From: a virus
IMG/VR virus record: IMGVR_UViG_3300035670_000145
Coordinates: 1 to 64,000 of that record
Length of the DNA stretch: 64,000 nt
Direction: 5' to 3' (one strand)
Shown here: positions 1 through 64,000 of the stretch, one piece after another
Numbering within the stretch: the stretch's first letter is position 1
Layout: each line of letters begins with the position of its first letter
Made by a program: the position numbers and the translations under genes
The notes under the pieces: model-generated
The model's database searches: none
Seen by the model: the letters and a program-made list of their open reading frames with translations, nothing else
Told to the model about the DNA's origin: nothing

Positions 1-1
1 T

Positions 2-1717
2 TTCAACTCTTGTTTCACCAATTGCCTGATCAACAACCAAATTACGCCTGCCAACAAGAGACCCACTGCTTGTAAGATTATCCGTGGACTGTACTTGCAA
101 AAGGCCTGCGGGCCCAGTAGTGCCAATACCAATCCGATCAGTGGAAGCGTCAACGAAGAACAAGTTGGCGTTGGTGTCACCCTCGATGCGGAAGTCGTAA
201 TTTGCGCCACCGTCGTTGAACACCACTTCACTGGTGCCAAACTCAACGCGCTCAGTACTGTTAGTTGAGATGGCTACTTGGTCTGCGCCAGGGCTGTAGA
301 TGCCGGTGTTGGTGTCGCCGGTGAAGGTGATCGTCGGGGCGCCAGCGGTGCCAGTGCCAGTGCTGACAAGGCCGGTGGTAGCAACAGTCTGGCTGCCGAA
401 GTCCGGGCTGATCTTGGTGCCAGCGATGGCGGCCGAGGCGTTGACGTCGGCGTTGACGATCACGCCGCTGCTGATGGCGGCAGTGCCAGTGCTGCCGATG
501 GTGATGTCGCCGCTGACCTTGCCGAAGGCGTAGTCGGTGATGCGAGTGGCTGCTGCTTTGCGGTTGGTGCCAGCACCGCCATCATCGACGATGAACAGGT
601 CAGCATCAGCCAGGGCAGCGCCGATGTCGGTGCCGCCGTCGATGTTCAGCGCCGACAGCGAAACTTTATCGGCTGTGGCGATGGTGGCCAGTTTGGTGTC
701 TACGATGGCAGCGCTGGCATTGATGTCGGCGTTGACGATGGTATCGTCAAGAATCATCGTGCTAGTAACAGTGCCCGTATCGCCTACTGTTACGACATTG
801 TTGCCGCTTTTAGTCAAAGCGCCAGTCACTGCAACGCTACTATCAAAAACGGCTGCGCCTGTGACATCTAGAGTGCCAGGAATGTCAATATTGCTTGCCC
901 ATTCGACGCCAGTGCCAGCAGCGTCTGTCTGTAGCAATTGCCGTGCCGCACCATCGGCCAGCTTGCTCACTGCAATTTCGGCAGAAGCAGAAATATCAGT
1001 ATTGACAATAGTGCTGTCAAGAATCATCGTGCTGGTGACAGTGCCAGTATCACCAGTGGTAATGATCGTGCCAGTCGTGTCGGGCAGCGTGATCGTACGA
1101 TCAGCAGTTGGATCAGTAACGGCAATGGTGGTTTCAAAACCATCGTCACTACTACCCTCGAAAGAAAGACTTCCCGCAGGGCCAATTTCTAAATTGCCCG
1201 TAACTCGACCGCCTGTTTTAGGAAGTGCTGCGTCAGCAAGATCGTAAGCGCTCTTAACAGCCGTAGATGAAGCAATGGTGGTCGAACTAGTGGTACTGGT
1301 GCTATCGCTAACTTTACTTTGCAGGCCAGAGGGCGTAACTGCACGCACTGCATCGGTGCCTGTCTGTGTTTCGGCGGCAGTAGCCAGCTCAACAAGTCCA
1401 GCGGTGGTCTCAGTGCCTGAAGGCGTCAGGTTATAGAAAGTACTCCCTGTGTAATATTTCAAGCCATGAGTGGTGGTGCTATTGTCCACCCACATTTCAC
1501 CAATAGAGTTTCCTGCGCTTCCTGCCGGCACAGCATTAGGAGCCGCGCTACCCACATGCGCCGGCCCCAGTTTCACGACACTACCTGCGCTGTCCTTGAT
1601 AAAAACGCCTGGCGTTCCAGATGCAGTATTAATAGCAATTTGTCCGTCTGCCATTCCCGATGCGGCGGGACGCTTGTCGGCAGTGGAAGAGCGTAGATGC
1701 TTAAGAATGGAAGGCAT
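2..1717 (-). CDS. Tail fibre protein, 3'-truncated at window edge (not in ORF track)
   Basis: Manual translation from ATG 1717: MPSILKHLRSSTADKRP...GLVELATAAET...FEGSSDDGFETTIAVTDPTADRTITLPD...GDTNTGIYSPGADQVAIST...DRIGIGT; open to position 2; motifs typical of cyanophage fibres. Confidence 0.85.
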   Translation of the reverse strand, partial: MPSILKHLRSSTADKRPAASGMADGQIAINTASGTPGVFIKDSAGSVVKLGPAHVGSAAPNAVPAGSAGNSIGEMWVDNSTTTHGLKYYTGSTFYNLTPSGTETTAGLVELATAAETQTGTDAVRAVTPSGLQSKVSDSTSTTSSTTIASSTAVKSAYDLADAALPKTGGRVTGNLEIGPAGSLSFEGSSDDGFETTIAVTDPTADRTITLPDTTGTIITTGDTGTVTSTMILDSTIVNTDISASAEIAVSKLADGAARQLLQTDAAGTGVEWASNIDIPGTLDVTGAAVFDSSVAVTGALTKSGNNVVTVGDTGTVTSTMILDDTIVNADINASAAIVDTKLATIATADKVSLSALNIDGGTDIGAALADADLFIVDDGGAGTNRKAAATRITDYAFGKVSGDITIGSTGTAAISSGVIVNADVNASAAIAGTKISPDFGSQTVATTGLVSTGTGTAGAPTITFTGDTNTGIYSPGADQVAISTNSTERVEFGTSEVVFNDGGANYDFRIEGDTNANLFFVDASTDRIGIGTTGPAGLLQVQSTDNLTSSGSLVGRRNLVVDQAIGETRVE

Positions 1718-1781
1718 GAGAAAGTCCTAACAAGGAAGAGCCAGGCTCAAAGAGCGGCAATTATCTTCCCATTGTAATCGT

Positions 1782-1955
1782 TTAACTGTATTCCCCTTCG
1801 TCTATTTCTGAATTTGCTTCATTAATAATGTGGTCAATGTCGTCCCATGCCGTATAGTAAAACGCGCCAGACGTTTTCACCAATACTTGGCCGGATGAGC
1901 CGTACGGAGGCACTTCTTTTCCAGAGTAAACAAAACGATCTGGGCGATGAGGCAT
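1782..1955 (-). CDS. Small 57-aa fibre-associated protein (not in ORF track)
   Basis: MPHRPDRFVYSGKEVPPYGSSGQVLVKTSG...IDEGEYS; GGAGAAG upstream; GQVLVK and terminal DxGxY motifs as in fibre modules. Confidence 0.65.
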   Translation of the reverse strand: MPHRPDRFVYSGKEVPPYGSSGQVLVKTSGAFYYTAWDDIDHIINEANSEIDEGEYS

Positions 1956-1983
1956 TTATCTTCTCCCATGGTTAATTGATGGA

Positions 1984-4968
1984 TCAATAAAGACCATCGT
2001 CAGCAGTGCCAATGCTCATAATGCCAGTGCCAGATGCTATGACAATTTCCGAAGATCCCCTGACAGTGCCAGTAGATCCGCTAGTTGCAATTTGCACGCG
2101 AGCCCATACAAGTTCGTTCAAATCTTCTTGAGTGGCCACGCCAGACGCAACAGGGACAAGAGCAGAGCCGTCAACAAGCACGTCTTGATCGCCAACGCCA
2201 GCCACTGCACTGCTGAGGTTTACTTTGGTCCATGTGGAGCCAATGCCCTGCGACAGCACCCAGTTGCCAACTGTCAAGGCTTCATTGGGAGCGGGCGTGG
2301 TGCCTACGCCGCTGCTGGTGACAATTAGATAGAGACCGTTGCTGCTGGTATTCGGAGACGAAAGAGCTTGTCCAACGGTTAAGCCAGCTTCAATGCCATA
2401 GCTATTAATGCTTTCAACGACATTGCCAGAAGCGTTGTAAGTGCCACCAAAGCGTAAGTTGATTTGAGTGGGGCTACCGTAACCAAGATTAAGCCAGTAA
2501 CCGTTTGGCACTGGTGTTACTTCTCCCACCCAGATATAAGCAGACCTATCGTTAGGATTAATCCACCATTGCCCCGCAAATTCTGGAACAGGAGCGCTTT
2601 CACTTACTTGCGCAATACCATAGTCTGCCAATTGCGCAGCGGTGACGCTATTTTCAGCAAGAAATGTGCTACTAAATGTGCCAGTGGTAATCTTGCTAGC
2701 ATCTAAATTTGGAATATCAGAAGCGGAAAGCGTGGACTGCGCTGTGACAATATGACCCTGTGCGTCAATGGTTATTGGCCCTGCATAGGTGCCAGCAATC
2801 GCACTGTTGCTATGATTCAAGGCGCCAGCAGCGCTTACGCTTAAGCCAGCGCCAGGGGTGACGGCTCCAACGCCAGTGGCAGTAGCAATGGGGAGGTCTG
2901 CTGGAACAAGACCCCTGAACGTGGGACTTGTCGATGCTCCAGTGGATGGCCCAGCAAAAACAGTATTTGCAACTTGTGAATCAAGCGTGGTGGTAATCGT
3001 GGCTGAATAAGCGTCTGGATAGCTAACAACAAATGCAATGGGAGTGGAATCAGTAAAGGCAATAGAATTAATCGTTGCCTGCCTGTTCCACGCAGCCCCG
3101 TCCCATGTATATTCAAAGTCAGTAGAACTATCGAACCATTGCTGCCCAATAAAAACGCCGTTGCCGACAGGGGCGTTAGCTTGAACGACGACAACAGAGC
3201 TGTTAGAAACTTTTTCTGCTGTTAGGCCGCTAGCGGCCAGTTGAGCGCTACCAACTGCACCATTTGCAATCTTGTCTGCAGTAATGGCATCATCTGCAAT
3301 GTCAGCAGTGGCGATGGAGGAAGCAGCATACTTACCTGCTCCAATAGTTGAGTTTGCAATTTTAGCGTTTGTAACAACTCCGTCCGCTAAATTGCTGGTA
3401 ATAATGCCTTCAGCAGCAATTTGCAGACCGCTAATTGTTGAGCTTGTAATTTTAGAGCCTGGAACGCTTCCATCGGCAAGATTGAGCTTGCCATAAGCTA
3501 TTGTTGAGTCTGCAATTTTGTCATTTGTTACCGCTAGCGCTCCTAGAGCAGAGGTATCAACTGCACCAGCGAGAAACTTGGTGGATGTAATGCCACTTGC
3601 GGCCAGTGCTGCAGTGCCAACCGCTTCGGCTGCAATTTTAGAGCCAGTGACCGCCGCAGAGGCAATAGTTACTTCCGTAACTGCGCTTGCGGCTATTTTC
3701 CCTGCCGTCACTCCGCTGGCTGCTAGCTTGTCTGCCGTGACAGCTCCATCAGCAATTGCGGCCGTGCCCACTGCCGAGGAAGCTAGTTGCAGCCCGCTAA
3801 TCGTGGCACTGGCAATCTTAGATCCAGGCACGCTACCATCAGCCAAATTGAGTTTGGCATAGGCAATAGTGGCATTGGCAATCTTGTCATTAGTGACCGC
3901 GCCAGTGCCAAGCTTGGCTTCCGTAACGGCGCCCAGGCCAATCTTTGCCTCAGTGACAGCACTGTTAACGATGGCGGCCGTATCCACGGCGTCGTTAGCA
4001 AGCTCAGCGGCGCCCACAGCGTCGCTAGCAATGGCATCAGCGGTGACAGAGTCTGTGGCCAACTGCGCAGCAGTGACGGCGTCGTCAGCAATTTTTGCAG
4101 TGGTAACTGCATCGTCAATTAGCTCAGCCGTGCCCACAGAGCCGGTGCCCATCTGAGCGGCTGTAATTGACTCGGCTGTAATTTTTGAGCCGGGAACACT
4201 ACCATCTGCCAAGTTTAATTTGGCATAGGCAATAGTAGCGTCCGCAATTTTATCGTTTGTTACTGCATTAGACGCAATGGCAACAGTATTAACGGCACCG
4301 GCAGAGAATTTAATGGAAGTGATGCCACTCGTGGCTAGCGCTGCAGTTCCAACCGATTCTGCTGCCAGCTTCGTGCCGTCTACAGCAGCAAGAGCAATCT
4401 TGGGGCCAGTAATTGCACCATCGGCTATCTTAGAAGTGGTGACATTTGCGTCGACAATTTTGATTGTCGTGATTGCATTGGTTGCAATGCCTGCTGCGGT
4501 CAAACCCCCGCTTTGAATTTTGCCGTCAGTAATTGCATTGTTTGCAATTTTTGCAGTGGAAACGGCCAGGTCCGCAATGCCTGCAGTTGGCATGACCACT
4601 TGCTGATAGTCACCATTGGAAAAAATTTGCAAATTTCCATTAGTGCTGCTATACCAGCCTCGTCCCGTAAAATTATCCGCAGTAGGAGCTGTTGACTGGG
4701 CCGCAATAGAGCTATTGGCAGCCAGCTTACTTGCGACAATTGCAGCCGAGTCAATGGCTACTGTTCCAAGCTTGACGGTGCTATCTTGATTAAGCTTTGA
4801 GAGATCAATACTGCCGCTTGCAGTGAGAGCTATGCCATTCTGCAGGAATTGCGTGGTGCGAATTTTCTTTGTTTCACTTGCACTAACATCAACAATGGCC
4901 AGCAGATCGCCAGAACCTAAAGACGAACCTAGAAGTTCGTTAAGCTGCGAAATAGTTTGATCGGCCAT
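1984..4968 (-). CDS. Long tail fibre / repeat-rich virion protein (994 aa)
   Basis: Dozens of ~10-aa (A/S)VTxxK(I/L)A repeats; MADQTISQL N-terminus; lies downstream of tail-tip genes. Confidence 0.85.
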   Translation of the reverse strand: MADQTISQLNELLGSSLGSGDLLAIVDVSASETKKIRTTQFLQNGIALTASGSIDLSKLNQDSTVKLGTVAIDSAAIVASKLAANSSIAAQSTAPTADNFTGRGWYSSTNGNLQIFSNGDYQQVVMPTAGIADLAVSTAKIANNAITDGKIQSGGLTAAGIATNAITTIKIVDANVTTSKIADGAITGPKIALAAVDGTKLAAESVGTAALATSGITSIKFSAGAVNTVAIASNAVTNDKIADATIAYAKLNLADGSVPGSKITAESITAAQMGTGSVGTAELIDDAVTTAKIADDAVTAAQLATDSVTADAIASDAVGAAELANDAVDTAAIVNSAVTEAKIGLGAVTEAKLGTGAVTNDKIANATIAYAKLNLADGSVPGSKIASATISGLQLASSAVGTAAIADGAVTADKLAASGVTAGKIAASAVTEVTIASAAVTGSKIAAEAVGTAALAASGITSTKFLAGAVDTSALGALAVTNDKIADSTIAYGKLNLADGSVPGSKITSSTISGLQIAAEGIITSNLADGVVTNAKIANSTIGAGKYAASSIATADIADDAITADKIANGAVGSAQLAASGLTAEKVSNSSVVVVQANAPVGNGVFIGQQWFDSSTDFEYTWDGAAWNRQATINSIAFTDSTPIAFVVSYPDAYSATITTTLDSQVANTVFAGPSTGASTSPTFRGLVPADLPIATATGVGAVTPGAGLSVSAAGALNHSNSAIAGTYAGPITIDAQGHIVTAQSTLSASDIPNLDASKITTGTFSSTFLAENSVTAAQLADYGIAQVSESAPVPEFAGQWWINPNDRSAYIWVGEVTPVPNGYWLNLGYGSPTQINLRFGGTYNASGNVVESINSYGIEAGLTVGQALSSPNTSSNGLYLIVTSSGVGTTPAPNEALTVGNWVLSQGIGSTWTKVNLSSAVAGVGDQDVLVDGSALVPVASGVATQEDLNELVWARVQIATSGSTGTVRGSSEIVIASGTGIMSIGTADDGLY

Positions 4969-5009
4969 GTCAAAGCGCTCTCGATAGGGGGATTCTAGCC
5001 AAAAACTGT

Positions 5010-5885
5010 TTAATCATCTATTTCTTTCAGCAAAGCATCAAGCTCAAACTCTTGCGTCAAGATACGCCCTTGATCTTCTTGCAGCACATAGCCAGGAGCC
5101 CTGCCAACCAGAAGCCTGATCTCTCCGGTGGCCAAGAAATCAATGGAGCAGGAAATAATATTATCGCTTTGCACTTCCACGCCAGCTTTTGTGATTACCG
5201 CTTCAAACTGATAGTAAACATCCAGATCACTTCCATAAACGTTTTGATCCGTAATAAAAAGCTCCGCCGCAAACGCAGATCCAATCTCCACCCTTTGGAT
5301 GAGCTGAAGCAATAACAGCGAGCTTTCGCGCCTAGTAGCGGTGTACGGATCGAACAGTGCGTCTATACTGCCGCTGCCGCTAATTAATCCGGCGCTATAT
5401 TGTTGCTTAAATTTATCACTAAGAGCAGTTGTTTCAATAGCCTCTCTTTCTGTTTGAAACGTGAAGCTCCTTACGCTGCCAAGGGTGTTGTAATCAAAAT
5501 CTTGCACTTCAATGGAGATAGGAAGAGCGTCTCCGGCAAATTGAACCAGTGGCAGCTCATTGTCCCTGTTATTATTAATAGCGTCTTCAAAAGTGCGGAA
5601 AAAGCGTAATCCTCCGTAAAGATTTACATTGACATAGGCACTGATAGAGTCCTGAACACTATTTACCCTTGGCCAGGTGGAGGCTGGAAAGCAGATGAGG
5701 CCACGACTATCGTCAGTAGCAATCGTCAGGCGATCGCCTGTCAGAATGTTTTCCAAGGAACCATCAAAGCCCAGTCGATTCAGAATTGTGTTTACGTCGT
5801 CTGGCGCAATGGCACTGGCAAATGCAACGGTTTGCGTGCTACGACGCAGGCGCACCGTTCCAGTGTGGCCAGCAAAAAAAGTCAT
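5010..5885 (-). CDS. Tail structural protein with tail-tube-like domain
   Basis: VRSFTFQTEREAIETTALSD...ISGSGSIDALFD resembles tube proteins; position in tail module. Confidence 0.6.
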   Translation of the reverse strand: MTFFAGHTGTVRLRRSTQTVAFASAIAPDDVNTILNRLGFDGSLENILTGDRLTIATDDSRGLICFPASTWPRVNSVQDSISAYVNVNLYGGLRFFRTFEDAINNNRDNELPLVQFAGDALPISIEVQDFDYNTLGSVRSFTFQTEREAIETTALSDKFKQQYSAGLISGSGSIDALFDPYTATRRESSLLLLQLIQRVEIGSAFAAELFITDQNVYGSDLDVYYQFEAVITKAGVEVQSDNIISCSIDFLATGEIRLLVGRAPGYVLQEDQGRILTQEFELDALLKEIDD

Positions 5886-5891
5886 TATGTG

Positions 5892-6374
5892 TTAGACAAT
5901 GGTTTCAACAAAATCGCCATCCATGGTGAACTGAATAGGCACGGAAGAGAGTTCTCCAGTCGAAACAGTTACACCCACTGAAGTAATATAGGCCCAGAAT
6001 TTAATATCATCACTAAGCCCGCCACCAGCATTAAGCTCAATAAACACTCGATCGGCTTCCGTGATAAGTCCAGGCTTGTGAATGCTATTAGACAACAGTG
6101 TATTGAAGCCATAAAGCGTATTGCTCTCTGCCCCTTCCAGCCGATAGTAAATCAAAGTGGCGCTACCAGTGGCGCCCTTGATGCCAGGGGTGAATGTATT
6201 GACGCCGCTATCAATGGAATTAGTGGAGACCAGTTCAAGAGTGGTATCCAAGGACCAGTCGCGAATTTTGGCAACTTGGCGCACATTAGTGGGAGCGGAC
6301 AGACTGCTCGAAGGTGCCGTGCTATCTGTGGTACCGAAAGCCAGGCTTCCAGAGCGTCCAGTATAAAAAGCCAC
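5892..6374 (-). CDS. Tail-tube-like minor structural protein
   Basis: IRDWSLDTTLELVST...GATGSATLIYY; N-terminus similar to neighbouring gene. Confidence 0.6.
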   Translation of the reverse strand: MAFYTGRSGSLAFGTTDSTAPSSSLSAPTNVRQVAKIRDWSLDTTLELVSTNSIDSGVNTFTPGIKGATGSATLIYYRLEGAESNTLYGFNTLLSNSIHKPGLITEADRVFIELNAGGGLSDDIKFWAYITSVGVTVSTGELSSVPIQFTMDGDFVETIV

Positions 6375-6410
6375 TGTTGGCGATGCTATTTTTTACATTC
6401 TAAGCATAGC

Positions 6411-9400
6411 TTATTCAGGACGGCCGTCAATTGTAAAAAGACCACTCACTCTTTGTGCCAATCCTCTTGAAATTAAAGAATTTCCGGAGGCATCAGTGCC
6501 GTGTTCAACGCCTCGCACAGTCACTTCACCCTCTTCATCCATTGTTACTTCCGTCACCCTGAACACGCGACGGTTGCGTACTACCGTGCCCAAGACAAAC
6601 AGGTGGCCGGCGTAACCCGCCAGGGCCGTGGCCCTATTGGAAGTCACTGACACATTGTTAACCTGTTTCGTGCCTTGATTGGTGGGAAAATAGCACAATG
6701 CCGAATAGTTGCCGTTTGGAATCGATGGGGAAATAGCACTATTAAGAACGCCGCCGTCCTCCACTGTCCCAGAGTAAATCCTGTCCCATTGATTCTGAGC
6801 TAATTCCACATAAATATAAGCACCAGGAAATACAGGGCTATCTGTGGGAAACGTCTTGAATTCAATTGCTTTTTGTGAATGACGCTTTACTTGACAAAGA
6901 AACTTTGCAACCATAATCGCCTGCTCTCTGCGAGTGACAAAAGCCGACATATCAACTGTTTCTTTTAACGTGTTATCTTCCGCTGCTCCAGTTGTATCAG
7001 ACAACTGCACCTGCACTGTAGTGTTGCGGGCAAATGTGCTTTCAGCGTCAATTGTGCGATAGACAGCATCAATAATCACGTCTTGCGTGTTAGAGCCATA
7101 GTCAATAAACTCTTCCTTGTAGCTGTCGGCAAGAATATTTCCCTGGTTAAACAGTGCAGTGATGGAAATGGCAGTGGTGATCTGGCCGGTCTGATTGTTG
7201 TAAGGCACTGCCGGCACTAAAACATCCTGTCCTCCGACTTTGGCAAGTTCAAGCAAGCTAAAACCAGCATTTAACATCCAAAAAGCCCGCCATGATGATG
7301 GCTCTGCAATTACGCCATCCATGAACAGTTGATTGGTCTCGCAAAATTTCTTGCTTCTTGCTAGCTGCTCGAGATTGGTAGACTCAAGCGTCGCGTACTT
7401 GCCAATGCCATCATTAAAATCCAAAATTGTGTCAACAAAAATGTCAGGGGCCGTGTTTGGATTGCCGTTTGGAGATGGCGAAAGATAATCCTTGTCAGCG
7501 GCGTACTGCCCCCATGCCCTTCCATTGACCGTGCCAGACGTGCGAAGCAGGCGCCCCTTCCTTCCTTTCGTGACAAACAACGTAAAAGAGCGCAGGTCTT
7601 GCACACTTTTGCCCGAATACATATTGAGCCCAAACAACGCAATATCAGAATAAAGACCGCGAAAATTTGAAAACGGCGTGACAATTTGTTCAGTGACTGC
7701 AGCCAAGGCAAACTCTGGACCATTGTCAAAGGAAAACGACACTTGCTCGTCTGATGTATTGGTGAACAAGTCCCATTCGTTCATGCCGCCGGGAGAGCTG
7801 TTCAATGGAGGGAAGAGACCATTGCTGCTGCGAGTGCTGCCAGAGTATTCAAAGCTGGCCCCCGCGTATGCGCTGGTCATTGAATAGGCAATAGGACTGC
7901 CGCTATTCTCGAGGTAGTGATAAAGCCTGAGGCCGGTGCCGGCCTGGACTAGCTCGGGATGGGCAGAAAACTCAGCCACTGGATCAATTACTGGCTCAAA
8001 CTTAAACTGCCAGTGCGCCAAGGGCAAAGCGCCACCGTTAAAGCGAAAATAAACAAAATTCTCAATATCGGCTGATCTGCGTACAACAAAAATACCAGGC
8101 AAGTAAGAATAAGTTGCATCAGTGGTTCGCTTGACTTTCACTAAAAACATAGAGGAGCGCATTTTTATGCCGTTGTCTGCAGTGGACCACCCTCGCATTC
8201 TGTCCGATCCATATGTTTCCTGCCTGCCGCTTATGCGCTTGAACACACGCGCTTTAATTGAAAAGTCAACAATATTGCAAGGCGAAATTGTTTCATAAGC
8301 GGCTTCTTCTACTCGGCAAACACTTTTAATGTAAAACAAATCGTCTTGGAGGCTTTGCTGCGCAAGAATGTCTTCTAGCTCTGCATAGCGATTAAGGGTT
8401 GCAATTTCATCTGCCGTAAGATTGCGGACAAACGCATAAGAATAAGACATGCTGCCGCTAGAGCCACGACCGGTATAACTAGATGCTTTTGATTTAATTG
8501 TGTAAATATTACCTTGAGCAGCAAGTTGCCTGGCGTTTAATTTAGTGCCGCTCCCGATTGTTGCACCGAAGAATCCTGAAGTCAAGCCTTGAGTTAAAAC
8601 GCGAGTGTCTCGACGGTCTTGTTCTAGTAATGATAAGGCAATGGTTCTGGAAGTATTGTACTCGGCTTCAAGCCCTAGCAAATTCAAAATATTGCCTGCA
8701 GCAATCTCGTCCTTGTCCTGCACTGAATAAGCAAGAACACTGCCCCTGCCATTCTCGACGGCTCGAAGTGATACGATCATTGGACCATCAACGACATTCG
8801 CCCTATTTGCTCCAAGCACTTTGAGCTTTGCGGAGCCAAACTTAAACAGGCCTGAATTGTCAAAGACAGTAGACAAAGTTTGCCGAGCATCGTTTGCTTC
8901 TTCGTCGGCTAAATTATTATCTTCGCTGGTCCGAAGCTGCTCTAGCGTAATCGTGAACGATTGATCTTTACTTACTCGCTGCAATCCATTGGACCAGTTG
9001 GTCATCGTAATGCGATTGTCTGCCGTAACAAATGAACCGGCTTCGTTGCGAATGTTGTAATCAATATTGATTGGCACCACTCCATACACGCCAAAAGTGT
9101 TTGACGCCGTGGGAGAATAAGCGTGACTAAACCCATCACTCTTACCCCCATTGATTGCAGTGCGGACACGGTAGGGATTGGCAATGGCGGTGCCATCGGC
9201 AGTTGGATCTACGCTTCTGGTTTGTCCGTCCAGCGCCGGCCTTAAAAAGCTGTTTCTTAATGCCCCCGTGTAACTTGGCGAAAAATAAGTCCAGTAGTTT
9301 TGTGCAATTAAGTCTCTTAGCGCTGTCTGACCAAACGCGCTTCTGCTTTCATCAATGGCATCAACGCCTCCGGCTCCAATGACAAACAAAAGTTGAACGA

Positions 9401-9839
9401 GCTGGCTGTTGCCATAGCTTTGCACTGCCGACCAGATGAGAGCAGTCGCGGCGCGAACGCCGCCAGCGGGGTTTGTGTCAGTATTGGCGTAGATGAGATT
9501 GATTGGATCACCATAGGCAGCAAGTTGCTGCGCGTTGTTAAAGCCAAATCGAGGAGCGAAAATTTCATCGCGAGTGGCGGCTTGTCCCGCTGCCCGCATT
9601 TGCGGAATGGAGGGTTTTGGCATGAGCAATGCTGATGCCACTTGAAACAAGACGCCAATAATCGCGATGACAAACGCGGCAATTTCCCAATTACGCGCAT
9701 CAAGAATGGTGCCTTCCTTTGCGTCGCTATAAATATGCTGCTGAGAAACAAAGTCCAAATATTCGTCTTTAGTTACACCCAGCGCCTCTATAAGTTGATG
9801 CTCGTAAGGAAGAAGCTTGCGCTGATTTTCGCTCATCAA
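6411..9839 (-). CDS. Central tail tip / host-specificity protein (lambda gpJ-like)
   Basis: 1142 aa; follows M/L/K-like genes; LFxxGNI...YKEEF and FRVTEV..EEGEVTVRGVEH motifs. Confidence 0.8.
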   Translation of the reverse strand: MMSENQRKLLPYEHQLIEALGVTKDEYLDFVSQQHIYSDAKEGTILDARNWEIAAFVIAIIGVLFQVASALLMPKPSIPQMRAAGQAATRDEIFAPRFGFNNAQQLAAYGDPINLIYANTDTNPAGGVRAATALIWSAVQSYGNSQLVQLLFVIGAGGVDAIDESRSAFGQTALRDLIAQNYWTYFSPSYTGALRNSFLRPALDGQTRSVDPTADGTAIANPYRVRTAINGGKSDGFSHAYSPTASNTFGVYGVVPINIDYNIRNEAGSFVTADNRITMTNWSNGLQRVSKDQSFTITLEQLRTSEDNNLADEEANDARQTLSTVFDNSGLFKFGSAKLKVLGANRANVVDGPMIVSLRAVENGRGSVLAYSVQDKDEIAAGNILNLLGLEAEYNTSRTIALSLLEQDRRDTRVLTQGLTSGFFGATIGSGTKLNARQLAAQGNIYTIKSKASSYTGRGSSGSMSYSYAFVRNLTADEIATLNRYAELEDILAQQSLQDDLFYIKSVCRVEEAAYETISPCNIVDFSIKARVFKRISGRQETYGSDRMRGWSTADNGIKMRSSMFLVKVKRTTDATYSYLPGIFVVRRSADIENFVYFRFNGGALPLAHWQFKFEPVIDPVAEFSAHPELVQAGTGLRLYHYLENSGSPIAYSMTSAYAGASFEYSGSTRSSNGLFPPLNSSPGGMNEWDLFTNTSDEQVSFSFDNGPEFALAAVTEQIVTPFSNFRGLYSDIALFGLNMYSGKSVQDLRSFTLFVTKGRKGRLLRTSGTVNGRAWGQYAADKDYLSPSPNGNPNTAPDIFVDTILDFNDGIGKYATLESTNLEQLARSKKFCETNQLFMDGVIAEPSSWRAFWMLNAGFSLLELAKVGGQDVLVPAVPYNNQTGQITTAISITALFNQGNILADSYKEEFIDYGSNTQDVIIDAVYRTIDAESTFARNTTVQVQLSDTTGAAEDNTLKETVDMSAFVTRREQAIMVAKFLCQVKRHSQKAIEFKTFPTDSPVFPGAYIYVELAQNQWDRIYSGTVEDGGVLNSAISPSIPNGNYSALCYFPTNQGTKQVNNVSVTSNRATALAGYAGHLFVLGTVVRNRRVFRVTEVTMDEEGEVTVRGVEHGTDASGNSLISRGLAQRVSGLFTIDGRPE

Positions 9840-10228
9840 TCTGCCCAGAAAAATTTCTTCGGCCTCACCGTTGCCAATGGCGCGGCAACTACCATCTTAC
9901 TGCCTCCAAGAAAAAGACAATTGCTTTCGTCCGCTACTACTGCCATTGCCAATAAAGATTTTGCGCCCGGCAGGTAAAAAACGGCCCCAGGACGAGGATC
10001 GTAAATAATTTCCCCTTGAGAAAGCAACCAGCGCAAAATTTTGCGAATGGTAAGTTGTTCTTCCGTGTAGTCTTCGTACACCCAGGCAAACTGCTCTCGA
10101 CAGTGCTTCAAGCCAAGCCTGCGTCGTACCTCCATACATAACAACCAGCAATCTGTATAACCTTCGCCGTCCTCTGGCGATGCAGCATATTTATGCTGCA
10201 AGCCAATTAAATCGTTATAGTTGATCAT
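9836..10228 (-). CDS. NlpC/P60-fold tail tip protein (gpK-like)
   Basis: YNDLIG...GYTDCWLL motif; synteny. Confidence 0.7.
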   Translation of the reverse strand: MINYNDLIGLQHKYAASPEDGEGYTDCWLLCMEVRRRLGLKHCREQFAWVYEDYTEEQLTIRKILRWLLSQGEIIYDPRPGAVFYLPGAKSLLAMAVVADESNCLFLGGSKMVVAAPLATVRPKKFFWAD

Positions 10229-10776
10229 CGCAAGGAAATGTCAGCGCTCAATGGAAGCAATCCTACAAGATTGCGCGTAAGTTTTCTTGCGGGAAACTGG
10301 CTTCCAACGCTATCCATGGCGCTGCGAAATCGAAGTTCAATGGTAGTGTCAGAGAATGCTGCTCCAATGCCAATGTAGCGCTCTTCGTACACCTTGATCG
10401 GAGCTAGTGCTTCATTCATCCATACCGTCGTAAGCTTGAGCCTGCTTAGCCTGTTTCCATTGCCTTGCTGAACCAAGCGCACCGCCACTTCTACATTGGG
10501 AAACAACACTTGTACCATTCCATTGTCACCGCCTAATGTCGAAATGGTACCTTCTACCATAAATGGGGCAAACGCGTAAAAAAGACCAGCCGATGCCTGA
10601 GGCCATCGAACTGTTTCGTTGACAAAATAGTTTTGATAGCGATGAAAAACCGTGCCAGGTTCCGAGCCTAAAGTAATCGTGTCTTTCTGATTGGAGCCAG
10701 CAAGGGAACTGGCTGTAGCAGCACTACCAGTAAAAGCTAAGAGCTCAAAATATTGAACAATGCGAATAGTGCTCAT
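10225..10776 (-). CDS. Minor tail protein (gpL-like hub)
   Basis: Synteny; C-terminal SAMDSVGSQFPARKLT. Confidence 0.6.
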   Translation of the reverse strand: MSTIRIVQYFELLAFTGSAATASSLAGSNQKDTITLGSEPGTVFHRYQNYFVNETVRWPQASAGLFYAFAPFMVEGTISTLGGDNGMVQVLFPNVEVAVRLVQQGNGNRLSRLKLTTVWMNEALAPIKVYEERYIGIGAAFSDTTIELRFRSAMDSVGSQFPARKLTRNLVGLLPLSADISLR

Positions 10777-11180
10777 TACTGCCTGAACTCGGAAACAAGT
10801 TTAACACTGATAGTACTCAAGTCTCTTTGCGTGCTTTCGACAGACGGAGGTTCAGCATACACCCATTCAGTGCTGTCAGCGAAAGGGCTGCCATTTTTCA
10901 GGCCTCGCACTGTCGTAGAGGAAAGGGATAGTCCCGCCCAAACTTCGTCAGGTAAAGCAAAACCAACAGTGGCCCCTTGTTGCGTGTGGTAATGACTGTA
11001 AATTGCATCTAGCGTTGCTTGCTTAACGTTTTCAAATACAAGCTCCAAGGACGCGCCGTAGGGACGATTGCCAAATGAACGTCGAACTGTTTTGCCGGAT
11101 AATGACCGATAAGTCTTGACGGGGTATTCCCCTAAGGAGAAAGAGCGTTGCGTAGGCTTGATTGACGGAAAAGTTGCCAT
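10776..11180 (-). CDS. Distal tail protein (gpM/Dit-like)
   Basis: Immediately after tape measure gene; FPSIKP...WVYAEPPSV. Confidence 0.65.
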   Translation of the reverse strand: MATFPSIKPTQRSFSLGEYPVKTYRSLSGKTVRRSFGNRPYGASLELVFENVKQATLDAIYSHYHTQQGATVGFALPDEVWAGLSLSSTTVRGLKNGSPFADSTEWVYAEPPSVESTQRDLSTISVKLVSEFRQ

Positions 11181-11182
11181 AG

Positions 11183-14100
11183 TTAGCGCATTCCTATGCG
11201 TCGGCGCGTATTAGGACTTTGCTGAAGCTTGTCAATAGCAAGACTTGCGCCTCGCACTGAGCCCTCCTTGACGGCAGCCCTGCGTGTTTCCATCATAGCC
11301 GCCTCTAATTGCTCTCTACTTACATACTCCACTCCATTGATAGAAGTAGTTTCAAAGCTCATAGAAAGGATGGGAGACGATGGGGAAGAGCCGTAATTGC
11401 CTCCCATTTTGTCGCGAATGCTTTCGCCCTGCATTTGCACGGGGATCGAGCGGCCGTCAGGCAGTGGCACAATCGCTTCGTTGTATTTGCCTTCGCCCAC
11501 AAGGCCGAGAGTGGGGCCCTGAACAATTCCTCCATTGGCAAACGCTTGAAAACCGCCTTCCCATACGGCTCCATTAGCTGCAAGTTTGGGCATTTTCAAT
11601 GCATCAGAAAAACTGGTACCGGGAGTGCTGCCAAATGCACCGCTGTAATTTGCGCCCGTACCACCCCCAACGCCTCCCATCACGCCCAAAGCTTTCAAGA
11701 TGATGCCATAAATCATCATTGTGATTTGCTGAGCAATGATTTGCGCGGCCATATCTAGGAAGTGGTCGGCAATGCTTTGCATCATGTTTGCAAGGGCTTC
11801 CTGGGCGCTCATTGATCCAGAGGCAATATCCTTGAAGGCTTGCCCAAAGGCGCTTCCAATTGCTTTCGCACCCTCTACTGCCTGGAATCCCCAGTTTGTA
11901 AGCTTGTCAAGTTCTCCTCTGGCGCTACCAGCAGCATCCTTAATCAAATCCATCGGTCCTTTAGCGGCCTCTCTTGGCACTCCAGCCTCTGCGGCGCTAC
12001 CGGCCTGCGCTATTCCGCCCCTGACTGTCTTTAAGCGTTCAAGCTCTTCTCGAAGTTTTTTAGTTGCCTCGCTAGACCCCTCTCTTGCTTCACGCTCTGT
12101 AATAGCAGTTTCGGCCTGGGAAATGGACAGGTCAAGAGTTTCCATTTGCGCACGCACCAACTTGCGCACTTCTGCAACTTGCCTTGCCCTTTCAGGTAAC
12201 ATGCCTTCCGACATTAAATCTTTGACATCCTTTTCGTAGCGCAATTGCTCGCGCTGGCTAGCAAGCAAATCTTTGATTGGTTGCAAGGCATTTTCACGAA
12301 CGCGCTGCATTTCTTGTTCTAAAGTTAAAGAATTTTGTGCGCTTTTGATGCGTGCCGTTTCAGTGATGCTTTGTTTTTCTTTCTCGCTTTTGGCTTCTTT
12401 CAATGCTTGATTTAACTCGCGCCGAATAGTAAGTTCTTGGCTCGCGAATTCCGCAAAAGTTTTGGCAACAGGGTTAGTGGCTTGCATCACGGACAGCCGC
12501 TGCTGCTCCGCAAATAAAGCATCGGAAGCTGCCTGCGCTTGTTTTGCGATTTCTTCGGCCAAGCGCTTGGCCTCGTTGGCCGCTTTATCGGCCTTTGCTT
12601 TTGCTGCTTTTCCGTTTCCACCACCTATAGGTATATTGCCCAACGCTCCTCCCGCTTGTCGCTGCGCAAGTTGAGCCTGGGTCGGATTAAGCCTGGCCCC
12701 CGTCAAAACGGCCTCTTGGACTTGCTGCATTGCAAGTCTTGCTCTCAGCTCCTCGTCGCGGCCAGTAATCAATCCTCGCGCAGCCCCAAGCGGGCCGGAG
12801 AATTGCGCAAGCTCCTTTCTTGCTTGAACTTGGGATCTCCTATTCACAATAATGCGACTATTTACTTCTTCCCTGCTCAGTCCCTTGACTTGTTTTTGAT
12901 ACTCCTTAGAGCTAAATCCAGCTATATCATCAAGAGATTTTTTAAGTCGATCAATTTCCGACATTCCACTTATGGCCACCTCAATAGCAATTGCAATGAG
13001 GCCAAATCTGGCAAGCCCAACCAATGCCACTTTTAATGCAGTCACTGGTCCAGTCGCGGCAGTAGCGGCACCCGCAAGTAATCCCATTTGGACTTTAGTG
13101 CCAGCCAGTTGAGTGTTTGCGATAGTTGCAGACCTACTTACTGCAATAAATTGAGCATTAAGAGCAATAAATTTGGAAACTGTTGCGCCAATGCTGGCAA
13201 CAAGTCCCAAAAGAATTTTGCCCCCTAACATGGTAAAGACAGTGTTGACCAGTAAAACATTGGCGTATATTTTTAGTAGAAATCCAGTAACTGGATTGCC
13301 AGCAATACTTGCCAAAACTTTGCCAACATTCAACAGGATATTTCCAAAGAGCTGAAATGCGGGAACTAGCTCCCGGAGGTTTTGGCCGATACCTTCTAGC
13401 GATGGCCTGAGCTGGGCCAGTTCTTTTGCAAGAGCAGCGCCTCCTGCGGTCTTGGCCTGAGTACCAGTAAAAAATGTATTAAAACCGTCCGTGACAACTT
13501 TAATTCCATTGGTAAGCGGCACAACGACGCTATTCAAAAAACCAACCGCCACCGGCTCGAAGCTTTCATATAAAAGCTTCATTGAATTTTGAAGTCGATT
13601 AATTACACCTTGGAATGTTAAAGCAGCTCCTTCCGCACCCGCGCCAAATTCTTTCCGCATGATGACGCCAACATTCAAAAGCAATTGCTTCATGGCGTCG
13701 CCTTTGTATGCTCCATCTTCAAGAGCTTTGGAAAACTTAGAGATGGCTTCGGGGCCCTTGAACCCAGCGGCTTCTGTAAATATCGCCATTGCGCCTGGTA
13801 ATACGTCGCCCAGTTGCCCTTTAAGCTCTTCGCTCATTACTTGGCCTTTGCTGGCCATTTGAGCAAATGCGTAGTTAACTCGATCAACTTTATCCGCGCT
13901 CATTCCAAATGTTGCGGCCGCCTGGCTGATTCCAGTAAACAGCCCTCGAATTTCTTCTCCCTTAAATCCGGCAGGGCTCATCGAAGCGTAAAGCTTCGTG
14001 AAACCATCGCGTGCGGACTGCAATGGAATGTTATATCGATCAACGATGCTAAGAATGAATTCGTTTGAAATTGCGGCCTCTCTGGCTGTTGGCGAAATGG

Positions 14101-15649
14101 CAGACAAAGTGTTTCTAAAGCTTTGTAACTGCCCCACTGCCGCCCCTACTTGAGAGGGAAAATCTTGCAAGAAAGCAAGTAATTTATAGGCTTGCCCAAA
14201 CAACAACACTTGTTTTGTGGCAAAAGCAAACTCAGAGCCAAGCTCTCTAATCATTCCAGAGCCAGGAAGCCTCATATTTGCAAATGCGCGGGCAAACTCG
14301 CCAGCTCCTCCGCCCCCACTGGGAGGGCGGCCGCCGCCACCTCCTCCGGTGCCACCGCCGCCACCGCTGCGTGGCTGTGGCACAATTGCCCCAGGGGCAG
14401 CATAGGGAACAATGGAAGAAAGCGGACGAGGGGATCTGTATGCATAGCCATAAGGAGAAGGAGTTCGCACTCCTGCGCCCGCCATTACATCGGCTTCTCG
14501 AAGCGCCGACCGCATACGTGCTTTTCTTTCACGACGCGCAAGCATCTCTTGGCGACTTTCCCCATCGCGCTCCAAGCGTCCAGTAGCGTAAGAGGAAGGT
14601 GTTCGTCCCACGCCCGGAGGAAGCAAGCCCGCGATGCGACCAGGGGCTAATGCCGCTCGTACTGTATTGCCAAGATCTTTTACGTTGACACTGCGAATGG
14701 CCGCGTTCAACTCGGTGCGCACGGCATCAACAAAAGAATTAGCAGCGTTGCGCAATGCGTCTTTTAATGCCGGAGAAAGAATATCTCCAGTCAATCTTTT
14801 TTGACTGGCAAAACTAGCACCAGGAAGTTCCGCGAACGATCGACCAGCCGGCAGCGCTCGCGATGAAACTGTCGAAACTCCAACAGGAGTGGGCCTAGTC
14901 GCCGTCCAATTAATCTCTGGGAGTCTTCTTCGTTCTGCTTCTCTTGCTCGAATGGCAGCAGGATCAACGCCAGCCATAAAGAATATTGCACGAGCAATTT
15001 GGTCAAGCAAAGTGCGCTGAGGCTGAACCCCGCCAGGTTCTCTCATCCGCATTTCCATGCCAGACGCAGTCTTCCCGACCATGCCCTGCGTGCGCATGTA
15101 CTCCATAAGATTCAGAAAATCTTGTGGTGGCGCAGAACCACTGGCGGCTCCTTTGACATTTGCCTTGACGTTTACGCTGATGTCCCCTAACGATTCCTTT
15201 ACAGCCCTCTTGAAATCCGCAACATCAGCTTTGGTGATTGACGGTTTAATGCTGACGGGAATGCGAATTTTACCACCAGTGTCCTCTAATGCGCTTGATC
15301 GAATGGTTCTATAAATATCGGCTACGACAGATTTAGCGTCTTTCTGTGTTGTTCCGTTTTTGACAGAAACCCCAATGGCAATTTTTTCGTTTGCAAGTAG
15401 TGCCAGGCTGGTCTTTGCTGTTTCGAGGCGCCTGGCAAGCCCTTCCAACTGAGAATCGTTAATTTTTAAGCGAATTTCTTTGCCGAGATCTTTTAACTGT
15501 CTGTCAAGCTTTTGCTTGTTAATTGAAAGATTGATTGGGTAATATTGGGCAGACGCGGCTTTTGATGCTTGGGCTAATTGTGCGCGAAAGCCTGCGAGAT
15601 CAAGCGTAACGCCAAGCTGAAGACGAACATCACCTGCGCCCGCTGCCAT
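11183..15649 (-). CDS. Tape measure protein
   Basis: 1488 aa; AFAQMASKGQVMSEELKGQLGD tape-measure core; FANGGIVQGPT...GEG...EAIVPL C-terminus. Confidence 0.95.
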   Translation of the reverse strand: MAAGAGDVRLQLGVTLDLAGFRAQLAQASKAASAQYYPINLSINKQKLDRQLKDLGKEIRLKINDSQLEGLARRLETAKTSLALLANEKIAIGVSVKNGTTQKDAKSVVADIYRTIRSSALEDTGGKIRIPVSIKPSITKADVADFKRAVKESLGDISVNVKANVKGAASGSAPPQDFLNLMEYMRTQGMVGKTASGMEMRMREPGGVQPQRTLLDQIARAIFFMAGVDPAAIRAREAERRRLPEINWTATRPTPVGVSTVSSRALPAGRSFAELPGASFASQKRLTGDILSPALKDALRNAANSFVDAVRTELNAAIRSVNVKDLGNTVRAALAPGRIAGLLPPGVGRTPSSYATGRLERDGESRQEMLARRERKARMRSALREADVMAGAGVRTPSPYGYAYRSPRPLSSIVPYAAPGAIVPQPRSGGGGGTGGGGGGRPPSGGGGAGEFARAFANMRLPGSGMIRELGSEFAFATKQVLLFGQAYKLLAFLQDFPSQVGAAVGQLQSFRNTLSAISPTAREAAISNEFILSIVDRYNIPLQSARDGFTKLYASMSPAGFKGEEIRGLFTGISQAAATFGMSADKVDRVNYAFAQMASKGQVMSEELKGQLGDVLPGAMAIFTEAAGFKGPEAISKFSKALEDGAYKGDAMKQLLLNVGVIMRKEFGAGAEGAALTFQGVINRLQNSMKLLYESFEPVAVGFLNSVVVPLTNGIKVVTDGFNTFFTGTQAKTAGGAALAKELAQLRPSLEGIGQNLRELVPAFQLFGNILLNVGKVLASIAGNPVTGFLLKIYANVLLVNTVFTMLGGKILLGLVASIGATVSKFIALNAQFIAVSRSATIANTQLAGTKVQMGLLAGAATAATGPVTALKVALVGLARFGLIAIAIEVAISGMSEIDRLKKSLDDIAGFSSKEYQKQVKGLSREEVNSRIIVNRRSQVQARKELAQFSGPLGAARGLITGRDEELRARLAMQQVQEAVLTGARLNPTQAQLAQRQAGGALGNIPIGGGNGKAAKAKADKAANEAKRLAEEIAKQAQAASDALFAEQQRLSVMQATNPVAKTFAEFASQELTIRRELNQALKEAKSEKEKQSITETARIKSAQNSLTLEQEMQRVRENALQPIKDLLASQREQLRYEKDVKDLMSEGMLPERARQVAEVRKLVRAQMETLDLSISQAETAITEREAREGSSEATKKLREELERLKTVRGGIAQAGSAAEAGVPREAAKGPMDLIKDAAGSARGELDKLTNWGFQAVEGAKAIGSAFGQAFKDIASGSMSAQEALANMMQSIADHFLDMAAQIIAQQITMMIYGIILKALGVMGGVGGGTGANYSGAFGSTPGTSFSDALKMPKLAANGAVWEGGFQAFANGGIVQGPTLGLVGEGKYNEAIVPLPDGRSIPVQMQGESIRDKMGGNYGSSPSSPILSMSFETTSINGVEYVSREQLEAAMMETRRAAVKEGSVRGASLAIDKLQQSPNTRRRIGMR

Positions 15650-15687
15650 TGTATTTCAAGTACTATTATTTTGCATTGTAGCCAATG

Positions 15688-16095
15688 TCAAGCTTGCTCA
15701 CGCATTGACGCAGTTTTGATTTCGTCAGCGAGCATGCCAACAACTCGCCCATCCATTTTCTTGGTTTTTAGTAAACGATGGAGAACGGCAATGCTTTGCG
15801 GCGTGATTCCTTGCTCTTTTTCGATAAGTTTTGCATCGAATGGCAGAAAATCAGTTGGCTTCACTTGGCTTTTTTTGCCGTTTATCATTCCAGCAACCAT
15901 TGTCCCCAGCTTTGCTATGGCAATGCTGTTGATGTTGTGCTTGGCAATATCATGCTTTTCTAAATACTTCAGAGCGGCCTTGACATCCGCCACTGGCTGC
16001 TTTGCGAAATTTGCTGCAGTCCATCGTTCATCGTTGAAGTCGGAAGAGACAAGGCGAAAATAAAGTTCATTCCAATTGGTCAGACTTTTTAGCAA
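15688..16095 (-). CDS. Tail assembly chaperone T segment (probably made as G-T frameshift fusion)
   Basis: Weak TTG start; frame is open back to the A8 run at 16151-16158. Confidence 0.75.
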   Translation of the reverse strand: MLKSLTNWNELYFRLVSSDFNDERWTAANFAKQPVADVKAALKYLEKHDIAKHNINSIAIAKLGTMVAGMINGKKSQVKPTDFLPFDAKLIEKEQGITPQSIAVLHRLLKTKKMDGRVVGMLADEIKTASMREQA

Positions 16096-16112
16096 TAGCC
16101 TTGCCTCATGCT

Positions 16113-16661
16113 CTAGGCGTTCTGCTGCTGAGGAGAATTCCTCTTTGGGGTTTTTTTTGCTGTATTGTTTGCCTCCTTCATTTCTGCTTCTTGTTCTGCG
16201 GAAATGAATTCAACCACCTTTGAGATGATGGCACGGGGCAGTCCTTTAGTGTCCTCAACGTCCCAGTCGGCCAAATCGCGCCACTCGTCATCAATCAAGC
16301 CTTGCCCTCGCGATCGAATGAAGGCGGTAACCATCCGAGCGTTTGTGGCCTCTACTGACGTGCCACTAGTGATCATGCCAAGGGTTTCCTCGGTAAAGTC
16401 GGACAATAGCTCGGCCTCAGTGATAGCGCCTCCACCTTGCAACAAGCTAAAGGCTTCGTCAAGAGGAATGTCTTTAGCAGTAGCAATGCGTTTTGCCAGT
16501 TGAACAGCACGGATTGTCGCTTGACTTTGCAGCTTGCTGATTTCTTCTTGTTCAATTGCCTCTGCAACTAGCCACCCGCCGTATTTTTTCATGCGAATGT
16601 CGGGCAAAAGTTCAAAATAATCAGTTGCCTTGGTTTCGAGGAGGAAGCTGTATTTGCTCAT
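16113..16661 (-). CDS. Tail assembly chaperone (gpG-like)
   Basis: Upstream of tape measure gene; ends past GCA-AAA-AAA slippery site; ATG 16661 preferred. Confidence 0.75.
   Translation of the reverse strand: MSKYSFLLETKATDYFELLPDIRMKKYGGWLVAEAIEQEEISKLQSQATIRAVQLAKRIATAKDIPLDEAFSLLQGGGAITEAELLSDFTEETLGMITSGTSVEATNARMVTAFIRSRGQGLIDDEWRDLADWDVEDTKGLPRAIISKVVEFISAEQEAEMKEANNTAKKTPKRNSPQQQNA
16151..16158 (-). other. Programmed -1 frameshift site A AAA AAA
   Basis: -1 shift gives KKNPKEEFSSAAERLEHEARLLLKSLTNW, joining the two chaperone ORFs. Confidence 0.8.
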
Positions 16662-16887
16662 GGCGAAGGATGTTAAGGACAACATTAAAGGCTTTCACTC
16701 TCTCATGATTAGAGCGCACCTCTTGAGGAAGCTCTACCAGAAAAGCGTGATTTTCATTGCAGATTCTAATAGTGAGCTCGCTGCAGGAAATAAGACAAAG
16801 GATGCCCACTTCCATGGCCGACTGCTGAACTGTGCAATTGATGGCATGCACCTTGCCGTCTTCACTTGCCAGTAGATCAATTTGCAT
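16621..16887 (-). CDS. Hypothetical protein (88 aa)
   Basis: Fills the operon gap with short overlaps on both sides. Confidence 0.6.
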   Translation of the reverse strand: MQIDLLASEDGKVHAINCTVQQSAMEVGILCLISCSELTIRICNENHAFLVELPQEVRSNHERVKAFNVVLNILRHEQIQLPPRNQGN

Positions 16888-17332
16888 GAAGCGAGTCTAA
16901 GGCCTTTTGCACCTGGCGAACTAGCGCCATTCCCGGTGCTTTTCTTAAAAAAGAAGATGCAATGGCGATATCATCAGTGAATGGACGAGCCTTTGTAAGC
17001 TTTGTTCCATAGTGAACATAATAAGCATACTCTTGCCCTGATGAGTTAACGGCTCCCCAGCGCCAACTAGCCTCTGCCTTGGCGCTGTTTTTAGAAAAAG
17101 AATATTCTTTGCTGTCGTACAACGTACCGAGATCGTAGATATCCCGAGGGCTTCCAACGGTCTCTCCATTGCGGCGCCGTGTCTCACCAGACCAGCGCCA
17201 TTTACCCGTGTCCCTAAATTGATCATCCCAATGGGCATCATCAATGTCCTCTTCTGCCCATTTTTGAAAAGCATTTCCCAGTGCCGCTATTAGCTTTTCT
17301 GAATTAATTATTCTTGCGGGAACGTTTTTCAT
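16877..17332 (-). CDS. Neck protein (HK97 gp10-like)
   Basis: RDIYDLGTL, YAYYVHYGT, ARPF motifs. Confidence 0.7.
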   Translation of the reverse strand: MKNVPARIINSEKLIAALGNAFQKWAEEDIDDAHWDDQFRDTGKWRWSGETRRRNGETVGSPRDIYDLGTLYDSKEYSFSKNSAKAEASWRWGAVNSSGQEYAYYVHYGTKLTKARPFTDDIAIASSFLRKAPGMALVRQVQKALDSLHAN

Positions 17333-17736
17333 GCTGTAATTAACCTCCGAATTTCTCTATCGGGAATAATAATACGACAACGCTCATAGGCAACATCATC
17401 CCCAGGTAAGTAGCGAAAATCTGCATCAGGAAAGCGCCTGCTCATCCTGTCCATTGCAGAAGCAATTTCAGAGCCGTCAGGATTGTATTGCATCAGCACC
17501 ACTTCCCATTGCTGTAGCACGTCCACAACTCCTACGCCAGCCCTAGGAAGCACTTCTGGGTATTGTCGCATTGTCACTTCCAGTCCCGTCACCTTCCATT
17601 CAGAAGGCACGCTTTTTTGTCCCACCACATACACAGCGGGAACAGTGGTACCATTCGGAAAAATATACGAGCCGATTAAATTAGGGCTAGCGCTCAAGAG
17701 CGTTGTAATTACATCTCGCAACTGTGAAATGTTCAC
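17329..17736 (-). CDS. Tail completion/terminator-like protein
   Basis: Size and synteny only. Confidence 0.5.
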   Translation of the reverse strand: MNISQLRDVITTLLSASPNLIGSYIFPNGTTVPAVYVVGQKSVPSEWKVTGLEVTMRQYPEVLPRAGVGVVDVLQQWEVVLMQYNPDGSEIASAMDRMSRRFPDADFRYLPGDDVAYERCRIIIPDREIRRLITA

Positions 17737-17739
17737 AAT

Positions 17740-17765
17740 AAAAAAGCCTGCCGTATAGGCAGGCT
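17740..17765 (-). terminator. Rho-independent terminator after tail tube gene
   Basis: AGCCTGCC-TATAC-GGCAGGCT followed by a T run on the minus strand. Confidence 0.75.
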
Positions 17766-17791
17766 AGCAAAGAAACAATGGGAAAGAGCAA

Positions 17792-18370
17792 TCAGCTATT
17801 GGGAGCCGAAGGAATCAGGCTTCCAGTGTTTTCAGCGTTCTGGTGGATGCCAATGCGACCACGGCTGATAATGTCAAAAGTTACTTCGACAAGATTGTCA
17901 GCAGGATAGCTTTCGTTGTAATTCATCACTCGACCCGTGTAAGCCACGCGATCGTAGTAATAGGTGGTGCCGGAAGCGCCCAGTTGCTTATTGATCTCCA
18001 CATAAACTTCGCTGTTCTTGTTGTAGCGCGAAGCACTAATCACCTGGAAAGCTTCATCAAAGCTGTTTGGCAGGAACACCGTGCCATCGACATCTTTCTG
18101 GAAGTAGGAAGTAATCGAGGCAGTCGCTTGAGAGGTGACAATAACGCTGTCAGAGAAGCCGCCGCCGCCCAGGAGGTAGAACTCAGTGTTGCCGTCGTTA
18201 AAGGCCACAGAAGCCGTTGTAGCGGCTTGCAGGGTGTAGAGGGTAGGAGCGCCGCTAACCGTGAATGTAGCGCCGCTCTGCGTGATTACAGGGCGAGCAG
18301 TGCCGTCGATGGAGCCAACACGCACAATAACGTCCTGGCTTTTCACTAGCTCAGTGGGATGATAGAGCAT
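17792..18370 (-). CDS. Major tail tube protein
   Basis: 192 aa, beta-rich; strongly biased codons; followed by terminator; NESYPADNLVEVTFD motif. Confidence 0.75.
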   Translation of the reverse strand: MLYHPTELVKSQDVIVRVGSIDGTARPVITQSGATFTVSGAPTLYTLQAATTASVAFNDGNTEFYLLGGGGFSDSVIVTSQATASITSYFQKDVDGTVFLPNSFDEAFQVISASRYNKNSEVYVEINKQLGASGTTYYYDRVAYTGRVMNYNESYPADNLVEVTFDIISRGRIGIHQNAENTGSLIPSAPNS

Positions 18371-18405
18371 TTGAAGATCCTCAATGGAGAGAAAGTGTTT
18401 TAGCG

Positions 18406-18795
18406 TCAGGCGTTCTGTACGCTTCCTTTGCCAACCAGTCTAAAAATACCTCTGATCGGCGTGCCGAGAAATTGCCAATAATGCTCAGCAATTTGTTCAT
18501 TTGGCAATAGCTCAAACCGTCCTTCTCTCCCATTGATTGTTGCAGCAGCAGAGGTTCCAGGAGTGATACCAGAAAGGGCCAATGGTCCAGTCAATCGTCC
18601 CTCCATGTAAACGGCTGTATTATCTGCACCGAGCAAATAATCAAACCGTGGGTTCTGCTTTTGCTTCAGGCTCGCGTAATATGTGACGCCAGTGGAGGTA
18701 GCCACATAATTATCAGTGCCGCTTTCAACCACGTAGCCCGATGCAACTTGCCAAACCAAAGTGGCATTAGCAAGAGGAGCGAGCACGTTGGTCAT
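18406..18795 (-). CDS. Head closure/stopper-like protein
   Basis: Follows the adaptor gene; size. Confidence 0.5.
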   Translation of the reverse strand: MTNVLAPLANATLVWQVASGYVVESGTDNYVATSTGVTYYASLKQKQNPRFDYLLGADNTAVYMEGRLTGPLALSGITPGTSAAATINGREGRFELLPNEQIAEHYWQFLGTPIRGIFRLVGKGSVQNA

Positions 18796-19106
18796 ACGAC
18801 GAAACCAATGGAAGAAGCACCAGCGACGGTTTCAAGCATTCGTTTGAACTCTTGGCCATACTGAGTGGCTTCGAGCCCTTTGCCATAAACCTTGCCCTCT
18901 GTAGCTCCAATTTGGATGCCCATTTGAGCAAGTTGAATGGCAATAATGTGAGCAGCAAGATGCTTAACAGCTCGGTCAGTTTGACTGCCAAACACATCAG
19001 CACTTGCGTCTGCTGTTGCCTCGTCGATGGCCCCATTCACAATTCCTGATGGATGAGGGGTGAATTCGGGGAAGCGGTCAAGAAAATTGGCGTAGGTGAC
19101 GGTCAT
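18792..19106 (-). CDS. Head-tail adaptor (DUF4054-like)
   Basis: FLDRFPEF...LAAH...TQYGQEF signature. Confidence 0.8.
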   Translation of the reverse strand: MTVTYANFLDRFPEFTPHPSGIVNGAIDEATADASADVFGSQTDRAVKHLAAHIIAIQLAQMGIQIGATEGKVYGKGLEATQYGQEFKRMLETVAGASSIGFVV

Positions 19107-19108
19107 GA

Positions 19109-19495
19109 TCAGACCTGCCCTGCGCGAATGGCTTCAAGACGCTTGTTAATGGCGTTACGGATGCGCACTCGCCCTTCTGCCTTTTTCCAATCCTGGAGCT
19201 GATCTTCATCGTGCATAATTTCAATCATGCGCAATGCATCAGTAAGAGGCAGTTGAGCGAGCGTGGACACTTTTGTCGGAATGTCCTGCACCGTAGGGGT
19301 GTCTTTCAGCTCTTCAATGGCGCCAATCGCCATGAGACGTTTGACAGTGCCATTGTTGCGTGCCTGAGCCCACTTGGTCTCTGGCACGTCTGAATTTACC
19401 CCTGGACTGAGCTGGATCATCCCAGCATCAGTGATAACACCAAGACCACCTTCGCGAGGCGGGTTTTCGAGGTCGGGGCGATAAGCAATCAACAT
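19109..19495 (-). CDS. Hypothetical head-associated protein
   Basis: Directly after capsid gene; LSPGVN and EGRVRIRNAI motifs. Confidence 0.65.
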   Translation of the reverse strand: MLIAYRPDLENPPREGGLGVITDAGMIQLSPGVNSDVPETKWAQARNNGTVKRLMAIGAIEELKDTPTVQDIPTKVSTLAQLPLTDALRMIEIMHDEDQLQDWKKAEGRVRIRNAINKRLEAIRAGQV

Positions 19496-19539
19496 AGTGT
19501 TCAAAGGAACTGCTTTCAAGCTTAACGCCCCAATTACGC

Positions 19540-20445
19540 TCAGTTATCCTGCACGTAAATGACGCTCTTGGGATAGTAGAGAGCCACGCCACCAACGCGA
19601 GCATGGGCGGGAACAATGAATTCCAGACCACGCTGCTGGGGCGGGAACAGCTCAAGAGGTTGAGGGATGTGCAGTTGCACCTTGCCGGGATCGCGCTTGT
19701 AGACGACCATGCGGTTTTTGCCAATCGAGCTATTAGCACCGGCGAGCTGGTTAATGGGCTCGACGTTGCGGATGTAGGGATTGGTGCGCAGGAAATATTC
19801 CAGGACGGTCACGTCCGAAGAATCGCTATTGCGGGTGGTGCTCACCTTGTTATAGTCCTCATAAGCCATGAGGATGGTGTCAGGCTCTTCCTTCATTTTC
19901 GAGGCGCTGATGATGGCAGTCACGCCATAGTTCAGCAGCTCGAGCATGTCCTGAGCAGTAGTGCCACTATCAGTGAACCACTTGTCAGCGATGACGAGAT
20001 CAACCGTCGAATTATTGAAGAAGCCGGCCAGGCCCACCGAGGACTCACCGAACATTGCCACTGCTTCAACCTTCTCTTCGTAAGCACGACGAACGGCATT
20101 AGCACGGCGCTGCTCAAGAGCAATGTTTGCCATTTGAGCGGCACGCAGTTCCTGAACGGTGTAGCCAAAGCTGCCCCCGAAAGAGCGAATATTGATGCTC
20201 TTTTCGGTTTGGCTGATGTCGGCACGAGGCAGATCATCGGCGGCGTCAGCAATCAGACGGAATTCACCCGTGGCATCCATGATGCGGTAGGTGAAAGTTT
20301 GTGCACCAGGGCCAGCTTCGCTGGTCACAGGCAGAATAGTAGGGTACTTGATGTCAGCGTAGGTGACTTCAAACACTTGCGGGCGAATGTACTCAAGCTG
20401 ACGCTCAAGAAACAGACCCGCTTCATCCATGCGAAAATCAGACAT
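19540..20445 (-). CDS. Major capsid protein (DUF2184-like, HK97 fold)
   Basis: FLERQLEYI, FGYTVQELRAA, ARVGGV..YYP motifs; biased codons. Confidence 0.9.
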   Translation of the reverse strand: MSDFRMDEAGLFLERQLEYIRPQVFEVTYADIKYPTILPVTSEAGPGAQTFTYRIMDATGEFRLIADAADDLPRADISQTEKSINIRSFGGSFGYTVQELRAAQMANIALEQRRANAVRRAYEEKVEAVAMFGESSVGLAGFFNNSTVDLVIADKWFTDSGTTAQDMLELLNYGVTAIISASKMKEEPDTILMAYEDYNKVSTTRNSDSSDVTVLEYFLRTNPYIRNVEPINQLAGANSSIGKNRMVVYKRDPGKVQLHIPQPLELFPPQQRGLEFIVPAHARVGGVALYYPKSVIYVQDN

Positions 20446-20459
20446 TGGAGGGCCTCCTA

Positions 20460-21020
20460 TCAGGTGTCAGCGGTGAGGGTGAACGAAGGACCGTTCAGCT
20501 CAACGATCGCCAGGCCGGAGCCGGTGACAGAAGTGAGATAACGGGCATTCGACAAGAGAGCAGACTTGTTCGCAATGGCTTCGCCAGTGAACTGACCTGC
20601 ATACTTGACGCCAGTGGCAGTGTGAATGACGCGCACTGCAGTGGCAGGGGTGACATCGCCGTGAACATACACAGCAACAGCGCCTTCATTAGCAACGTTC
20701 AGCACTTGTTCATTCTTCACGCCGGGACGGCTATTGGAGTCAAGAGCGGTCTCGTCCACGTAGGTGAGAACGTTCAGGCCAACAACGGTTTCGCCCGTGT
20801 CGCCGAGAGTCTTAGCAGAATTAGCAACGGTGCCGCCGCTGGCATAAGCAACGACATTGCCGAAAGCAATGACAGCATCCGTCTCGTTGACGTAGGTGCC
20901 AATGGTGTTGTCGCGAATGTCGGACAGTTGGCCTTCCAGGAGGGCGGTCAGCTCAAGAGCGTAGCTCTGCTGAACACCACCTGCAGCAGCCGTGCCCGAA
21001 GGGGTGAAAGTAACGGCCAT
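20460..21020 (-). CDS. Capsid decoration/cement protein
   Basis: Between scaffold and capsid genes; IAFG..V, NVANEGAVAV. Confidence 0.75.
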   Translation of the reverse strand: MAVTFTPSGTAAAGGVQQSYALELTALLEGQLSDIRDNTIGTYVNETDAVIAFGNVVAYASGGTVANSAKTLGDTGETVVGLNVLTYVDETALDSNSRPGVKNEQVLNVANEGAVAVYVHGDVTPATAVRVIHTATGVKYAGQFTGEAIANKSALLSNARYLTSVTGSGLAIVELNGPSFTLTADT

Positions 21021-21023
21021 GGA

Positions 21024-22217
21024 TCAGCGCTCCTTGGAGATGGAAAGAGGAGCCTTCCAAGCATTCTGCAGGCGCTCCATGTAGGAAGCAGGAGCAGAAG
21101 CGGGAGAGGCGATGGAAGCAACGGCTTTGCGCAGCTCGTCAGTGGCAGCCGAATCAGCCCGAGGCAGTTCAGCCAGAGTGTCGAACATGGCTTGCACGTA
21201 ATCGTCGGAACGCTCCGACAGATCAAGAATGTCGCCACGGACTGCTTTAATAGCAGCCTCCATGACTTCACGGGCACTCTTGCCAGAGAAATCAAACTCA
21301 CTGTCCAGAGTGTTGCGAGCTTTGTCGATCAGCGCAACGCGCTCTTCGACCAGCGAGTCGAGATTGATTTCCTTGGCGGAGTCAAGCTCGGCACGTGCAG
21401 CTTCAAGCTCTTGCTCAAGAGCATCGGCGCGACCCTCGGCGGCATCGCACTTGCCCTTCATATCCTTTTGCATGGCATCCATTTCTTCCTTCATTTTGGA
21501 AGCTTCTGCCATCATCTCATCGTATTTCTTTTTCATCATGTCAAGATTTGCCTTGGCATCTTCGCGCTCTTTGGCGATAGATGTTGCAATGCCCTCCGAC
21601 ACTTCAAAAGAAACACCATCGAAATTGACTTGAGCAGTCATGGGTGTGTCCTCGTTATGGAGAATTAAAGACGGATCGGCGGCATCTAGACGATCTAGAT
21701 GAAGCTTCACCTGCGGGCCTGCCCGGCCCCTGCGAACCACTGCAATGTGATTACCGTCGATCATCCGCTGGATGCCGTCGTAATGTTCACCATTGTCCGC
21801 AACGCCAGGCGTGGGGTCAAATTGAACCCTGTAACCAGCGCTAACTTCCTTTGCATCGCCCCGCATGATCCGCTCAATTGCGTCCTTGTCTGTGATGGTC
21901 ATGACGGCACGGACAAAGCCGTTGTCATAAACCACTTCAGTGCCTGAAAAACCGATTTGATAGTCTTTCGTATTGGCGCTATCGAGAAGAGCAGGGGGGT
22001 GCTCGAAAGTTACAGCCTTGCCCGCAAACGAAGCGAGGCTCTCTGGTGAGCCCACTTCTTCCTCGGGACGATATTCACGCCGAACCCCACCGCCCGCATC
22101 GGTGTACATTTGTACGCCAGTGCGAGCAATAGTAGCCCAAGTGCGAAGATAACCCTCGGGGGTTAGTTCGTACTTTTCTATGGGCGCGACATCGTAACGA
22201 AAAGAAGTTTCGCTCAT
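21024..22217 (-). CDS. Prohead protease/scaffold (DUF2213-like)
   Basis: TPEGYL...ARTGVQ...EVSAGY...NHIAVVRRGRAGP plus coiled-coil C-terminus. Confidence 0.9.
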   Translation of the reverse strand: MSETSFRYDVAPIEKYELTPEGYLRTWATIARTGVQMYTDAGGGVRREYRPEEEVGSPESLASFAGKAVTFEHPPALLDSANTKDYQIGFSGTEVVYDNGFVRAVMTITDKDAIERIMRGDAKEVSAGYRVQFDPTPGVADNGEHYDGIQRMIDGNHIAVVRRGRAGPQVKLHLDRLDAADPSLILHNEDTPMTAQVNFDGVSFEVSEGIATSIAKEREDAKANLDMMKKKYDEMMAEASKMKEEMDAMQKDMKGKCDAAEGRADALEQELEAARAELDSAKEINLDSLVEERVALIDKARNTLDSEFDFSGKSAREVMEAAIKAVRGDILDLSERSDDYVQAMFDTLAELPRADSAATDELRKAVASIASPASAPASYMERLQNAWKAPLSISKER

Positions 22218-22256
22218 ATAAATAAACTAACAATCAAAAGCAATCATGTATAATAA

Positions 22257-22574
22257 GTGTTCCAGAAACGAAACACCGTGCGCCTGGTTTCCAGCAAGGT
22301 CAACGCCTTCCGAATGCCTCACCTACAGCGACGCACGCTTGTGGCCAATCGCATAAAAGAGGCTCGCCTTAATAGCGGCTTATCACAAAGAGACGTGGCA
22401 AAAGAGCTGCACATAGGAGCCGCCACTTACTGTCGAATGGAAAAAGCAATGACAGAACCTTCTGCTGTGCAATTGGCAACCCTGAGCGGTCTCTATGGTC
22501 TATCTGTACTATGGCTGCTGGGAATGCCCAGCTTTGTTGTCAATGCGGCTCAGTCTTCGTCGTCTTCGTCTTGA
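22257..22574 (+). CDS. XRE-family HTH regulator (start uncertain)
   Basis: RIKEARLNSGLSQRDVAKEL...YCRME...WLLG. Confidence 0.8.
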   Translation: MFQKRNTVRLVSSKVNAFRMPHLQRRTLVANRIKEARLNSGLSQRDVAKELHIGAATYCRMEKAMTEPSAVQLATLSGLYGLSVLWLLGMPSFVVNAAQSSSSSS

Positions 22575-22861
22575 ATGGAGCGAATTTGCTCTTCTACTCC
22601 TTCCATGACATATGCCTTGGCGATTGCCTCCGCCTCAAAAGTAAGCATCTTCACGGGCTCAAAATGCTCGTCCGGCTTTTCGTAGAAGCTTTCCACGAAA
22701 ATATGCGTTTCGTCAAGGCGACCATTCTTGAAATGTTGCCTTTCGACCAAGCGCCAATGAGAAGTGCTGCGATGCTCATGGGCCGAAAGAATGGCCAGAG
22801 CTTTCAAAACGCCAATGCCGTCTTCTTCTTCCTCTTCAATCACGCGCACATATTCGCTCAT
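22550..22861 (-). CDS. Hypothetical acidic protein
   Basis: ORF co-oriented with operon. Confidence 0.7.
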   Translation of the reverse strand: MSEYVRVIEEEEEDGIGVLKALAILSAHEHRSTSHWRLVERQHFKNGRLDETHIFVESFYEKPDEHFEPVKMLTFEAEAIAKAYVMEGVEEQIRSIQDEDDED

Positions 22862-22888
22862 TGGTCCCTTTTGCGGCTTTCCACCATC

Positions 22889-23545
22889 TTAACGGTCGGC
22901 CTTCGGGATGCACTTCCGCCCTCTCTGGTGTTGTTTCATGTTCCCCATGGTGCCCTTGATTTGAGCACCACACCTATTGCATGTTCTTGCCACTTTCCCT
23001 TTTTCCTTATTCAACCACGCATTCATTTCTTTGTTGCGAGCTTTTGCTCTTTCACTGGAAGCTGCGCGTGCTTCATCCGAAGATAATGGATGATTGCCTT
23101 CTTCTCGCCACCTTTGCTGTGTTTCTTTGGTCGCCTTTGAAATCTTTTGACGCCCTTCTTGAGAAATGGTCCAACCTTCTGCGATACGCCTTTTCATCTG
23201 TTGAGAAAGGAAAGCTCTTCCTTCTGGAGTTTTGGTCCAGTTGTGCTCGCTAAGAACACGCCTGAGCCTTTCAAATTTGCGCGAGTTCATCCGAGGATCG
23301 CGCTTGGACATGCAAAGCAATGCCGCAACCGTTCCTTGACATGGAAACATTTTGAACAAGAGGCGATGGGCAATCCAATGCTCCCTCAACGTAAGAGGAA
23401 CAATTTTCTTGTTTTCTTTCCTGTCGCTCCAAAAGCAAATAGGAAAGTAATGATGCCATTCGTATTTTTGGTTTAGGTCTAAATTGTCTTCCGCCCTTTC
23501 TTTTGCCCTTTCGATCAAGCGAACATACGCCTGCCTATAATCCAT
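22889..23545 (-). CDS. HNH-type homing endonuclease
   Basis: YEWHHYFP...LTLREHWIAHRLL; NUMOD-like basic repeats; C-terminal CxxC. Confidence 0.8.
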   Translation of the reverse strand: MDYRQAYVRLIERAKERAEDNLDLNQKYEWHHYFPICFWSDRKENKKIVPLTLREHWIAHRLLFKMFPCQGTVAALLCMSKRDPRMNSRKFERLRRVLSEHNWTKTPEGRAFLSQQMKRRIAEGWTISQEGRQKISKATKETQQRWREEGNHPLSSDEARAASSERAKARNKEMNAWLNKEKGKVARTCNRCGAQIKGTMGNMKQHQRGRKCIPKADR

Positions 23546-24101
23546 CTTGCTTCTGTCGCTCAACTCGCTCGATTATAGAGCGAGCCCACTTCTCTCCACT
23601 CTTCCCGCCCCATAGCAGCATTGATACGAATCCCGCATCATCTTCCCCTCCAGCGAAATTTTTGCGATGTCTCGAAAAGAACGCCGCCATGCGCTTGATG
23701 GTTTCATAGCTCACTGCTTCTCCATTGGCCAGGCTCGTAGCCCTTGCCACGCCGCTGCCAATGCCTTCTTTGCCGGCTTCTTGCGTGGTCAAGCCACCTT
23801 TGCCATGCTTCTTGCGAAGCTCAAGCCCGCGACGCGCTGCAGATCGCACTGACGATGGAGGGGAAAATGATTCGGCGTCTTCTTTGTCCTCTTTTTCTGT
23901 AGCCAGCTCATTCATGAAGGCCATATAGTATTCGTCGCCCATGTCCTTTTTAGGCTTGCGAGACAGGCCAGCTTCGGACAGGGCAATTGCGAGAGCCCGT
24001 TGAGCGCTTTTCACTGTTTCGCCGCTGCTGCTTTTCAGCTTGCCAGCTTGGAATTCGCGCATGACAAAAGCCACTTTGGCTTGCTTTTCTTTCGCTGTCA
24101 T
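23535..24101 (-). CDS. Two-domain basic head-module protein (N-terminal DUF6496-like)
   Basis: KVAFVMREF..GKLKSSSG...AIALSEAG plus AARRGLELR...RM..FFSRH...LWGG domain. Confidence 0.7.
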   Translation of the reverse strand: MTAKEKQAKVAFVMREFQAGKLKSSSGETVKSAQRALAIALSEAGLSRKPKKDMGDEYYMAFMNELATEKEDKEDAESFSPPSSVRSAARRGLELRKKHGKGGLTTQEAGKEGIGSGVARATSLANGEAVSYETIKRMAAFFSRHRKNFAGGEDDAGFVSMLLWGGKSGEKWARSIIERVERQKQDGL

Positions 24102-24121
24102 GGCAATGGTTTTCTTTTAGT

Positions 24122-24847
24122 TTAGGGGCCGAAGAACTGAATGGGAGCAGTTTCAATGGTCATGCCATGCCACACTTTGTCTCGATGGAGAACGAGGGCT
24201 GTCATGATGCGCTCGGCCAAGAAAGAAATGTAGCGGCAGTTATAGCCTTCAATTTGCATAATTTTCTCTTTCCCATCGTCCCATATCGGCCACATGCAAT
24301 CAAGAAGCGTTTGCATAAATTGACAGTAAAGCTGATGAGGGCCGCGAGCCATGATGTGACCATAAAAAACCTTTTGCTCAAAGGCGGCTTCTAGATTTTC
24401 CCTCGAGAGAGGCAGCTCTCCTCTGTCTGCAGCGGCCAGCGCTTGATCAATTCCATCCATTCCTTTATGCCCGCCTGCGTATTGTTCGGCCACTGAACAG
24501 TGAAAATACTCTGGTTCTGGAATATACAGCACAGACGGCGATGACGGCTCCAAGCCATCGTCTCTCCATTTACGCCTGTATTGAGCATTGCCAATGAAAT
24601 CATAAGGCGAATTATTGACAATCCAGTAAATGCCAGTCAGTTCAGACCACCATTTATTCAGTTCGGAAATACTGCGCCCTTGATTATCAAGAATCCATCC
24701 ACTATGCGCCAAGTCAATTTGATCATAAACGCTCAACTTTTCAGCTCCTAATCGCATTCGATGCATCGTTGCAAGTGTGTCATAGCGAGGCAAATTATCG
24801 CCATGACACATCACATAAAGATGGTGGTTTTTAGCCTGCGTAGACAT
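24122..24847 (-). CDS. DUF4422-like glycosyltransferase-associated protein
   Basis: ISELNKWWSELTGIYW...FIGNAQYRR...RYISFLAER. Confidence 0.75.
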   Translation of the reverse strand: MSTQAKNHHLYVMCHGDNLPRYDTLATMHRMRLGAEKLSVYDQIDLAHSGWILDNQGRSISELNKWWSELTGIYWIVNNSPYDFIGNAQYRRKWRDDGLEPSSPSVLYIPEPEYFHCSVAEQYAGGHKGMDGIDQALAAADRGELPLSRENLEAAFEQKVFYGHIMARGPHQLYCQFMQTLLDCMWPIWDDGKEKIMQIEGYNCRYISFLAERIMTALVLHRDKVWHGMTIETAPIQFFGP

Positions 24848-25541
24848 TGCGAGCGGCCCAAAGTTCGTTGTAATTATTCACTCCTTTAGCCCCTACTCCC
24901 GTTAAGTCACCACCGCCAGAAGGCTTACTCCAGGCCATGATCGTTCCATCGGGAAGAACAAATGCCCTATTCTTTTGCTCGTGCGTGGGGGTCAGCTCAA
25001 GATAGTCGCCATAGACAAAGTCCGACTGTCCCTTGTTAATTGCAAGTGCCTCTCCCAAGAGCGTGGGGCCAGTGGGACACAATGGGGTGATGCCATAGTA
25101 TTGCTCGTGGCAATTTTTGACAATCAGCCCAATGGCAGTGACCAATGCAGGATTGTTGGGCTGCGAATAAAGAACCGTCGTAGCACAGGCCCAAGAGGTG
25201 AAGCTAAACCGTTGAATGTCACGAAAAGCCAGCATCTTAATTCGTGGCCCAATCTCCACTGGATTGACCACCCTGATGGCAATGTCAAAATACCATCCGC
25301 CCAGCTTGTTCAGCAAGCAAAATCGACCCAAATCGGCTTTGTACGAATAGGGCTTGAGCGTGTCATAAGCCCAAAGCACTTCCGTGCCGTAATTGTCGGC
25401 AATAAATTGTCTCAGGCTTTCTTTGTTGTAGACGGTGTGGTTCGCGCTAGGAAACGCAGTTTTAACAGTGCCCGTGGCATGTTGGAGAAACGGCGAAAGC
25501 TCATCGCTTACGTCGCTCAGAAAGATTTGCGAGATTTCCAT
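24831..25541 (-). CDS. Glycosyltransferase, GT32/OCH1-like
   Basis: AYDTLKPYSYKADLGRFCLL...GGWYFD; PTGPTLLG. Confidence 0.8.
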   Translation of the reverse strand: MEISQIFLSDVSDELSPFLQHATGTVKTAFPSANHTVYNKESLRQFIADNYGTEVLWAYDTLKPYSYKADLGRFCLLNKLGGWYFDIAIRVVNPVEIGPRIKMLAFRDIQRFSFTSWACATTVLYSQPNNPALVTAIGLIVKNCHEQYYGITPLCPTGPTLLGEALAINKGQSDFVYGDYLELTPTHEQKNRAFVLPDGTIMAWSKPSGGGDLTGVGAKGVNNYNELWAARNVYAG

Positions 25542-25543
25542 GG

Positions 25544-26767
25544 TCAAGCGATGCGAGCGGGAGTGCCAAAACCTTTGAACTCTACAGGAGCTTCCTTTTG
25601 TTCTAGCGTTTTCTTCACGATGCCTAGCATTTGCTTTTGCACAAAAGGCCAAGTGAAGGGCTCTTGATGGATGCGTTCATGGCACCACTCTCCAGCCATT
25701 TGCAGTTCTTCCCGATTGTGGTAATAATGGTCCAAGATATTGGCCAGCTCTGAAGGAGATGGCTGTCCGCGTTCAAGGCCATAGTTCCTATCGGTTTCCC
25801 AGCTCTCAACGGGAATTCGCTTCACGCCATCGAAAATCTCTTTCAAGCTTGTGTGATCAGGCACCACTTGCGCCACGCCAGTAGCAGCGTGCTCAGTATT
25901 CACAAGCCCCCATCCCTCGCCAATGCAAGTGTTCACTCCTACGTCACAAGCGTTGTACACCTTGTTCAGTTGTTCAACGGGAAGGCAGTTATGGGTTGAA
26001 AATTGCGGACTGGTCAGAATGAGCTTGCCGGTGGCATCGTAACCCTCGTCTCTGGCCACACGCTTGAACAGCGGAACAAGCTCCCACCCCATGTCCTTGC
26101 TGCCCATATTGAGCCAAAGTCGAGCATCGGGCTTGTCCTTGGCAAATTTTATAAAGCCTTTAATTGTCAAGTCAATGCGCTTGCGCGGTTGATTCCTGTT
26201 GCCGTTGAAGACAATAAATACGTCTCCTGGCACTCCAAGCTCCTTACGGCATTCTTGCTTATCAATGGGAAAAAAATGAGAAAAATTGGTGCCGTGGCCA
26301 ACTGTGTACACATGTTTGTCGTAGCCAATTTTCTTGATTTCTTCTTTTGCAAACTGTGTGTAAGTGATGAGCGTATCCCACTTGTCAATCGCAGGAAGCA
26401 GCCCCGGAAACAATCCATAGGAATCAATGGGAGTGTAAATAGCAGTTTTGAAGCCAATGCTCTCTTTGAACGGAGCAATCTTGTCCATCAGACCAATTGC
26501 CACCCAAATATCGTTTACGACAAATACAAGGTCAGGCTTGATAATCTGCACAAGCTCTCCAATGCGATGAGAGCCGAACGGATCAGAGCCATGAGCCATG
26601 GCTGGATACATGCGGCAATGCTGCTGCATTTCGTTTGGGTCGCCATGCCAATTCACTGCCAAGGCATGCACTTCATGCTCTGCTGCCATTGCGGGAATCA
26701 AATATTCGGCCACTCGCCCGAATCCCGTTTGCACTCCAACGTCGCCGCAATAAAGAATGGTAGCCAC
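25544..26767 (-). CDS. Glycosyltransferase, GT4 (GT-B)
   Basis: TGFGRVA; NRNQPRKRID; EGWGLVNTE (Ex7E). Confidence 0.9.
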   Translation of the reverse strand: MATILYCGDVGVQTGFGRVAEYLIPAMAAEHEVHALAVNWHGDPNEMQQHCRMYPAMAHGSDPFGSHRIGELVQIIKPDLVFVVNDIWVAIGLMDKIAPFKESIGFKTAIYTPIDSYGLFPGLLPAIDKWDTLITYTQFAKEEIKKIGYDKHVYTVGHGTNFSHFFPIDKQECRKELGVPGDVFIVFNGNRNQPRKRIDLTIKGFIKFAKDKPDARLWLNMGSKDMGWELVPLFKRVARDEGYDATGKLILTSPQFSTHNCLPVEQLNKVYNACDVGVNTCIGEGWGLVNTEHAATGVAQVVPDHTSLKEIFDGVKRIPVESWETDRNYGLERGQPSPSELANILDHYYHNREELQMAGEWCHERIHQEPFTWPFVQKQMLGIVKKTLEQKEAPVEFKGFGTPARIA

Positions 26768-26836
26768 GAAAATTTTGAGACTGGCCTCATCTTAGGGACG
26801 CTTTTAGACTGTGACAAAGGCTAGGGCGGTGCGGCA

Positions 26837-27808
26837 ATGAAGGTGGCGATCATCGGAGCAGGATGGGTGGGGTGTCATTTGGCCTTAAGTTTGAGCAGCG
26901 ATTATGAAGTGGTGCTTTTCGATCCGTTTCCATTCAAGGGCGCGTCACTCCTAAATCAAAACCGCCTTCACATGGGCTATCACTATGCCCGAAACCATGC
27001 CACTAGAGAACTGTGTCAAAACACCTTTAATGCCTTCATGCGTGACTACGGTTTTCTAACGGAAACAGTGGAGAACAATCTCTATGCCGTGCCAAGCGAA
27101 GAAAGTTTACTGGATGCGAAGACAGTGGAAACCATTTTCCCTCCATTGTCATGGCACCACGAGAGAATGGAAGCTCCGTTCCTGCGTGACACTGAAATGG
27201 TTTGGCGCACACAAGAACGATATATTTGTCCCTTAAAAACTAAAGAATTTATGCTGCAGCAATTGTCCCCTGTGCTACGCCGCGAACGCATTAGCAAGGC
27301 GCAATTACCGGCCTTGCAGCGAGACTGTTCACTGATCATTGACTGTACAAACAATACCTTGCTACGTCCTCGCACTAATGAATATTTTGAAGCGGTGGCG
27401 ATGTTCATTTATGACATCGTAAAACCACTTCCGTTTGGAGCACTTACTTATATTGATGGCCCTCTCTTCTCCATTTACCCCTTCCACGGCGGCACCATTT
27501 CTTTGAGCCATGTGGTACATAGCGTCATCCATTCGTCTGTCGTACCCATTGCTTCAGATGATGTCAAGGACGACGGCGAAGCAAGGCGCCAGGCAGAGCT
27601 TCACGCTCGCCTTTACTGGCCAAGTTTTTCAGACCACCTCTCATTCTCAAAAACAGTGTATTCGACAAAGAGCAAACGCTCCAATGCAAGCGCCTACAGA
27701 GCCCCTCTGTTCAAGCAAAATGACAATGTGCTTTCGTGTTTCACTGGCAAAATTCAAGGCATCTATTTGATAGAAGCCAAGGCCCGAGAAGTGCTGGCTG
27801 GCTTGTAA
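26837..27808 (+). CDS. FAD-dependent oxidoreductase (DAO-like)
   Basis: VAIIGAGWVG; GASLLNQNRLHMGYHY; TGKI. Confidence 0.85.
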   Translation: MKVAIIGAGWVGCHLALSLSSDYEVVLFDPFPFKGASLLNQNRLHMGYHYARNHATRELCQNTFNAFMRDYGFLTETVENNLYAVPSEESLLDAKTVETIFPPLSWHHERMEAPFLRDTEMVWRTQERYICPLKTKEFMLQQLSPVLRRERISKAQLPALQRDCSLIIDCTNNTLLRPRTNEYFEAVAMFIYDIVKPLPFGALTYIDGPLFSIYPFHGGTISLSHVVHSVIHSSVVPIASDDVKDDGEARRQAELHARLYWPSFSDHLSFSKTVYSTKSKRSNASAYRAPLFKQNDNVLSCFTGKIQGIYLIEAKAREVLAGL

Positions 27809-28506
27809 AGGTGGGCGAAGTAATGATATTCTCCGGGATGATTTTTGGTTTTTAACATTTCCCTGACAACTCCGCCAGAATAGCCAGTTCCGCGCAGTGC
27901 GTCTGCAAATCGCTCGTGCTTGATTTGTTCCGTGATTGGACCAATTTTTTCATCGCTTACATGTACATGAGCGATATAGGGAAAATACTGCATCAACACT
28001 TCTTCTGGCAACTGATCTTCAAGCCAGGCGCTGTTTGTGTCAATCATTGTTTGCACGCGAGGCAGTGAATATTCGGCCAAGCTCTGAACAATTTCTTCAA
28101 CTGTAAAGAAATAGTTACCGCCATACTGCCTGGCCACTGGTTCAATGCAGATGGTACATTCCGCTTCCTCTAGCTGCTGATGACAAGCGGCAAGTCCATC
28201 CATTAGATAGCGGCAATCGCCTTGCCTTAGCCCAGGGCTGCCGAGAATCATGCGCTTCCACCCAAGAGCCTTGGCTTGGTTGATCAGCAGAGTAATGCAC
28301 TTCCGAAGGCCAGGTTCGTCCCAGAAGGCTTCAATGTCCATTCCATAGAACAATGATTGCGCCGAATATTTTTGCAAGTAGCCAGAGAAATGGCTATGCC
28401 TCTTGAAAGGCACCGCCTCCAAAAGCTCAATGCCATCAGGCAAATGCAAAACAATATCTGCATGGTCCTCGGCTTCCCAGCCAATAGCGCTAACCCCGAG
28501 CTTCAT
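27763..28506 (-). CDS. Sugar-phosphate isomerase/epimerase (TIM barrel)
   Basis: QSLF, LGSP..R, CIEP, MIDT, HVHVS, EM metal-ligand pattern. Confidence 0.8.
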   Translation of the reverse strand: MKLGVSAIGWEAEDHADIVLHLPDGIELLEAVPFKRHSHFSGYLQKYSAQSLFYGMDIEAFWDEPGLRKCITLLINQAKALGWKRMILGSPGLRQGDCRYLMDGLAACHQQLEEAECTICIEPVARQYGGNYFFTVEEIVQSLAEYSLPRVQTMIDTNSAWLEDQLPEEVLMQYFPYIAHVHVSDEKIGPITEQIKHERFADALRGTGYSGGVVREMLKTKNHPGEYHYFAHLYKPASTSRALASIK

Positions 28507-29239
28507 TGATAAATTCTCCAATCAGCGTGAGATTGTCATTACGCCCTAGCGGCCAATAACCGCTGTTTGTATGCATTGTAAAATGATTGTATTCAATTCT
28601 CTCGCCCATCGTTTTCTTTACGGAAGGAAAAAATTTGTCCATAAGTGTTTCAGTTTCAATGGGAGCGGGGAATAAATTGGCGATGCCGTGAGCCGGGCAC
28701 TTGCGCAAATCGCGCCAGAGATTGTTTAGCGGATACCACTGATAACAACTGTTGGCATTAATTTTTTCCACTTCATGATCGTTGATCAAATCAAACAAAA
28801 TGTTCTTCTTGATGAGTCGATGGTAAAGGGCGGGAAGGCGGACAACTTGCAAGGAGTTGCACCAAAGCCTTTCCTTCACAAGCCCCTCAAACAACAAGCG
28901 ATTTGATCCATAGCTTGGCTTCTTCAGCGCCGGCGTCACAATTTCATCCATGAACGCAGATTCCGGGCCGTACACGTCAATTGTCGAAATAAGCGTCACG
29001 TGATCGGCGCAAATGCTTGACAAAATATCAACAATGGAAAAGATATTTTGTAAATCAGTTAGCGGATCTTGATTAACCTTCCACTTAGAAGCGGGCAGGC
29101 AGCAAAGGACCAAATGATCTATTGGCCAGCTTTCCGTCATGATTTGATGGAAATCCTTGGACGAATAAGTGCGGTCGAAGCTAGTTTGCTCCTGCAGCGC
29201 AGAGCCGACTAGTCCAGTGCTGCCAACGAGAACCTTCAT
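28490..29239 (-). CDS. NAD-dependent epimerase/dehydratase-like protein
   Basis: LVGSTGLVG; LISTIDVY; YGSNR; VRLPALY. Confidence 0.8.
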   Translation of the reverse strand: MKVLVGSTGLVGSALQEQTSFDRTYSSKDFHQIMTESWPIDHLVLCCLPASKWKVNQDPLTDLQNIFSIVDILSSICADHVTLISTIDVYGPESAFMDEIVTPALKKPSYGSNRLLFEGLVKERLWCNSLQVVRLPALYHRLIKKNILFDLINDHEVEKINANSCYQWYPLNNLWRDLRKCPAHGIANLFPAPIETETLMDKFFPSVKKTMGERIEYNHFTMHTNSGYWPLGRNDNLTLIGEFINEARG

Positions 29240-29260
29240 GGCAAAGACGCAATAATGCCA

Positions 29261-29938
29261 CTATACAGGCACTGTTGGCGCTTGCTGTCTGTAATAACGA
29301 ACACTACAGCGGCACCTTGCCCCGCACTCGCAACGCTGGCCGGGAAGAGGAAGTGTACCAATGGACACTATTCCCTGGTCTGCATATCTGAGGCAGTCCT
29401 CGCAATGCTGGGCCTGGCTGTCCAAAATGCGTCGCATGAGACTATATCCTTGTCGCTGCTGCCGAAGTTCGGCACCCTGCCAGTAAGATCCGCGAACGCT
29501 TTGAGCATATAAGCCAATGCGAGCCAGAGCCATGGGAGCAGAAAGGCGATTGCTAAGCAAGTCGGAAACAAAACGTTGGAGATAAGCATATTCCTCGCGA
29601 AGGCGCTGACCGATGCGGCCGTATTCCGCACTGCCCATGCCGGCTCGACCACCATGGCCCACAATTGCTGCCTGAATATGAGCAGCCTTAAGCAATTCGC
29701 GGATACTCCCCTGCCACTGATCAAGCGTGATGGATCCATTGATCAACATGCGCGTAAAGCGCCGTAAACTTGCGTCCAGTTTATCAATGCGCTTGTCCAC
29801 AAGCTTTTCGATCGACGCTTTACTAAGGAACCGCCCCTTTTCGTCGCGATAACGACCGCTGTTCTGGTCATAAGACCATTCAGCGTCCATCCTGCTGGAC
29901 AGAATAGTTTCACTGAAGCTTTCGATATTATTCAGCAT
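29261..29938 (-). CDS. Head morphogenesis / minor capsid protein
   Basis: Follows portal; HCEDC...LPG..CECGARCRC. Confidence 0.75.
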   Translation of the reverse strand: MLNNIESFSETILSSRMDAEWSYDQNSGRYRDEKGRFLSKASIEKLVDKRIDKLDASLRRFTRMLINGSITLDQWQGSIRELLKAAHIQAAIVGHGGRAGMGSAEYGRIGQRLREEYAYLQRFVSDLLSNRLSAPMALARIGLYAQSVRGSYWQGAELRQQRQGYSLMRRILDSQAQHCEDCLRYADQGIVSIGTLPLPGQRCECGARCRCSVRYYRQQAPTVPV

Positions 29939-32000
29939 TATCAGCTTCTAGTAGGTCCTTAAATTTTTCGGGAGCCTCTTCCTTCCATTGCTGCAGTGCT
30001 GCGTCAACGTCCGCCTCGCTAATAAAAGCAGCCTCGTCAATGCCTCCAAGCATTAGCCCTTCCACTTGCACGGGCTCAATCGCATCCACTTTGCTGCTGA
30101 CCATTTTTGCTGGCCCTTTTCGATCTGGATTAGGGTCGGACTTGCGCTTGCGGGCCACAATTGTCTGCCGCTCCTCTTTGCTCATGGCTTTAGCTTTTGC
30201 CTTGGGCAAGCACTTTGGCTTTCCTTCTCTCTCTTCGCGCCCTCCACATTCACCAAGAATTTCTCCGTTAGCGCCAATCCTCACCCATTCTTCCTTGAAC
30301 CATTTATCAAGATCATCGTGGTTCACGTCGCCATTATCCCCCTTAAAGCCACTGCCGCCACCGTGCTTTTTCTTATAGAGTTCTTTGTACTTCTGCACCA
30401 TGTAGGCGCTGGCATAAGCACTAGGCCACACCTTGAATTTTGACTTGGCGGCGGCAATTGCTTGCTGATGCAGGTCTTTGTCTTTGAACTGCACATCGCC
30501 CCGCACTTTTTCGAGGTCACGAGGCAAGAACAATCCTGCGGCGTCTTCTACTTCCCTGCTTCCATCCATTGGCAAGGTGCCGTTCTCTTCGTTCATGGGA
30601 TCGCGTCCGCCAGGAGGCACGGCCAATCCACTCGCTTTCTGAGTGGAACCACCCCCTCCCTGAGTAGGAAGCTCGCGCACCACAGACGGATCGAGAGTAA
30701 GCTCCATCGACCACTCGGAGCCGCCGTAACGTGCGTCGGCCACCTCTTTGGGGCTCAGTACTCCGAGCTGAATGTAGCGCCCGTCTACGGCCGCCACGCG
30801 AGCCCTCACGTCGGCTTTCTCTCTTTCGTTCAGCTCGAACAAATCGTTGAATTTGATGCGCCACGATTCCGGCACTCGCCCATTCGTCGGTCCAGTCTTG
30901 CTAAGCATGATGTAGGTCATCAGCTTTTTAAGGGGACGATGGAAAGTGGATTGTTGGTAGTCGGCTAGCGTCTTAGCGAAATCTCTCTCTTCGCTTCGCC
31001 CAGTAGAGCCAAGGCCGCTGGGGCTTTCACCAAACAAAACTGTATGGGGAATTTTTGATGCGCCAATAATATCAACGCGAGTTTTTTCTAAGATTTCACC
31101 AACTCCGCCAAAGTTCCTACTGATAAAAGCAAGCTCTTCCTTCTCAGCGTCAATCGCATAGCCACGATAAACACTTTTGCTCATGTCGTTAAGGACAAGA
31201 CGATCTCTCACGTCTTTTTCTTTGCCTGCAGCAAGCATTTGTGCTAGGCCACGAATTTTGTGGACAAAAATATCAAACTCACTCAACAGGGTGGCGGCGC
31301 TATTCAATCCAGTCCAATAGTGCTTAAAGCTTTCATAGACAGTCTGTAAACTGCTCATTCCCCATCCATAGTTCCTCTGCCTAATCCGATAAGGAAGCCA
31401 ATCGCCATCAAAACGCAAAATCCTGTCTTTATGGATGTAGGTGAGTTGCGGCTGCCGAATCAAATCGCCGGAAATAATTTGATAGTAAGTTGCTTTGGAG
31501 TAGTCGTACAGATTTTCTTCATTGATCACTGGTGCAATTTGCCAGCGATCCAGCACTTCCATTCCTTCCACGGAATAAATGCGGCTTCTGTCAACTGGCT
31601 GATCTGCTGGCCTGCCGTCATCAATGTACAAAAGAATTACGGCCCCTCCATAAAGCCTCGAATTTTTAGAGGCAAGCATAAAGTTTTCAAGGATATACAA
31701 ATCTTCAATCACCTGTTCAATGCCTACCACTTCTTCAGCCGCCGCTCCTTCTCCGCCAAACAACACCTTGAAGCCCCTTCTTGTGGCTTGCTCTGCATAG
31801 ATATCCACAATGCGGCGAGGCAGCCATTCGCCGTAGAGCGCTTCCAACTCTTCTTGCGCAAGAAAGATGATGGGCTGCGCTTGCGTGGATAAACTTTTGT
31901 CCCTGCCAGAGATGCCCATGCCAGTGAGGGCATTGGCAAGACCATCATTGCGCAGTCCGTCCGCAGTGGCATGCCCCAAGTCAACTGCTTCTTCCGACAT
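29928..32000 (-). CDS. Portal protein (DUF1073-like) with basic C-terminal extension
   Basis: LYGGAVI, IHKDRILRF, WGMS.L, IP.TVLFGESPSGL motifs. Confidence 0.85.
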   Translation of the reverse strand: MSEEAVDLGHATADGLRNDGLANALTGMGISGRDKSLSTQAQPIIFLAQEELEALYGEWLPRRIVDIYAEQATRRGFKVLFGGEGAAAEEVVGIEQVIEDLYILENFMLASKNSRLYGGAVILLYIDDGRPADQPVDRSRIYSVEGMEVLDRWQIAPVINEENLYDYSKATYYQIISGDLIRQPQLTYIHKDRILRFDGDWLPYRIRQRNYGWGMSSLQTVYESFKHYWTGLNSAATLLSEFDIFVHKIRGLAQMLAAGKEKDVRDRLVLNDMSKSVYRGYAIDAEKEELAFISRNFGGVGEILEKTRVDIIGASKIPHTVLFGESPSGLGSTGRSEERDFAKTLADYQQSTFHRPLKKLMTYIMLSKTGPTNGRVPESWRIKFNDLFELNEREKADVRARVAAVDGRYIQLGVLSPKEVADARYGGSEWSMELTLDPSVVRELPTQGGGGSTQKASGLAVPPGGRDPMNEENGTLPMDGSREVEDAAGLFLPRDLEKVRGDVQFKDKDLHQQAIAAAKSKFKVWPSAYASAYMVQKYKELYKKKHGGGSGFKGDNGDVNHDDLDKWFKEEWVRIGANGEILGECGGREEREGKPKCLPKAKAKAMSKEERQTIVARKRKSDPNPDRKGPAKMVSSKVDAIEPVQVEGLMLGGIDEAAFISEADVDAALQQWKEEAPEKFKDLLEADNAE

Positions 32001-32065
32001 TGTTCACACTATTGGCGTGCCTCCATTCTAAACGTGGCTATGATGGCGACGACGTTCTTTTAGTT

Positions 32066-32551
32066 ATGCCCACTCCCATTGAATTTGTCTTCTCCGAAGA
32101 GGAAAGGAAGCAGGCGATGGAGGAAGGACAACGACGCCAGTCTGTGAACGAAACGAAAGGGCTTCGAGGGCGCAATAAAGGCGCGGCCCGTGGTGATCAA
32201 GCTTTGTCTATTCACTTGCTTGGCGCCGCAGGTGAAATGGCAGTGGCATCTTTCATGGGCCTAAAGCACGAGCTTTACAAAGAAAGCGAGGCAAGGCGCG
32301 GGTCCGATGATTTGCCGGGAATTGACGTAAAAACTCGATCAAAACATTCCTACGATCTCATTGTGCAAAAGAACGAAGACCCCGGAAAAAAGTTTGTTTT
32401 GGTGACCATTGAAAACCAAAAAACTTTCATTCATGGCTGGTGCTACGGAAAGGAAGCAATGGAGGAACGATTCTGGGCCGATCCCGCGAGAGGTAGGCCA
32501 GCTTATTTTGTTCCTAAAGAACAGCTTCGCCCCATGTCAACTTTGCAATGA
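32066..32551 (+). CDS. Putative PD-(D/E)xK-like nuclease
   Basis: GAAGEMAVA...DL...IDVKT; overlaps terL start (ATGA). Confidence 0.5.
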   Translation: MPTPIEFVFSEEERKQAMEEGQRRQSVNETKGLRGRNKGAARGDQALSIHLLGAAGEMAVASFMGLKHELYKESEARRGSDDLPGIDVKTRSKHSYDLIVQKNEDPGKKFVLVTIENQKTFIHGWCYGKEAMEERFWADPARGRPAYFVPKEQLRPMSTLQ

Positions 32552-33930
32552 GCAGTTCTCTCAAATGCAGCGACTTTGCCAGGCATGTATTAAAGCTTGA
32601 GCTTTGGCCTGAGCAAAAGCGCATTCTTGACGGCTACTTTGGCGGCAACAAAACTCATGCCGTGTGGGCGCTTGGGCGACGCTGCGGCAAAACGCTTATG
32701 GCCGCTATTGCAGCCCTGTACGCCTGCTTTGTCTTGGAAGATCAATACAGAAGGCGCGTGCGAAAAACGGAAAAGTGGTACATTCTTACCATTGCAAACG
32801 ATCAAAGCCAGGCAAAGCTAGCGCTCAATAATATTCGCCAGCTTCTAATGGACAGTCCTCTTGTTGATGAAATCACAAGAGAAACTGCCACTGAAATTGA
32901 AACTAGTAATAATTGCGTGTTCCAAGCCATTCCTGCATCGGCCCGCGCTTCTCGTGGTAAGGCCGTGGTGATGTTAATCATGGACGAGCTTTCCTTTGCT
33001 ATTGAAGGCGATGCCAACCGTGGCGCAAAAGCCATCTACGATGCGCTTTCCCCTTCCATTGCACAGTTCGGGCAGCACGGACGCATCCTTGAACTATCTT
33101 CTCCATGGCTCACCGATGGCCTGTTCTATCAGCACTATTGCGAGGCAAAATCTGGAGAGTTTCCCTTTATGCAGGCAGTGAATCTCCCAACTTGGGAGGT
33201 GAATGTTAATTTGCCATGGGGATGTGCATTCCTTGACGCTGAACTAAAACGTGATCCCGATAAGTTCTGGGTGGAATATGGAGCTCAGTTTGCTAAAAAC
33301 AATTCAGCACTATTGGCCACTGAAATTGTCGAAGCTGCCATAAGCAAGGAGCGGGGAGTACTGTTTCCCGAGAAAGAATTTACTGGCACTTATGTGCTTT
33401 CCCTGGACCCCGCCCGAGGCGGTGTGGGACGAGACGATTACACCGCTTGCATTGTTCATTATGAGGGCGAAAGGCTAGTGGTGGACAAGTTTCACGCCTT
33501 CGAACCAGACTTTGAAATTGGTGGCAAGAAAGAAGTGAACATGGCGAAAGTGGAAGAGTGGATCAAGGAACACCATCGCATTTATGAGTTTCAAAGTATC
33601 GTGCTTGACCAATTCAATAGCAGCTTTATCATTCAGAATCTTTCTAAGGATTTTCCTATTGCAGAATTAGCCTGGTCAGTTAGCACAAAAATGAAAGCCT
33701 TCAGCAAAATGAAAGAGCTCTTTAATGCTGGCTTAATTGAACTTTATCCTCACCAAAAAGCAATCACTCAGCTTAAAAATTTGAGCGTTATTTATAGAGC
33801 AAGCGGACAATGGGCCGTCACTGGAGGAAAGGAAGTGGGGGTTGATGACTATGCGTTCGCACTTGCGGCGGCGATTCTTGAGGCATCCAAGGATAATGAC
33901 ATCGACTGGTTGAATAGTCTTGTTCGATAA
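32548..33930 (+). CDS. terL: Terminase large subunit
   Basis: Walker A GRRCGKT; Walker B LIMDE; LSSP coupling motif; nuclease LDPA...DD. Confidence 0.92.
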   Translation: MSSSLKCSDFARHVLKLELWPEQKRILDGYFGGNKTHAVWALGRRCGKTLMAAIAALYACFVLEDQYRRRVRKTEKWYILTIANDQSQAKLALNNIRQLLMDSPLVDEITRETATEIETSNNCVFQAIPASARASRGKAVVMLIMDELSFAIEGDANRGAKAIYDALSPSIAQFGQHGRILELSSPWLTDGLFYQHYCEAKSGEFPFMQAVNLPTWEVNVNLPWGCAFLDAELKRDPDKFWVEYGAQFAKNNSALLATEIVEAAISKERGVLFPEKEFTGTYVLSLDPARGGVGRDDYTACIVHYEGERLVVDKFHAFEPDFEIGGKKEVNMAKVEEWIKEHHRIYEFQSIVLDQFNSSFIIQNLSKDFPIAELAWSVSTKMKAFSKMKELFNAGLIELYPHQKAITQLKNLSVIYRASGQWAVTGGKEVGVDDYAFALAAAILEASKDNDIDWLNSLVR

Positions 33931-33980
33931 TTACGCTTAGAATTTTCAGCAATTGCTGAAACTTTCACTTTTTTTGAAAA

Positions 33981-34157
33981 ATGATTGGTATTGAAATTTC
34001 TAGCAAGGAGCTAGCCTTTTTACTAGCGCTCCTGGAGGCCGACAGGCAAACGGCGCTTCAGCTTCTTGCCGCCGAGCATGCTTATAAGCCCACGCTACTG
34101 CCAAAACTGCGAGAGGCAGAGAAAGTTGTTAAAGCAATGAAAAATTTGGAAGGATAG
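33981..34157 (+). CDS. Hypothetical 58-aa protein (not in ORF track)
   Basis: MIGIEISSKELAFLLALLEADRQ...; TAGAAT -10 upstream. Confidence 0.55.
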   Translation: MIGIEISSKELAFLLALLEADRQTALQLLAAEHAYKPTLLPKLREAEKVVKAMKNLEG

Positions 34158-34182
34158 ACTAAACACATTCCTCCTCTTTGCC

Positions 34183-34398
34183 ATGGCATCGTCCTTCACC
34201 GCAGAAGAAGCCCTTGCTTGGGCCATGAAGGCTGCAGAAGCCGTAGAAGAAGCTGGCAAAAGCTTTGGCCCCATGAGCGAAGAATCGCGGCTCGCAAGGG
34301 CTGCTTTTGAGCATCTCATGGACGATTATCGCGAGCATTGGAGCAATGCCTGCGAAAGCCGGTTTGGCCATCAAGGATGCAAAGAATACGACGTGTGA
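34183..34398 (+). CDS. Hypothetical protein
   Basis: ORF ending CKEYDV. Confidence 0.6.
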   Translation: MASSFTAEEALAWAMKAAEAVEEAGKSFGPMSEESRLARAAFEHLMDDYREHWSNACESRFGHQGCKEYDV

Positions 34399-34419
34399 GC
34401 AATGGTTTGCTTGTGCTAC

Positions 34420-34751
34420 AGCCTCCATGGCCAGCGGCATGAAATCAGAGTGCCATTTCACGAAGCGCGTTTTGTCAATAAGCGTTTGTTCCTGGAGGGA
34501 GCCGCCGTGTACTGGACCTTTCTCTGTTAAGCTTTCAAAGCTTCCTGCAGGAGCCCGTTGGCCAACGGCTTGCCAGTATCCTCGTCAATGCTGGCATCAT
34601 CGTGGATTCCGTTCACTGTCTTAAGTGAGTTGAAGCACTTAAGACGCTTGGCAGAATGTCAGGGCCGCACCCTGTTTATTTCCTGATGCGGAAACATTCT
34701 GCCGCTTGTCTCTTCTGATGATGAAAGCTGGTTTGATTCCAGCAGGAGACC
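34420..34751 (+). ncRNA. Candidate multi-hairpin ncRNA ending in a tRNA-like acceptor/T-arm minihelix
   Basis: Stems at 34618-27/34636-45 and 34650-59/34694-703; GTCTCTT/AGGAGAC plus GCTGG-TTTGATT-CCAGC at 34708-34750. Confidence 0.55.
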
Positions 34752-34756
34752 TTTCG

Positions 34757-34969
34757 CTATTTATTTCTGTGCCCAGCTTCTTCCGTTGCGTGAATGTAGG
34801 TTTTTAGCTCACGCACATATTGTCTGAGCAAGGCGGCCTTCTCCAGATGCCAAGGATCACGATGGAGAAAGTAAAGCTCCATGTGGTTGTCAATGGCTTT
34901 TAGGCAATTGTGAATAGGCGCGTTCCATTGCGAACGAACTGGCGTATCAAACGTCCGACGCTCGTCCAT
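34757..34969 (-). CDS. Hypothetical protein
   Basis: WNAPIHNCLKAIDNH motif seen in cyanophage small ORFs. Confidence 0.65.
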   Translation of the reverse strand: MDERRTFDTPVRSQWNAPIHNCLKAIDNHMELYFLHRDPWHLEKAALLRQYVRELKTYIHATEEAGHRNK

Positions 34970-35507
34970 TGGCCTTGAAATAAGCCTTGATGTCCTCTAA
35001 TGCTACCGGCTCAAAATCGTTTCTTTCTAAACAGGCATTGAAATAACGCCCGTCTACTTCCCCATCGTCCGTCAATACAAGATGACAATGGAGATGGCCG
35101 TGGACGTTGCCAAGATAATGCCCCTGCAAAATACTGGGATGCACTGGAATGTGCGTGAAGATTAGACCTCCCGGCATGGTGCTATCACCCCCACGAAAAA
35201 ATGCTCCTCGAATGTCTTCAAAATACGGAAGATAATCTTGAATTTTGTAAATATCATGATTCCCTTTGACGAGAATCTTCTTCCCATTGAAACGATTGAG
35301 AAGCTGCAGACCACTTCTGGGAATTGCCACGTCGCCCAAAATGTAAACGCGATCTTTCTCGTGGATCTTTTTGTTCCAACGCTCAATGAGCGTTTCGTGC
35401 ATTTCTTCAATGGAGGAGAAAGGACGAAGGGGTTCTCCGTCGGGACGCACGAAATCCAGCATCTTGGCATGGCCGAGGTGCAAATCTGATGTGACAAAAG
35501 CGCTCAT
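34947..35507 (-). CDS. Calcineurin-like metallophosphoesterase
   Basis: SDLHLGH, LGD, GNHD, THIP, HGHLH. Confidence 0.9.
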   Translation of the reverse strand: MSAFVTSDLHLGHAKMLDFVRPDGEPLRPFSSIEEMHETLIERWNKKIHEKDRVYILGDVAIPRSGLQLLNRFNGKKILVKGNHDIYKIQDYLPYFEDIRGAFFRGGDSTMPGGLIFTHIPVHPSILQGHYLGNVHGHLHCHLVLTDDGEVDGRYFNACLERNDFEPVALEDIKAYFKANGRASDV

Positions 35508-35512
35508 AGTAA

Positions 35513-35713
35513 TCAGTGCTTTTCGTAAACTACTTTTCTTTGCACGGGATCAGGACGATCTTCCAGCTCATGCAAAAGATCAAGAGCCTGATCAAATGTG
35601 CTAAACCAGCCCCTCTCGTCCCAGATGAAAGGACAGATGCGCTCTTGTACTTCGTAGAGCGGCTCCCATGGATGCACGGCGCTTGGACGTTGAACAATGC
35701 GAAATCGCGCCAC
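35513..35713 (-). CDS. Hypothetical protein
   Basis: RFRIVQR...YEVQER ORF in operon. Confidence 0.6.
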   Translation of the reverse strand: MARFRIVQRPSAVHPWEPLYEVQERICPFIWDERGWFSTFDQALDLLHELEDRPDPVQRKVVYEKH

Positions 35714-35760
35714 AGCAAAATTTAGAAGGCAAGCCTTAGTTTAGTACGGTTCGGAAGAAA

Positions 35761-35830
35761 GGGCTCCTCCAGGAATCGAACCCGGCATTCCAGGCTATCT
35801 GCCTGACGTGTAAACCAACACCAAGGAGCA
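35761..35830 (-). tRNA. Degenerate tRNA-like element (anticodon position GAT, Ile-like)
   Basis: Acceptor GCTCCT/AGGAGC; D-arm GTGT/ACAC; anticodon stem TCAGG/CCTGG with loop CAGATAG; T-arm CCGGG-TTCGATT-CCTGG; A33 and 1:72 mismatch are non-canonical. Confidence 0.65.
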
Positions 35831-35831
35831 A

Positions 35832-35947
35832 GTGACCCCCAGGTTTGAGCATCGTTGAGAGGCTTAGGGGGTGTTAAACGATGGAGCAAGCGTGAGGGTC
35901 ATCCGGGATTTGCCCCCAGTGACGCACAGAGGCTTGCCCGCCGTCGC
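35832..35947 (-). ncRNA. manA-like structured RNA motif
   Basis: GCGACGG..GGGCAAGC/GCTTGCTC stem; CATCGTT/AACGATG crossing ACCCCC/GGGGGT (pseudoknot); ends GGGTCACT abutting a tRNA; extended -10 TGcTATAGT upstream; family recalled from memory. Confidence 0.6.
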
Positions 35948-35953
35948 TTGATA

Positions 35954-36463
35954 CTATAGCACCACTCTCGGCCGCAAGCCAAGGCGCACCCTGTTCTCCT
36001 CAATGCTTTCTCCGACAGATCTGCCTATTAAATACATTGCCGCGTCAAATAATGTATTTGCATCATCTTTTGCGTTGCCAAGCATTAAGTTACAGGAGCC
36101 GCATAAAATTCCTCTGACATGATTTAATGAATGGCAGTGATCCACGACAAAATTTCCGCTTGCGTGATTTGGCTCTGTAGTGCCACAAATTGCACAGCAA
36201 TAATTCTGCTTGGCGAATAATTCATTCCACTGTTCAACGGTCATTCCATAATTAATCTTCAAGCTTTGCGCCCTGGATTTTTGAGCGCAATATTTCTCCT
36301 TTTGCCTTTTAAGTACATCCTCTTTTCTCTGCTCATAGCTAGAAGATGCGGCGGTTTTTGTGCATAATCTGCACCTTGCAGTAAGGCCGTCTTTTACTCT
36401 TTTTTCCTTGTAAAAATCGCTAGCCTGCTTAAGCTCACCACACATGACGCATTGTTTTTTCAT
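35954..36463 (-). CDS. Endonuclease VII-like (His-Me) homing endonuclease
   Basis: N-terminal CxxC...CxxC; Q..CCAIC...VDHCH...VRGILC..CN. Confidence 0.85.
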   Translation of the reverse strand: MKKQCVMCGELKQASDFYKEKRVKDGLTARCRLCTKTAASSSYEQRKEDVLKRQKEKYCAQKSRAQSLKINYGMTVEQWNELFAKQNYCCAICGTTEPNHASGNFVVDHCHSLNHVRGILCGSCNLMLGNAKDDANTLFDAAMYLIGRSVGESIEENRVRLGLRPRVVL

Positions 36464-36513
36464 GGCAGGATGGGCTCGAAAAATAAAATTCTAGCCCATC
36501 CCACAATTAAAAC

Positions 36514-37251
36514 CTAGCGCCCGTAAGAAGGCAGGTCGTAATTTGCGCTTTCGAAAAACGCCAAACTCCGCGCCCTACGAGTGTCGGCCATTTCAGGGGC
36601 CTTGCCAGTAAAGAACAAATTTTCAGACTGGCGCATCCAGAAATCTTTATCCAGCCATTGATTAGAGGAAGATCCAAGCTTGTCAAATAGCCACGCGGCA
36701 GTAGCCTTCCGAAGTTTATTCAGGCTTTGGGAATCTTCCTCTCCAAGCTCTTTCGCCACCATCCCATGCACTGCCGTATGAACCCGTTCATCGCGAGAAA
36801 TATCGGCTGAGACAGTGCGCATACCAATATCGCCGTTCTGCCTAAAGAATGGCAAAGCGACAAAGAAAACGCTCCGTTCAAGAATGGAGGCTTTATGGAT
36901 GGGGTGGGCGGGATGCTCCATCCACGCCTTCAAAATGTTCATCACCTCTTTTTCTGCTTTGGCATCCGTGCCATGAGCAGCGGCGATGTAGCTCAATGCT
37001 TGGTCGTGACGTTCTTCATCTTCCTGGTTTGAACGCAAAGCCTCAATCACTCCAGGAGTAGAGGGAAGATCGCGATGCAAACCTTGCTCTAGTAATTCTT
37101 TCACCGGAAGTTCAAGATGACGCAATGCCAAGGCACGAAAAATTGTATCTTCACCGCCGCATACAACGGCACCTTTTCCGACTGGAACGGCCTGCCAAGG
37201 GCGTTTTTTTGCAATGGTAGACAAATAGGGAGAGTCTGCAACGGCGACCAT
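36514..37251 (-). CDS. nrdB: Ribonucleotide reductase beta subunit (ferritin-like, Cyano SP type)
   Basis: LELPV, DEERH, LERSVFF, DERVH di-metal motifs; adjacent to alpha subunit. Confidence 0.8.
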   Translation of the reverse strand: MVAVADSPYLSTIAKKRPWQAVPVGKGAVVCGGEDTIFRALALRHLELPVKELLEQGLHRDLPSTPGVIEALRSNQEDEERHDQALSYIAAAHGTDAKAEKEVMNILKAWMEHPAHPIHKASILERSVFFVALPFFRQNGDIGMRTVSADISRDERVHTAVHGMVAKELGEEDSQSLNKLRKATAAWLFDKLGSSSNQWLDKDFWMRQSENLFFTGKAPEMADTRRARSLAFFESANYDLPSYGR

Positions 37252-37324
37252 TTTAGTAATGCAATGGGGAAAGAATGAAAAAGGGGGAGTAAGTCCCCCT
37301 TATGAACGAATTGTGGAGGGCTTT

Positions 37325-38773
37325 TTATTCAGCGCAGGCGCTGCAGAAGCCAGCGTCCAAACTGCAAGAGACAGTTTCCTCCTCGGCCTCGCTGTCATCA
37401 AGGCCAAACATGGTCTTAAACGAGTCGTCCAATGCCGCGTAGGCGTCGTCTTTGCGCTGCGTTTCAGGCGTCACCTGAAGAGCATAGTAAAGACTTGTCT
37501 GAGGAGATTCTAGCCAAGTCCGAAGGAACTCTTTGCTATAAATAACTTGATCACTCCAGTGGTTAATCGAATACCCATGGAAAAGACCAGTGTTTTGAAA
37601 TAACTTAACAATATTATTTGCCACCTTAAAAAATGCCTCCCATCCTACTTCTGCCGCAATTTCCACTTCCCCATAGTCAAAACTTTCCACGCCAAAGGTG
37701 CCAGAGTCCCTGTCAACAAGCCGTCCGATGGGAGGGGCAATTTCAGGGGCAGTGGTGAAACCTTTCTTGTCGAGATAGCGATAGGAGCAGGAAGCAGTGG
37801 GAGCAATGCAGAAGGCCCGTTCCATGCCGTGCTCACGAGCAATCTTCGCTGCTGCTTCAATGCCATCGCGAATGGCCTTTGCAGCCCTTCCAGCGGGCTG
37901 CTCGTGCCAGTAATGGCACCATGGGTGGGGATCGTCCTCATTCAGGGCTTCCAGGGCCTTCCCGAAGTCTTTGTAGGAAATGCCATGGAGGGAAAGGAAG
38001 TTGGCAAGACCAAGCATGCCAAGACCCACTTGCTTATCAATAGAAGGGGGAAGGTATTCGCCAGTGTCACCAACGCCTGTGTTGGGATGGAGCTCGCACA
38101 ATTGCTTCATGCCCTCGACAAAGGCTTCCTCTACTTCATCGATGTCGCAAGCACCCATGTTGACGTGCTGAAGAAGGCAAGTGCCACGGTGAGGAAGATA
38201 AACTTCAAGGCAGACATTGGCACGGATGCGCTTTCCTTCTTGATCGTACCGAATTTTGTTAAGCCAGATGTCGCCAGAAGCAATGCCTTTTAGCAGCTCA
38301 TCAATAAGCTCTTGAGAAGAGTTCTCAATAAACTGTTCATCCACATTCACACACCTCTTCACCCATGGAAGCTCTTGACGAGAAGCTTTGATGAAATCAA
38401 GAATGTCAGGATGCGAATAGTCAAGATGAAGCACTACGGCCCCATTTTTATAGCGTCCGCCTCTGCGAAGAATTTCATTGAGCGTGGAATAAATTTTGCC
38501 GAAGCTAATGGGACCACTTGCAACAAGGCCTTTTCCATTTTCATCGCCTTTGCCACGCAGCTCAGACAAATGCACTGCTACGCCTGCACCATTGCGCAGG
38601 CCATGAGAAACAAAACGCCACGATGCTTCAATGCCATTTTCCCCCTCCATTGAATCATCCACGACGAAGACCGTGCAGCTTACGGGCAGTCTTCCGTCTG
38701 CTTCGTCAAGCCAGCTTTGCACACGACCGGTGCGAGCAATCTTTTCACACTTCGCCTGTTCCTTGAGCTTCAT
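37325..38773 (-). CDS. nrdA: Ribonucleotide reductase alpha subunit (compact Cyano SP type)
   Basis: PVSCTVF, NVCLE, TCLL, IAPTASC, SLYY, C-terminal C..CAE. Confidence 0.9.
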   Translation of the reverse strand: MKLKEQAKCEKIARTGRVQSWLDEADGRLPVSCTVFVVDDSMEGENGIEASWRFVSHGLRNGAGVAVHLSELRGKGDENGKGLVASGPISFGKIYSTLNEILRRGGRYKNGAVVLHLDYSHPDILDFIKASRQELPWVKRCVNVDEQFIENSSQELIDELLKGIASGDIWLNKIRYDQEGKRIRANVCLEVYLPHRGTCLLQHVNMGACDIDEVEEAFVEGMKQLCELHPNTGVGDTGEYLPPSIDKQVGLGMLGLANFLSLHGISYKDFGKALEALNEDDPHPWCHYWHEQPAGRAAKAIRDGIEAAAKIAREHGMERAFCIAPTASCSYRYLDKKGFTTAPEIAPPIGRLVDRDSGTFGVESFDYGEVEIAAEVGWEAFFKVANNIVKLFQNTGLFHGYSINHWSDQVIYSKEFLRTWLESPQTSLYYALQVTPETQRKDDAYAALDDSFKTMFGLDDSEAEEETVSCSLDAGFCSACAE

Positions 38774-38845
38774 AAGACAACAAAAGCCCGCCTAGCGGGC
38801 CAACGACCAACCAAAGCAGACTAGCGCAAAAACCTTTGCCCTCAG

Positions 38846-39034
38846 TCAATCACACAAGCCTTCAGAATCACTTCCGCTTTGAGCATCCTTTGCAAACAGC
38901 ACAGCCTCGTTGCGAGAGCGAAAATAATAGGGCCGTCCTTCGTGAGCAATGAACCAGCTAAAGCCAGGCCGGCTATGAGCTGGCCACACCTTAATGCTGC
39001 CCACCATAAAAGGCATTGGCAAATCATCAAACAT
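38846..39034 (-). CDS. Hypothetical protein
   Basis: ATG ORF upstream of RNR. Confidence 0.55.
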   Translation of the reverse strand: MFDDLPMPFMVGSIKVWPAHSRPGFSWFIAHEGRPYYFRSRNEAVLFAKDAQSGSDSEGLCD

Positions 39035-39119
39035 GGCTTGATGGCTATGATTTCTTAGGCTACTAGAAAAATAAAATACAAACGGTAAAATAGACTACGC
39101 AAAAGAAAATTTTTATTTT

Positions 39120-40091
39120 TTGGCCGTGTACATCGCTCTTCTCTTCTCTGGCCATAAGCGTTCTTTCTTTAAGCATGTGGGGCGATGGAGAGAAATGATA
39201 AAAGAGCTGGAAGACGGAGGAGCTGTTGTTAATTGCTTCTTCCATTCATGGACTGTTGATTGTCATGCTGAGATGAAAGGCAATCGACGCATTGAAGGCT
39301 CCTATGTGAAAAGCCCGCTAGAAGACAAAGAGGGCATGATAATGGCATTGCCGTTTCGCAATTATTTCTTTGAAAACGAAGAAGAGCAAGAGGCTCTTTT
39401 GCAGCTTCCCGAAAGAGCATTTCTCTTAGACAAGCAAGCAGCGAAAAAGCACATTGGCATGCAACTCTATTCAATGCAGCGCAGCTACGAAGCAATGCTT
39501 CAATGGGAAAAGGAAAATAATATCGAACACGATACCATTGTTAAACTTCGTTTCGACATCTCTCCTGCCAGATGGAACGTCCGGGAATTTTTCCTCTCCA
39601 CTGACCATCGTTTCCAAAATTTACTGATTGCTGCAAACGAAAAGGCTCACCCTCACCCCGGCGGAGGCGGTGGCTGTCTCCAATGCAATCGCTTGCACAC
39701 TGAATGGTGGGAAGATCAATGGAAAGGAAAAAAGGAGGGGCCAGAACCTACCACTGAACTGTGGCTGCATGAAGGCGCCCATGCAAATGACATTTGCGAC
39801 CTTTATGCCATTGGCAACAGGAAAACAATGTCTCGCTATATGACTGTCTACAGCAGGGCTGTTGAACTATATTCGCCAGATCTTTTTGAGCGCTCTTATT
39901 ACTGTTGGCACAATGAAAAAAGAAAAGGAGCAATTACTTGCTCCTATGACAGTGCTGATTTAAGGATTAAAGCTTCAGGAAAAGAAATGGAAGACGAGCG
40001 CATTGCTTGCTTCTACCCTGAACGACTACAGCGTCTTAATTTAGAAGGTTTTGCAGTGTTGCATGCTGCTTCTGTTTTTTATCGAGACTAA
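39120..40091 (+). CDS. Putative glycosyltransferase-like protein
   Basis: IALLFSG..R, FFHSW, Q.YS, D.IVKLRFD, D.YAIG, PE pattern of a viral GT-like family. Confidence 0.55.
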   Translation: MAVYIALLFSGHKRSFFKHVGRWREMIKELEDGGAVVNCFFHSWTVDCHAEMKGNRRIEGSYVKSPLEDKEGMIMALPFRNYFFENEEEQEALLQLPERAFLLDKQAAKKHIGMQLYSMQRSYEAMLQWEKENNIEHDTIVKLRFDISPARWNVREFFLSTDHRFQNLLIAANEKAHPHPGGGGGCLQCNRLHTEWWEDQWKGKKEGPEPTTELWLHEGAHANDICDLYAIGNRKTMSRYMTVYSRAVELYSPDLFERSYYCWHNEKRKGAITCSYDSADLRIKASGKEMEDERIACFYPERLQRLNLEGFAVLHAASVFYRD

Positions 40092-40468
40092 TCAAGAACA
40101 CTGGGCTTGACATAGGAGGCAAAGCGCTCTTCCAAGAAGTCGATGGTAGTACCAGCGAAGCCTTCTTCAATAAATTCTTCCTTGAGCCAAAGAAATACAA
40201 GCCCCATGATGATTTCTGTAGTTTCGCACGCATTAGTGGCAGGGTGTTCAATGGTGGCAAACACCCTGTCGAAGATGGTGGTCTCTTCAGCGGCGTTTTC
40301 TTTTTCTTGATCGCGCATGGCAGCAAGGTAGCCAAAGGCAGCAGCAGTGGCCATGTCTTTACAAATGGAAAAGCCTTTAAAGCGCTTCTTCAGGGCAGGA
40401 AGCTCAGGACCGCTCGTGTGGTCCATGGCAAGGGCAAACAGTTCTTCGTCGAAGGGCATGGTGATCAC
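40088..40468 (-). CDS. Hypothetical protein
   Basis: ORF in operon. Confidence 0.6.
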   Translation of the reverse strand: MITMPFDEELFALAMDHTSGPELPALKKRFKGFSICKDMATAAAFGYLAAMRDQEKENAAEETTIFDRVFATIEHPATNACETTEIIMGLVFLWLKEEFIEEGFAGTTIDFLEERFASYVKPSVLD

Positions 40469-40707
40469 CAGTCGGGATAGGAGAACGGTAGCTGGTCTTC
40501 GCCTTTTGTCAATTCCCAGCTCATTAAGGTCATTTGATGGCCTTGCTTGCCCGTGTATGTTCCTGGCTGGTAGTAGATGGTCCTCTCTGGCCTGATGGCC
40601 TTCTCAAGCTCTCTAACTGCCTTGTCCCAAGAACGCTCAGAAGGCACATACACCCTCCATTGCTCTCTCACTTCCACTAAGTCGCAACGACTGTCTGTGT
40701 AGGCCAT
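40465..40707 (-). CDS. Hypothetical protein
   Basis: ORF in operon. Confidence 0.6.
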   Translation of the reverse strand: MAYTDSRCDLVEVREQWRVYVPSERSWDKAVRELEKAIRPERTIYYQPGTYTGKQGHQMTLMSWELTKGEDQLPFSYPDW

Positions 40708-40714
40708 GGAGGAA

Positions 40715-41374
40715 TCAAACAGAAAGAGACCTCACGCTTTTACGAGGAGCCCTTGGCTTGATGAGCATAGCGTAGTGGGCCTCTCCCTGTTCTGTCAGCT
40801 CATAAAGCCCCTGCTCTGGCCGCCTAACTATGCCTTCCGCTAAGAGCTTGCCAAGCGTGTTATAGATGGTTTGAAGGGGAATGGCTGCTCCTGGCAAGGC
40901 ATGAAGCGTAGATGGGGCGCAGGGTTCCTGGGACTGCCCTAGAAGTTCGATAATCACTTCCTTTGCCGTGGGCATTGCCTTTTCATCACCACTTGGCCTC
41001 CATAGCAATCTTCCCCTGCAGCGGCCGATAATGGCACGAGCTTGTCTTGTGGAGCAAGGCAGTTCCCTGATGAAGGCCTGCAAAGCAGCATTGTTTTCGT
41101 GCCAACAGGGAGACACTGGCGATTTTGATGGCGCAAGGTCCTCTATATGAGTGGTAAGTCGTTTTTCGTCTTCTAGCGAGGCTTGCACCACTTTTAGGAC
41201 GATGAGACGACTCGGACAGCAATGGAGGAAATTGTGAAGGGTTTCGTTGACGGCGGCGATATTGGTGCGCCATGAGCAGTGGACAAAGGCTGGAATACCT
41301 TCCCACTGCACGAAAAAGAACTGACCGTCGCTGTGCTCCCAGTCCAGGGACATGGCTTCTAAGGGGCTTACCAA
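40715..41374 (-). CDS. Degenerate GIY-YIG/T5orf172-like domain fused to winged HTH
   Basis: FFFVQ...P..LIVL...E..L...W...L..FI spacing; C-terminal TIYNTLGKL..EGIVRR...GLYELT. Confidence 0.5.
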   Translation of the reverse strand: MVSPLEAMSLDWEHSDGQFFFVQWEGIPAFVHCSWRTNIAAVNETLHNFLHCCPSRLIVLKVVQASLEDEKRLTTHIEDLAPSKSPVSPCWHENNAALQAFIRELPCSTRQARAIIGRCRGRLLWRPSGDEKAMPTAKEVIIELLGQSQEPCAPSTLHALPGAAIPLQTIYNTLGKLLAEGIVRRPEQGLYELTEQGEAHYAMLIKPRAPRKSVRSLSV

Positions 41375-41582
41375 AGCACCATATCACTTACCAGCTCATT
41401 GTCAACTCAGGAATTCCCTCCTCTTTGCTCGCACTTACCACCATAGGCAAATTACAATAGCTGTATGGCGCAGCGTATGTCCTCTGACAGGCAACGCAGC
41501 CACGAAAGGACCGTCACGAGCAGCTCAGCTCCCTTCGCCTGAGCCGCTTCGAGCGGGAGCAGCCGCCTTGGCGGCGTGTCAC

Positions 41583-41759
41583 GAAGGCCGCAACGCGCCT
41601 TAGCCCCCAAGGCGAACGAACCTAGCGGCCTTCTGCCCCCAGCGACCTTGTCATAGCGGCTCTTCTCAACAACCCTCCTCTCGACTGCTTCTTTTAAGAA
41701 ACCTTTGCCAGGAGCCCGTTACGAGCAATAGCCCCCAAGGCGTACGATCCTAGGGCTCC
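41583..41759. repeat. Two 25-nt direct repeats, each enclosed by a different inverted repeat
   Basis: TAGCCCCCAAGGCGWACGAWCCTAG at 41601 and 41729. Confidence 0.85.
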
Positions 41760-41835
41760 CTCCTAACCACCTTCTTTTCAACTATTTCTTTTCTGACAGT
41801 AGTGTGATCGCCCATGGTGTGCGCAGCTACCGCCA

Positions 41836-41882
41836 GTCTCATTGTTTTCTCATTTGAGACTAATTTGAGACAATATTGAGAC
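41836..41882. repeat. Iteron-like TTGAGAC x3 (11-bp period) plus inverted copies
   Basis: Copies at 41854, 41865, 41876; GTCTCA at 41836. Confidence 0.75.
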
Positions 41883-42305
41883 TAAAGAAGGGGCACGAAC
41901 AACGCCGCTTGGGGCGGCTCCTGAACATAGGCCCCTTCTTTGCACAATTCAACATTCGGGCACTATCTTGCGCTCGGGAACGATCTTAGTGCGCTCACTC
42001 CTTCTCGTAAGCTTTAGATCGTTCGCGCAGTGCGCACTAGCCTTTCGCCCATAAAAAATAAACGAAAAAAAACGCGGAAAAAGGAAAAAAGTCGTTTAAA
42101 AATTGCGTCGCTTTAAAAAGGGGTGCCCCCGCCCCAATCCACTCCCATAGCAGGCGCTACTGCTCCCTGTCTGTATCCGTTGCTACCGTTTGGCGGATTG
42201 TCACGTAAAGTTACGTTCAAATCTGGCCGCAAATTTAGGGATTGTCTCTCTAAACCACGCAACAATAGGCGCCCACTATGAAGCAGACGCCCTGTTGATT
42301 TCAAC

Positions 42306-42470
42306 CTATTGTTCTTCAGCGCCTATGATTTCACTAGAGACAATAGCTTCATGGTCGAAACTATAGTCTGCATCCGCTACCACCTCGTGAGGATTTGCGG
42401 CCCCTGATATAACCAACTTAACTGTAACGTAGACTGTAGCCTGCGCAGTGTGATTGTAACGTTGCATCAT
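42306..42470 (-). CDS. Hypothetical protein
   Basis: VYVTVKL...ADYSFDH; ATGA coupling to upstream gene. Confidence 0.55.
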   Translation of the reverse strand: MMQRYNHTAQATVYVTVKLVISGAANPHEVVADADYSFDHEAIVSSEIIGAEEQ

Positions 42471-43066
42471 GCCACCTCCCGAATCATGCGGCGCCATGTG
42501 CACCATGTGATAGCCTGAACTTGCGCCGGCTTATAGTTTGTGCCCATAATGCCGTTAATTTGTGATGCTGCAATGGTAAAGTCTGCAGCGATTGCAGCGT
42601 AAAGTTTAGGACTGATCTTAGGCGTTTTAGTTGTTGACACTCTATCGCCCAGCCAAAGACTGTAGGCATGACCGTCAACACAAACAACGTCGTAATTTCC
42701 CATAATGCAATCATAAAAAGCGCGCACTTTCAGACCGCCCAGTATGTCAAGCGGCGCAAGTCCTGCCAGGATTTGCAATGCTTTAGCCTTATTTGCGTTG
42801 TACGTGCTGACTTTCAGCGCTGCGCAATCACCGCCGGAAGCGTACAACTTGCAAAGTAAATCAGCGTCTACGATGTTGCGCTCCCACCGATTGTTTGGAC
42901 TCAGCGCTGCAATCACGCCCGCTACAGTCTGCAGACTGAGACCATGGTTGTTAGCGATTGTCTGCGCGATTGTTTGCGCCTGATTGTACCATTGACTGCC
43001 ATATTGTATTTCAGCATGATTTGCGCTGAAATAGACCGCGAGAATAGCGCCGTGTGAAATTTTCAT
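42467..43066 (-). CDS. HhH-GPD glycosylase-fold-like phage protein
   Basis: G..WY, VIAALSP...W..N, KV.AF, VCVDGHA, VQAITW. Confidence 0.6.
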   Translation of the reverse strand: MKISHGAILAVYFSANHAEIQYGSQWYNQAQTIAQTIANNHGLSLQTVAGVIAALSPNNRWERNIVDADLLCKLYASGGDCAALKVSTYNANKAKALQILAGLAPLDILGGLKVRAFYDCIMGNYDVVCVDGHAYSLWLGDRVSTTKTPKISPKLYAAIAADFTIAASQINGIMGTNYKPAQVQAITWCTWRRMIREVA

Positions 43067-43070
43067 GGCC

Positions 43071-43114
43071 GTTTGTTTGTGATTGTTTGTTTGTGATTGT
43101 TTGTTTGTGATTGT
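43071..43114. repeat. GTTTGTTTGTGATT x3 tandem repeat
   Basis: Seen directly; A/C-rich leader of the downstream minus-strand gene. Confidence 0.85.
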
Positions 43115-43572
43115 CAGAACGCTTTGATTAGTTTCTGCGGCTGAAATTCGCCATGATATAAACATGCTGCAGCTTGTAAAATTATTTCAGAATGCAGCAG
43201 CCACCAGATATCTCTAGGCGCTGATTTGCGCGCCATTTTATAGCTGAATATTTCACCGCTCAGAGTAGAGTCAAATCCGCCGCTTATGTGGTGCCAATCA
43301 TGCACAGCGCGAAATTTAGCATTGTCAGCAAAGCTAAGAAATGGGTGATTGTTGTGCAGCACGCTGATAGCTAGGACGTTTGATTGCCGATATATCCGCT
43401 GCGCAACAGATAGATCTACCTCCTGATACCAGAAATCAACGTGGCATGGCAGACGATCGAATTCGGCGCAAATCCACGTGCGCAGCGCTGCGCGCTCGGC
43501 TTCGGTGGGATCGGTAGGCGCTGCAGCGTAGAGAGCTGCTAGGCGCGCTGCTAGGCGTGATTGATGGACCAT
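43114..43572 (-). CDS. Conserved hypothetical protein with FRAVHDxxH motif
   Basis: HP....N.KFRAVHDWHH...GE...E...Q...F..QK. Confidence 0.65.
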   Translation of the reverse strand: MVHQSRLAARLAALYAAAPTDPTEAERAALRTWICAEFDRLPCHVDFWYQEVDLSVAQRIYRQSNVLAISVLHNNHPFLSFADNAKFRAVHDWHHISGGFDSTLSGEIFSYKMARKSAPRDIWWLLHSEIILQAAACLYHGEFQPQKLIKAF

Positions 43573-43845
43573 TTGCGGATTGCTAGTGAAAATCGCTGCA
43601 TCGCTGCAGCAAACAAACAATAGGCGCAAGCGGCCAGAATGCTAGGTCACATAGGGAACACTGATCGCGGCAGACTGGTCATGCGTCAGATAAGCGGATA
43701 CGCTTATCAGTGGAGGTTTCGGGATCCAACCATGAGTCACGCTGATCAGTCAACCGCCGCGGACGCCGCCCCTACCATGAGACTAGAGAGACTGAGCCGG
43801 ATTGTTGCAAACGGTCACATTTGCGCTGCTGATATCAGGAGTGCT

Positions 43846-44108
43846 AATGTTAAGAAATATTTTGTAACATTAGCAATATTGATATAAGCAACACTCATGC
43901 AACGAAATGTGAAGAAATGTTAATTATTAAGAATTGTTAAGAAATGTTAATTATGAAGAAACGTTAAGAAATGTGAAATATTGCGAAATGTTAAGAAATG
44001 TTAAGAAATGTTACAAAATGTGAAGAAATGTAAATGTTAAGAAATGTCAAGAAATGTTACAAAATATAAATGTTAAGAAATGTTGCAAAATGTGAAGAAT
44101 TGTTACAA
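43846..44108. repeat. AT-rich tandem array of ~10-bp unit GTTAAGAAAT (variants GTTACAAAAT, GTGAAGAAAT)
   Basis: More than 15 degenerate copies visible. Confidence 0.9.
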
Positions 44109-44188
44109 TAGTACAAATGTACTATTGATGCGTCTATGTGCATAGGCTCATAAAAACAATTGAGAATGATTCGCAATAGCAATACGCT

Positions 44189-44266
44189 TCCAGCCGGATC
44201 CAATACGACGCCAGCCGGATCTTGATACAACCTTAGCCGTGTCCGATAGAGCTCTGGCCGGATCTT
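44189..44266. repeat. GCCGGATC short direct repeats x3
   Basis: ccagccggatcc, ccagccggatcttg, ctggccggatcttg. Confidence 0.7.
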
Positions 44267-44289
44267 GTCAATTCTTTTGCTTTGTGCTG

Positions 44290-44820
44290 TCAACACTTCA
44301 CAATGATCCTGCCATCATTTTCGTCCCATCGAAAGATTGCCCATTGTTGATACAGCCTCCCCAGCTCAATAGCCTGCTCTTCTGATATGCCGTAGATGGC
44401 CCAACTAGGCTCTTGCCAGCTCCCATCGACAGACTGCCCCACCACTTCTTCACAGGATGCCCCTGAGAGCCCATCAATGCGCCTGCGCAAGCTTTCATGC
44501 AAAGGCTCGTCAAAAAGACGATGAAGCGGGGTGTTTTGGCTGAAAGGACAACAAGCAGAAACAATAAAACAAGGCAATGAAGATGGCGCCCAGGCATAGC
44601 CTTCTGTCGAAACAAGCACTGCTTCGTCGAAGAGTTCCAGAGGAGCAATCGTCTTTTCAATCCTGAATTCAGCTAAGGCATCTCGCAGGAAATCAACAAA
44701 ATGCTGTTTGTGAATGTTTTTGAAGATATTGTCCACATATTCTTTAGTGTCAGGATCGTAAAGCACCATGCCTCTCCACCAATCGTTAACAAAGTGCAAA
44801 AGCTGATCATCGTCAATCAT
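44290..44820 (-). CDS. DUF3293-like protein
   Basis: IVSA..P.S...G.S.DGSW.E.S...A.ELG..YQQ.AIF. Confidence 0.7.
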   Translation of the reverse strand: MIDDDQLLHFVNDWWRGMVLYDPDTKEYVDNIFKNIHKQHFVDFLRDALAEFRIEKTIAPLELFDEAVLVSTEGYAWAPSSLPCFIVSACCPFSQNTPLHRLFDEPLHESLRRRIDGLSGASCEEVVGQSVDGSWQEPSWAIYGISEEQAIELGRLYQQWAIFRWDENDGRIIVKC

Positions 44821-45269
44821 GAGAATTCTCCAATAATGTAGTCAAAAGGGCCGTCACCACCATGGCCAATACAATGGCCAGGATACAAAGCATGCCTAGC
44901 AAGTCCGTAGGGGCCAATAATGGCATGATTATCTTTTAACCATTGCTTGTCACAAAGCTTTTCTGGCCGTCCTTTCCTGTCCCAAACAATGGAGAAGAAA
45001 AGGGCAGGATCAACAGGGTCGCCATACTCATTTTTAATTTCATAGCCTTCTTCTTCTGTTTTGTGGTGGATGTAGCTCCACATATCGCCCCAATTGTGTA
45101 AATCTTTTTCGGGATACACATGCAGGCCGAAGCACCATCCTGACGAACTTTTGCCAAGATGCAGGGGCTCTTCTGCTTCTTTGCCGCAATGCAAGCATTT
45201 AGGAGCATGTAAATAATAGTTGGCTCCCACGGTCAAGCCCTTTTGAATTTGGAAAGGTGCATGTTCCAC
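44817..45269 (-). CDS. Hypothetical protein
   Basis: CxxC and LHLGKSSSGWCF motif; start uncertain. Confidence 0.65.
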   Translation of the reverse strand: MEHAPFQIQKGLTVGANYYLHAPKCLHCGKEAEEPLHLGKSSSGWCFGLHVYPEKDLHNWGDMWSYIHHKTEEEGYEIKNEYGDPVDPALFFSIVWDRKGRPEKLCDKQWLKDNHAIIGPYGLARHALYPGHCIGHGGDGPFDYIIGEFS

Positions 45270-45538
45270 ATTCCCCTACTCATGTCGCCTGGTCGATAAA
45301 GCACGTAACAGGAAGGTTCTTGCACTAGCCCTCCTTCCCCATCGCTAACCGCTTCGGCCTCATCCACCCAGAAGCCTTTGCACTGTCCATCTTCGTCAAA
45401 CACGCCCATTTGATAATCACCATCTTCCATGCACAGTCTGATGTGGAAGATAAGCTCTTTGAGGGAACTGGCTTGATAAACACCCTGCGTAGGAGGAAAA
45501 TAGGGGCCGTTGTCAGAATAGTTGCGAACGGTGATCAT
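45233..45538 (-). CDS. Hypothetical protein
   Basis: ORF in operon. Confidence 0.6.
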   Translation of the reverse strand: MITVRNYSDNGPYFPPTQGVYQASSLKELIFHIRLCMEDGDYQMGVFDEDGQCKGFWVDEAEAVSDGEGGLVQEPSCYVLYRPGDMSRGMWNMHLSKFKRA

Positions 45539-45690
45539 TGATCTTCTCCTCTGACGAGCTCAATGATGGAATAGTTGGTGCCAGCTTGTTGATAAATTGC
45601 ATGGAGCTGATCGCGCTCCTCTTCGGACTGTGCATAGTCTTCGTAGCCTTCGCTGTCCTTGAACAGCCAAACAATGGAAAGAGAAGTCAT
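45535..45690 (-). CDS. Hypothetical 51-aa protein (not in ORF track)
   Basis: MTSLSIVWLFKDSEGYED...; ATGA coupling. Confidence 0.55.
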   Translation of the reverse strand: MTSLSIVWLFKDSEGYEDYAQSEEERDQLHAIYQQAGTNYSIIELVRGEDQ

Positions 45691-45692
45691 AG

Positions 45693-45878
45693 TCAGTCTT
45701 CAATAATGCGAAAGTCAAGATCGTTTGTTTTCTTTATCCATCGACATTGATTGAACTGCGGCAGCACGATGAACAGTTTATCGTGGTGATCTTGCTCAAC
45801 AATGGCAGTGGTGATGGTGGCGCCGATGCGGCTACGACCTCTGTTGCTGATGGCCAGGATGTTGATGGTGTCTTGCAT
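45693..45878 (-). CDS. Hypothetical protein
   Basis: ORF in operon. Confidence 0.55.
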   Translation of the reverse strand: MQDTINILAISNRGRSRIGATITTAIVEQDHHDKLFIVLPQFNQCRWIKKTNDLDFRIIED

Positions 45879-45979
45879 GGTGGAGCTGGTTGAGAAGTGC
45901 TTGTCTGCGGGCTCTGGCGGCCCTGAGAGCCTGAGGCTTGAGCCTCCGCTTAGGAGGCTTGCCTGAGTTGTGCTGGTGG

Positions 45980-46156
45980 TTAGGCACTTGCATGACGGAA
46001 CACTGGTCGTATCCAGTGGCGATTAGCAGGGAAGCACTGTTGCATTTCCTGCTGCCAGAGCAGGGCCTCTTCACGATCAGGGCCGGTGAAGCCACACTGG
46101 CGGATGGCACCATCGGGAGTCTGCTCGAAAAGGCGGAAAAGGACGACGGTTTGCAT
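45980..46156 (-). CDS. Hypothetical early protein
   Basis: ATG downstream of promoter cassette. Confidence 0.55.
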   Translation of the reverse strand: MQTVVLFRLFEQTPDGAIRQCGFTGPDREEALLWQQEMQQCFPANRHWIRPVFRHASA

Positions 46157-46176
46157 GGTCTTGAGATCAAGGTGGA

Positions 46177-46249
46177 GAGCCTCGCGGCCCGTTGAAAGAA
46201 CAATAGAGCAGGAGAGGCCCCTGGAAAGGGGCCTGTAACAATGCTTCAC
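46177..46249 (-). promoter_or_regulatory. Early promoter cassette 1
   Basis: GTGAAG-N4-GTTACA, GC hairpin, TATTGT -10, GCGA-loop leader hairpin. Confidence 0.7.
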
Positions 46250-46617
46250 ACTGCATCAAGCCTTTCCGCTTCGCGCTCTGCCATGTGGCGCTGATTGGCA
46301 AGCCAGTTCCTAAATTCAACCCACGTAGCAGCAGGCACTGTGGCCATCGCCCAAGAGCTCACTGCTTGACGCCTGTCGCAATCTTCATTGCAATAGGAGA
46401 TAGGAGCTTTGAGCATGGTCAACTTATGAGCAGCATGCTCGCAAAGATCGATGCCAGCGTGGTAGGAGCTGGGAAGCCATTCTAGAAAGGCCTCGGTAGT
46501 GCGCTGATTGGCGCAGAAAATGTGCGTGAAGAGCTCCTGTAGGTCGAGCATGTAAAGCTCGTGGCTGGTGGCTTTAGCCCAGAAGCCGTGGTCAGGACGA
46601 TTGAAGGAGATGGTCAT
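46246..46617 (-). CDS. Hypothetical early protein
   Basis: ATG downstream of promoter cassette. Confidence 0.6.
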   Translation of the reverse strand: MTISFNRPDHGFWAKATSHELYMLDLQELFTHIFCANQRTTEAFLEWLPSSYHAGIDLCEHAAHKLTMLKAPISYCNEDCDRRQAVSSWAMATVPAATWVEFRNWLANQRHMAEREAERLDAV

Positions 46618-46632
46618 GGCTTGGAGAGTGGT

Positions 46633-46718
46633 GGAAGCTCGCGCCTCCGAACAAAGGAAGAATAGAGCAAAAAGGGGCTGTTGCCAGCCCATGAATCATT
46701 GGCTTCACAAATCGTTGC
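46633..46718 (-). promoter_or_regulatory. Early promoter cassette 2
   Basis: GCAACG-N4-GTGAAG, GGGCTG-GCAA-CAGCCC, TATTCT, GGAGGC-GCGA-GCTTCC. Confidence 0.65.
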
Positions 46719-46720
46719 AA

Positions 46721-46858
46721 TCAGCGCCGTTGATCACAAATGCCGGCCAGCATTTCGCCCACGTGGGCATGGGCAGCACGAAGCTGGTCAAAGGCTTGAT
46801 CGCGCTCCTTGCGGGCCTGGTAGTAGGCATCAGGGCCCTGAGGGTAGAAGTCGCGGCC
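46721..46858 (-). pseudogene. Orphaned 3' half of the 47379-47636 gene
   Basis: Translates GRDFYPQGPDAYYQARKERDQAFDQLRAAHAHVGEMLAGICDQRR*; no start codon. Confidence 0.85.
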
Positions 46859-47343
46859 TATATGTGTTGCCATATTTTGCGTAAAACAATTTGACTTATC
46901 AACGGCTGTGTTACATTAAATTTTCTCGCCAAAGTATTCGTCGATTCACCACCCGCCGCGTACAATTCTCTTATTTTTAGCACTTCTTTTTCTGTTAATT
47001 TTGCCTTGCAATTTCTTTCACCTTTGGCGCTAGCAAAGATACGTCTTCCTCTTTCGACCATGTCATTGTAATTATCTTGGTCCGTGCCAAGTTCCAAGTG
47101 AAAAGGATTACAGCAAGAAGGGTTGTCACACTTATGGCGCACCAGCATGCCAGTTGGTATTTCTCCAAAGGCAAATTCCCATGCTGCGCGGTGAGCCAGC
47201 ATCTGTCTTTTGTTGACCGTGATTCTTCCATATCCAGACTTGAGTCTTGACTTGGACTTCCATTCCCAGCAAAGATCTACCGGCGCTTCGGTAACGCTTC
47301 CCCAAAGGCGCTGCCATGCCGGCACTTTATTCCATTGTGTCAT
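46858..47343 (-). CDS. HNH homing endonuclease with C-terminal HTH
   Basis: CWEW, GYG, AHR, VRHKCDNPSCCNPFHL..GT..DN, AKLTE. Confidence 0.9.
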   Translation of the reverse strand: MTQWNKVPAWQRLWGSVTEAPVDLCWEWKSKSRLKSGYGRITVNKRQMLAHRAAWEFAFGEIPTGMLVRHKCDNPSCCNPFHLELGTDQDNYNDMVERGRRIFASAKGERNCKAKLTEKEVLKIRELYAAGGESTNTLARKFNVTQPLISQIVLRKIWQHI

Positions 47344-47378
47344 GGGTTAAAAATCAACGACTGAGAGAGTCTAGCAAC

Positions 47379-47636
47379 TCATTGCTGGTTGCAGATACCT
47401 ATCAGAACTTCTTCCACATATTTGTGGGCAGAGCGGAGACTGTCAAAAGCAGCTTGCCTTTCTTGGCGATGCTGGTAAAAAGCATCTGGACCTTGTGGAT
47501 AAAAATCCCGACCATTTGACTCGGCAGCGGCTAGAGCATCAATCGCCTTGTCAATGGCATCGTACGCAGCAGCGTAACCATCGCGCAGGTCGGTGAAGCC
47601 GGTGCCGTTGAGATGGATGGTGGGGATGGTTGCCAT
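47379..47636 (-). CDS. Hypothetical early protein
   Basis: PTIHLNGT...NGRDFYPQG. Confidence 0.75.
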   Translation of the reverse strand: MATIPTIHLNGTGFTDLRDGYAAAYDAIDKAIDALAAAESNGRDFYPQGPDAFYQHRQERQAAFDSLRSAHKYVEEVLIGICNQQ

Positions 47637-47652
47637 GGGAAAGAAAGGAAAG

Positions 47653-47723
47653 GGCGTTGCCGCCGGACAAAGGAACAATACAGGCAAGAGGGGCCGAAAC
47701 CCCTGCTTGTCACAAAGCTTCAC
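47653..47723 (-). promoter_or_regulatory. Early promoter cassette 3
   Basis: GTGAAG-N4-GTGACA, AGGGGT-TTCG-GCCCCT, TATTGT, GGCG-GCAA-CGCC. Confidence 0.7.
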
Positions 47724-47976
47724 AAACAGCGTCAATCAGTTTCTTCTGTGCCACTCGCTTGCCATTAACCTTCCAAATCGTGGTGCTACTCCAGCGACCA
47801 CGGCCCATGCACCGAGGCACAATCCAGCAAGCTATTTCCTTTCCATTAAATTCTCCAGAAGCAAAACCTCCAGCGCTGCTTCCATTTTTGCAGCTCTGAG
47901 AAAATGCTTGGTCATAAAGCTTGCCAGTGAAGACAGTGGCGTCAGAAACAAGAAATAGAGCGTCCATGGTGATCAA
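47710..47976 (-). CDS. Hypothetical protein
   Basis: ORF in operon. Confidence 0.6.
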   Translation of the reverse strand: MITMDALFLVSDATVFTGKLYDQAFSQSCKNGSSAGGFASGEFNGKEIACWIVPRCMGRGRWSSTTIWKVNGKRVAQKKLIDAVCEAL

Positions 47977-48212
47977 ACGTTGATGATGTTGTTGAAATAC
48001 TGTTCAGCTTCCCACTTGTGATCGAACAGGCCGTAGGAAGTGTCGTGAATAGAAAGCTCAGTCAAGCGCTCCCAGCCATAGGCTTCCCATTTGACGGTGC
48101 CATCGGCACAGTGGAATTTGCGCACGCCATAGCCAGAATGCTGGGCTTGGCGGTCGGCTTCGAGCTTGGCGAGGTAAGGGCTCTCGCGGTGGCCTTCGAT
48201 GGTGCGGTGCAT
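47973..48212 (-). CDS. Hypothetical early protein
   Basis: ATG downstream of promoter cassette. Confidence 0.6.
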   Translation of the reverse strand: MHRTIEGHRESPYLAKLEADRQAQHSGYGVRKFHCADGTVKWEAYGWERLTELSIHDTSYGLFDHKWEAEQYFNNIINV

Positions 48213-48227
48213 GACTTTGGTGACGGT

Positions 48228-48297
48228 GGGCTCGCGCCCGTGATAGAACAATAGAGGCAGGAGGGGCCTGGTCAGCCCCTCCGCAACAATTGTTTAC
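48228..48297 (-). promoter_or_regulatory. Early promoter cassette 4
   Basis: GTAAAC-N4-GTTGCG, GGAGGGGC/GCCCCTCC, TATTGT, GGGC-GCGA-GCCC. Confidence 0.7.
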
Positions 48298-48475
48298 AAA
48301 CGGTTCGGGCCTTGCATGCCCTGCACCACCATGAAGCTCTTAGTGGTGAACACGGCTTTGAGGCTTCGAGCCTGTCGTTCGAGGGCATTGCGGTCAGGAC
48401 TGGAATCAAGCATGGTCCAATCCATGCCTGACTCTGCCCATAGGCTCCAAACGTCGCGATCAAGAACTGCCATGA

Positions 48476-49063
48476 TCAGTCCCTCACCATGACGGGCAAC
48501 AGCAAGAACTGAAGCTCAGTGTCTCCTAGGCTTGTAGTGAGCAGCAGTGGCGAAGTGGAAGATTCTCCCATTCGCACCTTGATATTGACAGAATCTGCAA
48601 GCTTTGCGCTGATGTCGCAAATGGTGCGCATGTATTCGCTGTTGAGCACTATGGGCTTGGCCGGAGCATTTGCCATGCTGGCCGGATCTGGCCAGAGACT
48701 ATCAAAGTGAGAAGGAAATTCACCCCTGTTGTCACCTACGCAGGGGCGAGCTTCTAGCAAGTCCATCACGCCTTCTTTCTTTCCTCCATAGAACCTTGAT
48801 TCTCCATTGTTGATGATTGCCTTTTGTGCATAGGCCACTTTCTTTTTGAAGGTTTTTGCTGGTATCAATGCTTCTGGGCTTTGCATGAAACAAAGAGGAC
48901 CAAATGGCACCAGGCAGCGAAAAGCGAAGTGGCCATTAGTGGCGGCAATGCGCATGCCACGAGGAGTGCTTTTCAAGTGGATGTCAGTAATGGCACCTTT
49001 GTAGGCGTCAGGATGGACAAATTGTGCTGCGATGTGCAGCAGGATTGCAGGAGCTTCGATCAT
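48476..49063 (-). CDS. Beta-clamp-like (DnaN-fold) protein, short
   Basis: IAATNGH, EFP, LNSEYM, SPLL, LLLPV motifs echo DnaN domains. Confidence 0.55.
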   Translation of the reverse strand: MIEAPAILLHIAAQFVHPDAYKGAITDIHLKSTPRGMRIAATNGHFAFRCLVPFGPLCFMQSPEALIPAKTFKKKVAYAQKAIINNGESRFYGGKKEGVMDLLEARPCVGDNRGEFPSHFDSLWPDPASMANAPAKPIVLNSEYMRTICDISAKLADSVNIKVRMGESSTSPLLLTTSLGDTELQFLLLPVMVRD

Positions 49064-49098
49064 GATGATTGCAATGGAGGGGAAGGGAAAGGAAAAAG

Positions 49099-49377
49099 TC
49101 AGAACACCAGCTCTTTGCCATTGGCCTTGATGCTCACCACGCGCTCGCAATCAAACGAGCGCCAGGCACCTTGTCCTTCGTTGCGGGCGATGGAGAAATC
49201 ACGACAGCGGATGATGCTCACCTTGCGAGAAGGAGTGCCAGTGCCCTTAATTTCTTTGGTGTCGCGAGGGTTAAACTGCAGCTTGCGCACGGTGCCATCG
49301 GCTTTTATGAACTGCACGCTGACGATGCTGCTGCCAGCTTCAAAGATGAATTTCTTGATGAAGGAGGTTTTGTCCAT
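49099..49377 (-). CDS. WYL/SH3-like beta-barrel protein
   Basis: V.F.K.DGTVR...D......WRSF. Confidence 0.65.
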   Translation of the reverse strand: MDKTSFIKKFIFEAGSSIVSVQFIKADGTVRKLQFNPRDTKEIKGTGTPSRKVSIIRCRDFSIARNEGQGAWRSFDCERVVSIKANGKELVF

Positions 49378-49411
49378 GGGAGAGGAGGAAGTGGGCTCGC
49401 GCCCTTGATGA

Positions 49412-49642
49412 CTATGATTGCTGGTCTGAGGCCTTTTGTGAAGCCCTTCGGGCATTAGCGTTGCTTATGGCCTTGTGCATGTCCTTTTCGGCATTGCGCA
49501 GGGCGCGATCATCGCTTACGCTCTGTGGCGCCACGAACGTGGCCCCGTTTGGATGCTTGAAAACGAAGTGGCGCTTGGTGCGGGCGAGAATGAAGCCTAG
49601 GCTTGTGGCCATGGCGACAATGCGCTTGTTTGCTTCTTTCAT
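49412..49642 (-). CDS. HicA-like protein
   Basis: GF...R.KRH.VFKHPNG......SD.RA.RN. Confidence 0.6.
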   Translation of the reverse strand: MKEANKRIVAMATSLGFILARTKRHFVFKHPNGATFVAPQSVSDDRALRNAEKDMHKAISNANARRASQKASDQQS

Positions 49643-49800
49643 TGGCCTAGGTGCGTGATGGCGCAATAGCGCTGCGGGTGAAGCTGCGTGCAAGCCTGAT
49701 AGGCCTGACGATCAGGCTTGGGGAGAGGCTCGGTCACATGGGACCACGCCAAGGCAGTCAGCATGGCTGAGAGCGATGCTAGGGCTAGAAGGTTCTGCAT
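49639..49800 (-). CDS. Small membrane/secreted protein
   Basis: Hydrophobic N-terminus; C...HP.RYC. Confidence 0.5.
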   Translation of the reverse strand: MQNLLALASLSAMLTALAWSHVTEPLPKPDRQAYQACTQLHPQRYCAITHLGQ

Positions 49801-49886
49801 GAAAGAGAGGCGAACCAGCTCACAATACCGAGCCAGCCCGCCCCTGAAAATGCTTTGTTGCTTTTTGCAATACAAGGTCAGCCGGC

Positions 49887-49914
49887 AAAAGAAAAGCGCC
49901 CCTCGCGGAGCGCT
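49887..49914 (-). terminator. Terminator after rlpA-like gene
   Basis: AGCGCTCC-GCGA-GGGGCGCT-TTTCTTTT. Confidence 0.7.
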
Positions 49915-49936
49915 CGTGGATTCTCGTTCTTCGGCA

Positions 49937-50299
49937 TCATGCCCTGGCGTAGCAGAGCCGCGCAACTCCTTGTGAGGGATTGGCCACGCGAGCAAAAGCA
50001 CCGTAGGAAAGATCAAGAATGCGATCGCCATACCAAGGGCCTCGGTCGGTCACCCTCACCACCACTGACTTTCCATTGCGGGGATTGACGATGCGCAGGC
50101 GGGTGCCGAGGGGGAGCGATGGAGAAGCAACGGTGAGGCCGTAGGCATCGAAACGGCTACCATCAGCAGCTCTCTGGCCGTCGTAGCCATCTCCAATGCC
50201 ATAGTGCGAAACCAAGCCGCACGACGATCCAGCCTCCGCAGCGAATGGCACCAAAGCACCAAGGGCGACGGAAGCAGCAGAGAGAAAACGAAAAAGCAT
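49937..50299 (-). CDS. rlpA: RlpA-like lytic transglycosylase (DPBB domain)
   Basis: Signal peptide; S.YG...A.G..F...LPLGT...VRVTDRGP...ILDLS. Confidence 0.85.
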   Translation of the reverse strand: MLFRFLSAASVALGALVPFAAEAGSSCGLVSHYGIGDGYDGQRAADGSRFDAYGLTVASPSLPLGTRLRIVNPRNGKSVVVRVTDRGPWYGDRILDLSYGAFARVANPSQGVARLCYARA

Positions 50300-50412
50300 C
50301 AGGAAGAGAAAGTAAGTAGCAGGGACCAGGGAGTCGCCTCCTGGCAGCCCTTACTGTACCAAAGTCGTCAAGCCTTTGTGCCGGGCGACAGTGAAGGTGC
50401 TATGCTTTGCAA

Positions 50413-50570
50413 GCTTGAGTTGGTCCTGAGCGAAAGCTCCGTCGTTGACGCCGTAAGGGTGGACGCTTCAGAACAGTGGGTGACTTCGCGAGAACCACCA
50501 AGGCAATGCATGGGCCTGTAGGGCACTGTTCCCCTTTGTTGAGGGACCATGGAGCATCGGAAGCTCAAGC
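50413..50570 (+). ncRNA. Candidate ~160-nt multi-stem ncRNA
   Basis: Extended -10 TGcTATGCT at 50398-50406; closing stem GCTTGAGTT/AGCTCAAGC; GGTCCT/GGGACC; GAACAGTG/CACTGTTC; GNRA loops; terminator follows. Confidence 0.7.
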
Positions 50571-50579
50571 AGCGGGAAG

Positions 50580-50603
50580 GGGGAGCGAAAGCTCCCCTTT
50601 TCT
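50580..50603 (+). terminator. Terminator of candidate ncRNA
   Basis: GGGGAGC-GAAA-GCTCCCC-TTTTCT. Confidence 0.75.
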
Positions 50604-50822
50604 ATTGCTTTGCAGGAGCAATAGGTGTTTTATCCGGCAGTGATAATTGCACTAAAAAGCGCCCCTTAATGGCGCTGTTGATTGCTGCTAGTCCAGGACG
50701 TATCGCCTGGTATGGGCTCCATACCAAATTCCCAATCGTCATAGTCAGGAGAGTTGCGCAGAGCCGCCTTTTCTTGCATTGAAAGGCCGCCTTTTCCTGC
50801 ATTGGAAAGACGGCCCTCTTGT

Positions 50823-51155
50823 TCAGAACTGGTATGGTTCGCTGCTGATTGCCACTGCATAAGCTTCAAGGTAAGCCATGAGATCATCTTCGGACGGAGC
50901 ATCAGTTTGAATTTCATCGTGCTGTTGCTTGTGCTTTGAGAGAGCTCCTTTGAGGCTGAAATAGAGCCTTTCCATCACAAGACGGTTGGCCATGTTTTCC
51001 TCGCGAAGCATGGTCTCTTCCAATGTAGTGAGCCATTCTTCAAGGTCTTTAATGCGGAAGCTCCATGCAACGACAGGGTGGTTGCCGTTCATCACCAAAG
51101 AATTGCTCTTGGTGAAAGCAGAGGTGCCAAGCGAGTCGCGGTAGATGGTTGCCAT
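50823..51155 (-). CDS. Hypothetical protein
   Basis: ATG with pyrimidine-rich leader; TTGACG upstream. Confidence 0.65.
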   Translation of the reverse strand: MATIYRDSLGTSAFTKSNSLVMNGNHPVVAWSFRIKDLEEWLTTLEETMLREENMANRLVMERLYFSLKGALSKHKQQHDEIQTDAPSEDDLMAYLEAYAVAISSEPYQF

Positions 51156-51226
51156 GGGAAGAAGAAAGGATTGATCGCCTGCTTAGTGTGCCGCTGTCCT
51201 CAGACCTTCGTCAAGCCTTCTGGCCA

Positions 51227-51592
51227 TTAGCGCTGCTTATCGTTGGTTTTCCATGCCATCGCTAGCATTCTTCCTTTGCCTACCGGCCTCAGCACCACAT
51301 GCCTCCCTGCCCTGACAATCACATTTTGGAAGGCCTGCCGCTTAGCTTTGTTCAATGGTTCAAGAGGCTCTTCTAGCCAGCTCGAGGCCCAGTCAGCCAG
51401 TTCCTCAACGTCGCTTAGCTCAGACGTACGCAGAACGAAATGGCGCCCTTGCTGGGCCATCTTTTTCCATGCAGGATGCACCAGCGGCTCTTCTGCGGCC
51501 ACGTATTCAGCTTCTTGCTTCAGGATGGGCGGAATGCAAATGGTGACCATGGGAGGCATGATTAGCGCAGGGGCTGGGGAGGTCATCGTCAA
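51227..51592 (-). CDS. Hypothetical protein
   Basis: ORF co-oriented with neighbours. Confidence 0.6.
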   Translation of the reverse strand: MTMTSPAPALIMPPMVTICIPPILKQEAEYVAAEEPLVHPAWKKMAQQGRHFVLRTSELSDVEELADWASSWLEEPLEPLNKAKRQAFQNVIVRAGRHVVLRPVGKGRMLAMAWKTNDKQR

Positions 51593-51725
51593 AGCAAAGC
51601 AACAACAAAAGCAATGGGAAGAGAAATTGTTTGATAGGCAAGCGATCGAGCCTGGTTCTCGTTATAAGCCAAAAGGCACAGTTGCAAACCATTCTCAAAA
51701 GTAATCTTATAAGGGCCTAGCCAAC

Positions 51726-52190
51726 TCATGATTCCCCTCCATTGAAAATATCTTCTACGCTACGGCCGCTTTCTTCAATTTGTTCAAGCACTGCCTGATT
51801 GATTTGCTTCTTCAGCACGTTTCGATAGTCCTCGTCTCCGCCAAACGACCCAATGTCTGAGAGAATGCGAAGTGCGGTGGTAATTTTTGATAAGTCGCTC
51901 ATGGTAAGCATGGCTTCTGCATAGCCATCATTGGCCAAATGCTCTTCAAGCATTTCTTGATGAGTGGAGGCCCATTTGCCAATGGCCACCATGCCCACTT
52001 GCTTTAAGGCTTCATCACCAAACTGTTCGTATAAATCTTCCAGGGCTGCTGCCATAGCCGGAGGCATGGCATAGGTGGATGGATCGTCAAGGAAAGGCTC
52101 GAGGTGTTCGTTAATGGCTTCCCTTTGCTTAGCCTTTGCGCCCTGCGCTTTGCGCAAGAAATCGCCAACGGAACCAAGCGAAAAATCCAT
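51726..52190 (-). CDS. Hypothetical protein
   Basis: Helical acidic ORF. Confidence 0.7.
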   Translation of the reverse strand: MDFSLGSVGDFLRKAQGAKAKQREAINEHLEPFLDDPSTYAMPPAMAAALEDLYEQFGDEALKQVGMVAIGKWASTHQEMLEEHLANDGYAEAMLTMSDLSKITTALRILSDIGSFGGDEDYRNVLKKQINQAVLEQIEESGRSVEDIFNGGES

Positions 52191-52270
52191 GGAAGAAAAG
52201 CAACAACACTAGCCTGACGACAAGCGAAGCTATTGTCAAGCCTTTAGAAGCTTAAGACAATGGAAGAAGA

Positions 52271-53011
52271 CTAAGGGGAATCATCTTCGGGCATGGTCAG
52301 CATTGGCCTGCTGTTGCCGGTGGGTTCGCCGTCGTCGTCAAACTCAGGCTCCACTTCTGCTTTTGCATCAATGGCAGAAGCTCTGAGTTCGGAATTGCTC
52401 TCAGCTTCTTTGATCTTTTTTACTTCCTTGGTGAGCGTATCCAGGAAGTTCTTGTAGCCGCTCTTTTCTGCCGTTTGAGGCTTGATGTCGAACAGGCCAA
52501 TGAGCTTTGCTTGCTGTTCCAGACAACTGCGTGCAATGCCTAAGAAACCGCTTTCACCAGCGCTCTCCTCAATGCGCACAATTGTTTCGTCTTTGCTTTC
52601 GTTGTAAGTGGTGACTTTCTTGCGCTTGCTTTGCTCGAACGATTCCAGGGCTTTGTTCTTTAACTCGTCCTGTTCCTGCACCAGCCGTGCCCGCCAAGTG
52701 TCCTGGCTCTTCAGGATTTCATGAGTCCAGATTTGACGATTATGAATGCGATCGGAACTGACGGTCTCTTTTGACAGCAGCAACGCTTCAGCGATTTGCT
52801 TATTGCTCATGCGAGCTGCAAGCAGCTCCTGCACCATGTAGCGCCGCTGTCCAGTGAGGTCTTTGTCGTAAGGGATTTTGCCAGGGCCTAGCCCCACTTT
52901 ATTGCGAATGCGATCAATTTGCTCTGGTGTAAATCCTGCCTCTACAAGCACTTTCGTTGCATATTGCAACTGCTCTTCTTTAGAAGCAAAAGAAATCTCA
53001 GGAAGAGGCAT
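52271..53011 (-). CDS. HTH protein, probable terminase small subunit
   Basis: RR..V.EL....MS..QIA..L..S..TVS.D HTH; G...FL.......Q.AKLIGL.D. Confidence 0.55.
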   Translation of the reverse strand: MPLPEISFASKEEQLQYATKVLVEAGFTPEQIDRIRNKVGLGPGKIPYDKDLTGQRRYMVQELLAARMSNKQIAEALLLSKETVSSDRIHNRQIWTHEILKSQDTWRARLVQEQDELKNKALESFEQSKRKKVTTYNESKDETIVRIEESAGESGFLGIARSCLEQQAKLIGLFDIKPQTAEKSGYKNFLDTLTKEVKKIKEAESNSELRASAIDAKAEVEPEFDDDGEPTGNSRPMLTMPEDDSP

Positions 53012-53030
53012 GGTCGTTCTTTGTTGGCCT

Positions 53031-53207
53031 CTATTCTAGAGGGGCATTTCCTTTGCCTATCAGGCTTCTGGCGAACAGGGCCGAAAAGCGCTCAAGCTTT
53101 TGTGGTGCCACTGACGATGGAGAGGAGCTGATGGCATGAAGCAAACTTTTCATTTCATTCCATTCTTCCTTGGAAAGCAATGGAGAAGGATCAAAAGGAG
53201 CGCTCAT
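53031..53207 (-). CDS. Hypothetical 58-aa protein (not in ORF track)
   Basis: LSKEEWNEM...ERFSALFARSLIGKG. Confidence 0.55.
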   Translation of the reverse strand: MSAPFDPSPLLSKEEWNEMKSLLHAISSSPSSVAPQKLERFSALFARSLIGKGNAPLE

Positions 53208-53353
53208 TGTGCAACTAAATAGTAAAGAAAAAGAAGGGCTGCAACAATGCCGCCAAACGAAAGGAAGCCAATAATGCCACTAATCAAACCAATCCTAATT
53301 TCATGGCTTTTGATTTTGGCATCAATCATTGCAGCCACCTCTTCTTTGTCCAT
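53204..53353 (-). CDS. Small membrane protein (not in ORF track)
   Basis: MDKEEVAAMID...HEIRIG plus hydrophobic tail; ATGA coupling. Confidence 0.55.
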   Translation of the reverse strand: MDKEEVAAMIDAKIKSHEIRIGLISGIIGFLSFGGIVAALLFLYYLVAQ

Positions 53354-53355
53354 TG

Positions 53356-53673
53356 TCAAAACACTTCTTTAGGAAGGGTGAAGACAAGGCTTTCTTTAAC
53401 TGACAAGATAGAAAAATTCCCCATGTCATCGGCCAGTTTTTTGGCTTCTTTCAAGGCAATTTCCATGCTCCTTATTTCACTCCCATAGTCCTTTCCAGAA
53501 CGTCGTTGAATACGAATGGTGCCATAAGGGCTGTCGCAATTTTCAGAGCCTTCCTCGCGCATTAGCTGGAAGATGTCTGCTTTGCATTGTTCTTCGCGAG
53601 CTGAAAGAGCTTTTTGATTGGTTTTGATTGTTTCCAGCTCTTTCAAGAGATCGAGCATTTCTTGCGAAATCAT
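53356..53673 (-). CDS. Hypothetical coiled-coil protein
   Basis: ORF in operon. Confidence 0.65.
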   Translation of the reverse strand: MISQEMLDLLKELETIKTNQKALSAREEQCKADIFQLMREEGSENCDSPYGTIRIQRRSGKDYGSEIRSMEIALKEAKKLADDMGNFSILSVKESLVFTLPKEVF

Positions 53674-53743
53674 AAGCCTGTCTCGTTAAGCAAGATGATG
53701 ATCGAGCAAATTATGACAGCCAAGAAGGCGATTGTCAATGTTG

Positions 53744-53980
53744 TCACGAGGCCTCTCCACTTGCGACAAAATTGCGATTGATGAGAGAGACAATTTCCTC
53801 GTAAGTGCTACGCCAGTGACGCTCACCGTCTTCGGGATTGCGGGCTCCGTAAAGCATGCGCGATCGTGGTGCAGCACCCCTGTCAGGCATTGAGAAACCA
53901 TGGTGATGAATGGCTTCAATTTTCACTCCCTGGTGTTCGAGCGTGGGGAGCTTGTCAGGAGCGAGAGGAGGCTTAGGCAT
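53744..53980 (-). CDS. Hypothetical protein
   Basis: ATG ORF. Confidence 0.6.
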   Translation of the reverse strand: MPKPPLAPDKLPTLEHQGVKIEAIHHHGFSMPDRGAAPRSRMLYGARNPEDGERHWRSTYEEIVSLINRNFVASGEAS

Positions 53981-54074
53981 TGTGCCAGTAAAAAGCCTTT
54001 GTAGTTTAAGAGAAGATTGTTGAGAAGAGCGCTATGAAAAAGCTCGCCTGGGGGCTCGCCTGCTCGTACGCGCT

Positions 54075-54311
54075 CTAGCAAGGGTTACTTAGCAGGATTC
54101 TCAATAAACGACGCTTATCGAGAATCCAATTATTCCCCTCCATCGCTCTTTCCAGAAGAAGCGCCGCAGGGCTAGTGATGCAGCTCTGCGCGTGGTCATG
54201 CCGGCTTGCCCTAGGCGCGTAGATGCGCATGGTCAAGCCTCCGGACGATTGTAAAACTTGCCGCAAGCTCAAATGTGCCAGTTCAGAAATTGGCACAATG
54301 GAAAAGAGCAT
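54075..54311 (-). CDS. Hypothetical protein
   Basis: ATG ORF. Confidence 0.45.
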   Translation of the reverse strand: MLFSIVPISELAHLSLRQVLQSSGGLTMRIYAPRASRHDHAQSCITSPAALLLERAMEGNNWILDKRRLLRILLSNPC

Positions 54312-54441
54312 GGTTGACGCTGGTGTACCATGACGAAGTCCTCGGCCATGCCATGCCCATGCTTCGTGACATTTGGCTCATTGCAGCGCTCTACTGGAGC
54401 GTCTGTGCTTTGTTGATTTTTCTTGCTAGTAAAATCCTTCC

Positions 54442-54846
54442 ATGACTTACAAAGAAATGCACGAGCAGTGGAAGGCAGACGCAGCTCGCTGGCCAGAGGC
54501 CATCCTGGAACTTCGCGCCAGGGTCGAGGCGCTGACAATTGCTAATACGGCACGAACAGTAGAAATCCTGTGCCTAACCAATGCTGTTGCCAATCAGGTG
54601 CCAGACAGAACAAAACTGTTCGTGGATGCAATGGTTGACGACAATGATTATCAGCCATCTTCTAATTCCTCCCAAAATGGGAGTTCGCTGGTTGAGCGAG
54701 TGGAAGATGCTTTGATGCACGAAGTAGGCTTGCGCCCCATGGCTTGCGCCGCGATCCGCGAGGTGGCGGCGTGGATGACCAGCAATCCCGATGTTTACTT
54801 TCCACCTGCGCTTGTCTTTGCCCTTGAGCAAGAGACTGAGCGATGA
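54442..54846 (+). CDS. Hypothetical mosaic protein
   Basis: ILELRARVEAL; SLVERV; AAIREVAAW modules. Confidence 0.65.
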   Translation: MTYKEMHEQWKADAARWPEAILELRARVEALTIANTARTVEILCLTNAVANQVPDRTKLFVDAMVDDNDYQPSSNSSQNGSSLVERVEDALMHEVGLRPMACAAIREVAAWMTSNPDVYFPPALVFALEQETER

Positions 54847-55067
54847 CCCCTGCCGAAGCTGGCTTCAATGGACAAACGCTGTACGGGCCAGAAGGGTTTG
54901 TATTTATGCTCAAGCGAGGCAACAAGCCTCCTAGTGACTATCCAGAGCATAAATTCGCTAAGCAGTTGATCTGGTATTGTCCGGAAAATCAAAATGCTTG
55001 CTTGCTTTGGTGCAATGCCGACAATCAATGGTTCAATCTGACTTTTTCTTTCATTGAAAAACCATGA
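54843..55067 (+). CDS. Hypothetical protein
   Basis: ATGA coupling on both sides. Confidence 0.6.
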   Translation: MTPAEAGFNGQTLYGPEGFVFMLKRGNKPPSDYPEHKFAKQLIWYCPENQNACLLWCNADNQWFNLTFSFIEKP

Positions 55068-55408
55068 CAAAAGAATTTCCCATCACCCCACCACCAGAAC
55101 TAATTGAAGACTGGATTGAAATTGCTAAACCTGAACCGTGGAAGCGTCCGCCTGATCCAAATGTACTTTGTACGCTTGCCGCCCAATGGGGCGCAGACCA
55201 GGAGCTGGAGGCGTGCTGTGAGCTTATGGACCGCGCTTTCATGGCTGGTCCCTCCGACCTCCGAGCCGCCCGCCGCCCCAAGCCGCCGAGCTTGAAGAAG
55301 CAGGCGCTGGAAGCGTTCAAGCGTTTCACCAGCGGCAACAACGGCATAGTTGATGACATGCGAGACGGCGGCATCATCCGCCGCGCTTTGGAGTCAATTA
55401 ATGACTAA
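55064..55408 (+). CDS. ITPPPEL-family paralogue 1
   Basis: ITPPPEL...WGADQELEACC...RRPKPPSLK.QAL...IRRALE. Confidence 0.7.
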   Translation: MTKEFPITPPPELIEDWIEIAKPEPWKRPPDPNVLCTLAAQWGADQELEACCELMDRAFMAGPSDLRAARRPKPPSLKKQALEAFKRFTSGNNGIVDDMRDGGIIRRALESIND

Positions 55409-55781
55409 CAACAAACAACATTCAATCACCCCACCGCCGGAGCTGGTGCAGCAGTGGATAACTGAATACACAGAAACCAAGGCAAACTGCCTCGGAACAG
55501 AGTTCATCGCTAGCCGCGCCGCACAATGGGGCTATCAGCAGGCCCAGCCGGAGAAGGCGCATTATTACATCGCCTGGATTTTGTTTGAGGCTGACGGCAA
55601 GCTCCGTCCAGAGGCGTTTGAGGTTTTGGCGGCCTGTGGAATAATCCCGGCCGCCCGCCACGGCAAGTCGTCGAACTTGAGGGAACAAGCGCTAGCGCTT
55701 TTAACCAAAAACCCGTCGCGCATACCCAATGCACAGGAATGGGACACCATCCGCCGCGCACTGGAGCAACTTGATGACTGA
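55401..55781 (+). CDS. ITPPPEL-family paralogue 2
   Basis: ITPPPEL...AAQWG...LREQAL...IRRALE. Confidence 0.7.
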   Translation: MTNNKQHSITPPPELVQQWITEYTETKANCLGTEFIASRAAQWGYQQAQPEKAHYYIAWILFEADGKLRPEAFEVLAACGIIPAARHGKSSNLREQALALLTKNPSRIPNAQEWDTIRRALEQLDD

Positions 55782-56139
55782 ACAACCCACTAACTGCATC
55801 ACGTTTCACGAATCTGGCTACGAGCCAGGCAAAGAAGTCATCCGCCTCGACAAAGAAGGCTTCCACTACCGGGGCCAGTTTATTGCTGACGCTGGTGAAG
55901 CCCACCGCTTGATGGTGGAGTTTCTCAGGCAGCAGACCCAGTCAGAGCCGCAGGGGCCGACGGATGAGGAGCTGTTGGATCTCATGCCTAAAACCATGCG
56001 GGATGATTTCAGCTATGCGGCCAAGGTCAGTAGTGATGCGACTGGCGGCCAAGTCAAACCCGGCATTTTTCGCGTGGCGCTCAACACCGCAGCTCTGGAG
56101 TATGCCCAAGCCGTCCTTGCTCGCTGGGGGTGCCAATGA
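55774..56139 (+). CDS. Hypothetical mosaic protein
   Basis: GPTDEELL...AVLARWG module. Confidence 0.65.
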   Translation: MTEQPTNCITFHESGYEPGKEVIRLDKEGFHYRGQFIADAGEAHRLMVEFLRQQTQSEPQGPTDEELLDLMPKTMRDDFSYAAKVSSDATGGQVKPGIFRVALNTAALEYAQAVLARWGCQ

Positions 56140-56363
56140 CTAACGACTCAATGTCCCCCGCTGCGCAAGCAGTGTTGGATGGCTTTCGTGCTGTGCCAAG
56201 TCTCATGGATGCACCGTCTATTGCAGGTGCCCTGCGAGCTGCTGCGGATCAGGTGGTGCCGGAGGTTAGGACCCCGTGGAACTCCACCCTGACTCCTATG
56301 ATTTCAGCAGGGGAAGTGCGCGCTTGCATCCTCGCCATCGCCGCCGAGCTGGAGAATCAATGA
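56136..56363 (+). CDS. Hypothetical protein
   Basis: SPAAQAVLD...LRAAADQVVP...LAIAAELE. Confidence 0.65.
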   Translation: MTNDSMSPAAQAVLDGFRAVPSLMDAPSIAGALRAAADQVVPEVRTPWNSTLTPMISAGEVRACILAIAAELENQ

Positions 56364-56578
56364 CTCAAGAAATGGACTACAAACGTGCCTATTTGGAAAT
56401 CGTCGAAATCATTTCGCCTCGCTTTCCAGAATGCAGTATCAGCACTATTGACTTAGTGCGTATGCTTGCTTTTGAAAACGACACTTTGCGCATTGCTCTT
56501 AAGCTTCCCCATCCTTCCGACGTGGTTAAAGCCAACGAACAAAGAGAATCGTCCTTTGAAAAAGATTTCTTCTCATGA
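56360..56578 (+). CDS. Hypothetical protein
   Basis: ATGA coupling. Confidence 0.55.
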   Translation: MTQEMDYKRAYLEIVEIISPRFPECSISTIDLVRMLAFENDTLRIALKLPHPSDVVKANEQRESSFEKDFFS

Positions 56579-56730
56579 CTCCTTCAGAAGAACCAAAGAT
56601 CATTCGCCTTCCACGCAATGGCCCTAAGCCAGGGCAATCAACAAGCGCTTGGCTTTATGGAAAGCAACGTTCAGAAGAAAAAGCTCTTGAACGAGAACGA
56701 TGGAAAAGCCTCAGGAAAGATGCTAGTTGA
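56575..56730 (+). CDS. Hypothetical 51-aa protein (not in ORF track)
   Basis: ATGA coupling; followed by terminator. Confidence 0.5.
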   Translation: MTPSEEPKIIRLPRNGPKPGQSTSAWLYGKQRSEEKALERERWKSLRKDAS

Positions 56731-56735
56731 CTCTT

Positions 56736-56758
56736 GCCCTCCTTTCGGAGGGCTTTTT
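56736..56758 (+). terminator. Rho-independent terminator
   Basis: GCCCTCC-TTTC-GGAGGGC-TTTTT. Confidence 0.8.
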
Positions 56759-56784
56759 ATTGCTTGAAAGCTTCACTCACTAGT

Positions 56785-58764
56785 TCAGAAAATATCTTCG
56801 AGCGCGGGCTCTTCGGCCACAGCAGGGACAATGGAAGCGGACGGAACAAAGGGCTCGTCATTGTCAAGGGGCTCTTCCCACTCCCAAGCATGGTAAAGAC
56901 GCTGCTTTTCTCCATTGGGACCATTAATGAAACTACTAGTGATCAAGCCTTGGCGCCTGGCCACTTCGAGCATCTTACCAGTGGAGGAGGTTTCAAAATT
57001 GCCACAAAGCATGGCTGCCTGCTGCTTCGTGAATCGTTCGGTCTTGCGCATGTTGATGGCATTGACCACCCTGTCAAGCTCCTCAAGACTGCCACCCATT
57101 GGTCCCGTATAGCGCCAGCCATAATTAAGCGCATCACGCTGTAGCGAATGCTTGCCAGTGAGGCCGCTCCTGCTCTTCAGCCATTCGAGAATAAATTGAT
57201 TGGGGTCGTAATTTTGCTCGTCGCGGGTGAGCTTCACCACTTCGCTAACGTTGTCAACAAAACTAGTACTGTCTCGCAGGCCTCCGCTTTTGTTCAAATG
57301 GTGAAGAATGAGAATAGAACAGCGATAAGTGTTGGCAATATCCCTGAGGCCGTAAATTACATCACCAGCATTACTCTTAATCAAATCAACGTTCATGCCA
57401 GCAAGGCAAGCAGTGAGGGAGTCAATGGCAATAAACAAGGGGCGATGCTTTCTCACATGGTCCTCAAGCTGTTTCATGTGGGCGAAGCGCCAGTTCTCCC
57501 AGAAGCTGATGGTGCCAGGAGCGAGGCCTGCATCTTCATAGCCAATCACGCCCAGCTTCTCGCTGGTGTCCACAAGAGGCTCGTCGCTTTGGATGATTAG
57601 GCTCTTGCCCTTCATGCACCTTCTGCCACTCCATGGCTGCCCCAGCGCCACGTTGAGAGCCCAGTTGTAAGCCACAGTACTCTTGCCGGTGCCGCCTGAT
57701 GCGGCCAGGAGCATCACGCTTCCCAAGGGAATGATGCCAGCAATCAACCATTCTCTGGCCTTGTCAGAGCCTGCAATGGTGAGAGCGTCAATCGTTTCAA
57801 TTTCTTCTCTGCCATAAATGCGAGCCTTGGCTTCATCAATGATTCTGTCAATGTTTTGTTGGCTCATCTTCAAGCCATGCTGTTCCATCCACAGCACGGT
57901 CTCGTAAGCCACGCGAGCATCATTGGCATAAAGGCCAACAAAGTTTTCAATGGTGGAAACAATTTCTTCGTAAGAAGGTTTACCATCACGTCCTTTGTGA
58001 CGACAGGCTCCAATGGAAGCAAGAAGATCGTCTTTAGTGGCACCCTCTTCGATGTAGTCAGCTAAGTCGTAGCCGTTGCCAGGCGGCAGATTGTCCCATT
58101 CCCAACTACGAGGGTCGGCATAGAGCCACTGCGCCCCTGGATTATCAGTGGCCACTTCTGCCATGAAGGCCACGCCTTGTTGATCCCTGTCAGGGCAAAG
58201 CACCACTTGTTTGTTACGAAACAAGCCGGAATAGTCTCCATTGGTGCGATATTGTTTGCTGCCTCCTAAGAAGGTCACGCAAGGAATGTCAAGAGCCCAC
58301 ACCGCTTGACAAGTGAGTTCTCCTTCGACAATGAAAATGGGCAAGCCAGTTTCATTGCTCTTCTCCATCGCCTCTTTGTATTGAAAAGGCAAAACATTTG
58401 CCTTCACTTCTTGAAGCTGAGTTTTATGATTTTCGCTGGTTTTAATCGTCGGAAAGTCTTGCCAAATGCGCTTTGAGCCAGAGGAATCGTCACGATGGAC
58501 AATAACTACTTCCTTGGCTTCGTTGTTGTAATAGGAGAAATGGTGCAGGCCGGCTTCGCGGGGTGGCTTCTCCCATCGAGAAAGGGGAGCAAGGGCGTCC
58601 CTGATTTCAGCCCTGTGCATTGGCGAGGGGTCGTGCCAGCAGTTGTAGCCGCCAGTCGTCTTGTTGACTGTAAAATCATTGCCGCCACACGCAGGGCAAA
58701 CGAACTTGCCCGGCTCGTTACTGGGCTCGAGCTGCTCAAGGTGGTCAAGGATGGAGAACGCCAT
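56785..58764 (-). CDS. Primase-helicase (Zn finger, TOPRIM, RepA/AAA_25-type helicase)
   Basis: CPAC...C; IVEGE and PDRD; GGTGKS; IAIDS; ILHHLNK. Confidence 0.88.
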   Translation of the reverse strand: MAFSILDHLEQLEPSNEPGKFVCPACGGNDFTVNKTTGGYNCWHDPSPMHRAEIRDALAPLSRWEKPPREAGLHHFSYYNNEAKEVVIVHRDDSSGSKRIWQDFPTIKTSENHKTQLQEVKANVLPFQYKEAMEKSNETGLPIFIVEGELTCQAVWALDIPCVTFLGGSKQYRTNGDYSGLFRNKQVVLCPDRDQQGVAFMAEVATDNPGAQWLYADPRSWEWDNLPPGNGYDLADYIEEGATKDDLLASIGACRHKGRDGKPSYEEIVSTIENFVGLYANDARVAYETVLWMEQHGLKMSQQNIDRIIDEAKARIYGREEIETIDALTIAGSDKAREWLIAGIIPLGSVMLLAASGGTGKSTVAYNWALNVALGQPWSGRRCMKGKSLIIQSDEPLVDTSEKLGVIGYEDAGLAPGTISFWENWRFAHMKQLEDHVRKHRPLFIAIDSLTACLAGMNVDLIKSNAGDVIYGLRDIANTYRCSILILHHLNKSGGLRDSTSFVDNVSEVVKLTRDEQNYDPNQFILEWLKSRSGLTGKHSLQRDALNYGWRYTGPMGGSLEELDRVVNAINMRKTERFTKQQAAMLCGNFETSSTGKMLEVARRQGLITSSFINGPNGEKQRLYHAWEWEEPLDNDEPFVPSASIVPAVAEEPALEDIF

Positions 58765-58928
58765 TCAGCGGCAAGAGGGGAAGCGCCCTCTATCATGGCA
58801 GTCCTAGCCACTGGCTGCAAGCGAAATAGCTGATGCTTAAGGCGCTGTTCATAAGCAACGCTAATCGTTCAAGGCCTTGTGCAAGGGCATTGTGGGCTTA
58901 AACTCAGGGAGTCCTTCGCCAATGGCCA

Positions 58929-59156
58929 TTGCCAAAAAGCCTTTACAAGGGCGGCAAAAAGCGTCGCCACTTTACGCTTTCGGACCAAGCCCATGAGCAT
59001 CTGTGCCGATTGGCACAAGAAGCTGGCATTTCCAAAAGCGAAGCCGTTGAGCGCCTCGTGCGCTGTCAACATCTTTCCGAAGGTCGCTTCACTCTTTCTG
59101 ATGAAGTGTGGCCTGAAGTGACTGACTTTTCTCTTTCTTCTTATGAAACTCTCTAA
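58929..59156 (+). CDS. Ribbon-helix-helix DNA-binding protein
   Basis: RRHFTLSD....L..LA...GISKSE.VERLVR. Confidence 0.7.
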   Translation: MPKSLYKGGKKRRHFTLSDQAHEHLCRLAQEAGISKSEAVERLVRCQHLSEGRFTLSDEVWPEVTDFSLSSYETL

Positions 59157-59385
59157 ACTTCGTGCATTGTGCGACAAAGCCATTGAAAAACATGGCGACA
59201 TGGAAGTCGGCTCTTATGACAAAGATTATGCCTACGACATTGACAGTGCTTCCGATATGAATTCAATCAAGCTTCGCATTTTAAGCACTTCTGGTTCGTT
59301 GCCTGGTGAATCCATGGATGGAGACGAAGAAGAAGCCTCTGGCACTCCCGCTTCTCACTTTGCTTGCATTTTTTACGAGGGTTGA
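59143..59385 (+). CDS. Hypothetical acidic protein
   Basis: MKLSKL...HGD.EV; resembles the next gene. Confidence 0.6.
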   Translation: MKLSKLRALCDKAIEKHGDMEVGSYDKDYAYDIDSASDMNSIKLRILSTSGSLPGESMDGDEEEASGTPASHFACIFYEG

Positions 59386-59388
59386 ATT

Positions 59389-59652
59389 ATGAAACTCGCC
59401 GCCTTGATTGACACCCTGGACAAAGCTCGCCACCAGGCGGGCAATGATGCGGAAGTGTTTCTTTGCTTTGAAGAAACTGCTCTTGACGAAGGCTACGACG
59501 AAGCCTCCACTGAAGGCATTAGCGACATTCGTCTTTTAGAAGACTGGCCGCTCCCCGGCAAAAGCTTGTGCTTTACAGAAGGCGAAAAAGCTCAAAAGGT
59601 GGTCATCTTTTATGACAACCATTACAAGCTTGACTCTGCCAAGCAAGCATGA
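59389..59652 (+). CDS. Hypothetical acidic protein
   Basis: MKLAAL..LDKA...G.D.EV...IFY. Confidence 0.6.
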   Translation: MKLAALIDTLDKARHQAGNDAEVFLCFEETALDEGYDEASTEGISDIRLLEDWPLPGKSLCFTEGEKAQKVVIFYDNHYKLDSAKQA

Positions 59653-60584
59653 ATTCTTCTCTTCTCTTTTACGATCCTGCCCATTTCCAAAACATGACTT
59701 TGCCCGTTACTGCCGTAAACGAAGCCATGCTCACTGAGCGCATGCTTGGCCATTTTTCGCCCCTTGACATTTCTCCTGAAGCCTTCAAGAAAGCTTACGA
59801 ACTTCCCATTGGCGATCACGTTGAGAAGAACTACAAAGGGCTGTCCTATCTGTCTTGGCCTTTTGCCTTCCGCTACCTTAACGAACAATTTCCTGGCGTG
59901 TTCGTGGCCTTTGAAGAAAAGGAAGCTGGTTGGCCAGTATTTGGCCGAGACGGCTGCTGGCTGCTGCGTCCTTATTTGACGGACGGCATTAGACGCACTC
60001 CTGCGTTGGTGTTTCCCGTGATGGACAACAAGCACAACGCAGTGAAGGAGCTGGATGCTCGTCAAGTGAGCGACAACATCCAACGTGCCAGTGTTAAATG
60101 CATTGCCACTTTCACTGGCCTTGGTCTGAAGCTCTACGCAGGGGAGGATGTTCCCAAGGCAGATGACGCCCCATCACTGCCTCTTCAGCAAGAAGCCCCA
60201 AAGCCTGCCCCTGCGGCCAAAACGGCTGCACCTTCGCCCAAGGAGGATATTGGTGGCATTTCTGAGGGAGGGTTCAATGGTAAAGAGGCATTGCTGACTT
60301 TCTGCAAAGCCAATCCTCTCGGCAAAGCTGATGAGCGTGCAAGTCTGATGCTGGGCAAGAATGCGCTGCAGGCCCTTGGCCTGGCGAAAGGCGAAGACAT
60401 TCAGGATGCTGAAATGTTTGCCAATGTCATCAGCACCATGGTCACCTCATGGACAAAGGAAGAAGGCATCAAGATTACAAAGGTGGCAATGGCAAAAGAA
60501 ATTGATTGCCTGCGTGCCGCTTGTCTTGATGGAGCTGATGCTGCCATTGAATGGGTCAAGGCATATGTGGAGGGAAAAAAGTAG
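59649..60584 (+). CDS. sak: Sak (Rad52-like) single-strand annealing protein
   Basis: VEK...LSYLSW..A; PVMD.K; I.R..VKCIA...GLGL.LYAGED.P. Confidence 0.85.
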   Translation: MNSSLLFYDPAHFQNMTLPVTAVNEAMLTERMLGHFSPLDISPEAFKKAYELPIGDHVEKNYKGLSYLSWPFAFRYLNEQFPGVFVAFEEKEAGWPVFGRDGCWLLRPYLTDGIRRTPALVFPVMDNKHNAVKELDARQVSDNIQRASVKCIATFTGLGLKLYAGEDVPKADDAPSLPLQQEAPKPAPAAKTAAPSPKEDIGGISEGGFNGKEALLTFCKANPLGKADERASLMLGKNALQALGLAKGEDIQDAEMFANVISTMVTSWTKEEGIKITKVAMAKEIDCLRAACLDGADAAIEWVKAYVEGKK

Positions 60585-60665
60585 ATAGAGCAGCAGCCAG
60601 GCTCGCAAGAAGTTTTGCGGGCCTGATTGCCTGCGACGAAGACGGAAATCCTCTCGATGAACGCC

Positions 60666-61013
60666 ATGAATCATTCTCATCCCATCAACCCTCCATCATT
60701 GGCAATAATTAAAAAATGGATCATTGATAACGGACTTACTGTATCAATCGCAGAGGCGTCTGCCATCGCATCGCTAGCGTCTCGCCTTGGCGCTGACCAA
60801 GAGCTAGAAGCCTGTTGTAAGTGGCTTGACGAGTATCTTCTGGCACCCAAGGGAGCACAGCTCCGCGTCGCCCGCCGTCCTAAGAAGCCAAGCCTAAGAG
60901 AGCAGGCGCTGCTTGCCATCGACACCGCTGTTACTGATGGACGCTTGTCTTCCGAGGTGAGCGACTTAGTCCGCTGTGCCTTTGACAAACTGGAGACAAT
61001 GCCCCGTGATTGA
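60666..61013 (+). CDS. ITPPPEL-family paralogue 3
   Basis: HPINPP...GADQELEACC...RRPKKPSLREQAL. Confidence 0.65.
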   Translation: MNHSHPINPPSLAIIKKWIIDNGLTVSIAEASAIASLASRLGADQELEACCKWLDEYLLAPKGAQLRVARRPKKPSLREQALLAIDTAVTDGRLSSEVSDLVRCAFDKLETMPRD

Positions 61014-61209
61014 CGCAGTCATCCAGGTTAGGGTTCAAGGGTTTGAATGGCCATCAGTGCTTGGCCACTACAGTTTGATGGGTCCAGTCAACAGGCTAGG
61101 CTCTTGGCGCTGGTATGAACGCAAGTTTGACGGGATGACTCAGCGAGTCAAAGTTAATCATCTTCTTGAGCCGATCGACCTAAGAGCATTTTGTGATGAC
61201 TCGTTTTGA
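61006..61209 (+). CDS. Hypothetical protein
   Basis: GTG start overlapping the upstream stop. Confidence 0.5.
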   Translation: MIDAVIQVRVQGFEWPSVLGHYSLMGPVNRLGSWRWYERKFDGMTQRVKVNHLLEPIDLRAFCDDSF

Positions 61210-61444
61210 TGAGCTGCAACATTGCCCTGAATGCGGCAGTCTCTGGCACGACCAGCCGATTCCAGGAGAAAGCCGTCATTTATTTGGCGGCTCCAAATGG
61301 TTCAGTCGCGTGATTCTCCTGTCGTCGTGGGAGACAGACCGTGGCTTTGCCTATCAATGCCCAGACTGCGGCACCACTTGGGACCGTGGCACTGGCGCGA
61401 TTATTGACCATCCCAAAGTAAGCCTTTCGTTTCCCCGACCATGA
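61193..61444 (+). CDS. Zinc-ribbon protein
   Basis: CPECG...CPDCG. Confidence 0.7.
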   Translation: MMTRFDELQHCPECGSLWHDQPIPGESRHLFGGSKWFSRVILLSSWETDRGFAYQCPDCGTTWDRGTGAIIDHPKVSLSFPRP

Positions 61445-61572
61445 AAATCGTTCTCATTTTCTTCTGCTTTTTGCCCATCGCTGCTGCAGCTTGCAATCAG
61501 CCCATCATCAAAAACGGCTCTTGCCCGCTTGGCTACTACAGCTCCGGCGGCTATTGCATTCCTAGTCGTTGA
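61441..61572 (+). CDS. Small secreted Cys-rich peptide (not in ORF track)
   Basis: MKIVLIFFCFLPIAAAACNQPIIKNGSCPLGYYSSGGYCIPSR; ATGA coupling. Confidence 0.6.
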   Translation: MKIVLIFFCFLPIAAAACNQPIIKNGSCPLGYYSSGGYCIPSR

Positions 61573-61612
61573 CGGTACAGTGGCTTGTCTAGACCTTTGT
61601 TTGGCAGCCATC

Positions 61613-62377
61613 GTGCCTTCGTTTGAGCAGTTTGAGCCGAAGCGCATCAGCCTCAACGGCAAACGCCACTACATCAACGAAGGGTTTCCCAATGTGCCGG
61701 AGGGTATCGTCCTACCTTCCGTCACTACTTTCCTTTCGGCCATGGCTCCCGTGGCCAAGGTGATGGCCCTGATTAACTGGCGCAAGCGTGTGGGGGCTGA
61801 TGAAGCTAATCGCCGCACTCGCCTTGCAGCCAATCGTGGCACCTGGATGCACGGCGTGCTGGAAGATCATTTCGATGGGGAAGATATTGAGCACCACCTT
61901 GACAAAGCTCCCGACTGGCGTCCCTACTTTGAAGCAGTAGAGCCATTCTTGGAAGGCATTCAAGAGCCGCTGCTAGTGGAGAGTGCCGTGGCCTGGTATG
62001 ACGCCGGCCTTGGCATTGGCTACTCAGGCACGCTCGATATGGTGGCGCAAATGACCGGCGGCGCCATTGCTCTGGTCGATTGGAAGACCAGCTACAAGGA
62101 AAAGCCTGACTACCAACTGGCCGACTACAAGCGGCAGCTAGGTGCCTATTCCATGGCAGTAGAGCAAATGTATCAGCAGCCCATTGACGAGGCATGGTGC
62201 GTTATTGCCTGCTACGACCCCGAAAACGAAGAAAGCGAACCATCATTGCAGCTCGTCCACCTTGACGGCTTTGAGCTGATCAACCAGCAGCGCATCACGG
62301 CAGACATTGTGAAGAGATATTTCAAAGACCACTACCCAGGAGGCAAGGCATTTGCGCTCACCATGGATAGGGGGTAA
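61613..62377 (+). CDS. PD-(D/E)xK exonuclease
   Basis: PSVTT; RGT.MH; E...G.LD...DWKTS; QL.AY. Confidence 0.85.
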   Translation: MPSFEQFEPKRISLNGKRHYINEGFPNVPEGIVLPSVTTFLSAMAPVAKVMALINWRKRVGADEANRRTRLAANRGTWMHGVLEDHFDGEDIEHHLDKAPDWRPYFEAVEPFLEGIQEPLLVESAVAWYDAGLGIGYSGTLDMVAQMTGGAIALVDWKTSYKEKPDYQLADYKRQLGAYSMAVEQMYQQPIDEAWCVIACYDPENEESEPSLQLVHLDGFELINQQRITADIVKRYFKDHYPGGKAFALTMDRG

Positions 62378-62424
62378 GATTGGCAGGCCCACAAAGGGCT
62401 CCATCACTCCTCAGGAGAAACACC

Positions 62425-62676
62425 ATGGCTGGAAAGCCTCCAATCACTGCTGCTATCGACCTCACGGTTGACGTTCTGAAGGCCCTTAAGGAAGCAGGCC
62501 CCAACGAGCGCGGCAACTATTCCCTCGACATGGCTGTCTGGCCGAACGAGCGCAAGACTTCCGACCGTGCCCCTGGCTTCACCGGCTCCGTCAAGGTGAA
62601 AGGCCAGAAGGAAGGCGCCAAGGGCTATGCCAGTCTTTGGGACAATCGCGAAGGCGGTTCTGACGATCTGTTCTGA
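62425..62676 (+). CDS. Putative small ssDNA-binding protein
   Basis: AVWPN.....APGFTG; acidic DDLF tail; AGGAG RBS. Confidence 0.6.
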   Translation: MAGKPPITAAIDLTVDVLKALKEAGPNERGNYSLDMAVWPNERKTSDRAPGFTGSVKVKGQKEGAKGYASLWDNREGGSDDLF

Positions 62677-62678
62677 CC

Positions 62679-63080
62679 ATGAGATATGATCGCGAATTTC
62701 CCGTCATGGCAGTAGTCACTGTCACGGGAGTTGTATTGGTCGCCTTTTTCTTGATTGGCGGTCCCCAATACAACGTATGGAGGGAAAGCCTCAATGGCAA
62801 GGCTGAACTTCAAAAGGCTGAATACACGCGGCAAGTAGCCGTTCTCGAGGCTCAAGCAAAAATGGATTCCGCATCCAGGCTTGCAGAAGCTGAAGTTGAA
62901 CGGGCCAAGGGCGTTGCTGAAGCCAATCGCATTATTGGCGATAGCCTTAAGGACAATCCTCGCTACCTCCAATACTTGTACATTACAGGCCTTCAAGAAG
63001 GCAGCGAAAAAGGCAATCGTACCATTTTTGTCCCCACGGAAGGTGGCATGCCAGTGCCTACGCTGGACGCCAGCAAATGA
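62679..63080 (+). CDS. Membrane-anchored SPFH/band-7-related coiled-coil protein
   Basis: TM helix; P.YNVW...G.AEL; RAKGVAEAN; YLQYL. Confidence 0.65.
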   Translation: MRYDREFPVMAVVTVTGVVLVAFFLIGGPQYNVWRESLNGKAELQKAEYTRQVAVLEAQAKMDSASRLAEAEVERAKGVAEANRIIGDSLKDNPRYLQYLYITGLQEGSEKGNRTIFVPTEGGMPVPTLDASK

Positions 63081-63084
63081 CCAC

Positions 63085-63110
63085 AAGGGGCTTCGGCCCC
63101 TTTCTTTCTC
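63085..63110 (+). terminator. Rho-independent terminator
   Basis: AAGGGGC-TTCG-GCCCCTT-TCTTT. Confidence 0.7.
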
Positions 63111-63122
63111 TTCATTAAAACC

Positions 63123-63710
63123 ATGCTTCTCACTGATAAAGAAATCAGCAAACTTGCTGAAAACGACTTGCTCATGCCCTATGTGGGCGAAAAGCGGCGC
63201 AGGCTTGATAATGGCATCAAAGCCATTTCCTACGGGCTTTCGCAAGCTGGTTATGACATTCGGCTTTCGGACAAGCAATTTCTGGTGTTTAATGGGAAAG
63301 CATACAGGGCTGCAGATCGCCCCATTCTCGATCCCAAAATGCTCGATTGCCAGCCTTACGAAGCTGTGTTGAATCATGGCGACGGAGAGTCTTGGTACAT
63401 CCTGCCTCCCCATAGCTTTGGGCTTGGCGTGAGCGTAGAGCGCTTTACCATGCCCAACGATGTGTTTGCCTTGTGCGAGGGCAAAAGCACTTATGGGCGC
63501 ATTGGTTTGATTGCCAACATTCTTCCCATTGAGCCTGGCTGGACTGGTTATTTGACAATGTGCTTGGTCAATCCCACTTCTTTTCCGTTGAAGCTCTATG
63601 TCAACGAAGGTATTGCACAAATTGTCTTCTTTCGCTGTGGCACTGTTGACAAGCCCTACGAGGGACACTATCAAGACCAAGGCGCTAGGGTACAGCTAGC
63701 TGCCGTATAG
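63123..63710 (+). CDS. dcd: dCTP deaminase
   Basis: ISYGLS..GYDIRL; GKSTYGR.G; PIEPGW.G; EGIAQ; YQ.Q. Confidence 0.9.
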   Translation: MLLTDKEISKLAENDLLMPYVGEKRRRLDNGIKAISYGLSQAGYDIRLSDKQFLVFNGKAYRAADRPILDPKMLDCQPYEAVLNHGDGESWYILPPHSFGLGVSVERFTMPNDVFALCEGKSTYGRIGLIANILPIEPGWTGYLTMCLVNPTSFPLKLYVNEGIAQIVFFRCGTVDKPYEGHYQDQGARVQLAAV

Positions 63711-63712
63711 CT

Positions 63713-64000
63713 TTGAGCGCTCTTGAAGATCAATTCCTGAGCCTCTGGCAGGCGCATTATCCTCAGCTTTCTCTAGAGCGAGAATATAGCGACATTGAAG
63801 CTTGGGAAAAAGATTTTCAAGAGCGTTATTCCCGCAGTAAACGTTCAAAAAGGTATCGTCTTGACTTTGCTCACCCCGACTCTCGCATTGGCATCGAAAT
63901 ACAGGGTGGTGTTTATAATCGTGGCCGCCACGTCACTGGCTCTGGCTATGAGCGAGATTGCCGCAAGTATAATCTCGCCTACACGAGCGGTTGGACGATT
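63713..64000 (+). CDS. Vsr/DUF559-like endonuclease, truncated at window edge (not in ORF track)
   Basis: MSALEDQF...YRLDFAHP...IEIQGG...GRH...D.RKYN.A...GW. Confidence 0.75.
   Translation, partial: MSALEDQFLSLWQAHYPQLSLEREYSDIEAWEKDFQERYSRSKRSKRYRLDFAHPDSRIGIEIQGGVYNRGRHVTGSGYERDCRKYNLAYTSGWTI

Follow-up and report, generated by a model that had tools for sequence, protein, structure and literature searches.

Behind the terminase genes of this cyanophage lies a structured RNA of about 175 nucleotides (nt), which is encoded on the plus strand at 34531-34706 and is followed by a 44-nt minihelix, the remnant of a tRNA gene. Covariation among related phages demonstrates both the structure and the strand of the RNA. 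On the same comparative evidence, the RNA represents an uncatalogued, strongly conserved family of freshwater cyanophages, and its 3' neighbor is positionally homologous to a tRNA. The preferred reading, to which a probability slightly above one half (about 0.55) is assigned, is that the RNA is an autonomous phage small RNA (sRNA) whose 3' end would be set by an RNase P cut at the tRNA-remnant minihelix.

Genomic setting

The window, i.e. the whole stretch of 64,000 nt that was analyzed, comprises positions 1-64,000 of a 73.8-kb linear cyanosiphovirus record, the sole named nucleotide relative of which is Synechococcus siphovirus S-CBS4. The RNA locus is situated directly downstream of the terS-like and terL genes, with the portal gene nearby, and faces a converging block of genes on the other strand:

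29928-32000, minus: portal
32000-32551, plus: phrog_18407 gene
32548-33930, plus: large terminase
33981-34157 and 34183-34398, plus: small ORFs
34402-34530, plus: gene of a 42-aa protein (MVCLCYSLHGQRHEIRVPFHEARFVNKRLFLEGAAVYWTFLC), a conserved ORF outside the RNA
34525-34534, plus: TGYTAWGMTT motif, seen in alignments; immediately 5' of the RNA and overlapping the stop of the 42-aa ORF
34531-34706, plus: structured RNA core
34708-34751, plus: minihelix
34757-34969, minus: converging 70-aa ORF
34947-35507, minus: phosphoesterase, converging block
35761-35829, minus: tRNA-Ile, converging block
35835-35871, minus: abiF RNA motif, converging block
beyond the abiF RNA motif, minus: endonuclease VII and RNR-beta genes, same converging block

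The minihelix is followed, 5 nt further on, by the stop codon of the 70-aa gene. The usual order in relatives (designated here by locus numbers) is RNA, tRNA-Leu or minihelix, glutamine-II riboswitch, and a gene starting MNKLML or MNPLAL. Neither the riboswitch nor its gene survives in the window and L002, and a search of window positions 33500-36000 found no glutamine-II riboswitch. The riboswitch itself (RF01704, 34-44 bits) was seen at L013:4160-4216 (minus), at L216:690-744 (plus) and in 10 other loci.

In three phages, L024, L016 and L011, the element, together with the pair of small genes on its left side, is 92-97% identical in DNA to that of the window (34399-34756), while their adjacent phosphoesterases are merely 70-72% identical in protein sequence to that of the window. 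This difference suggests a recombination (mosaic) boundary at the converging gap.

The small protein gene to the left of the RNA

The initial annotation described a hairpin-dense element of about 330 nt. Its right-hand part, about 220 nt, holds up as RNA and tRNA remnant, but the left third is a small protein gene and not RNA. A frame kept open with codon-type substitutions was found in 34402-34530 only, and 34531-34751 fails in this respect. The 42-aa product shows conservative replacements in all relatives, even at about 70% nucleotide identity. It has no Pfam or PHROG family, no Atlas neighbors, and no homologues outside one near-identical cluster within this phage group. Of the 20 window-type RNAs, 18 occur together with this ORF, and it is missing from the loci that carry the second type of the RNA (type-2, see below). 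Because 34402-34530 is a conserved gene, the three left-hand stems that had been proposed (CCTCCA/TGGAGG, TGAAAT/ATTTCA and GAGGGAG/CTTTCTC) lie in coding DNA; they are fully paired in 1, 7 and 10 of 18 relatives, respectively.

The motif at 34525-34534 reads TGnTATGAT or TGnTATGCT in relatives and might be taken for an extended -10 box. In L088 (6550-6585) and at the equivalent positions of L008 and L095, TTAGCA-N16-TGC-TATGCT stands directly 5' of the first hairpin of the RNA, H1, and type-2 relatives have a TGT-TATGAT version of this segment in the same place. The segment is a plausible candidate for an extended -10 promoter of the RNA. Compared with L008-type relatives, the window lineage has a 21-nt deletion here, which joins the promoter-like halves into TGTTAAGCTT, now bearing the stop codon of the 42-aa ORF. 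A promoter search in the window found no convincing candidate.

Structure of the RNA core

The core is built of the following parts:

34531-34706, plus: structured RNA core, about 175 nt, four hairpins and a three-way junction
34540-34554, plus: H1, GCUUC-CUGCA-GGAGC, 100% paired in 13 sequences
34555-34568, plus: H2, CCGUU-GGCC-AACGG, with a G-C to A-U compensatory change
34571-34596, plus: H3, 9 bp, conserved loop CCUCGUCA, compensatory changes in 4 pairs
34604-34612, plus: single-stranded GGAUUCCGU, invariant in 13 of 13 aligned members
34618-34645, plus: H4, 10 bp, conserved loop AGUUGAAG, compensatory changes in 6 of 10 pairs
34650-34703, plus: three-way junction of P1, P2 and P3, with compensatory pairs in each helix
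34650-59/34694-703, plus: P1, 3 compensatory pairs
34660-74, plus: P2, CAGGG-CCGCA-CCCUG, 3 compensatory pairs
34680-93, plus: P3, UUCC-UGAUGC-GGAA, 1 compensatory pair

The three right-hand stems of the initial annotation coincide with a 9-bp inverted repeat (34571-79/34588-96) and two perfect ones of 10 bp (34618-27/34636-45 and 34650-59/34694-703). All three covary in relatives, and so does the nested CAGGG/CCCTG hairpin, which was found exactly where it had been described. Folding of the 358-nt gap gave z = -3.1 for the plus strand and z = -2.4 for the minus strand relative to dinucleotide shuffles. In an alignment of 13 sequences (A3), in which the elements H1-H4 and P1-P3 were specified, 97.6% of 614 cells are paired and 18 of the 48 pairs have changes on both sides. 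The covariation score of 0.305, compared to 0.185 in shuffles, was reached by none of 500 shuffles, and pairing falls to 37-46% when the partners are slid by 1-3 columns. RNAalifold, applied independently, found 20 of 62 pairs to be compensatory.

The strand is given by the wobble pairs: there are 42 G-U cells on the plus strand versus 2 A-C cells, which would be G-U on the minus strand. The U-G/U-A and C-G/U-G changes of H1 are tolerated on the plus strand alone, and the several G-U pairs of H4 likewise occur on that strand only. Relatives differ by indels of 19, 4, 3 and 1 nt within 34531-34751, which excludes a reading frame in the RNA stretch.

Loops and linkers are conserved where stems vary. 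This applies to CUGCA (H1), GGCC (H2), CCUCGUCA (H3), GGAUUCCGU and AGUUGAAG (H4), and likewise to the junction loops CCGCA (P2) and UNAYGCG (P3). The CUGCA loop of H1 is present in L089 too, where the H3 stem is wholly different and its loop is kept as UCCUCGUCAC; the GGAUUCCGU linker is found in both L089 and L252. For H2, type-2 relatives have ACGCU-GGCC-AGCGU and L089 has CCUGU-GCGC-ACAGG. The loops of P2 and P3 are complementary, from GCA/UGC up to CCGCA/UGCGG. The crossing CCGCA/TGCGG pairing of the initial annotation is present as a candidate, with two of its G's shared with the covarying P3 stem; its loop bases are invariant, which places it beyond the reach of covariation. Pairing of the H3 loop with the GGAUUCCGU linker as a pseudoknot was considered and rejected, since C56 is altered in L095 and L088 with no compensating change and no spacer remains in L089.

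Distribution of the family

Rfam 15 contains no family that matches the core in the window, even at E <= 10; at 34390-34770 it gave just a 14-bit chance match (sR20). The same library, which includes pRNA, GOLLD, ROOL, YrlA and riboswitches, gave none over the homologous RNA in L013 or L089.

Eighty related phage loci were gathered using the phosphoesterase as a handle, and the element was found in 10 of them at 70-96% identity. An exact-pattern scan, built from two invariant blocks of the RNA, recovered further members in IMG/VR (L088, L095 and L089) and seven true members in 185k prokaryote genomes and metagenomes (L157, L171, L211, L216, L219, L252 and L284), all of them on phage-like or mis-binned MAG contigs. 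No copy in a cyanobacterial chromosome or other host genome was seen in the 185k-genome scan. The remaining pattern matches, including four viral ones, were judged to be due to chance.

The covariance model R1 scores 162-210 bits in 18 contigs and 58 bits (E about 1e-16) in L089 and L252, bringing the window-type RNA to 20 phage contigs, these last two with an unrelated backbone. The order in L089 is tail fibre, HNH, thymidylate synthase, the RNA and DNA polymerase I. Because this backbone differs, the RNA can be regarded as a self-contained module that is not bound to the packaging genes. In L089 (5440-5843, plus), the RNA is followed by about 400 nt of further non-coding sequence with more hairpins; the opposite strand of this stretch has a CyVA-1-like match of 21 bits, below the gathering score of 41.

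Type-2 relatives match R1 over the full length in all 19 searched, with 24-31 bits (E 1e-5 to 1e-7). Their RNAs share H1-H3, a GGG-CCNA-CCC hairpin and a hairpin with a AUUGAAGCC loop, and have a rearranged 3' domain. A type-2 RNA, recognized by its visible 5' hairpins, is present at the corresponding place in about 55 of the 80 relatives.

The tRNA-derived minihelix

The segment downstream of the core consists of the following:

34708-34751, plus: minihelix (acceptor stem and T-arm), 44 nt; 40 nt in L008-type relatives
34707/34708, plus: RNase P cut predicted from the minihelix
34708-14, plus: acceptor 5' strand GTCTCTT, pairing 7/7 with 34744-50 in the window
34715-26, plus: linker of 12 nt; 8 nt in L008-type relatives
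34727-43, plus: T stem-loop GCUGG-UUUGAUU-CCAGC, stem 34727-31/34739-43
34744-50, plus: acceptor 3' strand AGGAGAC, contiguous with the T stem
34751, plus: discriminator C

A 7-bp acceptor-like stem on a T-arm with loop TTTGATT, lacking D and anticodon arms, had been recognized at this place from the sequence of the window, and the relatives reveal where it comes from. In type-2 relatives the R1 match extends precisely up to the 5' end of a tRNA-Leu(UAA), as in L013, where the match stops at 4314 and the tRNA lies at 4315-4231. In L216, a window-type core precedes a complete tRNA(UAA) of 75 nt. The minihelix is found in the window, L002 and ten others. L030 has a terminator-like hairpin of 10 pairs with a T-rich tail in its place, directly after the RNA, and L088, L095 and L171 carry the core with neither tRNA, minihelix nor terminator. 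When the minihelix is aligned with the full tRNA-Leu(UAA) of L216 and L013 (alignment A6), a single gap corresponds to the D and anticodon arms. The flanks match on both sides, namely the P1 3' strand upstream and TGATAAGCT...ACGTT of the glutamine-II riboswitch downstream. The single gap and the common flanks identify the minihelix as an internally deleted tRNA-Leu.

The acceptor and T-arm features of the tRNA class (7 bp; 5 bp with a 7-nt UUCRANY loop) were found and the D-arm and anticodon arm were not; neither ARAGORN nor the Rfam tRNA model (RF00005) calls a tRNA on the minihelix. The T-loop is UUUGAUU in the window, with U for C56, and the canonical UUCGAUU in relatives. The T stem is 100% paired, and two of its pairs show compensation, CUGG/CCAG being replaced by CCGG/CCGG or by CUGA/UCAG. 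In the acceptor stem, pair 2:71 varies between U-A, U-G and C-G, and pair 6:67 is mismatched in 7 of 8 distinct relatives, in which 6 of 7 pairs form. The compensatory changes show the helices to be under selection, with modest statistical support: the observed values are reached by 3-4 of 500 shuffles, and the sequences are closely related. No U-tract follows the minihelix in the window, so that it does not have the form of a conserved intrinsic terminator. Features of minihelix substrates of RNase P are present, namely 7 + 5 coaxial bp, G+1:C72 and a single-stranded leader with U-1; G1:C72 occurs in all 8 distinct sequences and U at -1 in 10 of 12.

The tRNAs with a UAA anticodon found at this slot (L007, L009, L010, L020, L026-L028, L216 and others, at about 3900-4400 of the locus) are of two kinds: some measure 82-90 nt and have the long variable arm of class II, and some measure 74-76 nt and have a short arm. 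The long variable arm of class II is expected for tRNA-Leu.

Proposed origin and maturation of the RNA

The initial annotation had interpreted the minihelix as a processing tag of a novel upstream non-coding RNA, with a tRNA decoy as a conceivable alternative. The comparison fits the processing tag: the minihelix occupies the exact tRNA-Leu(UAA) slot, this slot holds a terminator-like hairpin in L030, and the minihelix helices are kept through compensatory changes. The RNA would be transcribed from the plus strand, behind the terminase operon and the 42-aa gene. It would be descended from the long structured leader that preceded a tRNA-Leu(UAA) gene of a phage. In the lineage of the window the tRNA would then have lost its D and anticodon arms, and with them its decoding capacity, and the acceptor/T-arm minihelix would have been retained since host RNase P still recognizes the remnant. 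Bacterial RNase P cleaves model substrates composed of an acceptor and a T stem-loop efficiently and at the canonical site, and several non-tRNA RNAs of phages are matured by this enzyme (PMC11143913). Cleavage at 34707/34708, as predicted from the minihelix and already put forward in the initial annotation, would produce an upstream RNA with a defined 3' end. As the stop codon of the converging 70-aa gene is only 5 nt past the minihelix, the cut would also part the RNA from read-through that is antisense to this gene. A 3' cut of the tRNA type would not be obligatory for the RNA, because L088, L095 and L171 carry the core alone.

The released RNA probably acts in trans, and a scaffold or decoy that binds protein or RNA seems likelier than a cis regulator. 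The core is kept without a downstream gene on the plus strand (window, L002 and L030), with another upstream gene (L089) and without a tRNA (L088 and L095), which argues for standalone action. A search of the window for trans targets complementary to the conserved loops found no enrichment of ACGGAATCC or GCTTCAACTC. Sequences of 9 nt that differ at no more than one position from TGACGAGGA, which is complementary to the H3 loop, number 21 in the window versus 10.2 expected, a count reached in 0 of 100 shuffles; the sites (e.g. 9990, 12750, 51829 and 62185) are mostly on the minus strand. This enrichment has no clear interpretation, because most of the sites carry a mismatch and fall in coding DNA, and it may reflect Asp-Glu codons or Shine-Dalgarno-like GAGGA.

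A further proposal, which is doubtful at present, is that the core forms a new functional class of RNA, either capturing or sensing tRNA-Leu(UAA) or acting as a pRNA-like multimer or host-protein binder through its CCGC/GCGG loops, with the minihelix purely an RNase P 'end-maker'. The RNA family is genetically linked to tRNA-Leu(UAA), and the invariant H4 loop AGUUGAAG (AUUGAAGCC in type-2) includes UUG-A, a complement of the UAA anticodon loop. Because the UAA anticodon never varies, this pairing is outside the scope of covariation and serves as a lead only.

Alternative explanations

In most relatives the RNA could belong to a composite leader, because the glutamine-II riboswitch and its gene follow. 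The RNA might be a cis-acting leader controlling the tRNA-Leu and the riboswitch gene, either a ligand- or tRNA-sensing element or a platform for processing or stability, of which the window copy would be a relic that outlived the deletion of this gene. This is unlikely. It would account for the gene order of most relatives and for a three-way junction with loops capable of kissing, which is the topology of small aptamers. The P2 hairpin, flagged by itself as terminator-like in the window together with its U-rich joiner, and the possible pairing of the UUG-A in the H4 loop with the anticodon loop would find a place in it as well. However, the U-tract after P2 is not conserved, the covarying structure is intact where the downstream strand is empty, and L089 and L252 carry the RNA in an unrelated gene context with no tRNA nearby. 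Moreover, a tRNA lying between leader and gene would be excised and the two thereby uncoupled. The start of the RNA is always within about 10-30 nt of a stop codon upstream on the same strand, and in the window, where 21 nt of the promoter-like segment are lost, no convincing promoter was found. These observations, and the stable stacked hairpins typical of 3' protectors, would also be expected if the RNA were a 3'-UTR element that shields the terminase-operon mRNA from 3' exonucleases and the minihelix were a decaying pseudogene. Such a role is rather improbable, because the conserved loops, the invariant linker and the junction with complementary loops exceed the needs of a protective hairpin, the upstream gene is different in L089, and the minihelix has compensatory changes instead of signs of decay.

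That the element works as duplex or cruciform DNA, for instance as a pac or cos site, an origin or a protein-binding site, is very improbable in spite of its place next to the terminase and portal genes and of perfect palindromes such as CCGTTGGCCAACGG. The strand asymmetry of the wobble pairs (42 versus 2) would not arise in cruciform DNA, the loops are conserved while the stems covary, and the motif also occurs within the DNA-metabolism module of another phage type. An equally slight chance is given to a hammerhead-like self-cleaving ribozyme, suggested by CUGAUG..GAAA and by GUC at 34658-34660, and to a coding function of ORFs 34307-34624 or 34558-34686. CTGATGCGGAAA and CTGATGATGAAA both occur and there is a three-way junction, but no ribozyme family of Rfam matches at E <= 10. 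The CUGAUG/GAAA words differ in relatives (CUAAUG, CUACUG, CUGGCG) and sit in a hairpin loop and in the minihelix linker, not in the junction strands, which are only 0-5 nt long and have no conserved hammerhead core. The repeated CTGATG-NN-GAAA and the GCTTG linkers, both of which had drawn attention earlier, are not conserved in relatives and are coincidences of the window lineage. Both ORFs (105 and 42 aa) are uninterrupted in the window, but the 19-, 4- and 3-nt indels of relatives break both of them; the frame that is conserved differs from that of 34307-34624, the conservation of which had been named as a refuting observation, and ends at 34530. Two other identities were rejected as well. 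A group I intron in a split tRNA-Leu would have just about 175 nt available, there is no 5' tRNA half, and Rfam gives no match. As for tmRNA, ARAGORN finds neither a tmRNA nor a tag frame, and both acceptor strands are at the 3' end.

Comparison with known RNAs

The autonomous sRNA with an end set by RNase P, which is the reading preferred here, belongs to known kinds, namely phage non-coding RNAs that share a transcript with a tRNA and are released by the enzymes of tRNA maturation, and tRNA-like end-makers such as mascRNA. Model substrates of RNase P, the C4 antisense RNA of phages P1/P7 and the M3 RNA of phi80 (PMC11143913) are similar in having a 7-bp acceptor helix on a 5-bp T stem with a 7-nt loop, G+1:C72, U-1, and the helix located 3' in a phage RNA whose end has to be formed. 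Compared with the model substrates, the minihelix has a 12-nt linker that bulges between the acceptor 5' strand and the T stem, encodes no CCA, is a demonstrable deletion derivative of a full phage tRNA gene, and its cleavage is a prediction.

In MALAT1 and MEN-beta, the tRNA-like mascRNA (RF01684) directs RNase P to form the 3' end of the non-coding RNA. A tRNA-like structure is there, too, placed just downstream of a structured non-coding RNA, and the proposed mechanism is the same, but the system belongs to eukaryotes, and in mascRNA the cloverleaf is retained, including an arm like that of the anticodon. RF01684 has a sub-threshold chance match only in the window (16 bits, at tRNA-Ile) and none on the element. 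'Species 1 and 2' of T4 are stable RNAs co-transcribed with the phage tRNA cluster, whose function was long unknown, and 3'ETS-leuZ of E. coli is an sRNA derived from a tRNA precursor. These, too, are non-tRNA RNAs freed from tRNA precursors by tRNA-processing nucleases; the RNA described here differs in being a 5' leader with its own multi-hairpin fold, and the likeness is one of description, no relation being expected. GOLLD and ROOL are phage-borne, highly structured and often found beside tRNAs, but they are 3-5 times larger and have no Rfam match to this RNA.

The phi29 pRNA, of about 120-170 nt, has a U-rich three-way junction and two loops with 4-nt complementarity. It is similar in size, junction and complementary loops, and the RNA of the window lies beside packaging genes. 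However, Rfam gives no pRNA match, the packaging genes are a classical TerL and portal instead of a phi29-type ATPase, the motif is away from packaging genes in L089, and the loop pairing may be intramolecular here. As in tmRNA, an acceptor stem and T-arm that lack an anticodon arm are attached to a larger structured RNA, but here the two acceptor strands are confined to 44 nt at the 3' end instead of flanking the RNA.

The RNA may be among the unnamed candidates of the 2023 IMG/VR survey, which comprises 10,006 csRNAs; with this caveat, both the family and the natural reduction of a tRNA to a minihelix appear to be undescribed (PMC10690425). A well-supported structured RNA family absent from Rfam 15 is thereby added to the few non-coding RNAs known from cyanophages. 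At one locus, a natural series leads from a full tRNA through an acceptor/T-arm minihelix and an intrinsic terminator to nothing, and it reveals the part of a tRNA that is kept by selection once decoding is lost. If RNase P does cleave at the predicted position, the minihelix would be a clear case of a tRNA remnant kept by a prokaryotic virus purely as an RNA-processing signal, and the defined ends and conserved loops would offer a handle on the partners of the RNA during infection of picocyanobacteria. If the minihelix is an end-maker, it would be a bacterial-virus counterpart to the MALAT1-mascRNA mechanism.

The neighboring abiF module

A module at 35761-35871 on the minus strand of the window contains an abiF RNA motif (RF03085, 55.7 bits versus a gathering score of 37), and a 69-nt tRNA-Ile(GAU)-like gene, which begins 5 nt downstream of the motif, is called by ARAGORN and is mostly below the Rfam tRNA threshold. 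The pair of motif and tRNA is conserved in relatives, in which the anticodon varies (Ile, Met, Val, Gln). RNAs of the abiF motif are antitoxins of the AbiF abortive-infection toxins (PMC12373285), and because they neutralize these toxins the phage copy could be a decoy antitoxin. The abiF motif with its tRNA-Ile is the second fusion module of a structured RNA and a tRNA in this phage.

Follow-up and report, generated by a model that had tools for sequence, protein, structure and literature searches.

A small gene of an uncultured freshwater phage has very probably been entered by a free-standing HNH_3 (I-HmuI-like) homing cassette that brings with it a replacement for the end of the gene it invades, its enzyme presumably cutting native alleles near the point of insertion and the resulting hybrid allele being expected to resist it. 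The locus lies within the window, by which we mean the whole 64,000-nucleotide stretch analysed here (positions 1 to 64,000 of IMG/VR record IMGVR_UViG_3300035670_000145). The three-part anatomy of the occupied locus is accompanied, within one gene family, by an empty-site allele, by a junction that is identical in four lineages holding lineage-specific orphan gene ends, and by conversion footprints. It is well supported that this is a real mobile cassette, and what it represents is a known mechanism in a new enzyme family and a new type of host.

Layout of the occupied locus

The record is that of a siphovirus-like phage, with genes for a tape-measure protein, portal, major head protein, ribonucleotide reductase and primase/helicase, and the target gene was placed among small early or replication-region genes. 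Neither the target gene nor its neighbours matched a Pfam or PHROG family, and the target gene gave nothing significant in a PDB profile search. The AlphaFold (AF2) model of its product (pLDDT 85.6) is a hairpin of two long helices, residues 14-37 and 52-83, for which Foldseek returned unspecific matches only. Since the motif NGRDFYPQG falls in the modelled loop between these helices, the cassette would replace the loop and the second helix.

The earlier note on this DNA had described a complete gene followed by an HNH gene and then by a startless second copy of the gene's end, and this layout was borne out (Table 1). The product of the target gene ends in ...NGRDFYPQGPDAFYQHRQERQAAFDSLRSAHKYVEEVLIGICNQQ*. 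The TAG stop codon of the HNH gene occupies 46860-46858, and the G at 46858 doubles as base 1 of the first codon of the orphan (GGC); the orphan is in frame +1, its TGA lies at 46723-46721 and its product reads GRDFYPQGPDAYYQARKERDQAFDQLRAAHAHVGEMLAGICDQRR*. Codon 40 is the first of the foreign tract, which ends with the TA of the HNH stop (46859-47519, minus strand, 661 bp); native codons 40-41 are replaced within it. Insertion at the NGRDFYPQG motif, which had also been claimed, was found to be correct, the cassette sitting at the N41|G42 codon boundary.

Table 1. Features of the occupied locus, with positions in the window.
Feature	Position	Strand	Remarks
Target gene	47379-47636	minus	85-aa ORF, complete, own stop codon
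Native 5' part of target gene, codons 1-39	47520-47636	minus	113/117 nt identical to HNH-free locus L012
Foreign, cassette-borne 3' part, codons 40-85 + TGA (copy in use)	47379-47519	minus	~63% nt identity to L012
Spacer, 35 nt, hybrid gene stop to HNH start (part of cassette)	47344-47378	minus	conserved in 6/6 cassettes
HNH_3 homing endonuclease gene, 161 aa, C-terminal helix-turn-helix-like region	46858-47343	minus	PF13392
Orphan: displaced native 3' half, codons 42-86 + TGA	46721-46858	minus	124/135 nt identical to L012, codons 42-end
ATG five codons upstream of the orphan, in frame with it	46871-46873	minus	MATHI-GRDF..., 50-aa ORF (translation putative)
Terminator-like hairpin + T-run 3' of the orphan, native terminator of the target gene	46665-46690	minus	no such site between hybrid gene and HNH gene

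A translated search of the whole 73.8-kb record detected these two copies only (65% amino-acid identity, E 3e-18). They are 59% identical in nucleotides overall, with 27/44 residues identical, and at that divergence they went undetected by a DNA repeat finder, which found a repeated intergenic module instead; the hairpin-plus-motif module that lies 3' of the orphan also precedes the target gene (47659-47694, 81% identical), and a repeated intergenic module flanks the whole unit. A search for a short intergenic motif gave 7 matches where 2.3 were expected, which is not compelling. The ATG in the frame of the orphan falls within K-I-W codons that are conserved in the HNH gene, and 4/4 orphan-bearing cassettes have it; it is probably a by-product.

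That the gene is kept whole without splicing, as had been proposed, was confirmed by the complete 85-aa ORF, by the retention of the residues that are invariant among homologues, and by the HNH gene being a separate ORF. A group I intron search at the locus matched no intron family at E<=1, and an endonuclease borne by a group I intron or an intein was ruled out, the gene being complete with its own stop. The mobile unit had been proposed to consist of the 3' half, a promoter and the HNH gene; the foreign 3' part, the conserved spacer and the HNH gene stand, and the promoter does not. There was no sigma-70-like promoter match in the 35-nt spacer; the sole promoter-like match lies inside the 3' end of the HNH gene, and one match is no more than chance expects. 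No terminator-like site was seen between the hybrid gene and the HNH gene, the only one being that 3' of the orphan. Read-through from the target gene is thus the simplest reading of how the HNH gene is expressed: it is probably co-transcribed with the target gene, the transcript most likely running from the promoter of that gene as far as the native terminator 3' of the orphan.

The HNH protein matched HNH_3 (PF13392) over residues 49-91 with 55.1 bits, against a gathering cut-off of 24.8, and matched PHROG HNH families at E about 1e-33 to 2e-33. Sixty-one columns are invariant among 16 HNH homologues, including H51, H70, C72, D73, N74, C77, C78, H82 and N91, and a catalytic role may be predicted for residues within this invariant His/Asn/Cys core. 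Close homologues of the HNH protein also make up protein clusters P0121-P0133. A match to HTH_7 (E 0.009) was below the cut-off, and the AF2 model of the protein was poor (pLDDT 63.8), with three C-terminal helices at low confidence; its top Foldseek match was I-HmuI (1u3e), a weak one (E 0.056), and a PDB profile search gave no match at E<=0.001. Blastn with 2.1 kb of the locus found no isolate phage carrying it, only a 124-nt match to the HNH gene in Synechococcus phage S-CBS4. Around the second HNH gene of the genome (L004, outside the window) no flanking duplication was seen.

Empty, occupied and footprint alleles in related phages

We fetched and kept 80 related viral loci for the target gene, and in ~79 of these the gene is single-copy and has no HNH gene with it; L036 alone among the 80 carries a cassette. 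We examined if the intact allele of an HNH-free relative equals the 5' part of the gene plus the orphan, as the earlier note had predicted. L012, the HNH-free relative closest in its flanks, gave exactly this result: it is 97% identical to the 5' part, 92-93% to the orphan and 93% to the 548 nt downstream, whereas the copy in use matches it at only ~63%. The identity between the window and L012 collapses exactly at codon 39 (GAG)/codon 40 (TCA in the window, CTC in L012), and the in-use 3' part gave no blastn match to close relatives.

Occupied and empty forms were also found in runs from two studies other than the source. X4 (freshwater, 2024) and X9 (2022) contain the occupied form at ~95-96% identity across 46718-47868 and 46826-47583, and each also holds a contig in which 47539 is followed, after 34 other letters, by 46849, so that 689 bases (46850-47538) are skipped. 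On the strand of the gene, these 34 letters are codons 33-44 of an intact allele (...D-ALAKAELNGRD), which continues FYPQ... at the orphan-like codon 45; the skipping contig is the native empty-site allele. Its depth was greater than that of the occupied form in X4 and X9, contig depth being a rough measure and not a copy number. The empty-site contigs are only ~90% identical to the flanks of the window and hence represent related phages, not necessarily the same population. Of two further samples, X3 has uncovered stretches, and X2 has contig joints at 46690/46719 and 47030/47598.

A search with the HNH protein located homologous cassettes in L036, L088 and L090 (HNH 75-77% identical in amino acids), each with the same three-part layout. 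The right-hand junction is identical in the window and in all three, the G of TAG being the first base of orphan codon 42, and the cassettes of the window and L036 have their left edge at codon 39/40, that of L088 having it no more than one codon away. The 5' part and orphan of L036 both have their best match in HNH-free L052/L084, those of L088 in L053/L054/L051, and the orphan of L090 matches L038. Overall, the orphans are 85-93% identical to the local HNH-free alleles and 68-73% identical to each other; the in-use halves are only 57-67% identical to the local HNH-free relatives of their lineages. When a tree was made from the 3' halves (138 columns), three of the four orphans nested with full support, on short branches, in different HNH-free clades, that of the window lying with L006/L012/L007 (support 98/96); the orphan of L088 was placed in a weakly supported fork beside L051/L053. 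The in-use halves have long branches in this tree and do not form one clade.

Two further loci, L086 and L091, have the cassette but no orphan behind it. The replacement of the native 3' half is clean in L091, where the sequences are homologous again immediately past the gene. An orphan is therefore not a necessary outcome, and intronless homing of the ordinary kind, with its homology arm downstream, takes place as well; as read from these alleles, orphan-leaving insertion and clean replacement are both modes of the one cassette lineage. The spacer is 35-40 nt long and conserved in all six cassettes (window, L036, L088, L090, L091 and L086), and across cassettes the GC3 of the in-use halves is 0.36-0.43 compared with 0.50-0.67 for the native parts. 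The conserved spacer and the uniformly low GC3 of the in-use halves argue for a single linked unit, made up of 3' part, spacer and HNH gene, which has entered several lineages at one precise site. Presence of the cassette is sporadic at this one locus among collinear relatives (the window, L086, L088, L090 and L091 in addition to L036).

The HNH gene and the in-use half are both of old age, and purifying selection acts on both. When cassettes are compared, dN is 0.08-0.21 for the HNH genes, with saturated dS (dN/dS ~0.05 where computable); for the in-use halves it is ~0.26, again with saturated dS, whether they are compared with one another or each with its own orphan. The target gene has homologues in more than 300 protein clusters. 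Among the 120 homologue clusters listed, the window-type cassette tail is joined to six different 5' halves (six clusters in P0001-P0007), nine more clusters have the S40/H56 signature, and ~87 have the native L40.

Two alleles without an HNH gene bear short tracts of the cassette version. L005 has ~82 nt identical to the window's in-use copy, over codons 39-65, in an allele that is otherwise different (14% to the 5' side of the tract, ~38% to the 3' side). L052, of the L036 lineage, is in-use-like at codons 40-50, and its remainder has ~100% identity to the orphan of L036. The junction lies at the centre of both tracts. Alleles of this kind can arise as the product of cut repair with a short conversion tract, or by loss of the HNH gene through recombination between the two copies.

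Proposed homing mechanism, rival explanations and the codons of the motif

In the mechanism that we propose, the enzyme would cut or nick HNH-free alleles in a mixed infection, at or next to the N41|G42 boundary, and the break would be repaired from a cassette-bearing genome. The 5' part of the gene would serve as the left homology arm; the orphan 3' half behind the donor's HNH gene would serve as the right arm, pairing with the recipient's own 3' half. The outcome would be a hybrid gene (recipient 5' part plus cassette 3' part), then the HNH gene, then the recipient's 3' half left downstream as an untranslated or stub orphan, so that the gene would be kept whole with neither an intron nor an intein.

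The orphan could instead have had no part in mobility, the HNH gene being an ordinary intergenic free-standing endonuclease gene and the duplicated gene end a scar of unrelated recombination. The orphan-less L086 and L091 fit such an account, as do the mosaic nature of phage genomes and the repeated intergenic module that flanks these small genes. In four lineages, however, the TA|G junction at codon 42 is the same to the very base, with orphans that are ~30% different from one another and match their own lineages, and three lineages also have a sharp left edge, at about codon 39/40. Scars left by accident would not come back at a single place, and we hold this account to be unlikely. In our judgement an even less probable account is a single ancient insertion passed on by vertical descent, with the HNH-free relatives having lost the cassette by deletion. 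The cassettes are indeed old (HNH dS saturated), and recombination between the copies is a plausible route of loss that would account for both L052 and L005. Loss through the repeats would nevertheless give chimeric alleles; it cannot restore native codons 40-41, or native 3' halves such as those of L012, L084, L053 and L038. The far closer identity of the orphans to local HNH-free alleles than to each other also speaks against it, as does the native L40 form in ~87 of the 120 listed homologue clusters. Finally, two similar coding stretches on one strand, ~650 nt apart, might suggest tandem paralogues, two copies being normal in this phage family and one decaying here. The earlier note had named two full tandem paralogues in HNH-free relatives as a refutation; they were looked for among the ~79 HNH-free loci and none was present, all of these loci being single copy, and the second copy in the window is without codons 1-41 and starts on the HNH stop codon. 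We give tandem paralogy practically no weight.

The earlier note had also taken the copy in use for a synonymously recoded 3' half that is immune to cleavage. Its description of the motif was accurate, 9/9 codons of GRDFYPQGP differing between the copies in the third base only, and so was its description of composition (GC3 of 0.65 for the 5' part, 0.67 for the orphan, 0.36 for the copy in use and 0.43 for the HNH gene). The description of the half as a whole was not: it is purely synonymous only in the nine-codon motif, with many amino-acid changes elsewhere in the replaced half, and the copy in use is, to judge from the residues that the copies share (27/44), an anciently diverged, AT-richer allele. 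Nor was recoding for immunity supported. Synonymous sites are saturated between cassette and native copies over the whole repeat, the in-use spelling of the motif is within 2 nt of that in HNH-free L016 and L020, and the nine changes in the motif follow the general low GC3 of the cassette.

There is a form of the argument that is compatible with homing by the cassette, namely that the nine third-base changes are a selected removal of the endonuclease recognition site with the protein motif kept. Elsewhere in the repeat 11/21 identical-residue codons differ, compared with 9/9 in the motif (Fisher p=0.013), in a test that was chosen after seeing the data; when HNH-free motif versions are compared in pairs, nine or more differences are seen in just 1%, which makes the pair in the window extreme; the L005 and L052 conversion tracts have both kept codons 40-50 in the cassette form; and the in-use copy of L090 and L091 is even without one motif codon (RDF-PNGW). 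Set against these observations, synonymous saturation holds not only across the repeat but also between all cassettes, and four versions besides those of L016 and L020 are only 3 nt from the in-use spelling. The cassette is AT3-rich throughout and the window's native allele is unusually GC3-rich, and many third-base differences are predicted from that contrast alone. No position separates all in-use from all native copies, and no consistent sequence difference was found between the presumed resistant (in-use) and presumed sensitive (native/orphan) sites; TTC-TAC in native copies versus TTT-TAT or a deleted codon in in-use copies is nearest to a pattern, and it has exceptions. We therefore regard selection for a lost recognition site as doubtful, although appreciably less so than any of the three accounts considered before it.

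Generality and comparison with known systems

The cassette indicates that a homing endonuclease is able to enter a small protein-coding phage gene in its middle, with neither intron nor intein, by carrying the replacement part, and it explains why the two halves of the target gene have different histories. With empty, occupied, orphan-less and footprint alleles in at least four lineages, this one gene family offers a natural experiment of unusual completeness: the likely site of cleavage can be narrowed to a few bases from the insertion junction, and presumed sensitive and resistant substrates are ready-made for a test of the enzyme. Orphan gene ends that lie beside HNH genes in viromes should be annotated as insertion scars, and not as new small genes.

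We scanned 163 loci with HNH_3 relatives, comparing the upstream coding sequence with the DNA behind the HNH stop, the earlier note having suggested a search for other HNH genes flanked by duplicated gene ends. The 3' layout does recur at another gene: in L115/L116, an unrelated GC-rich phage-like contig, the C-terminal 36 residues of a 186-aa gene are duplicated, at 58% identity, right behind the HNH stop. A mirror-image 5' form was also seen. Here the HNH protein is fused, in frame, to a gene's native start and its first 16-20 codons, and the complete gene comes after; this form is present in L092, at a distant homologue of the target gene, and in L139/L161, at another gene. L159 holds a cluster of such units. 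Phage HNH_3 endonucleases may thus commonly travel as 'bring-your-own-gene-end' cassettes, a class that we did not find described; we put this forward tentatively, our opinion being almost evenly divided and leaning slightly to the cautious side. If general, such cassettes would regularly give rise to mosaicism inside small conserved phage genes, and the target sites of the endonucleases could be read directly from the sequence of the junctions.

I-HmuI of Bacillus phage SPO1 (PDB 1U3E), the best fold match although a weak one, has an N-terminal HNH domain and a C-terminal helix-turn-helix DNA-binding part, to which the putative helix-turn-helix-like region of the cassette enzyme may correspond; it differs in being an intron-encoded nickase, and the sequence similarity is below detection in a PDB profile search. 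The intronless homing of T4 SegF, SegG and MobE (PMC2988022, PMC2790892) likewise involves a free-standing endonuclease gene beside its target gene. Spread between related phages in mixed infection, with flanking markers co-converted, would be a further shared property, and the orphan-less L086 and L091 look exactly like homing of the T4 type. The orphan-bearing phage cassette is unlike the T4 cases in having been inserted within the gene and in leaving the old half in place; we know of no T4 case in which a duplicated gene end is left.

A full-text literature search agreed with the earlier note in that no phage description of a carried replacement end together with a retained orphan was found, the nearest being mycobacteriophage Omega gene 51 (Pope et al. 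2013, PMC3706429). There, too, a free-standing HNH insertion gives its target, lysin A, a new 3' end, but the event is described as the loss of 35 bp of the target, and neither a retained orphan nor a carried replacement half is reported.

The analogy that the earlier note had drawn with fungal mitochondria is correct (PMC3630166). The mORFs of Glomus atp6, atp9, cox2 and nad3 (Beaudet et al. 2013, PMC3630166) likewise consist of a foreign C-terminal part and an endonuclease ORF, followed by the native C-terminal part, and, as far as it is cited there, the atp6 mORF gene hybrid of Allomyces macrogynus has the same layout. In the mORF gene hybrids the native part is 91-98% and the inserted part 64-81% identical to a close relative (PMC3630166), the corresponding values for the phage locus being 92% and ~63%. 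The mORF enzymes are LAGLIDADG or GIY-YIG proteins of organelle genomes, some in frame with the gene, whereas the phage HNH gene is a separate ORF behind a 35-nt spacer.

An even closer match is provided by the WHO elements at yeast FBA1, the aldolase gene (Coughlan et al. 2020, eLife; PMC7282813). In the WHO model, the gene fragment behind the endonuclease gene is a homology arm, and with every homing the target's 3' end is replaced (PMC7282813). Shared with the phage cassette are an endonuclease gene directly behind a full-length target whose 3' part travels along with it, the displaced old 3' end behind the endonuclease gene, where it would act in the phage, too, as a homology arm, discordant histories of the 5' and 3' parts of the target, and the fact that splicing is not needed. 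The differences are that the WHO enzyme is an intein-derived LAGLIDADG/zinc-finger protein and the enzyme here an HNH_3 nuclease; that the WHO host is a meiotic diploid, while the phage cassette would spread in co-infection; that WHO is a cluster of successive insertions and the window has a single cassette; and that allele-specific cleavage was demonstrated for WHO6, whereas for the phage cassette it is predicted from the alleles. Since the enzyme is of the HNH_3 family, and not of the WHO/HO or the LAGLIDADG/GIY-YIG kind, the phage cassette resembles these fungal systems in mechanism and does not belong to them by descent.

Frame and borders of the orphan

The displaced native 3' half of the target gene (the orphan) adjoins the HNH stop codon, and an ATG in its frame was present in all four orphan-bearing cassettes (its origin and its position in the window are given in the table). 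The putative ORFs opened by this ATG run to about 50 aa and begin M-x-T-x-x-[GA]RD...; the predicted stub corresponds to helix 2 of the target protein.

The unit is bracketed by a repeated intergenic module composed of CTGATTG..TTTGTGAAGC, then a GC hairpin, then TGCTCTATT(C/G)TTCCTTTGT.CGG.GGC; the repeat possibly serves as a terminator/promoter boundary. Just downstream of the orphan stop, at window positions 46690-46719, one contig of sequencing run X2, a run on a sister sample to the source, carried 454 other letters in place of 28 bases. This replacement would be a further insertion polymorphism within the intergenic module.

Features of the window, of its genome beyond the window (G000) and of related loci (L-numbers)
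Feature	Position	Remarks
Repeated module, ~100 nt	window 46643-46724 (after orphan) and 47659-47739 (before target gene)	78-81% identity
Third hairpin and motif copy of the module	near window 46199-46223	
ATG in orphan frame	window 46871-46873	from invariant Ile-Trp codons (ATA TGG) near HNH C-terminus
HNH-free allele with cassette-derived tract	L005:4001-4258	~82 nt identical to window's in-use copy
HNH-free allele with cassette-derived tract	L052 gene (1068-1322)	codons 40-50
482-aa ORF with ribonucleotide reductase profile matches	window 37325-38773	
Second HNH_3-type gene, NUMOD4-like N-terminus	G000 66771-67088 and nearby (L004)	close to genome right end, beyond window
HNH_3 with fused 5' gene start, then full gene	L139:966-1789	in-frame fusion
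HNH_3 with fused 5' gene start, then full gene	L161:1080-1837	in-frame fusion
HNH, 5' gene fragment, second HNH, full gene	L159:2-1210	
HNH_3 relative and downstream target-gene homologue	L092:1873-2681	HNH 52% identical; target homologue 33% aa
186-aa gene, HNH_3 gene, orphan gene end	L115:1062-2402	identical arrangement in L116

Cassette-derived tracts and other genes of the genome

The cassette-derived tracts in the two HNH-free alleles were short, with the junction at their centre, and protein clusters P0009 and P0043 had a similar appearance at the protein level. The two tracts are candidate footprints, left either by cleavage followed by repair or by loss of the HNH gene.

Towards the genome's right end, a classical HNH protein lies about 300 nt from the second HNH_3-type gene, and no duplicated gene ends were seen around this pair. 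Within the 482-aa ORF, the ribonucleotide reductase matches fell only within residues 28-134 and, separately, residues 175-463, which aligned with profile positions 274-378 and 375-678, respectively; the ORF may be a shortened or rearranged ribonucleotide reductase.

HNH_3 genes joined to gene ends at other loci

The HNH_3 proteins of L139 and L161 were fused in frame to the opening 19-20 codons of the gene downstream (MAVNV[RK]VLIPAKIAEN.QT), and a full copy of the gene supplying these codons was found 3' of HNH_3. The 5' fragment in L159 was 98% identical to the full gene, and the locus looks like a cluster formed by repeated insertion.

In L092 a distantly related homologue of the target gene carries the HNH_3 relative at its 5' end. 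The HNH ORF opens with MPERTLPSIHINGTSRQ..., apparently an in-frame fusion to the target's native start and initial codons, and a complete target gene, MDYTLPTIHINGNSRE..., follows downstream, its ATG overlapping the HNH stop. This arrangement is a "5' end replacement", the mirror image of the 3' layout in the window.

The GC-rich contig of L115 carried a 186-aa gene, without a match in Pfam, whose C-terminal end reads ...WLRYMALDAYGFPAFPLPQTHRIALQKIKWPVLNGY; the orphan WLRAMALDHYGHPVVPMPAANRAALAKIDWPALDAY sits exactly at the stop of the HNH_3 gene and showed 58% aa identity to that end. L115 and L116 have the window's 3' layout at an unrelated gene.

Follow-up and report, generated by a model that had tools for sequence, protein, structure and literature searches.

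The window analysed here is a 64,000-nucleotide stretch of viral DNA, positions 1 to 64,000 of IMG/VR record IMGVR_UViG_3300035670_000145, a source record of 73.8 kb that IMG/VR rates as complete. The window phage is a siphovirus that encodes a tape-measure protein, a portal, a head protease and a large terminase, and its portal is 68% identical to that of the Synechococcus phage S-CBS4. A 366-bp gap between two minus-strand genes, one for a DPBB/RlpA-like protein and the other a small ORF, holds a complete RNA gene on the plus strand (50398-50603), which lies opposite both flanking genes, as an earlier note made from the sequence alone had stated. The gene is composed of an extended -10 promoter, a folded core of 162 nt and a strong intrinsic terminator; covariance model R2 detects one copy of it in the window phage.

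The extended -10 promoter TGcTATGCT (50398..50406, plus strand) is recognized from its sequence and follows the family consensus GTGnTATGMT, for which a -35 element is not needed. This element stands at constant spacing before the closing stem P1 in all 65 of 65 homologues, and its position would place the transcription start at about 50411-50413. The structured core (50411..50572, plus strand) is GC-rich, scores 197 and 158 bits with covariance models R1 and R2, respectively, and measures 159-195 nt in relatives. Because these core lengths follow no 3-nt period, a conserved reading frame is excluded, in agreement with the earlier note, which had found no credible ORF. The intrinsic terminator (50574..50603, plus strand; terminator scan) has a GC-rich stem of 13 pairs that is capped by a GAAA loop and followed by a U-tract. 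A terminator with compensatory changes in its stem follows every homologue, and a CUUUUCUUUUG tract lies 3-10 nt 3' of P1 in each of them. In the window, the RNA is followed by two terminator hairpins, the second of which, CTATTGCT...AGCAATAG and then TGTTTTAT (50601..50625, plus strand; terminator scan), is not kept across the wider family and is possibly a back-up terminator of the window lineage. Promoter, core and terminator are conserved together as one unit in every homologue, which bears out the proposal that this is a self-contained structured RNA. The plus strand of the RNA region folds at -84.5 kcal/mol (z -2.9), better than shuffled sequences, and the minus strand is unremarkable against shuffles (z -1.5).

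The DPBB/RlpA-like gene (49937..50299, minus strand) encodes a protein of 120 aa that matches Pfam DPBB_1 at 7.6e-18 and is divergent from the RNA in the window, as it is in 58 of 63 distinct loci. Its predicted promoter contains the -10-like element TACAGT (50358-50353, minus strand), the predicted 5' end of its mRNA carries the GCGA-capped hairpin CCAGGAG-GCGA-CUCCCUGG (50344-50326, minus strand), and the terminator scan places a terminator behind it (49915-49894, minus strand). In the window, this gene appears to be a transcription unit of its own. On the other side, a small protein gene recognized by ORF clustering (50666..50917, minus strand; motif DYDDWxxGxEPIPGDxSW) is convergent with the RNA and has its own terminator in the same scan (50676-50658, minus strand).

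In S-CBS4-like phages, a gene for a 55-aa protein with the family motif YDPRNExDYDxxxYGxEPIPGDxxW (for instance at 1086-1253, minus strand, of contig L138, and gp092 of S-CBS4) always adjoins the RNA, its orientation being flipped in one lineage. The protein belongs to no Pfam or PHROG family and has no look-alike in the Atlas. This small gene is co-oriented with the RNA and begins 20-80 nt past its terminator in 38 of 51 loci, and the same holds for each of the 44 close relatives of the protein; in 13 loci, among them the window, it is encoded on the opposite strand and is convergent with the RNA. The spacer between the RNA terminator and the small gene contains -10-like elements (TATGCT, TAGACT or a repeated TATACA) that are weak matches to the consensus. 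In this spacer, contigs L311 (2410-2500) and L322 (2426-2500) and their relatives have either a sequence of about 18 nt, (C)TATACAAGAYCAGCCGAT, present once or as two direct copies, or a TAGACT box; these elements may act as promoter or operator for the small gene. The C-terminal motif of the 55-aa protein is also found beside nrdB in cyanomyoviruses (S-RIM8 and S-RIM2), where the RNA is absent. A dedicated pair of RNA and 55-aa protein was considered and rejected: the synteny is strong, yet the protein motif exists in these cyanomyoviruses without the RNA.

Homologues of the RNA were reached by several routes. With the DPBB protein as an anchor, 80 viral loci were collected, 11 of which contain the RNA according to nhmmer. 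In each of these 11, it lies upstream of the DPBB gene and is encoded on the other strand, with BLASTN identities of about 70-97%. A search motif derived from a MAFFT alignment, GCCGYRAGGGTG-N(80-110)-ATCGGARG, retrieved 75 contigs from IMG/VR, 65 of which were accepted by a five-sequence covariance model (E 1e-43 to 6e-5). A further 17 contigs came through the small neighbouring protein, a route independent of the motif. By covariance model, the family comprises at least 80 IMG/VR phage contigs with more than 50 distinct sequences. The cultured Synechococcus siphovirus S-CBS4 also carries the RNA (NC_016766.1, about 64,537-64,731, complement; 97 bits with model R2), within an unannotated 416-bp gap that extends from gp093, the DPBB gene annotated as 'lipoprotein precursor', to gp092.

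Model R2 found no copy in 151 genomes sampled across Cyanobacteria. The window RNA has no BLASTN match among 50,697 phage records and 72,556 plasmids, and BLASTN of the S-CBS4 copy found only itself. The motif scan of 185,579 species genomes produced at least 120 matches on bacterial contigs, a number near chance, for which the estimated expectation is about 270 in 596 Gb. Among the bacterial matches listed, the covariance model gave good scores only to L189 (JAIYDG010000211.1) and L257 (NYTN01000042.1), which carry the RNA at full score. They are short MAG contigs of 9.3 and 20.5 kb, the former assigned to a Bacteroidetes MAG and the latter to a Rhodobiaceae MAG. A weaker match of 26 bits, L204, was rejected because Px and P2 are missing from it. 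L257 and the RNA-bearing IMG/VR contig L133 are both 20,518 bp long. The two MAG contigs are probably cyanophage contigs mis-binned into bacterial genomes.

The core contains 10 helices, all described here on the plus strand. P1, a closing stem of 9 bp (50413..50421 with 50562-50570), leads into a three-way junction with the arms Px and P5; Px closes a compact four-way junction holding the hairpins P2, P3 and P4, and P5 encloses the two-hairpin domain P6-P8 together with the variable hairpin P9. Both-side changes are found at 8 of the 9 P1 pairs, and the U50420-G50563 wobble within this stem is almost invariant in the pattern-selected set but U-A in five relatives found without the search pattern. 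Px (GUCC/GGAC, 50423..50426 with 50461-50464) covaries at 3 of 4 pairs: C-G is replaced with U-A in 9 of 21 sequences, U-A with C-G in 4, and G-C with C-G or U-A, giving variants such as GUUC/GAAC (9 of 21 sequences) and GCCC/GGGC. These changes can be read in a structure-blind MAFFT alignment, where L009 has GUUUC/GAAAC and L008 has GCCC/GGGC. The P2 hairpin GAGC-GAAA-GCUC (50428..50439) covaries at all 4 pairs and carries an 8-nt loop, CKUAAYNR, instead of GAAA in most relatives. P3, CGUC-GUU-GACG with a triloop (50440..50450), covaries at 3 of 4 pairs and is extended to 6-8 bp in relatives, with UUCG or GCAA loops. P4 is a 2-bp hairpin, CC-GUAA-GG (50451-58), inside the block GCCG-NRA-GG-N-UGG (50450..50462), which is nearly invariant in the conservation table; its loop is GNRA throughout (GUAA, GUGA, GCGA or GCAA).

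Px and P5 are separated by zero unpaired bases, and P5 (50465..50470 with 50550-50555) covaries at 6 of 6 pairs. The P6 domain (50471..50531) is built on an 8-bp stem, GAACAGUG/CACUGUUC (50471-78/50524-31), with covariation at all 8 P6 pairs and also in P7 and P8. P7 (50479-82/96-99 and 50485-87/92-94) is capped by a GCGA loop, and P8 (50502-04/14-16) has a 9-nt loop, AAUGCAUGG, in which GCAUGG is common in the family but not universal, one sub-lineage having GUCAUUC. P9 (50532..50545) varies in sequence and length and is followed by an A-rich joiner of 3-4 nt; the equivalent segment forms a hairpin in 51 of 52 distinct homologues despite their differing sequences. Finally, P5 is joined to P1 by the invariant single strand J5/1, AUCGGA (50556..50561). 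The earlier note had placed the extended -10 element, the 9-bp stem, GAGC-GAAA-GCUC, the 8-bp stem with its two hairpins and the terminator correctly. Two of its helices have to be redrawn: GGUCCU/GGGACC is complementary in the window but not conserved, since GGUCC (50422-26) pairs with GGAC (50461-64) and not with 50543-48, and the CGUC/GACG stem described as enclosing GUAA is in fact two adjacent hairpins, P3 with the GUU triloop and P4 with GUAA.

The evidence for this fold comes from 52 distinct sequences with a median pairwise identity of 56%. Because the alignment was fitted by a covariance model, the pairing counts are biased towards the model structure, with which about 96% of pair cells are standard pairs, compared with 37-47% after displacement of the 3' partners by 1-3 columns. 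Compensatory, both-side changes occur at 42 of 47 pairs, and none of 500 column shuffles matches the observed pairing values. Two observations speak for a real covariation signal: each of the top 26 column pairs by mutual information belongs to the model, and the structure-blind MAFFT alignment agrees, RNAalifold already recovering 25 compensatory pairs from it. The collection of homologues shows a fold far beyond chance. A search for pseudoknots by mutual information gained only one more P8 pair. An additional helix P1b (CC/GG) and two extra P5 pairs, which appear in the RNAalifold drawing, were rejected, as they have no covariation and are broken where Px compensates. G-U pairs occupy 253 cells and A-C combinations 6, which identifies the RNA as the plus strand and substantiates the earlier reading that G-U pairs favour this strand.

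Sequences selected by a motif are unfit to judge whether that motif is invariant, so the members found via neighbouring proteins were checked. AUCGGA is unchanged in all members, also in the 17 contigs whose retrieval did not depend on this sequence. In the pattern-independent members, GCCG-NRA-GG and the U-G after it are likewise kept, with G50459 varying to A or U. The invariant bases (AUCGGA, GCCG-NRA-GG, U-G and CCU) are grouped around the two junctions, which is where a binding pocket or an active site would be expected.

Comparison with databases agrees with the earlier note that the RNA can be assigned to no family. At gathering scores, Rfam 15 (4227 models) matches only an abiF RNA at 35835-35871 in the whole window. 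When the cut-off is relaxed to E ≤ 10, the RNA region yields only terminator-like fragments and nothing for the core, and in 16 homologue loci the only hits are to ctRNA_p42d; they fall on the terminator hairpin, and their scores of 21-27 bits are short of the 50-bit cut-off. The sole tRNA or tmRNA called by ARAGORN in the window is a tRNA-Ile at 35761-35829. As for a retron-type RT gene, no plus-strand ORF of more than 77 aa exists within 600 nt downstream of the RNA; with a DPBB protein and a 55-aa protein as its conserved neighbours, the RNA does not have the gene layout of a retron or RT-associated ncRNA. Resemblances to the T-box sequence AGGGUGG, to RNase P J11/12, to domain 5 of group II introns and to the GGAA loop of SRP RNA count as no more than leads, since a model match supports none of them. 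A literature search returned no RNA described in this gap of S-CBS4 or in cyanosiphoviruses. The best reading of these results is a new RNA family specific to S-CBS4-like cyanosiphoviruses, in which the novelty claimed is that of family and fold, and mechanism is no part of the claim.

Phages are known to carry orphan stand-alone structured RNAs, such as the stable RNAs C and D of phage T4. Short promoter-to-terminator phage RNAs, including the lambda 6S RNA from pR', arise as by-products of antitermination control, and tertiary-type structure is little conserved in them. The window RNA resembles lambda 6S in its predicted short transcript, constitutive-type promoter, strong terminator and location in a phage regulatory region; it differs in that the fold itself is conserved in the family and no long operon lies downstream. 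Orphan phage RNAs such as ROOL and GOLLD (PMC12286853) and the members of the csRNA catalogue (PMC10690425) are alike in having a conserved covarying fold, an independent unit and no assigned function, although the window RNA is much smaller than ROOL or GOLLD and, compared with curated Rfam families, has no match in sequence or structure. The 2023 catalogue mined the same collection, IMG/VR, and lists 8,495 unnamed candidate RNAs, among which the window RNA may be included (PMC10690425).

The favoured explanation, held with moderate confidence, is that of a folded non-coding RNA that acts in trans and, through its junction core, binds a protein or a small ligand. Host RNA polymerase would start at the extended -10 promoter and stop at the intrinsic terminator, releasing a discrete transcript of about 190 nt. 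In the fold that the covariation shows, P1 opens to the three-way junction with the arms Px and P5, and the pattern of conservation suggests that the junction core serves as a binding pocket for the protein or ligand. The RNA would act as a folded molecule, neither by base-pairing with a target nor as a leader of the downstream gene. Action in trans rather than in cis is suggested because the RNA is fully conserved in the 13 loci that have no co-oriented gene downstream, and because the spacer before the small gene contains a -10-like element of its own.

The counter-point to action in trans is the arrangement of the 44 close protein relatives, in all of which the RNA lies directly upstream of the small gene on the same strand with a terminator between, the classic riboswitch or attenuator layout. 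The main rival, in which the RNA is a leader that acts in cis on the 55-aa gene as a riboswitch or as an attenuator that binds a protein, with a ligand setting terminator read-through into the ORF, would account for the order of promoter, core, terminator, RBS and ORF on one strand in these relatives and in 38 of 51 loci. It would also suit the aptamer-like invariant junction core and the CC and GG runs that permit alternative pairings around Px and J5/1. Terminating riboswitches, such as the glutamine riboswitch of glnA in cyanobacteria and cyanophages, likewise have a P1-closed multi-helix domain with invariant junction bases, a terminator right after P1 and, often, a co-oriented downstream gene, and the 10 helices and junction-centred invariant bases of the window RNA make up a putative ligand-binding-type core closed by P1. 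The window RNA differs from them in matching no Rfam riboswitch and in preceding a gene for a 55-aa protein instead of a metabolic or transport gene. A same-strand downstream gene, moreover, is found in 38 of 51 loci and not in essentially all members, the other 13 keeping the RNA without it; in the window lineage the ORF is inverted, read-through would produce antisense transcription into it, and the sign of regulation would be reversed. The terminator is long and perfect, begins 3-10 nt past P1 without overlapping it, and inspection of the segments between P1 and terminator revealed no conserved antiterminator; a pyrimidine run in P9 resembles the 3' arm of the terminator in some members only. 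Together with the -10-like elements TATGCT, TAGACT and TATACA in the spacer and the cyanomyoviruses that have the same protein motif without the RNA, these features render a cis-acting leader unlikely. It is possible, albeit doubtful, that the RNA represents a new class, be it a catalytic one, as a ribozyme, or a free-standing aptamer that binds a small molecule, and that cyanosiphoviruses make it early and in large amounts. An aptamer of this kind could be an RNA 'sponge' for a host metabolite or signalling nucleotide, or a metabolite-sensing gate towards the adjacent small gene. A new class of ribozyme in particular, self-cleaving or acting on another RNA with the invariant junction nucleotides as its active site, would fit the multi-junction architecture with several GNRA-type loops, the few absolutely conserved unpaired bases (AUCGGA and GG-N-UG) beside stacked helices, and the fact that self-cleaving ribozymes are common in phage DNA. 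It is nonetheless improbable: no known ribozyme model matches at E ≤ 10, neither a tandem or repeat context nor the signature of a processing site is visible, and cleavage is not needed for release because the ends of the RNA are set by promoter and terminator.

Assembly of the RNA into larger structures has also been considered, namely a scaffold that forms dimers or rings through loop-loop contacts and would serve in virion assembly or build a cage. Two self-complementary tetramers, UGCA and CAUG, are present in the P8 loop in most of the family, and ornate phage-linked RNAs form homo-oligomers (PMC12286853). The phi29 pRNA (RF00044), in turn, is alike in being an early promoter-driven RNA of about 170 nt with a three-way junction and with its 5' and 3' ends paired in a closing helix. 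However, the pRNA model in Rfam does not match, the window phage is a siphovirus with a large terminase and not a phi29-like podovirus, and the family does not conserve the complementarity between loops of different molecules by which pRNA is defined, a whole sub-lineage having the P8 loop GUCAUUC without UGCA or CAUG. At about 160 nt, the RNA is also far below the size of ROOL or GOLLD. With a normal large terminase and portal and a P8 loop that is not conserved, a pRNA-like ring is unlikely, and the scaffold reading as a whole is very improbable; the packaging role, which the earlier note had listed as speculative beside a ribozyme, a protein sponge and an anti-defence RNA, is weakened on the same grounds, the terminase being ordinary and the sole self-complementary loop not being conserved family-wide. 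Least probable is an antisense or decoy RNA that pairs with a phage or host mRNA or mimics a host RNA, for example the RNA antitoxin of a defence system. Such a role could be imagined because the RNA is transcribed against the early gene run and because the same phage has a stand-alone abiF antitoxin-type RNA. Yet in contrast to cis-antisense RNAs (ctRNA, lambda OOP, P1 c4 and P22 sar), it overlaps no opposite target and has no conserved complementarity: the neighbouring genes have their own terminators, a promoter-like site belonging to the DPBB gene lies between it and the RNA, and sites complementary to the loops are not enriched in the phage genome (12 against 16.8 expected and 6 against 12.9), the RNA's own site being the only one with 0 mismatches. 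An antisense role is thus unlikely and, for phage targets, largely refuted. Mimicry is opposed by the lack of a homologue in the 151 cyanobacterial genomes, by the finding that L189 and L257, both short MAG contigs, are the only good ones among the species-genome matches listed, and by the single copy without tandem-repeat organization. With the cis, antisense, mimicry and ring readings disfavoured, the trans-acting folded RNA is the explanation preferred here.

Complex multi-junction RNAs with invariant junction bases are mostly ribozymes, riboswitches or the cores of RNA-protein machines, and for this reason the new family is a direct lead to new RNA biochemistry. It is tractable, being well sampled, short enough for in vitro work and backed by compensatory change in nearly every helix, and S-CBS4 with its host Synechococcus sp. 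CB0101 is a cultured system that carries it. For the phages of globally important picocyanobacteria, the family is also a further candidate early-infection factor.

Several further features were observed elsewhere in the window. The abiF RNA (Rfam RF03085; 35835-35871, minus strand) scores 55.7 bits against a 37-bit cut-off and lies 5 nt from the tRNA-Ile(GAT) gene, the two together occupying 35761-35871 (minus strand). Its flanking ORFs encode a metallophosphoesterase and endonuclease VII, with no adjacent AbiF/Abi_2 toxin gene, and it may serve the phage as an antitoxin decoy that counters AbiF defence of the host. An ORF for an HNH_3 homing endonuclease (46858-47343, minus strand; Pfam 5.7e-15) is located within the early region. 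Two genes from the RNA, a 118-aa early protein (49099-49455, minus strand) has a weak, below-cut-off match to WYL_2, an Sm-like SH3 barrel (E 0.004), and is a possible nucleic-acid binder.
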